Assembly: GCF_900105015.1 (NCBI RefSeq)
Contig: NZ_FNLK01000009.1
Location: 1 to 20,295, forward strand
Origin: Schaalia meyeri
Lineage (GTDB): Bacteria > Actinomycetota > Actinomycetes > Actinomycetales > Actinomycetaceae
DNA: 20,295 nt
Direction of reading: 5' to 3'
The translations under genes and the position numbers were made by a program. This document shows positions 1-20,295 of this stretch, one piece after another. The first letter of the stretch is position 1. Each line of letters begins with the position of its first letter. The notes under the pieces were generated by a model. It had not been told where the DNA came from, ran no database searches, and worked only from the letters and a program-made list of their open reading frames with translations.

Positions 1-26
1 ACAGCGCGCCTATGCGCCAAAACCAA

Positions 27-560
27 CTATTTAGCTACCTTAAACCTACGAACCAACGGCTTATCCGGCTGATCCGCACCATCAATCTTCAACGTCCACA
101 CATACACCACATCACCACCACTACCCTCAACATCCACCGTCCACGACGAGTAATACTCACAATCCTGCTCCACACACAAATCATAAGAATCCCCACCCAA
201 ACGCCAAAAATCAGTAGCCGACATCATCTTATACACCATGTCGTCCTTATTCACCGAAACCCGATTCTGCGCATCCAACTTAAACTGCTGACCCGAAATA
301 CCAGCCGGATCCACCCCCACCAACTGAGCACCCACCATCTTACTCAACGCCACAGCCTTCTCACCAATCCTGCGCTTTTCCTGCCCAGAAGCAGAACTCA
401 TCTGAGCAATCAACTCACGCTTTTGACCCTCCGGAATATTCTGCAACTTACTAATATCAGCAGAACCCCCACGAAACGGAAAACAACCAGACAAACCAAC
501 AACAACAAACAAAAAAGACGAAGCCGCAGCAACAACACGACGAGAAACAAGAGACAACAT
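27..560 (-). CDS. Hypothetical secreted lipoprotein (177 aa from Met at 560); compositionally atypical gene
   Basis: Sub-ORF of track ORF 27..686. The Met at 560 follows GGAGAG (revcomp of 565-570) by a short spacer. The N-terminus MLSLVSRRVVAAASSFLFVVVGLSGC has a positive n-region (RR), a hydrophobic core and an LSGC lipobox. I recognise no family for the mature part. The alternative ATG at 686 overlaps the upstream stop (ATGA) but would add 42 non-signal residues. Confidence 0.65.
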   Translation of the reverse strand: MLSLVSRRVVAAASSFLFVVVGLSGCFPFRGGSADISKLQNIPEGQKRELIAQMSSASGQEKRRIGEKAVALSKMVGAQLVGVDPAGISGQQFKLDAQNRVSVNKDDMVYKMMSATDFWRLGGDSYDLCVEQDCEYYSSWTVDVEGSGGDVVYVWTLKIDGADQPDKPLVRRFKVAK

Positions 561-682
561 AACTACTCTCCTACTTTCAGACTGGTCAATCATACGCACC
601 CCAGGGGGCAGCGTGTCAACTCTGTGATCCGATCCGGAATCGCGGCGCGTCGCCGCGCGCCCCCACACCAATGGCTGCGACA

Positions 683-1705
683 TCACCCGCCAGCGAAGGG
701 AGGCAGAACGTCGACGCGCGTCCCCGGGACGAGCTCCGTGTCCAGGCGCGCGGAACGCTCATTCACCAGGTAGCTCGACACGTCCAGGATCCGGCCGAGC
801 TTCGGCCTGTCCTCCCTGAGCTGTTCGATCAGTTCGCCCAGCGTCGCCGGCGTCTTTGAGGACGGCAACTCACGCACGTACCCGCCGGCCGCCTCGGCCG
901 CACCACCAAAAAAGTGCAGCGTCGTCGACATCGGCTTCGGATTCGCTTCGTTCACGGGGCGGATGTAAACGATCAACCGCAGGGGCTCCACCGGATCGGC
1001 CTCCAGCGCCCACGTGGCAAATCCCGTTGCCGTCCGCTCGAACACGCGCTCAACGATCCCGCGCCGCAACTCCAACGCCAGATCATCCGGCGCCCCCGGC
1101 TCCGTGAACGGGCAGGCTGTCAGCACGACCGCCAGGGGATCGCTCTCGTGCGGGACCGAGGCAAAACCCATCGCGTTCATGAACAGCCGAACCTTGCCCA
1201 AGTGCCCAGCTATATTGAAGGCGTCGCGCACGCTGCGACGGGAAGCCGAATGAGCGTGGTCGGGCACCGCCATGGCCTCCATCGCCGCATCCGCCCACCG
1301 CGCACCGATCTCGCGCACCGAAGCGGCGGGGTCGGACGCGTCCTCCCGCAGCCACGTCAACAGCGAGGAGGTCAGCTGATGGAGCATCTGCGCCGCAAAA
1401 GAAGGATCCGCGGGAGTCGTCGTCGAATAGCCGAACGCTGGGCGTCCGCGCCCCGAGGAGGGTAACCGCTGCTTTTCGACCAGCCCCAGGCCGCACAGCC
1501 CCTCAAGCGTTTCGCGCACGCTCGACACGTGCAGGCCGACCTCCCGGGCCAGCTCAGCCACGGTCACGGGGCTCGCATGACACGAAATCCGCTCCAACAG
1601 GGCGTGCTGCGCGGGAGTCAAGGCGGCCATCGCCGCCAGTGTTTCAGCCAGCGGCCGAGAACGGGAGGCGTCGGTCATCGCGCGTCCTCTCTTGCTCATA
1701 CTCAC
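683..1705 (-). CDS. Winged-HTH transcriptional regulator (GRGRPA-wing, CPF-motif middle domain) fused in frame to a C-terminal MoaD/ThiS-like ubiquitin-fold domain ending PPFAGG
   Basis: Continuous 340-codon ORF. The N-terminal part VTVAELAREVGLHVSSVRETLEGLCGLGLVEKQRLPSSGRGRPAFGY looks like an ArsR/COG2345-type wHTH. The last 82 aa (nt 683-931), MSTTLHFFGGAAEAAGG...VDVLPPFAGG, have the MoaD-like FFxxxxExxG start and a terminal Gly-Gly. The first codon at 1705 is GTG. The ATG at 1678, preceded by GAGAGGA, is a plausible alternative start. Confidence 0.75.
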   Translation of the reverse strand: MSMSKRGRAMTDASRSRPLAETLAAMAALTPAQHALLERISCHASPVTVAELAREVGLHVSSVRETLEGLCGLGLVEKQRLPSSGRGRPAFGYSTTTPADPSFAAQMLHQLTSSLLTWLREDASDPAASVREIGARWADAAMEAMAVPDHAHSASRRSVRDAFNIAGHLGKVRLFMNAMGFASVPHESDPLAVVLTACPFTEPGAPDDLALELRRGIVERVFERTATGFATWALEADPVEPLRLIVYIRPVNEANPKPMSTTLHFFGGAAEAAGGYVRELPSSKTPATLGELIEQLREDRPKLGRILDVSSYLVNERSARLDTELVPGTRVDVLPPFAGG

Positions 1706-1941
1706 TCATCCTCAACGGAAATACCCGCGACGGGCGTTTCCAAACGGCTTTAGCGGCGTTACGTTACTGACAAATCGCGCTGCAATTCTAGCCAGCTCAC
1801 GCGCGCACCCGCACGGCCAGCGCCACCGATCAATCACGCCCCGCCGCGAGGAATCCGCTTAACCGGCCGTCGCCCACCGCGCGCACGAGGCGGCGCGACG
1901 CGGGCTTGCTGGCCGCATCGCTCTCGCGGCCCGGGCCCACC

Positions 1942-3273
1942 TTAATGGCGCGCGCTTCCGCGCCGACGGGCGGAGCGGCGCACGCGGATCCCGGAGGTCA
2001 CGGGGTCAACATCACTGAACTGGCGAGGCGACAGCTCGTAGTCAACGCGGTGCTCGGGCTCCGGCTCGAAGGCCTGCGGGAGGGGCCGCTGGGTCCCGCC
2101 GGGGACGCGCTGCGTGGCGCGCTGGGGGAACGCGGGCGGCGCGGGAATCGGCTCCAGCACCTCCTCAACGCGAGACTGGGCGGGTTGACGCACGCGAGGC
2201 GGCGGCGCCTCGCGCAGAGGCTGAGAGACGGGACGGCTGGGCTGGGCGGGCGTATAGATGCCTTCGGGAGCGATCGCGGTGGGACGCACGTGGACGGGGC
2301 GGATCTGGGGGACGTTCTTTGTGATGGAGTCGCCAGAGGCGACGGGGGACTCGGCGGGCACGGCCGCCCCCGCGCGGCGCGCTCCCGGCCGCGACGGGGG
2401 CAGCGGGGGGGCTACCGGGGTCTGAGGGGCCGAGGCGCCCGCGGGTATGTCGGCCGGGTCGTCGCCGTTGCCGGAGACTCGCTCCAAGAAGGGTCGGCCC
2501 GCGCGGCGCGGCAGGGGCGTGCCCTCGGTCCTGCGGTGACGGCTGAGCCCCGCGGGAGGCGGCATGGGCACCGGGTCGCCCTGGGGGCGACCGGCGGGGT
2601 CGGTGGGCGCAGTTGGAGCCGTGGGCCTAGAGGGAGCGACGGACGCGGTCGGCGCGGTAGGAGCAGCGGGCGCATCGGGGGTGATCAACTGGGCGGGAAC
2701 GTCCTGGTCCACGCCGGACGCAGCAGACGCATCCGCGCCGGGCTGCGGGGCCGGGGCTGCCAGGTCGCCCGGCTCGTGAACGGGGGCGGCGATGACAGGC
2801 ATTTCGTCGGCGGAGCGACGACCAATGAAGAAGGAACGCAGCTGCATGGCGGCCTCCTGGGCCAGGACGCCGCCAATGACCTCGGTGGGGTGTGGCATGC
2901 GGGTATCACGCAGGACGTCGCGCAGGGATCCGGCGGCACCGGCCTTGGGATCCCACGCGCCAAAGACAACGCGATCGACGCGGGACGCCAGGATCGCACC
3001 CGCACACATGGTGCACGGCTCAAGCGTCACGACGAGCGTGCATCCGGTCAGGCGCCACGTGCCCAGGGCCTGGCCGGCCTCGCGCAGGGCGACAATTTCG
3101 GCGTGACCGGTGGGGTCGTGATACGCCTCGCGACAGTTCCATCCCCGTCCGATGATGTGGCCGCCTGAGTCTATGACGACGGCCCCGACGGGCACATCCC
3201 CCGTTTCGCGGGCGCGGTTGGCCAGAAACAGGGCCTTCCCCATGACTTCGCGGTACTGCTCGTTAGCTGTCAC
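1942..3273 (-). CDS. tadA: tRNA-specific adenosine(34) deaminase TadA with a C-terminal Pro/Ala/Arg-rich low-complexity extension of about 290 aa
   Basis: The N-terminal ~150 aa carry the CDA-fold zinc motifs HAE (TGHAEIVAL) and PCxxC (LEPCTMCAGAI), plus typical TadA context (VGAVVIDSGGHIIGRGWN, VVFGAWDPKAGA). The frame stays open to TAA at 1942-1944 through APTAPTA-type repeats. Confidence 0.85.
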   Translation of the reverse strand: MTANEQYREVMGKALFLANRARETGDVPVGAVVIDSGGHIIGRGWNCREAYHDPTGHAEIVALREAGQALGTWRLTGCTLVVTLEPCTMCAGAILASRVDRVVFGAWDPKAGAAGSLRDVLRDTRMPHPTEVIGGVLAQEAAMQLRSFFIGRRSADEMPVIAAPVHEPGDLAAPAPQPGADASAASGVDQDVPAQLITPDAPAAPTAPTASVAPSRPTAPTAPTDPAGRPQGDPVPMPPPAGLSRHRRTEGTPLPRRAGRPFLERVSGNGDDPADIPAGASAPQTPVAPPLPPSRPGARRAGAAVPAESPVASGDSITKNVPQIRPVHVRPTAIAPEGIYTPAQPSRPVSQPLREAPPPRVRQPAQSRVEEVLEPIPAPPAFPQRATQRVPGGTQRPLPQAFEPEPEHRVDYELSPRQFSDVDPVTSGIRVRRSARRRGSARH

Positions 3274-3478
3274 CCCTCCAGTTTACCGGCCAAAGCACAA
3301 TTGAGGTAACTGAAGAGCACGGGGTTGGTGAGGCTAAAGTGACACATGAACTTGACACTCGCCTCCTCCTCGTCCCGCGCTCACCCCCGCACCCCGGCGC
3401 GACCTCGCCGAACACGCCGCATCCCGCCTGCGACACACCGAAGTGCACAGCCGCGCGCGAACGCGGTAGCCTATAGAC

Positions 3479-4117
3479 ATGCGCCTCCACGTAGCTAATC
3501 ACCCCCTGATCACCCACAAGCTCACCGTCCTGCGCGATCGCGAAACGCCGTCGGCAACGTTCCGCCAGCTCGTAGACGAACTGGTCACCCTGCTCGCCTA
3601 CGAGGCAACCCGCGAAGTGGCCGTCACCGAGACCGCGATCAACACCCCCGTCGCGCCGACAGTCGGGCTGAAGCTCTCCGAGCCTCGCCCGATCGTCGTG
3701 CCCGTCCTGCGCGCCGGCCTGGGCATGCTTGAGGGCATGACCCGACTGCTGCCCACCGCAGAGGTCGGCTTCCTGGGCATGCGTCGCGACGAGGACACCC
3801 TGGAGATCGAGACCTACGCGAACCGCCTGCCCGATGACCTGTCGGGGCGCCAGTGCTTCGTCCTGGATCCCATGCTGGCCACCGGGCACACCATGGTTGC
3901 CGCCACGAACTACCTCTTCGAGCGCGGCGCCAGGGACGTCACCTGCGTGTGCATCCTGGCCGCCCCGGAAGGCGTGAGCACGCTCGAAGCAGCGGTCGGT
4001 GACCGCGCCGACGTCACCGTCGTCGTCGCGGCCGTCGATGAGTGCCTGAACGACAAGTCCTACATCGTCCCCGGCCTGGGCGACGCGGGGGACCGCCTGT
4101 ACGGCATCGTCGACTAA
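3479..4117 (+). CDS. upp: Uracil phosphoribosyltransferase
   Basis: 212 aa that align by eye along their whole length with E. coli Upp: [18 protein letters not shown], the PRPP loop [11 protein letters not shown], and [14 protein letters not shown] at the C-terminus. Confidence 0.97.
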
Positions 4118-4183
4118 GGCCGGGGCCGCCTGGCGCTCCCCGAGGCGAACCCGGACCCCGCCACGCGGCGCCGGGCGCTGGCG

Positions 4184-4993
4184 TTAGAACGCCGGGATGA
4201 CCGACCCGTCGGGCCAGGTCTGCTTGATGTATTCCTTGACCTGATCGGAGTGCAGCAGCTTTTCGAGCCTCGCGGTGGCATCGGCCTTATCGGAGCCGCC
4301 CTTCCACACGAGCACGTTCACGGCCGGGTTGTGCTCGGGCGACTCGACGACCAGCGCGTCGCTGGAAATGCTCTTGCCACCCTCCTGGGCAAAGTTTCCG
4401 TTGATGACGGCGTAATCGAAGTCGTCGAGTGAGCGCACCAACTGCGGCCCCTCGACCTCACGGAAGTTGAAGTTCTTCAGCTTGGTGACCGTGTTGACGT
4501 TGACGTCACCGCCCTGAGGGATGGAGACCAGACCCTGCCTGGCCAGCAGCTCCAGGGCGCGCGACTGGTTGGACGTGTCGGAGATGATGCCGATCGTGCT
4601 GCCGTCCGGCAGTTCGTCCAGGGACTTGTGCTTGTTGGAGAACACGCCCAGGGGCTCCAGGTGGATGCCTTCGCCCGCCTCGAAGTCGTAGCCGAACTGC
4701 TGCTCCGCGTTGTTTAGATAGGGGACGGTCTGATAGAAGTTCGCGTCGAGGTCCCCGTCGTCGAGCGCCTTGTTAGGCTGCACGTAGTCGGTGTATTCGA
4801 CGACCTTCAGCTTGATCCCCTCAGCGGCAGCCAGGTTTTCGTTGACGTAGGTGAGGATCTTCGCGTGGGGCGAGGGGGTCGCGCCCACCGTCAGCGTAAC
4901 GACGTCGGAGGAGGCGGAGCCGTCGGAACAGGCCGCCAGGCCCAGGGAGGCCACGGCCGCCAAGCCGATGGCTGCGAAAGTGCGGTAACGCAT
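4184..4993 (-). CDS. metQ: Methionine ABC transporter substrate-binding lipoprotein (MetQ/NlpA family)
   Basis: Signal peptide with an LAAC lipobox. The body is NlpA-family-like (VGATPSPHAKIL, NFYQTVPYL, YAVINGNFA). It lies last in a metN-metI-metQ string. RBS AGGAAAGAG lies upstream. Confidence 0.92.
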   Translation of the reverse strand: MRYRTFAAIGLAAVASLGLAACSDGSASSDVVTLTVGATPSPHAKILTYVNENLAAAEGIKLKVVEYTDYVQPNKALDDGDLDANFYQTVPYLNNAEQQFGYDFEAGEGIHLEPLGVFSNKHKSLDELPDGSTIGIISDTSNQSRALELLARQGLVSIPQGGDVNVNTVTKLKNFNFREVEGPQLVRSLDDFDYAVINGNFAQEGGKSISSDALVVESPEHNPAVNVLVWKGGSDKADATARLEKLLHSDQVKEYIKQTWPDGSVIPAF

Positions 4994-5078
4994 GGTGGTT
5001 CTCTTTCCTGCTTCTTGATGGGATGGATGGACCGGGCCGGTGACCTCGCGAAATCCGTCAGCGACCCCACGGGATCCG

Positions 5079-5813
5079 TCAGCGCGCGCGATGGTCGAGT
5101 GCGCGCGAGATGAGGTCGCCGATCACCTGGATGACCTGGACGATGACGATGATGGCGACGACGGTGCAGATCATGACGTCGGTCTGCCAGCGGTTGTAGC
5201 CGTAGTTGATGGCCATCTGTCCCAGTCCGCCGCCGCCGACGGCCCCGGCCATCGCGGAGTAGCCGATCAGGGTGATCGCCAGCGTCGTGACCGACTGGAC
5301 CAGGGCGGGCAGGGCCTCGCGAATGAGGACCCCCCAGCGGATCTGCCGGTTGGAAGCGCCCATCATCTGGGCGGCCTCAACCTTTCCGGGGTCAACCGCC
5401 AAGAGATTGGTCTCGACCAGGCGCGCAAAGAAGGGCGCCGACAGGATCACGAGGGGCACGACCGTGGCCAGGGAGCCGGTGGACCTGCCGACGATCAGCT
5501 TCGTGACGGGGATCAAAACGATGATGCCGATGATAAAAGGCAGCGAGCGCACGACGTTGACCACGAAGGAGACGCCCTGGTGGACCGCCTTGTTGGGCGT
5601 AAGCCCACCCTTGCCGGTCTGGACCAGGACGAGGCCCAGGAGCGTGCCGATGATGACCGCACAGACCGTGGACAGGCCCACCATCTGCAGGGTCTCGAAG
5701 ATCGCGGGCACGAATTGTTTCTTGAGGGCTTCGTTATCAAACCATGTCGGGTCGCCCTTACCCGCGGGCGCGATCGCCAGGGCGGGCCAAGCGGCCAGGT
5801 GTACGGCGGTCAT
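5079..5813 (-). CDS. metI: Methionine ABC transporter permease
   Basis: Internal start (MTAVHLAAW...) of track ORF 5079..6341. The ATG at 5813 overlaps the metN stop (ATGA, 5810-5813). The protein is a multi-TM MetI-like sequence with the EAA-type loop VDPGKVEAAQMMGASNRQI. Confidence 0.92.
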   Translation of the reverse strand: MTAVHLAAWPALAIAPAGKGDPTWFDNEALKKQFVPAIFETLQMVGLSTVCAVIIGTLLGLVLVQTGKGGLTPNKAVHQGVSFVVNVVRSLPFIIGIIVLIPVTKLIVGRSTGSLATVVPLVILSAPFFARLVETNLLAVDPGKVEAAQMMGASNRQIRWGVLIREALPALVQSVTTLAITLIGYSAMAGAVGGGGLGQMAINYGYNRWQTDVMICTVVAIIVIVQVIQVIGDLISRALDHRAR

Positions 5814-6832
5814 TGGTCCCTCACTTCCGCGTGGACGTTGTTCTTGCGCAGCTGCTCGATGATCTTGTCGGCGTGGTAGGCGGGGACGGTCAGGGCCAGG
5901 CGGCCCACCTGCACGCTGCCGAGAGACTCGAAGGTACCGGCCGTCACGTCCGCGCCCATGGAGGAGGCCAGGCGCAGGACGGTCGCCCCCGTGGGCACGC
6001 CCGGGTGCGAGGTGAACACCACGTCGAGCAGGACGACACCGGGGGAATCGGAGTCGGGAACGTAGCCGTGCGGTGGCGTCGCAGCGGAGTCGACGACGGG
6101 CATGGGGACCAGTTCGCGGGCAAGCGGGGTGGCCGGGTCGGCCACGACCTCTGCGAGGCTGCCGGATTGCAGCACCTGTCCGTGGCCCAGGAGGGTCACG
6201 GAGTCGCAGATCTCGCGAACGACTGCCATCTCGTGGGTGATGATGACGACGGTGACGTCCGCGACGTCGCGGACGCGGCGCAGCAGCGCGAGGATCTGCG
6301 CGGTCGAATCGGTGTCGAGGGCGCTGGTCGGCTCGTCGCACAGGAGCACGGCCGGATTGTCGGCCAGGGCGCGGGCGATGCCGACGCGCTGGCGTTGACC
6401 CCCCGACAGCTGGGACGGGTAGGAATCGCCGCGTCCCGCCAGGCCCACCAGTTCGAGCAGCTCATCGACGCGCTCGCGCCGCTTTGCGGCGGGCACGCCG
6501 GCAAGCTTGAGGGGATAGCCAATGTTGTCGGCGGCGGTGCGCGCATCCAGCAGGTTCGCGGCCTGGAACACCATGCCGATGCGACGGCGAGCCGCACGCA
6601 ACGCGGAGCCCGCCAAGGTGGACAGGTCCAGGCCATCGACGACGATGCGGCCATCGGTGGGCTTCTCCAGCGCCGTCAAACACCTGATGAGCGTGGACTT
6701 GCCCGCGCCGGACCTGCCGACGATCCCGTGAATGGATCCGCGGTCAACGTGCAGGTTCACCCCATCGAGCGCGACGACTTGGCCGCCGTTTTTCACGGGG
6801 TAGACCTTGGACACCCCGGTGAGGTCAATCAT
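5810..6832 (-). CDS. metN: Methionine ABC transporter ATP-binding protein with C-terminal NIL domain
   Basis: Walker A GRSGAGKST, signature LSGGQRQRV and Walker B LLCDEPTSALD. The C-terminal ~100 aa are typical of the MetN NIL regulatory domain. RBS GGAGAAG lies upstream of the ATG at 6832. Confidence 0.95.
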   Translation of the reverse strand: MIDLTGVSKVYPVKNGGQVVALDGVNLHVDRGSIHGIVGRSGAGKSTLIRCLTALEKPTDGRIVVDGLDLSTLAGSALRAARRRIGMVFQAANLLDARTAADNIGYPLKLAGVPAAKRRERVDELLELVGLAGRGDSYPSQLSGGQRQRVGIARALADNPAVLLCDEPTSALDTDSTAQILALLRRVRDVADVTVVIITHEMAVVREICDSVTLLGHGQVLQSGSLAEVVADPATPLARELVPMPVVDSAATPPHGYVPDSDSPGVVLLDVVFTSHPGVPTGATVLRLASSMGADVTAGTFESLGSVQVGRLALTVPAYHADKIIEQLRKNNVHAEVRDQ

Positions 6833-6987
6833 GAGCTTCTCCGTTACTGGGCCGCGCGGCCCGCACGATCAGGATATGAGGGGCGCGCGCGGGCGCGCCA
6901 CGCATGCTGTTACAAAACTCCGTATCGTGGCTACACCCTCATCGACCAGCGCAATTCGAGCCCCAGCCTGGAGGCACCGTCAACGCG

Positions 6988-7359
6988 TCACCGGGCGAGC
7001 GCGATCCCCGCCACGGCGGCCACCCAGGACGCCGCCCACGTGCCCAACGCCAAGGCCAGCGACCGGCCTCTCAGCCCATCGGACCACAGGGTCACCGCGT
7101 CCACGATGGCGGTCGAAAAAGTCGTGAAGCCGCCCAGGAAGCCCGTCGTCACGATGGGCATCGCGGCGGAGGGCGCCGCCCGCGTGGCGACGCCTGCCAG
7201 GAAACACCCGATGACGTTGACGACCAGGATCCCCAGGCGTGCCGCCGCCGGCTCGCCCCACCCAGACAGCGCCCGCTGGGTGAGCCGATCCAGCCAGAGC
7301 CGGGCGCACGCGCCCACGCCGCCCGCCAGCGCCACGCACGCGAACAGGAAGACGCTCAC
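6988..7359 (-). CDS. crcB: Fluoride ion channel subunit CrcB/FluC (downstream member of a pair)
   Basis: 123 aa with four hydrophobic segments and the CrcB signature GFLGGFTTFST. The GTG start overlaps the stop of the upstream crcB (GTGA at 7356-7359). Confidence 0.9.
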   Translation of the reverse strand: MSVFLFACVALAGGVGACARLWLDRLTQRALSGWGEPAAARLGILVVNVIGCFLAGVATRAAPSAAMPIVTTGFLGGFTTFSTAIVDAVTLWSDGLRGRSLALALGTWAASWVAAVAGIALAR

Positions 7360-7823
7360 GCTCCCTCACCCCGACTCGCCCCCGATTCGCCGGGCGCACT
7401 GGGGGCGCACATCCGCTTCCCGACGCGCGTGCCCGCCCACGCGGCCGCGCCGCCCAGGGCCAGCAAAGCGAGGGAACGGGCCGCGGCCTCGGCGATGCCA
7501 CTGCGACACGCGTGATCCGCCGACGCCACGATGTACGTCCCGTACGTGGTGAAGGCACCCGTAAAACCGGTGCCGACCAGCAGCTTCAACTGGCGAAGCT
7601 CCGCGGCGCCGCCACGCCCGATCGCCAGGCGTCCGCCCACCCACGCGGCCACCGCGCCCAGCCCAAACGCCCCCATCACGTTGACCGCCGCCGTTGACCA
7701 CGGCAGGAACAGGCCACCAACCGGGAAAGCCAGCGCCACCTGATCCAACAGCGCACGCGCAGCCGTGCCCACGGCCCCGCCCGCGCCGACCGCCAACCAA
7801 TCGGGAACCCGACTCCTCACCAT
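7356..7823 (-). CDS. crcB: Fluoride ion channel subunit CrcB/FluC (upstream member of a pair, with a short charged C-terminal tail)
   Basis: Internal start MVRSRVPDWLAVGAGGAVGTAAR of track ORF 7356..8108, with ATG at 7821-7823. Contains the CrcB signature GTGFTGAFTTYGT. Paired crcB genes imply a heterodimeric Fluc. Confidence 0.85.
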   Translation of the reverse strand: MVRSRVPDWLAVGAGGAVGTAARALLDQVALAFPVGGLFLPWSTAAVNVMGAFGLGAVAAWVGGRLAIGRGGAAELRQLKLLVGTGFTGAFTTYGTYIVASADHACRSGIAEAAARSLALLALGGAAAWAGTRVGKRMCAPSAPGESGASRGEGA

Positions 7824-8017
7824 GGCGCCCACTTTACGCCCAGCGAGCCACCCGCCCCAGGGCGACGCGAAGCCGCAACCACCAATCCCGCAAACCGCGC
7901 GCCCCTCGTCCCAAACGACGCGGGTGAGCCTCCAGCAGTGGCCATTCCACACGTCACCGCAGTCTTCCGTCCCCGCGCGGCGCGGGATCGGGACGCCTGC
8001 CTCGTACACTGACACAT

Positions 8018-8956
8018 ATGACGAACGCCGGACGATTCGCACCCTCCCCCACGGGCGACTTTCACCTGGGCAATCTGCGCACCGCGATCCTCGCGTGGGC
8101 GTGGGCACGCACGACCCGGCGGCGCTTTGTCCTGCGCATCGAAGACATCGACCGCGCCCGCGCCGGGTCCGCCGACCGCCAGATCGCGGACCTTGAGGCC
8201 ATCGGCATCGACTGGGACGGACAGCCCCTCATCCAGACCACGCGCGCCGACGCGCACGAGGCGGCGCTGGCCGATCTGGCGCGGCGCGGCCTCGTCTTCG
8301 AGTGCTACTGCTCGCGGCGCGACATCCGCGAGGCCGCTTCCGCCCCGCACGTCCCGCCCGGCCACTATCCGGGCACCTGCCTGAATCTCAACGAGGAAGA
8401 ACGCCACGTCAGGCGCGAGGCCCTGGCCGCCGTCGGCCGCGCACCCGCCCTGCGGCTGGCTGCCCCCTCCCGCACGTGGACCGTCACCGATGAACTCCAC
8501 GGCACCTACACGGGGCCCGTCGACCACTTCGTCGTCCGGCGCTCCGACGGCGTGCCGGCCTACAACCTGGCTGCCGTGGTCGACGACGCGTTCCAGGGCG
8601 TTGATCAGGTCGTGCGGGGATTCGACCTGCTCTCTCAGGCGCCCGCGCAGGCGCAGCTCGCGCACCTGCTGGGCGCGCCCACGCCGACGTACGCGCACGT
8701 GCCCCTCGCGCTGGCTCCCTCGGGCGCTCGCCTGGCGAAGCGCGACGGCCCGGTCACGCTGGCCGATCTGCGAGGCCTGGGCTGGTGTGCCCCCGACGCC
8801 GTTGCCTTCATCGGCGAATCTCTGGGCGTGTCGGGCGCCCGGCGCGCCAGCGACATCGCGGACTCCCTGGGGATCGACGGTCTGCGGGCGCTGCCCACCG
8901 ACCCGTGGGTGGTGACGCCGCCCACCGGGCAGGCCGCCGCTTACCCGCTCCGCTAG
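8018..8956 (+). CDS. gluQ: tRNA glutamyl-Q(34) synthetase (GluQRS/YadB)
   Basis: A truncated GluRS catalytic domain: GRFAPSPTGDFHLGN (HIGH region), RIEDID, YNLAAVVDD, VVRGFDL, and LAKRDG in place of KMSKS. It has no anticodon-binding domain. It aligns by eye with E. coli YadB. Confidence 0.92.
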   Translation: MTNAGRFAPSPTGDFHLGNLRTAILAWAWARTTRRRFVLRIEDIDRARAGSADRQIADLEAIGIDWDGQPLIQTTRADAHEAALADLARRGLVFECYCSRRDIREAASAPHVPPGHYPGTCLNLNEEERHVRREALAAVGRAPALRLAAPSRTWTVTDELHGTYTGPVDHFVVRRSDGVPAYNLAAVVDDAFQGVDQVVRGFDLLSQAPAQAQLAHLLGAPTPTYAHVPLALAPSGARLAKRDGPVTLADLRGLGWCAPDAVAFIGESLGVSGARRASDIADSLGIDGLRALPTDPWVVTPPTGQAAAYPLR

Positions 8957-8980
8957 AACACGCTGGTGCGGCGGGCATCA

Positions 8981-9130
8981 GCCTTGGCCTCGCCCCGCGC
9001 GCCGGCCTCGCCGCGGGCACGCTCACGGCGACGCGAAACCCGCACCGGCCCTGCTCGGAGACAACTCCCATAATCGGGGGTTTTTCGGACCGCCGGGGCG
9101 ACTCCGGTTTCAATCCGGAGAGTCGCATCA
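8981..9130. repeat. Mosaic intergenic repeat, copy A (direct repeat of 9798-10027)
   Basis: Hand alignment to copy B shares the blocks cggcctcgcc.cgggcac.ctcacggcga.gcgaaacccgcaccggccc, tgctcgg..acaactccc..aat.g.gggtttttcgg.ccgccggggcg.ctc.ggtttcaatcc. It contains the imperfect hairpin gcgactccgg-tttcaa-tccggagagtcgc. Confidence 0.8.
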
Positions 9131-9313
9131 AGGTTATGGGGCGGGCTTGTACGCTGACGGGACTGCCCACGTCCGCCTGAGCGGGTTAGCGCGCGCCTTA
9201 CCGTGTTCACGCGCACCCCAGCGGATGCGGGTTAAGCGCAATCACCTAACAACAGGCTGTCTAGCCCGCGCAAGCCACCAGGGCGAGAACGCGCAGCACA
9301 CGCGAGCCCCGCA

Positions 9314-9435
9314 CCTGGATAGGAAACAGCCTCCTGGATAGGAAACGGCCACCTGGATAGGAAACGGCCACCTGGATAGGTTAATAACCTATCCACGAGC
9401 GCATAACCTATCCAGCAACACACTTCCTATCCATG
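9314..9435. repeat. Dyad-symmetric iteron-like array: four forward CCTGGATAGG sites and three reverse CCTATCCA(g/c)(g/c) sites, all at 19-bp spacing
   Basis: Forward copies are at 9314, 9333, 9352 and 9371. Reverse copies are at 9388, 9407 and 9426. The centre is the palindrome GGATAGGTTA-A-TAACCTATCC (9374-9394), the only AT-rich spot nearby. Forward units are near-identical 19-mers (CCTGGATAGGAAACGGCCA). The reverse arm conserves only the core. Confidence 0.9.
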
Positions 9436-9667
9436 AACCAGCCACAAAAAGGCAGCGGAGCACCAGCAGCGGAGTCGGACCACTGCAAGGTTGACGGTGC
9501 CGCGAAAAACGGCGCACAACCCCGGCCAGCACGCGGCACCTGATCCCACGCGGACCGACAGCGAAGACAACGACTACACCCAGGAGAAATCCAGCAGCAG
9601 ACCACGAGCCCGAACGGGCCGACACCCGCGGGCACCACAACGCGCACACCCCAGGAACCTCCCCACA

Positions 9668-9705
9668 CCACCAAACCACCAAACCACAAAGCCACAAAGC
9701 CACCC
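9668..9705. repeat. Short tandem 8-mer repeat (CCACCAAA x2, CCACAAAG x2, CCACCC) inside a T-depleted CA-rich stretch
   Basis: Read directly from the sequence: ccaccaaa ccaccaaa ccacaaag ccacaaag ccaccc. Confidence 0.85.
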
Positions 9706-9797
9706 TTCCAACAACACGCGGCGTCCTATAAACCACTTTCCCACGCCAACAAGACGAACACTCACGGCCAAACCAACACGATCCGCCCTATAACCCG

Positions 9798-10027
9798 GCC
9801 TTGCCCCGTGCGCACCGGCCTCGCCTCGGGCACACTCACGGCGAGGCGAAACCCGCACCGGCCCAGCATGGCCGCGCGCACGCATGTTTGAAACCCGCAT
9901 CGCACCTGCTCGGGCACAACTCCCGCAATTGAGGGTTTTTCGGCCCGCCGGGGCGGCTCTGGTTTCAATCCGCCACACGGGAGCCAATACCGGGGCGACT
10001 CCGGTTTCATCTGAAAGCGCCGCATCC
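9798..10027. repeat. Mosaic intergenic repeat, copy B (direct repeat of 8981-9130 with two internal ~42-nt duplications)
   Basis: It has the same blocks as copy A in the same order and orientation. There is an extra 42 nt at 9865-9906 that re-uses gaaacccgca. The module ggggcgRctcYggtttca occurs twice (9950 and 9992). Confidence 0.8.
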
Positions 10028-10049
10028 CGCCATGGAAAGCGACACGGGA

Positions 10050-10078
10050 AACGAAAAGGCACCCCCGCAGGGGTGCCT
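10050..10078 (-). terminator. Intrinsic terminator downstream of tRNA-Arg
   Basis: The minus strand reads AGGCACCCC-TGCG-GGGGTGCCT followed by TTTTCGTTT. This is a 9-bp perfect GC-rich stem about 50 nt past the tRNA 3' end. Confidence 0.75.
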
Positions 10079-10127
10079 CAGAAAATGCAGAGCCCCCGCC
10101 GGTGGATCGCACCGAGGGGGGCCGCTG

Positions 10128-10200
10128 CGCGCCCGAAGGGACTCGAACCCCCAACCTTCTGAACCGTAATCAGATGCTCTATCCATTGAGCTACGGGCGC
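10128..10200 (-). tRNA. tRNA-Arg (anticodon ACG)
   Basis: Hand-folded cloverleaf: acceptor GCGCCCG/CGGGCGC, D arm GCTC-AATGGATA-GAGC, anticodon arm TCTGA-TTACGGT-TCAGA (anticodon ACG), T arm GGGGG-TTCGAGT-CCCTT. Length 73 nt. CCA is not encoded. Confidence 0.95.
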
Positions 10201-10542
10201 AACGCCGTTTGGCTGGATACAAGCTTACACGCTCCGTATCAAGATACAAAATCAGATCGCGTGACCTGAAGCACTCAGAAGAAGTGCGTCCCGTACCCGA
10301 CCAGAATCGAACAGCACATACACAGCACATACAAAGATCCTCCGCGCACCCGGCAGCGCACCCTTATCCTTGCTGCATTCCTGCCCTGGGGAGGTTCGGA
10401 TGATACCGTCACGCGGAGGACCGGCCCCCAGCATACACGTTTTCCTCCCGCCCGCGCACACCGGCTCCATCGTCGGGCCCCTGGCGGCATCCGCGTCGCC
10501 ACCCACCCGCACGCCCCTGCCCGCCGAACCGCACCCACGCCC

Positions 10543-11136
10543 ATGGTGGTGGAGTCGGTCTACCCTGGTGGGGTGAGCGTTATCAACATCCCCGGCCTGG
10601 GCTCAATGGAGCCGCTGCCCGCACTGGATCACCTGGATCTCCTGGCACCCCCGGTCGCCGAGGCCCTGACCGCGCTCGCCAGACGCGGGGTGGCCACGGC
10701 CTCCTCCGCCCTGGTGGCCGCGATTGACCCCGACCTGACGGATACGGAGATCATGACCGAGGCATTCGGCATGGACCTGGCCCTGTCGTCGAATTGCATC
10801 CTGGTCGCGGGCAAACGCTTGGGCGAGGAACGTATCGCCGCGTGCGTCGTGCGCGCATCGATGAACGCGGACATCAACCACGTCGTCAAGAACCGCTTGG
10901 ACGTGCGCAAGGCCAGCTTCTGGCCGCAAGAGCGCGCGGTCGCGGCGTCCGGCATGGAATACGGGGGCATCACCCCCGTCGGGGTGCCCGCCTCGTGGCG
11001 GCTGCTCATCGACTCCGCGTGCGCCTCGGGATGGAACTGCATCGGGTCGGGACTGCGCCGATCAAAGCTGTTCGTGACGGGCCAGATCCTGGCGGCCCTG
11101 CCGGGCGCGGAGCTCATCGAAGGACTCGGAATCTAG
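10543..11136 (+). CDS. YbaK/EbsC-family aminoacyl-tRNA trans-editing deacylase domain protein
   Basis: Features typical of the YbaK/ProX fold: family-typical GGITPVG loop, MNADINHVVKN, CILVAGKR. The start is uncertain. The track ATG is at 10543, while the ATG at 10606 (MEPLPALDHL) gives a more typical ~176 aa. Neither has a clear SD. Confidence 0.8.
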   Translation: MVVESVYPGGVSVINIPGLGSMEPLPALDHLDLLAPPVAEALTALARRGVATASSALVAAIDPDLTDTEIMTEAFGMDLALSSNCILVAGKRLGEERIAACVVRASMNADINHVVKNRLDVRKASFWPQERAVAASGMEYGGITPVGVPASWRLLIDSACASGWNCIGSGLRRSKLFVTGQILAALPGAELIEGLGI

Positions 11137-11266
11137 CGGGGCGCGGGGCGCGCAGATAAGAGCGGATAAGAGCTGACCACGCGGCGGCCCGGCCTGCCCG
11201 TATCCGGGCCGGGCGGGCGTTGACACCTTGAGCACGAGCGTTGACACACGGGTCACACAAACAGTA

Positions 11267-11300
11267 ACCCCGGAATCGCTTTTTGTTGCGATTCCGGGGT
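11267..11300 (-). terminator. Hairpin terminator immediately downstream of tRNA-Ser
   Basis: Perfect 13-bp inverted repeat ACCCCGGAATCGC-(8 nt)-GCGATTCCGGGGT. On the minus strand it is followed by TACTGTTTGTGTG. It begins 10 nt after the tRNA 3' end. Confidence 0.7.
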
Positions 11301-11309
11301 CACTGGCTG

Positions 11310-11394
11310 CGGAGGATGGGGGATTCGAACCCCCGAGGGCTTGCACCCAACACGCTTTCCAAGCGTGCGCCATAGGCCACTAGGCGAATCCTCC
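11310..11394 (-). tRNA. tRNA-Ser (anticodon GGA), long variable arm
   Basis: Hand-folded: acceptor GGAGGAT/ATCCTCC, anticodon arm CACGC-TTGGAAA-GCGTG (GGA), long variable arm TTGGGTGCAAGCCCTC, T arm GGGGG-TTCGAAT-CCCCC. Length 85 nt. Confidence 0.95.
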
Positions 11395-11516
11395 GTGCAC
11401 GTGGTGCCCGACAATCATAAGCGATAGGACGCCCGCCGCGCCAATCCTGTCCAATGGGGCCGATCACAGCCCGCGCGCGGGTTTTGCCCCGCACACGGGC
11501 ACAAACCGACGGCGTC

Positions 11517-11999
11517 TCAGCGAAAGAGGGGAGGCAGGTAGAGGAACCCCCAGATAGCGACGAGAACTGCGTCGTAGGTCAGGGCCGCGATCGCCTCGTG
11601 GGTGCCGATGCGTTCGGGCAGACTCTGGGCCCGCATGAGGCCGATGCAGGCCAAGATGGCACTGATCAGGATGGGCAGGCCCAGGAATCCGAAGACGCTG
11701 AACCACAGCGCGGCCCTGGCCGTGGGATTGGTGACCGGCGCGGGCGACGTGTAACCGCCGTCGGCAAAGATGGCGTTCACGTCCAGGTATTCGGTTCCCG
11801 GGAATGACTCACCGCTTCCGACACCGGGAGCGGCGGCGCTGATCGGGGCATACCCATAGCCGTCGGTCATGGCCGGATAGGGGCAGCTCGGATCGACGAA
11901 ACCCGGATAGACGCTCTCGCCCACCGACGAGGCGGCGGCCGGGCCGCACGCGAGGGCGCCGGTTGGCGCGGGGGCACAGTTTGGCGCGGGCGAAGTCAT
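11517..11999 (-). CDS. Hypothetical small membrane protein: Pro/Ala/Gly-rich N-terminal half and two C-terminal TM helices (DUF4190-like organisation)
   Basis: 160-aa ORF. The C-terminus AALWFSVFGFLGLPILISAILACIGLMRAQ...AIAALTYDAVLVAIWGFLYL forms two hydrophobic helices around a basic loop. No SD is evident. The family assignment is from memory only. Confidence 0.55.
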   Translation of the reverse strand: MTSPAPNCAPAPTGALACGPAAASSVGESVYPGFVDPSCPYPAMTDGYGYAPISAAAPGVGSGESFPGTEYLDVNAIFADGGYTSPAPVTNPTARAALWFSVFGFLGLPILISAILACIGLMRAQSLPERIGTHEAIAALTYDAVLVAIWGFLYLPPLFR

Positions 12000-12152
12000 G
12001 CCTCAACTATCTCACAGCAGAAGGGACACCCACCACACGTTGCGCGTCAGCGCTTCTTTTGCGTGGTGAACTCGACAGGCGATGGGGTGGACATGCTATT
12101 CTACTGTTCCGACCAGTACGGCCACCCTTACTCATCGACTGATCGGAGTTAT

Positions 12153-13541
12153 ATGCCTGCGAGCAAAACGAAGACATCGCTGTTCCGATGGAAGCTTCAC
12201 GGTAACGGCACGTCAATTGATCCTGGTGATGTCGTCCTTCCCGGCGAACGGCTCTCGTGGCCGCGAACGATTGGGATCGGCGCCCAACACGTGGTCGCAA
12301 TGTTTGGTGCGACGTTCCTTGTTCCGTTGTTGACTGGTTTTCCACCGTCAACAACGCTTTTTTTTACCGCAATCGGCACCCTCCTCTTTTTCCTGGTCAC
12401 CGCGGGCCGTCTCCCGTCCTACCTGGGGTCTTCGTTCGCGCTGATCGCGCCGATCCTGTCGGTGACGCAAACGCTGGGCGCGCCCTTTGCGCTGGGCGGC
12501 ATTATCGCGACGGGCGCGACGCTGGCCCTCGTGGGCGTGATCGTCCACTTCGCGGGCGTGCGTTGGATTGATGCGGCGATGCCGCCCGTGGTGACGGGCG
12601 CGATTGTCGCGCTGATCGGCCTGAACCTGGCACCGGCCGCGTGGAACTGGGTCAAGGAAGGCCCGATCACGGCGGTCGTGACGATCGCGTCGATCTGCCT
12701 GGTGACGGTCCTGTTCAAGGGCATCATCGGCCGCCTGTCCATCCTGATCGGCGTGCTGATCGGTTACGTGGCGGCCATCGCTCAGGGCGAAGTGTCCTTC
12801 GACGCGGTGGGCCAGGCCGCGTGGTTCGGCCTGCCGCAGTTCCATACCCCGGCCTTCTCGCCCTCGACGCTGGGCCTGTTCCTGCCGGTCGTGTTCATCC
12901 TGATCGCCGAGAACGTGGGTCACGTGAAGTCCGTGTCCGCGATGACGGGAGAAAACCTGGACGATCTGACGGGCCGCGCGCTGATCGCGGACGGCGTATC
13001 CACGATGCTGGCCGGCAGCGGCGGCGGGTCGGGTACCACCACTTACGCCGAGAACATCGGCGTGATGGCTGCGACCCGCGTGTATTCGACGGCGGCCTAC
13101 ATCGTGGCCGCCGTCGTTGCGCTGGTCCTCTCGATGCTGCCGAAGTTCGGCGCGTTGATCGCGACGATCCCGGCGGGCGTACTGGGCGGTGCGGGCACCG
13201 TGCTGTACGGCATGATCGGCATGCTGGGCGTGCGCATCTGGGTCCAGAACCGCGTCGATTTCTCGAACCCGGTGAACCTGAACACGGCTGCCGTGGCCCT
13301 GATCGTGGCGATCGCGAACTTCACGTGGAACGTCGGCGAGATGACCTTCGAGGGCATCGCCCTGGGGACGGCATCGGCTCTGCTCATCTACCACGGCATG
13401 CGTTTGATCTCGAAGGTGCGCGGCACGAACCTGGAGGCGGCGACGCCCGCGTCGGCGCCGTCGGGTTCGGAGCTGGAGGGCGAGGCTTATTCCAAACGGC
13501 ACCGCTCGGGCGAGGCCGCGCGGCAGGCCGACGCGACCTGA
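12153..13541 (+). CDS. uraA: Uracil permease (NCS2/uracil-xanthine permease family)
   Basis: Aligns by eye with E. coli UraA: QHVVAMFGATFLVP, LPSYLGSSFALIAP, IAENVGH, TTYAENIGVMAATRVYS. I chose the ATG at 12153 (GGAG 4 nt upstream) over the track start at 12063, whose first 30 aa have no UraA counterpart. Confidence 0.9.
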   Translation: MPASKTKTSLFRWKLHGNGTSIDPGDVVLPGERLSWPRTIGIGAQHVVAMFGATFLVPLLTGFPPSTTLFFTAIGTLLFFLVTAGRLPSYLGSSFALIAPILSVTQTLGAPFALGGIIATGATLALVGVIVHFAGVRWIDAAMPPVVTGAIVALIGLNLAPAAWNWVKEGPITAVVTIASICLVTVLFKGIIGRLSILIGVLIGYVAAIAQGEVSFDAVGQAAWFGLPQFHTPAFSPSTLGLFLPVVFILIAENVGHVKSVSAMTGENLDDLTGRALIADGVSTMLAGSGGGSGTTTYAENIGVMAATRVYSTAAYIVAAVVALVLSMLPKFGALIATIPAGVLGGAGTVLYGMIGMLGVRIWVQNRVDFSNPVNLNTAAVALIVAIANFTWNVGEMTFEGIALGTASALLIYHGMRLISKVRGTNLEAATPASAPSGSELEGEAYSKRHRSGEAARQADAT

Positions 13542-13553
13542 CGCGTTAATCGA

Positions 13554-13620
13554 CGAGGCCGGGGCTCGGCCGCTTCCCCACCGCGGGTGGGGGCGGGCTG
13601 GGTCCCGGCCTCGTTTGTGC
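13554..13620 (+). terminator. Compound GC-rich hairpin terminator after the uracil permease gene
   Basis: Outer stem CGAGGCCGGG...CCCGGCCTCG, with inner hairpin CCCCACC-GCG-GGTGGGG, followed by TTTGTGCGCTT. Confidence 0.65.
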
Positions 13621-13837
13621 GCTTAGGCGGCGAGCGCGGCCGCGGGCAGCCCGATGACCGGGCCGGGGGGGATCACCCCGCCCGAGGGGAGCGGCGTGTC
13701 GATCAGTTTTCGGATCGACACGAGGCTACCCGCAACCGGCGCTCAGCTGGCTATTTTCCGCCCCGCTCTCGACCGCCTCGTCCTTCCCGCGCAGGGATGC
13801 AGGATCAAAATTATGTCAAAACAAGGAAGAGGATTAC

Positions 13838-13875
13838 CTCACACTCCATTCACATAGAAACTATTTCCGTGTGAG
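13838..13875. promoter_or_regulatory. Candidate operator/promoter region of the marR-opu operon (inverted repeat CTCACAC-N24-GTGTGAG in the only AT-rich patch)
   Basis: The 7-bp arms are read directly. The interior contains GAAACTATTTC and a repeated ACTATTT. The repeat ends 10 nt before the marR ATG. A MarR autoregulatory site is expected here, but its identity is inferred. Confidence 0.4.
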
Positions 13876-13884
13876 ACTATTTGC

Positions 13885-14355
13885 ATGTCAATAGCAGCAC
13901 CCTATCTGTTCAAGGAACTGATTCACGCGGAAGTGCGCGCCTGGAACTCGGTCGAAAACGCCCTGAGCAACGCGGGAAACCCGCTGACCCTGGGCAGATT
14001 CCTGGTGCTTCGCACCGTCCGGGACACCCCCGCGTGCCGCATCCAGGAGGTGGCATTAAGCCAGGGAATCACGCTGGGGGCGGCGTCGCGCCTGGTGGAT
14101 CGTCTGCACCGCGACGGCCTGCTGAGCCGGACGCAGTGCACACACGACCGCCGCGCCACGATCCTGACGGTGACGAAGCAGGGGCTGGCGCACCTCGAGA
14201 TGGCCGCGAGAATCGTCGAGGCGGAGCAGGAACGAATCTTTTCGCACCTGTCCCCCGCCCAGCGCGACCACCTGGCCGGGTCGCTGACCGTCATCGGCCG
14301 GGCCGGAGAACACTCGTGGCCACACGCACCCGCGAGAGGGAGGGTACGCGCATGA
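13885..14355 (+). CDS. MarR-family transcriptional regulator
   Basis: 156 aa with a MarR-type wHTH: LTLGRFLVLRTV, RIQEVALSQGITLGAASRLVDRLHRDGLLSR, DRRATILTVTKQG. The stop overlaps the next ATG (ATGA at 14352-14355). Confidence 0.85.
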   Translation: MSIAAPYLFKELIHAEVRAWNSVENALSNAGNPLTLGRFLVLRTVRDTPACRIQEVALSQGITLGAASRLVDRLHRDGLLSRTQCTHDRRATILTVTKQGLAHLEMAARIVEAEQERIFSHLSPAQRDHLAGSLTVIGRAGEHSWPHAPARGRVRA

Positions 14356-15185
14356 TTCGCTTCGACCATGTTTCAAAGACCTATCCGGGGGGGACCCTCG
14401 CCGTTGAAGACTTTTCGCTGCACGTGGAGCGCGGCTCGACGACGGTCTTCCTGGGCACTTCCGGCTGCGGAAAGACGACGCTCATGCGAATGGTGAACGC
14501 GATGGTCACCCCGACCTCGGGCACGGTGTTCGTGCGCGGGCGAGACGTCGCGGAAGAAAATCCGGTGCACCTGCGCCGGTCGATCGGCTACGTCCTGCAA
14601 GAGGGGGGCCTGTTCCCCCACCGCACGATCGCGGATAACGTGGCCACGGTCCCCAGGCTGGAGGGCACGGGAAAGCGCGAGGCGCGTGAACGCGCGCTGG
14701 AGCTCCTGGACCTGGTGGGGCTGGACCGCGACATGGCGCCGCGCTACCCCGCGCAGCTGTCAGGCGGCCAGCGTCAGCGCGTGGGCGTGGCGCGGGCCCT
14801 GGCCAACCGCGCGGACATCCTGCTGATGGACGAACCTTTCGGCGCGCTGGATCCGCTCGTGCGCGCGGATCTGCAGAGCGAGCTGAAGAAGATTCAGCGG
14901 GCGCTGGGCACGACGATACTCTTCGTCACGCACGACGTGGACGAGGCCTTCACGCTGGGCGACCAGGTCGCGGTGCTGTCCCGCGGCGGACACATCGAGC
15001 AGGTGGGCACCCCGCCCGAGCTGCTTTCCTCGCCCGCCTCAGATTTCGTGGCAGACTTCGTGGGCGCGTCTCGTGCAGCCAAGCCGGTGCAGGTGACCGG
15101 CACTGACGGCTTGGTCGTTGACCAGGACGGCACCCCCGTGGGAACACTCACGCCTGCCGACCAGGCCGGGGAGGGATGCCCATGA
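14352..15185 (+). CDS. Osmoprotectant (glycine betaine/choline/carnitine type) ABC transporter ATP-binding protein, short form without CBS domains
   Basis: Internal start MIRFDHVSKTYPGG of track ORF 13881..15185, with RBS GGGAGGG upstream. Walker A GTSGCGKTT, signature LSGGQRQRV, Walker B LLMDEPFGALD. The substrate class is inferred from the OpuC/YehX-like operon layout. Confidence 0.88.
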   Translation: MIRFDHVSKTYPGGTLAVEDFSLHVERGSTTVFLGTSGCGKTTLMRMVNAMVTPTSGTVFVRGRDVAEENPVHLRRSIGYVLQEGGLFPHRTIADNVATVPRLEGTGKREARERALELLDLVGLDRDMAPRYPAQLSGGQRQRVGVARALANRADILLMDEPFGALDPLVRADLQSELKKIQRALGTTILFVTHDVDEAFTLGDQVAVLSRGGHIEQVGTPPELLSSPASDFVADFVGASRAAKPVQVTGTDGLVVDQDGTPVGTLTPADQAGEGCP

Positions 15186-15820
15186 CATGGCTGAACGCTA
15201 ACTGGGGGTTGATCGGGAAGCTCGCGGCCACGCACCTGTGGATCGCGCTGCCGGCGATCGCCCTGTCCGTCCTCATTTCCGTGCCGGTGGCCCGCTGGGC
15301 CGCATTCTCGCGCCGCGGCGGCTGGGTCCTGTCCGCCCTCTCGGCGCTGTACGCGGTGCCGTCGCTGCCGCTCCTGGTGGTCGTCCCGGTCGTCATCGGG
15401 GTGGCGCTGCGATCCTCCGCGAACATGATCGTCGTGCTGACGCTCTATGGGGTAGCGGTCCTGATCCGCCAGGCATCGGAGGGTTTCCGCGCGATCCCGA
15501 GGGCGACGCTGCGAGCCGCGAGCGCGTGCGGCTACTCGACGCCTCGGCGCTTCGCGGAGGTGGAATTGCCGCTGGCGACACCGGTCATCGTGGCGGGCAC
15601 GCGCGTCGTGGCAACATCGACCGTCTCGCTGGTGACGGTCGGAGCGTTCATCGGCGTGCGTTCGCTGGGCACGCTCTTCACGGACGGTTTTCAGCGGGGC
15701 ATCGTCGCCGAGGTCATGACCGGATTGGTCGCGACGGTGATCTTGGCGCTGGCGGTCGACGCGCTCATCCAGGGTATCGGCTGGGCACTCACGCCGTGGG
15801 TGAGGAGGGGGCGAGCATGA
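15182..15820 (+). CDS. Osmoprotectant ABC transporter permease 1
   Basis: Multi-TM protein. The ATG at 15182 overlaps the upstream stop (ATGA) and sits 6 nt after GGGGAGGG. The track start at 15176 is 2 codons upstream. Confidence 0.85.
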   Translation: MTWLNANWGLIGKLAATHLWIALPAIALSVLISVPVARWAAFSRRGGWVLSALSALYAVPSLPLLVVVPVVIGVALRSSANMIVVLTLYGVAVLIRQASEGFRAIPRATLRAASACGYSTPRRFAEVELPLATPVIVAGTRVVATSTVSLVTVGAFIGVRSLGTLFTDGFQRGIVAEVMTGLVATVILALAVDALIQGIGWALTPWVRRGRA

Positions 15821-16512
15821 GTATTCTCGCAGCTGCGCTGGCGTGGCTGGCGTCCCCGTCACATTGGATGGGTTCTACGGGCATCCTGGCCCGATCGGTT
15901 GAGCACCTGGGGCTGACGTTCCTGATCGTGGCGCTCGCGGCCGCGGTCGCCGTGCCCGTGGGCACGTGGATCGGCCACACGGGCAGGGGGCGGTGGCTGG
16001 TGAGCGCGACGGGCGCCGCGCGCGCGGTACCCACCCTGGGCGTGCTGACGCTGGCCGGGGTGTGGCTGGGCATCGGCCTGGCGGCTCCCACGCTGGCCCT
16101 GCTGATCCTGGCGATTCCCCCGCTGCTGTCGGCCACCTACTCGGGGATCGCATCGACGCCGCGGGTGACCGTGGACGCGGCCCGGGCGATCGGCTTGACC
16201 GAGGCTCAGGTGCTCACCGGTGTCGAGGCCCCGCACGCGGCCGGGCTGGTCGCCGCCGGTGTGCGCTCGGCGACCCTGCAGGTCATCGCCACGGCCACGC
16301 TGGCCGCCTACACGGCTGACTACGGGCTCGGCCGCTTCCTGTATGCCGGCCTGAAGACCCGAGACTATGCGCAGATGATCGGCGGCGCGATCGTCGTGGT
16401 CGCGCTGGCGCTCGCGGTTGACGCCGCGCTGGCGGCCCTGACCCGCGCGCTGGGGGCACACACCCATTCCCTCCCCGAGACAGGTAATAATTCATCGAAG
16501 GAGTCCCAATGA
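15817..16512 (+). CDS. Osmoprotectant ABC transporter permease 2
   Basis: Internal start MSILAAALAWL of track ORF 15238..16512, with an ATGA overlap at 15817-15820 and GAGGAGGGG upstream. Multi-TM protein with an EAA-like loop VDAARAIGLTEAQVL. Confidence 0.85.
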   Translation: MSILAAALAWLASPSHWMGSTGILARSVEHLGLTFLIVALAAAVAVPVGTWIGHTGRGRWLVSATGAARAVPTLGVLTLAGVWLGIGLAAPTLALLILAIPPLLSATYSGIASTPRVTVDAARAIGLTEAQVLTGVEAPHAAGLVAAGVRSATLQVIATATLAAYTADYGLGRFLYAGLKTRDYAQMIGGAIVVVALALAVDAALAALTRALGAHTHSLPETGNNSSKESQ

Positions 16513-17411
16513 AACGCTCAATGACGACGGTGACAGCCACTGCCGTTGCTGCGGTAATGATCGCCGCCTGCGGCTCTGTCGAGTCCCTGGAGGGCGACGT
16601 CGAGAGGGATTCTCCCAGGATCGTGGTCGGCTCCCAGGACTATTACTCGAATGAAATCCTGGCGGAGGTGTATGCCCAGGCGCTTGAGGGCGCCGGTTTC
16701 TCGGTGGACCGCCAGCTGAGGATCGGCCAGCGCGAGGTGTACATGCCCGAGCTTACGGCCGGCATGATCGACGTCTTCCCGGAGTATACGGGCAGCCTGC
16801 TGCAATACCTGGAGCCGGAGGGCGAGGAGCGCACTTCTGAGGACGTATACCAGGCCCTGTCCACCGCGCTCCCGTCCGGGCTGCGTGCCCTCGACCAGGC
16901 CCAGGCGACCGACCAGGACTCCTACGTGGTGACCTCGACCTTCGCCGCCGAGCACTCCGTGACCTCGATCGGCGACCTTGCTGGCGCGGGGCCGCTGGTC
17001 CTGGGCGGGAACTCGGAGCTGCAGACGCGCCCCTACGGCCCGCGGGGCCTGGAGCAGACCTACGGGGTGAATGTCTCTTTCACGCCGATCGAGGATTCGG
17101 GTGGCCCGCTGACCGTCCGGGCGTTGAACGACGGGATGATCCAGCTGGCCAACATCTATTCCTCGGATCCGTCGCTGGCGGATGGAAACCTGACTGTCCT
17201 GGAGGATCCGAAGGGGCTGTTCCGCGCCTCGCACGTGGTGCCGCTGGCATCGCCGCGCGTGGACGCGGAGGCGGCCGCCGTCCTCAACTCGGTGAGCGCC
17301 GAGCTGGGCGCCCAGGACCTGATCGAGATGAATCGGGCCTCGACCCAGGATCAAAAGTCCGCCTCGCAGATCGCTCGCGAGTGGCTGGCCTCCAAGGGGC
17401 TGGTGCACTGA
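16509..17411 (+). CDS. Osmoprotectant (glycine betaine family, OpuCC/OsmF-like) substrate-binding lipoprotein
   Basis: Signal peptide with an IAAC lipobox. The mature part has VGSQDYYSNEILAEVYAQALE and DVFPEYTGSLL, typical of the OpuAC-fold binding proteins of this operon type. ATGA overlap with permease 2. Confidence 0.88.
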   Translation: MKRSMTTVTATAVAAVMIAACGSVESLEGDVERDSPRIVVGSQDYYSNEILAEVYAQALEGAGFSVDRQLRIGQREVYMPELTAGMIDVFPEYTGSLLQYLEPEGEERTSEDVYQALSTALPSGLRALDQAQATDQDSYVVTSTFAAEHSVTSIGDLAGAGPLVLGGNSELQTRPYGPRGLEQTYGVNVSFTPIEDSGGPLTVRALNDGMIQLANIYSSDPSLADGNLTVLEDPKGLFRASHVVPLASPRVDAEAAAVLNSVSAELGAQDLIEMNRASTQDQKSASQIAREWLASKGLVH

Positions 17412-17423
17412 GGCCGGGCGTTG

Positions 17424-17475
17424 GACGAGGCCGGGGCGGGGTGCGCGTATTCGCCTCCCGTGCCCCGGCCTCGTC
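17424..17475 (+). terminator. Long GC-rich hairpin after the opu operon (no T-tract)
   Basis: 13-bp perfect stem GACGAGGCCGGGG...CCCCGGCCTCGTC with a 26-nt loop, 13 nt after the stop codon. The stem sequence is nearly the same as that of the hairpin at 13554. Confidence 0.55.
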
Positions 17476-17489
17476 GCGTGACTGGTCGC

Positions 17490-17520
17490 TCACACAAGAC
17501 GCCATTTTGTGTGACACACA
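17490..17520. promoter_or_regulatory. Candidate operator upstream of the peptide ABC operon: TCACACAA-N9-TTGTGTGA overlapping the palindrome TGTGTG-A-CACACA
   Basis: Perfect 8-bp inverted repeat read directly. It lies immediately upstream of an AT-rich promoter-like stretch (TTGACC at 17529, TGTAAT about 25 nt later) and about 150 nt before the oppA-like ATG. Confidence 0.4.
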
Positions 17521-17670
17521 CCATTATTTGACCTAGATTTTACGTTTGTAACCAAAATGTAATGCGCACATGATGGACATCTTTCGTCTCTCCCACGCGT
17601 CGCGGGTTAACCTCGGACCATAGCTGAGGGCATCGCCCCCAGACCACCCATCAACCAGGAGGAAGAATCC

Positions 17671-19260
17671 ATGAACCTGAAGAAGGCATGGCTCGTCATC
17701 CCCGCGGCCGCCGCGCTCGCCCTGACCGCCTGCGGCGGCGACGTGTCGACCGGCTCCGGCGACAAGATCGTGACTCTCAACGGCTCCGAGCCCCAGAACC
17801 CGCTGCTGCCCGGCATGACCAACGAAAACGGCGGCGGCAAGATCCTCACCGCTGTCTTCAGCCAGCTCGTGCGCTACGAAAACGACGGCACCGCCGTCCT
17901 CGACGTCGCCGAATCCATTGAGCCCAACAGCGATGCGACCGAGTGGACCATCAAGCTCCACAACGACCGCAAGTTCTCAGACGGCACCCCGGTCCAGGCC
18001 CACAACTTCATCAAGGCCTGGAACCTGATCACCTCCGCCGCCCAGGCGCAGTCCTCGTTCTTCGACTTCTTCGAGGGCACCGACGACGAGGGCACCGGCG
18101 AGATCACCGGCCTGACCGAAATCGACGACTACTCCTTCACCGCGAAGCTGAAGAACCCCACCTCCGACTTCGTTTCCCGCCTGGGCTACACCGCCTACGC
18201 GCCGCTGCCCGACTCCACCCTGGCCGACCCAGACGCCGGCGGCCAGCTGCCCGTCGGCAACGGCCCCTACAAGCTGGCCTCCGACAGCGCCTGGGAGCAC
18301 AACGTCAAGATCTCGCTGGTTCCCAACGAGAACTACGTCGGCAGCGAGAAGCCCCAGAACGACGGCGTGACCTTCATCTTCTACTCCAGCCTGGACGCCG
18401 CCTACCAGGACCTGTCCTCGGACTCCGTGGACGTGCTCGAAGCCGTCCCGGCCTCGGTGTTCGCCACCTACGAATCCGAGCTCTCGGGCCGCACCGTGAA
18501 CCAGGCCTACGCCGGTTCCCAGTACTTCACGATCCCGGGGTACCTGCCTCACTTCTCGGGTGAGGAAGGCCGCCTGCGCCGCCAGGCCATCTCCATGTCC
18601 ATCGACCGCGAGACCATCACGAAGACCATCTTCAACGGCACCCGCACCCCCGCCAAGGACTTCACCGCCCCGACGCTGGCCGGCTACGACGCAAACGTCT
18701 CCGGCAACGAGGTCCTGACCTACAACCCCACCAAGGCCAAGGAACTGTGGGCGCAGGCCGACGCCATCTCCCCGTGGGATGGCAGCTTCACCATCGCCTA
18801 CAACGCCGACGGCGGCCACAAGGAATGGGTGGACGCGGCCTCTAACTCCATCAAGAACACGCTGGGTATCCAGGCCGAGGGCAACCCCTTCGCCGACTTC
18901 AAGTCCCTGCTCAACGCCGAGGACTCCGATTCCTTGACCGGCGCCTTCCGTAACGGCTGGATGGGCGACTACCCCTCGCTGTACAACTTCCTGCAGCCGC
19001 AGTACGTGACAGGAGCCTCCTCCAACAAGGGTCGTTACTCCAACGCCGAGTTCGACTCGCTGCTGACCCAGGCCTCGTCCGCTACCTCCACAGCCGAGGC
19101 GAACAAGATCATGCAGCAGGCCCAGAGCATCCTCCTCCAGGACATGCCGGCAGTCCCGCTGTGGTACACCAACGCCAACGGCGCATGGTCCACGAAGGTC
19201 TCCAACGTGCACTTCGACTGGAAGGGTCAGCCTGTCGCCTACCAGATCACCAAGAAGTGA
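17671..19260 (+). CDS. Peptide/oligopeptide ABC transporter substrate-binding lipoprotein (SBP family 5, OppA/DppA-like)
   Basis: Strong RBS AGGAGGA upstream. Signal peptide with an LTAC lipobox. 529 aa with family-5 features: EWTIKLHNDRKFSDGTPV, VGNGPYKL, and a C-terminal PLWY motif region. Confidence 0.9.
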   Translation: MNLKKAWLVIPAAAALALTACGGDVSTGSGDKIVTLNGSEPQNPLLPGMTNENGGGKILTAVFSQLVRYENDGTAVLDVAESIEPNSDATEWTIKLHNDRKFSDGTPVQAHNFIKAWNLITSAAQAQSSFFDFFEGTDDEGTGEITGLTEIDDYSFTAKLKNPTSDFVSRLGYTAYAPLPDSTLADPDAGGQLPVGNGPYKLASDSAWEHNVKISLVPNENYVGSEKPQNDGVTFIFYSSLDAAYQDLSSDSVDVLEAVPASVFATYESELSGRTVNQAYAGSQYFTIPGYLPHFSGEEGRLRRQAISMSIDRETITKTIFNGTRTPAKDFTAPTLAGYDANVSGNEVLTYNPTKAKELWAQADAISPWDGSFTIAYNADGGHKEWVDAASNSIKNTLGIQAEGNPFADFKSLLNAEDSDSLTGAFRNGWMGDYPSLYNFLQPQYVTGASSNKGRYSNAEFDSLLTQASSATSTAEANKIMQQAQSILLQDMPAVPLWYTNANGAWSTKVSNVHFDWKGQPVAYQITKK

Positions 19261-19282
19261 GTCTAGGCTCTCACCTCGCATC

Positions 19283-19314
19283 GGGGGGCGGGCGGCTGAA
19301 GCCGCCCGCCCCCC
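19283..19314 (+). terminator. Perfect 14-bp GC hairpin after the SBP gene (likely attenuating/stabilising stem-loop between SBP and permease genes)
   Basis: GGGGGGCGGGCGGC-TGAA-GCCGCCCGCCCCCC, flanked on both sides by TCGCATC. No T-tract follows. Confidence 0.55.
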
Positions 19315-19553
19315 TCGCATCTGGGTCACTCGCGCACGCAACGCGGACACTTAGCCGCTGCCCGGCCCACGCTGGACCCGCACTTTCGCCCCCGTTAGGG
19401 CGCACAGCGATTGATTCGACAGACAAATTGTGGCACTCGCACGCCATTTGCCCAATCTTTACCCTATGATGAACCCATAGTCGGCCTCTCGCGCGAGGCA
19501 CCACCAGGGATCGGAACCTCCCCTCCCCCGACACGAACACTAAAGGATTGTCC

Positions 19554-20295
19554 ATGCTCCGCTACATCGGACGGCGACTCCTCCAGACCATCCCGGTCTT
19601 CTTCGGAGCCACCTTTCTGATCTTCGCGATGGTCTACCTCATGCCAGGTGACCCCGTCGCCGCACTCGGCGGCGACCGCGGTCTCTCCGAGGCTGCCGCC
19701 GCGCAGATCCGCGCCCAGTACAACCTGGACAAGCCCTTCTGGCTGCAGTACCTGCTGTACCTCAAGGGAGTCTTCACCCTCGACTTCGGCACCGCGTTCA
19801 ACGGCCAGAAGGTCACGTCCATCATGGCCACCGCCTTCCCCACGACCGCGAAGCTGGCCATCTACGCCCTGCTCATCGAAACCGTCCTCGGCATCGGCCT
19901 GGGCGTCGTCGCCGGCATGCGTCGCGGAAAGTGGTTCGACTCGACGATCCTCGTCGTCTCCCTCCTGCTGATCTCGGTCCCCACCTTCGTCCTGGGCTTC
20001 GTCCTCCAGTACGTCCTGGGCGTCCAGCTCGCCCTGCTGCCCACCACAGCCTCGCAGTCGATCGACATCCGCAGCCTCACGATGCCGGCCCTGGTCCTCG
20101 GCGGCGTCTCCCTGGCCTACGTCATCCGACTGACCCGCCAGTCCGTCTCCGAGAACGTGTCGGCCGACTACGTGCGCACCGCGCGCGCCAAGGGCCTTGG
20201 CGGCGGCGTCGTCATGACCCGCCACATCCTGCGCAACTCCCTCATCCCCGTCGCCACCTTCATCGGCGGCGACCTCGGCGCCCTCATGGGCGGCG
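19554..20295 (+). CDS. Peptide ABC transporter permease (OppB/DppB-like), 3' end beyond the window
   Basis: Absent from the ORF track because the frame has no stop before the window edge. I translated it by hand. MLRYIGRRLLQTIPVFFGATFLIFAMVYLMPGDP is the canonical OppB/DppB N-terminus, and the conserved YVRTARAKGL motif is present. AAAGGA lies upstream of the ATG. Confidence 0.9.
   Translation, partial: MLRYIGRRLLQTIPVFFGATFLIFAMVYLMPGDPVAALGGDRGLSEAAAAQIRAQYNLDKPFWLQYLLYLKGVFTLDFGTAFNGQKVTSIMATAFPTTAKLAIYALLIETVLGIGLGVVAGMRRGKWFDSTILVVSLLLISVPTFVLGFVLQYVLGVQLALLPTTASQSIDIRSLTMPALVLGGVSLAYVIRLTRQSVSENVSADYVRTARAKGLGGGVVMTRHILRNSLIPVATFIGGDLGALMGG

Follow-up and report, generated by a model that had tools for sequence, protein, structure and literature searches.

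The array of seven short repeats in the window (the whole stretch of DNA that was analysed, 20,295 bases) is almost certainly a solo member of a clade-specific, dispersed chromosomal repeat family of oral Schaalia, Pauljensenia and Actinomyces (Actinomycetaceae). The array is real and non-random, and the interpretation given in the initial annotation, that of an orphan origin, centromere or clt-like locus, is wrong in kind. The best explanation, which we hold to be about equally likely to be right or wrong, is that the family to which this solo array belongs is recognised in trans by a candidate DUF559-like endonuclease, in an arrangement resembling that of REP/REPIN repeats and RAYT.

Anatomy and setting of the array

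Exact search of the window finds TGGATAGG seven times, four times forward (+ strand, starting at 9316, 9335, 9354 and 9373) and three times in reverse (- strand, at 9388, 9407 and 9426), all confined to 9316-9433 and spaced by 19 bp throughout; the chance expectation for the window is 0.22 occurrences, and the maximum in 100 shuffles is 2. This search bears out the seven-repeat dyad array with exact 19-bp phasing and a mirror centre at 9384 that had been described initially; the forward coordinates given for it (9314, 9333, 9352 and 9371) hold as starts of CCTGGATAGG but not of TGGATAGG itself. A 21-bp palindrome, GGATAGGTTA-A-TAACCTATCC, occupies 9374-9394. The second and third forward units are the same 19-mer, from which unit 1 departs at a few positions. 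The reverse arm keeps the core only, as had been noted: R1 and R2 have ATAACCTATCCA in common and R3 only CCTATCCA, so that the reverse units agree at 8-12 bases and no more, and their spacers are unrelated. The array has a G+C content of 50%, compared with 67% for the window, and its sole AT-rich stretch is the 7-bp centre. With the sites placed in the 14-bp register of the family logo (see below), the features are as follows.

9313..9436, no strand: whole dyad array, four forward and three reverse 19-bp units, GGATAGG-type, subtype 2 (YCTGGATAGGWWA) in six of seven units; from the sequence, exact search and family comparison
9313..9326, + strand: forward site F1 (ACCTGGATAGGAAA), 14-bp site register; exact search, register from the family logo
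9332..9345, + strand: forward site F2 (TCCTGGATAGGAAA); exact search and family logo
9351..9364, + strand: forward site F3 (ACCTGGATAGGAAA); exact search and family logo
9370..9383, + strand: forward site F4 (ACCTGGATAGGTTA), which is the left half of the central palindrome; exact search and family logo
9374..9394, no strand: central 21-bp palindrome, the most conserved part in every family member; sequence and family scan
9385..9398, - strand: reverse site R1 (TAACCTATCCACGA on the + strand); exact search and family logo
9404..9417, - strand: reverse site R2 (TAACCTATCCAGCA on the + strand); exact search and family logo
9423..9436, - strand: reverse site R3 (CTTCCTATCCATGA on the + strand); exact search and family logo
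8957..10126, no strand: 1170-bp hypervariable non-coding spacer hosting the array, from the GluQRS stop to the 3' end of tRNA-Arg(ACG); gene calls and ORF GC3
8018-8956, + strand: GluQRS gene; gene calls
10127-10200, - strand: tRNA-Arg(ACG); RNA gene calls
10330-10425, - strand: SRP RNA; RNA gene calls
11309-11394, - strand: tRNA-Ser(GGA); RNA gene calls

The remaining genes of the window encode a YbaK-like editing protein, CrcB, an NlpA lipoprotein, parts of an ABC transporter and a permease. No ORF with a coding GC3 signature lies within 8957-10126, in agreement with the gene-free setting originally reported, and the content of this spacer is not conserved among related species. The gene calls of the window likewise uphold two further statements of the initial annotation: the array is accompanied neither by a rep, par, tra or integrase gene nor by any obvious regulator gene, and its partner is encoded elsewhere, the 20,295 bases containing no candidate gene. 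No DnaA-box-like motif was found in the window. Rfam yields chance-level matches to miRNA models only (E > 1) over the array, and no match on nine related array loci. A promoter or terminator role was rejected, since no sigma-70-like sites were found and the single terminator-like hit inside the array is trivial. The copy in the window is without a gene of its own, and no effect of it on the genes nearby could be detected.

The dispersed repeat family

When the central palindrome pattern GGATAGSTTANTAACCTATCC was scanned against one genome per species, it matched at least 116 loci in about 25 Actinomycetaceae assemblies; among the matches listed, nearly all belong to Schaalia, Pauljensenia or oral or gut 'Actinomyces' assemblies. 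Actinomyces sp. HPA0247 carries at least 11 arrays and Schaalia sp. ORNL0103 at least nine, in both cases scattered over megabase contigs. The same architecture at so many loci argues against a one-off high-occupancy operator, which had been proposed as another possible role. No description of GGATAGG arrays was found in the literature searched by sequence, organism and DUF559.

The layout of 130 arrays is always the same, with forward units leading to the palindrome and the palindrome to reverse units. Each arm comprises 2-8 units, the commonest form being 3+3 (58 of the 130), and the arrays hold 4-11 units, such that the length of the element is not fixed. A logo of 784 units has 14 conserved positions followed by five variable bases per 19-bp unit, the conserved site being the asymmetric A-T-S-Y-GGATAGG-T-T-A (S = C/G, Y = C/T). 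Conservation peaks in the two central units and declines through the inner units to the outermost; there is none past position -5, so the array element ends at its last site. Two subtypes are distinguished, subtype 1 (ATCCGGATAGGTTA) and subtype 2 (TTCTGGATAGGWWA), which are found together in one genome; in most arrays, all or nearly all units are of a single subtype, the window array being subtype 2 in six of its seven units, and the arrays flanking the P0122-type gene are of mixed subtypes. The commonest centre, GGATAGC...CCTATCC, has a fixed mismatch, and the family centre can also be read as two inverted 7-bp repeats separated by 7 bp of AT-rich DNA. In the 837 kb of loci retrieved, all 455 occurrences of the 10-mer GGATAGGTTA fall within arrays, and none is isolated.

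The neighbours of the arrays are ordinary housekeeping genes of about 84 families, and many array loci are common to several species. An orphan plasmid-type iteron origin, parC/parS centromere or clt transfer locus would account for the 19-bp phasing and the stacking of direct and inverted sites: like P1 and F origins with their 19-bp iterons and like parC-type centromeres, the arrays are contiguous stacks of 19-20-bp sites with a conserved core and a free spacer, and in those systems, too, there is a position at which the site is inverted. Nevertheless, there are many arrays per chromosome rather than one locus per replicon, and an iteron origin consists of one direct array of 17-22 bp repeats instead of two mirror-image arms and is expected to have an adjacent rep gene, an AT-rich unwinding element and DnaA boxes, all of which are missing here. 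No copy adjoins rep, par or tra genes, none of which is encoded among the 182 neighbour proteins of 130 arrays; a centromere would call for adjacent genes of a partition ATPase or centromere-binding protein, and an actinomycete clt/TraB system for a tra gene nearby and for 8-bp TRS repeats, from which the array motif differs. Neither the spacer nor a consensus array had a BLASTN match among 72,556 plasmids and 50,697 phages. Together with the number of loci and their housekeeping neighbours, this makes a plasmid-type or transfer function scarcely credible. When viral contigs were scanned for pairs of cores at a distance of 19 bp, several high-G+C contigs with the same layout were recovered; these 'viral' matches are host DNA beside prophages, the arrays lying beyond the integrase ends next to host genes (Atl-like, CoA-disulfide-reductase), and a role as phage operators or origins was rejected.

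Turnover and the nature of the recognised site

Single copies of the array are dispensable and VNTR-like; the site and its phasing are maintained nevertheless. Unit number shifts quickly via tandem gain and loss, and the surrounding spacer DNA turns over completely while cores and phasing are kept. In the spacer of Actinomyces sp. HPA0247 that is orthologous to that of the window (genes about 83% identical), there is an array of three forward and up to six reverse units, in which all of the spacers differ, and the remaining spacer DNA is unalignable. In a closer relative (GluQRS 89% identical), the orthologous spacer has no array and contains a different repeat instead, whereas a species at 75% identity has, in the same spacer, a 19-bp-phased dyad array with the core GTGGWGGGGTT (L138). 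This other core was not upheld as the mark of a second dispersed family, a metagenome scan having produced that one locus and unrelated tandem repeats. At another orthologous locus, seven assemblies retain the array with 2-5 forward and 2-4 reverse units. The concern that the array might be strain-specific, VNTR-like noise thus applies to unit number but not to the two arms and the centre, which are conserved family-wide.

After orthologues are collapsed, the arrays occupy 45 unique loci, of which 25 lie between tandem, 14 between convergent and 6 between divergent gene pairs; the depletion of divergent spacers is mild (6 of 45, p = 0.045), and a strong depletion (6 of 80, p = 5e-5) was discarded because it weakens to this value once orthologous loci are collapsed. 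The asymmetric centre has no polarity with respect to flanking genes (18 co-oriented, 14 anti-oriented). An association with tRNA genes or att sites was also rejected: arrays situated 0.1-1 kb downstream of a tRNA or tmRNA gene exist but are a minority. A 123-aa gene that follows gluQRS in other species has no connection with the arrays.

Analysis of the spacers suggests what is being conserved. Complementarity between mirror-image spacers is 0.477 (47.7%) within an array, compared with 0.495 (49.5%) between unrelated arrays; because the former is not above the latter, the arms are complementary only via their shared site consensus. Adjacent units of one arm are 61% identical (0.61), from which it follows that new units are formed through local tandem duplication. 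A hairpin of transcribed RNA or of single-stranded DNA (a bidirectional terminator or an sRNA precursor, for instance) would be consistent with the foldability of the dyad of the window (-24.7 kcal/mol as DNA, z = -4.4) and with the position of many copies downstream of genes or in spacers between convergent ones. However, pairing in the folded window copy is limited to the cores, which are separated by 11 x 11-nt internal loops; besides the unexceptional arm-to-arm complementarity, the commonest centre retains its mismatch, Rfam has no match, and the stems are AT-rich with no U-tract after them. A hairpin function is therefore very improbable. The lack of lone cores, the lack of arm-to-arm spacer complementarity and the lack of target-site duplications or plasmid and phage matches point instead to protein recognition, and the array is probably under selection as a predicted protein recognition site, as its first description had argued; the asymmetry of the conserved 14-bp site is in keeping with this. 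Even without any link to a nuclease, a 14-bp site and strict 19-bp phasing predict a highly specific, oligomerising DNA-binding protein.

If the units were stacked transposase or recombinase sites, the array could be a non-autonomous MITE-like element or a site-specific recombination site with GGATAGG-TTAATAA-CCTATCC as its crossover core. The multi-copy nature of the family, the differences in presence or absence among relatives and the arrangement of the centre as inverted repeats around an AT-rich spacer are consistent with such an element, as are the array-bounded segments that differ between genomes (L061 compared with L125, and L119 compared with L037) and the crowding of array spacers with other MITE-like repeats. 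The same pattern of one motif, direct and inverted at intervals of about 19-20 bp, with an inverted pair around a short AT-rich spacer, is found in the 19-bp repeats of Tn402/Tn5053, the terminal repeats of IS21, the IRS of Tn4430 and FRT; the ends of Tn7, which we take to be a further example of stacked transposase sites, can be likened to array units as well. Unlike those elements, the arrays have no element body between their arms and no associated transposase or recombinase gene: there is no recurrent neighbour of this kind, only two sporadic IS fragments among 182 neighbour proteins, and no IS with array-type ends, nor any related autonomous IS, in 964 kb. No excess of direct repeats that would indicate target-site duplication was found around 126 arrays at any offset (offsets 0-9, lengths 3-9 bp), element length varies from 4 to 11 units where a MITE has a defined length, paralogous copies do not share spacers and so have undergone no recent burst, and dozens of active recombination sites would destabilise each genome. 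We consider a mobile or recombinational origin improbable, though less so than a hairpin.

Alternatively, the arrays may have a chromosomal function as multimeric platforms to which an unrelated protein of the host binds (such as a nucleoid-organising, insulating or roadblock factor), the DUF559-like genes simply sharing the same repeat-rich spacers. Their retention at syntenic positions across species though the flanking spacer DNA diverges, the conservation of cores in old units with unrelated spacers, the distribution of copies over the whole chromosome and the mild depletion at divergent promoter regions are all compatible with such a platform, and the absence of isolated sites fits obligate cooperative binding. 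However, the close relative without an array in the orthologous spacer indicates that individual copies can be dispensed with, the number of units is unstable, no host protein came to light as a candidate, and the arrays that flank nuclease genes in several lineages with matching geometry and lineage-specific cores are left unexplained. We therefore judge a host-protein platform unlikely, while giving it more weight than any of the other alternatives.

A candidate nuclease partner and its parallels

Genes of one nuclease family are embedded among phased arrays in most lineages examined, and the cores of these arrays are lineage-specific. In several genomes, a gene of about 350 aa downstream of sigH-rshA has GGATAGG arrays on both sides. 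The flanks of this gene in L119 (5065-6123) are direct repeats of about 300 bp, each consisting of array, spacer and array, and the sigH locus of HPA0247 (L037) is an empty site, with one array between flanks that are 85-96% identical. Arrays of subtype 2, to which the window copy belongs, flank the orthologues in L067, L070 and L189 (S. meyeri-like), which are 59-61% identical, and a paralogue in L063 begins 250 bp from a subtype-2 array. Elsewhere, the gene is accompanied by arrays with other cores:

L142 / L140: core GCATTGACAC, 19 bp phasing, 350-650 bp upstream of the gene, outside the 300-bp flank test
L143: core GGGAGCATTACACC, 19 bp phasing, upstream of the gene
L143: core ATTCAACCT, 19 bp phasing, downstream of the gene
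L185: core CGTCGGTAGG, 20 bp phasing, both sides of the gene (dyad)
L186 and L188: other repeats, mainly tandem, 16-19 bp phasing, upstream and downstream of the gene in L186 and upstream in L188

By one lenient detector, a phased array lies within 300 bp of the gene in seven of nine lineages, compared with 19 of 244 control intergenic windows; a strict detector finds six non-GGATAGG arrays in 964 kb. L187, with two direct units at a contig end only, is essentially negative.

Members of the protein family, which comprises 1474 representative clusters, share the invariant motif D...ExDG..K, and some are named 'DUF559 domain-containing' (in UniRef, for one) or 'endonuclease domain-containing' protein. 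The best Pfam scores, to DUF559 and REase_MTES_1575, are 16-21 bits, under the gathering cut-offs of 38.2 and 20.6. In a confident AlphaFold model (pLDDT 82), the C-terminal domain is similar in fold to Vsr and to the catalytic domain of the homing endonuclease I-Bth0305I, with a probability of 0.95-0.96 but with E > 0.1. The N-terminal half contains no recognised DNA-binding domain, and comparison of the protein profile with PDB, NCBIfam and PADLOC gave nothing usable beyond a weak AbiEi-like stretch. We regard this Vsr/DUF559-like PD-(D/E)xK endonuclease of about 350 aa as the best candidate for the partner of the array, with doubt slightly outweighing confidence.

Some observations weigh against the nuclease link. 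The adjacency of genes and arrays could arise passively, both accumulating in repeat-rich intergenic islands, where different array families are indeed found clustered (in L134 and L099, for example). HPA0247 has its many arrays and yet an empty site at the sigH locus. In L143 and L186, the cores differ between the two sides of the gene; the array of L140 and L142 is distant from it, and L187 offers its two direct units.

In the mechanism that we favour, the 19-bp units would be recognition sites for an oligomerising, sequence-specific protein, of which a dimer would occupy the central palindrome and further protomers would extend outward along each arm in 19-bp steps. This protein would be the DUF559-like endonuclease, whose one or few genes would be surrounded by repeats of their own, and it would recognise in trans dozens of solo arrays, that of the window being one. 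The action of the nuclease (binding, perhaps nicking followed by repair) may keep the arrays homogeneous and occasionally seed new ones. More broadly, we tentatively propose a previously undescribed repeat-nuclease partnership of Actinomycetaceae that may parallel REPIN-RAYT with a different fold, in which each Vsr/DUF559-like nuclease would recognise its own lineage-specific dyad arrays, phased at 16-20 bp, and maintain or spread their solo copies; this is a less secure proposition than the identity of the partner.

REP/REPIN-RAYT is the closest analogue of the array family in its working, as an apparently analogous arrangement and not as a system to which the family belongs. In both, each chromosome carries dozens of short repeats in its intergenic DNA, for the most part not at divergent promoters; the repeats form inverted pairs or clusters, are retained at syntenic sites and differ in sequence between lineages, and a single- or low-copy nuclease gene is itself flanked by them. 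REP sequences, however, are imperfect-palindrome hairpins with a 5' GTAG, whereas the arrays consist of asymmetric 14-bp sites phased at 16-20 bp, with no selection for a hairpin and with a variable number of units per arm; and RAYT is an HUH Y1 transposase, whereas the candidate has a Vsr/DUF559-type PD-(D/E)xK fold. REP/RAYT repeats with their dedicated nuclease are so far mainly proteobacterial and depend on HUH enzymes. If the proposed partnership is real, Gram-positive oral bacteria of high G+C content would possess a second repeat-nuclease system, of independent origin and with a Vsr-like fold, and long-term association of repeats with a nuclease would have evolved more than once. The partnership would also provide a function for part of the large, uncharacterised DUF559-like protein family and account for a large part of the hypervariable DNA between the genes of Schaalia, the genus that serves as model host of the Saccharibacteria epibiont TM7x.

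I-Bth0305I is a Vsr-like homing endonuclease with a long, pseudo-palindromic target. The C-terminal domain of the candidate matches its catalytic domain by fold search, the presence or absence of the gene differs between genomes in both cases, and the presumed array target would likewise be long, symmetric and bound by several protomers. The similarity is confined to the nuclease domain, however, and the candidate gene does not interrupt an array (intact arrays lie on both sides), while many targets are solo.

The 19-bp operator of DtxR/IdeR (TTAGGTTAGSCTAACCTAA) has a half-site, TAGGTTA / TAACCTA, that is identical to the inner part of the central palindrome, and a DtxR site of C. glutamicum contains GGATAGGTTA (site examples: PMC1382209). 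The half-sites of the array, however, are 1 bp apart and those of DtxR 3 bp, the array site extends outward (ATSYGGA), and the arrays are not upstream of iron genes. To our knowledge, stacked units have not been described for DtxR. The resemblances to DtxR sites, the DnaA box, NarL sites and IHF sites were all rejected for a mismatch in spacing or at key positions.

MIRUs consist of units of 40-100 bp repeated directly in tandem, and BOX elements are composed of A, B and C modules that form RNA hairpins. Like these, the arrays are intergenic, dispersed, made of a variable number of short modules and VNTR-like between strains; unlike them, they consist of 19-bp units in two inverted arms around an invariant palindrome. 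If the present account of the arrays is correct, they would be ready-made VNTR markers for strain typing.

Upstream motif of the DUF559-like genes and arrays with other cores

The motif TYATCCACAGG occurs once or twice ahead of every gene examined of the DUF559-like family (Vsr/DUF559-like endonucleases of ~350 aa, candidate partners of the arrays), at a distance of about 40-160 bp from the called start; ahead of the L187 gene only the degenerate form CTCTCCACAGG is present. The motif, which contains the consensus DnaA box (TTATCCACA / TTGTCCACA), is kept across DUF559-like lineages whose flanking arrays differ; the window has no copy of it.

TYATCCACAGG upstream of DUF559-like genes (L-numbers, loci from other genomes or contigs)
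L119 4970-5015
L140 2915-2955
L143 2075-2120
L185 about 1905-1950
L186 about 1450
L188 about 555

Further dyad-symmetric arrays, with units of 19-20 bp, have cores quite unlike the GGATAGG type of the family that includes the window array: GGGAGCATTACACC, AGGTTGAAT, GCATTGACAC, CGTCGGTAGG and GTGGWGGGGTT. The existence of dyad arrays with such different cores suggests that the phased arrays of these genomes form a superfamily.

Dyad arrays with different cores
L083 321-390
L124 7523-7601
L143 1907-1977 and 3287-3335
L034 6947-7011
L142 2345-2472
L185 1820-1880 and 3140-3260
L138 4918-5213

Arrays near tRNA genes, viral contigs and organism labels

Integrative elements usually land in the region downstream of a tmRNA or tRNA gene's 3' end. 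Some arrays fall in such a region, at 90-750 bp from the 3' end; most have no tRNA nearby. In three "viral" contigs an integrase lies 1.5-2 kb from an array.

Arrays near tmRNA or tRNA 3' ends
L126 6076-6639
L081 5105-5583
L110 4892-5374
window 9313-10200

The TGGATAGG motif forms a dense cluster (n = 11, both orientations, within ~280 bp) in two viral contigs whose source is phage-like, unrelated and lower in G+C; the cluster may represent an origin or a set of operators, with the 8-mer shared by chance.

TGGATAGG clusters in viral contigs
L001 8920-9200, G+C 0.48
L004 4490-4770, G+C 0.48

The arrays and gene neighbourhoods of the assemblies labelled Sanguibacter keddieii 250_SKED (L026, L029, L042, L107, L114, L130) and Xylanimonas cellulosilytica 352_XCEL (L054, L069, L085, L099, L105) are orthologous to Schaalia/Pauljensenia loci, and both organism labels are probably wrong.

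Other elements of the array spacers

The array-containing stretch of the window lies between two copies (8984-9055 and 9800-9868) of a ~70-bp direct repeat, ~90% identical, resembling part of a ~130-bp repeat (GTGAAACCCAGACCACCCC ... TTTTCGGAAGACAAGGG..GGTTTCA), several tandem copies of which fill the orthologous spacer at L136 4540-5440. Window 9440-9800 lacks a coding signal; its plus strand is strongly A+C-rich, with a GC skew that falls as low as -0.38, and holds two copies of CAACACG..CCTATAACC (9712-9734 and 9774-9796). L049 and L138 have a similar motif at the corresponding position.

The gluQRS gene of more distant Schaalia species is followed by a gene for a conserved 123-124-aa protein, without a Pfam match and missing from the window.

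Genes for the 123-124-aa protein
L137 4634-5005
L138 5327-5698
L139 4488-4862

Several other MITE-like palindromic repeats (GGGGGYTTTGCAC...GTGCAAAACCCCC, AATTTCGCACGTAATTCCCC...GGGAATTACGTGCGA, GTTACAAACGTCGTCAA...TTGACGACGTTTGTAAC) crowd the array spacers.

MITE-like palindromic repeats
L134 4405-4500
L099 6555-6645
L049 6990-6860 and 6750-6640, minus strand
L102 5760-5880
L077 and L100, downstream of the array
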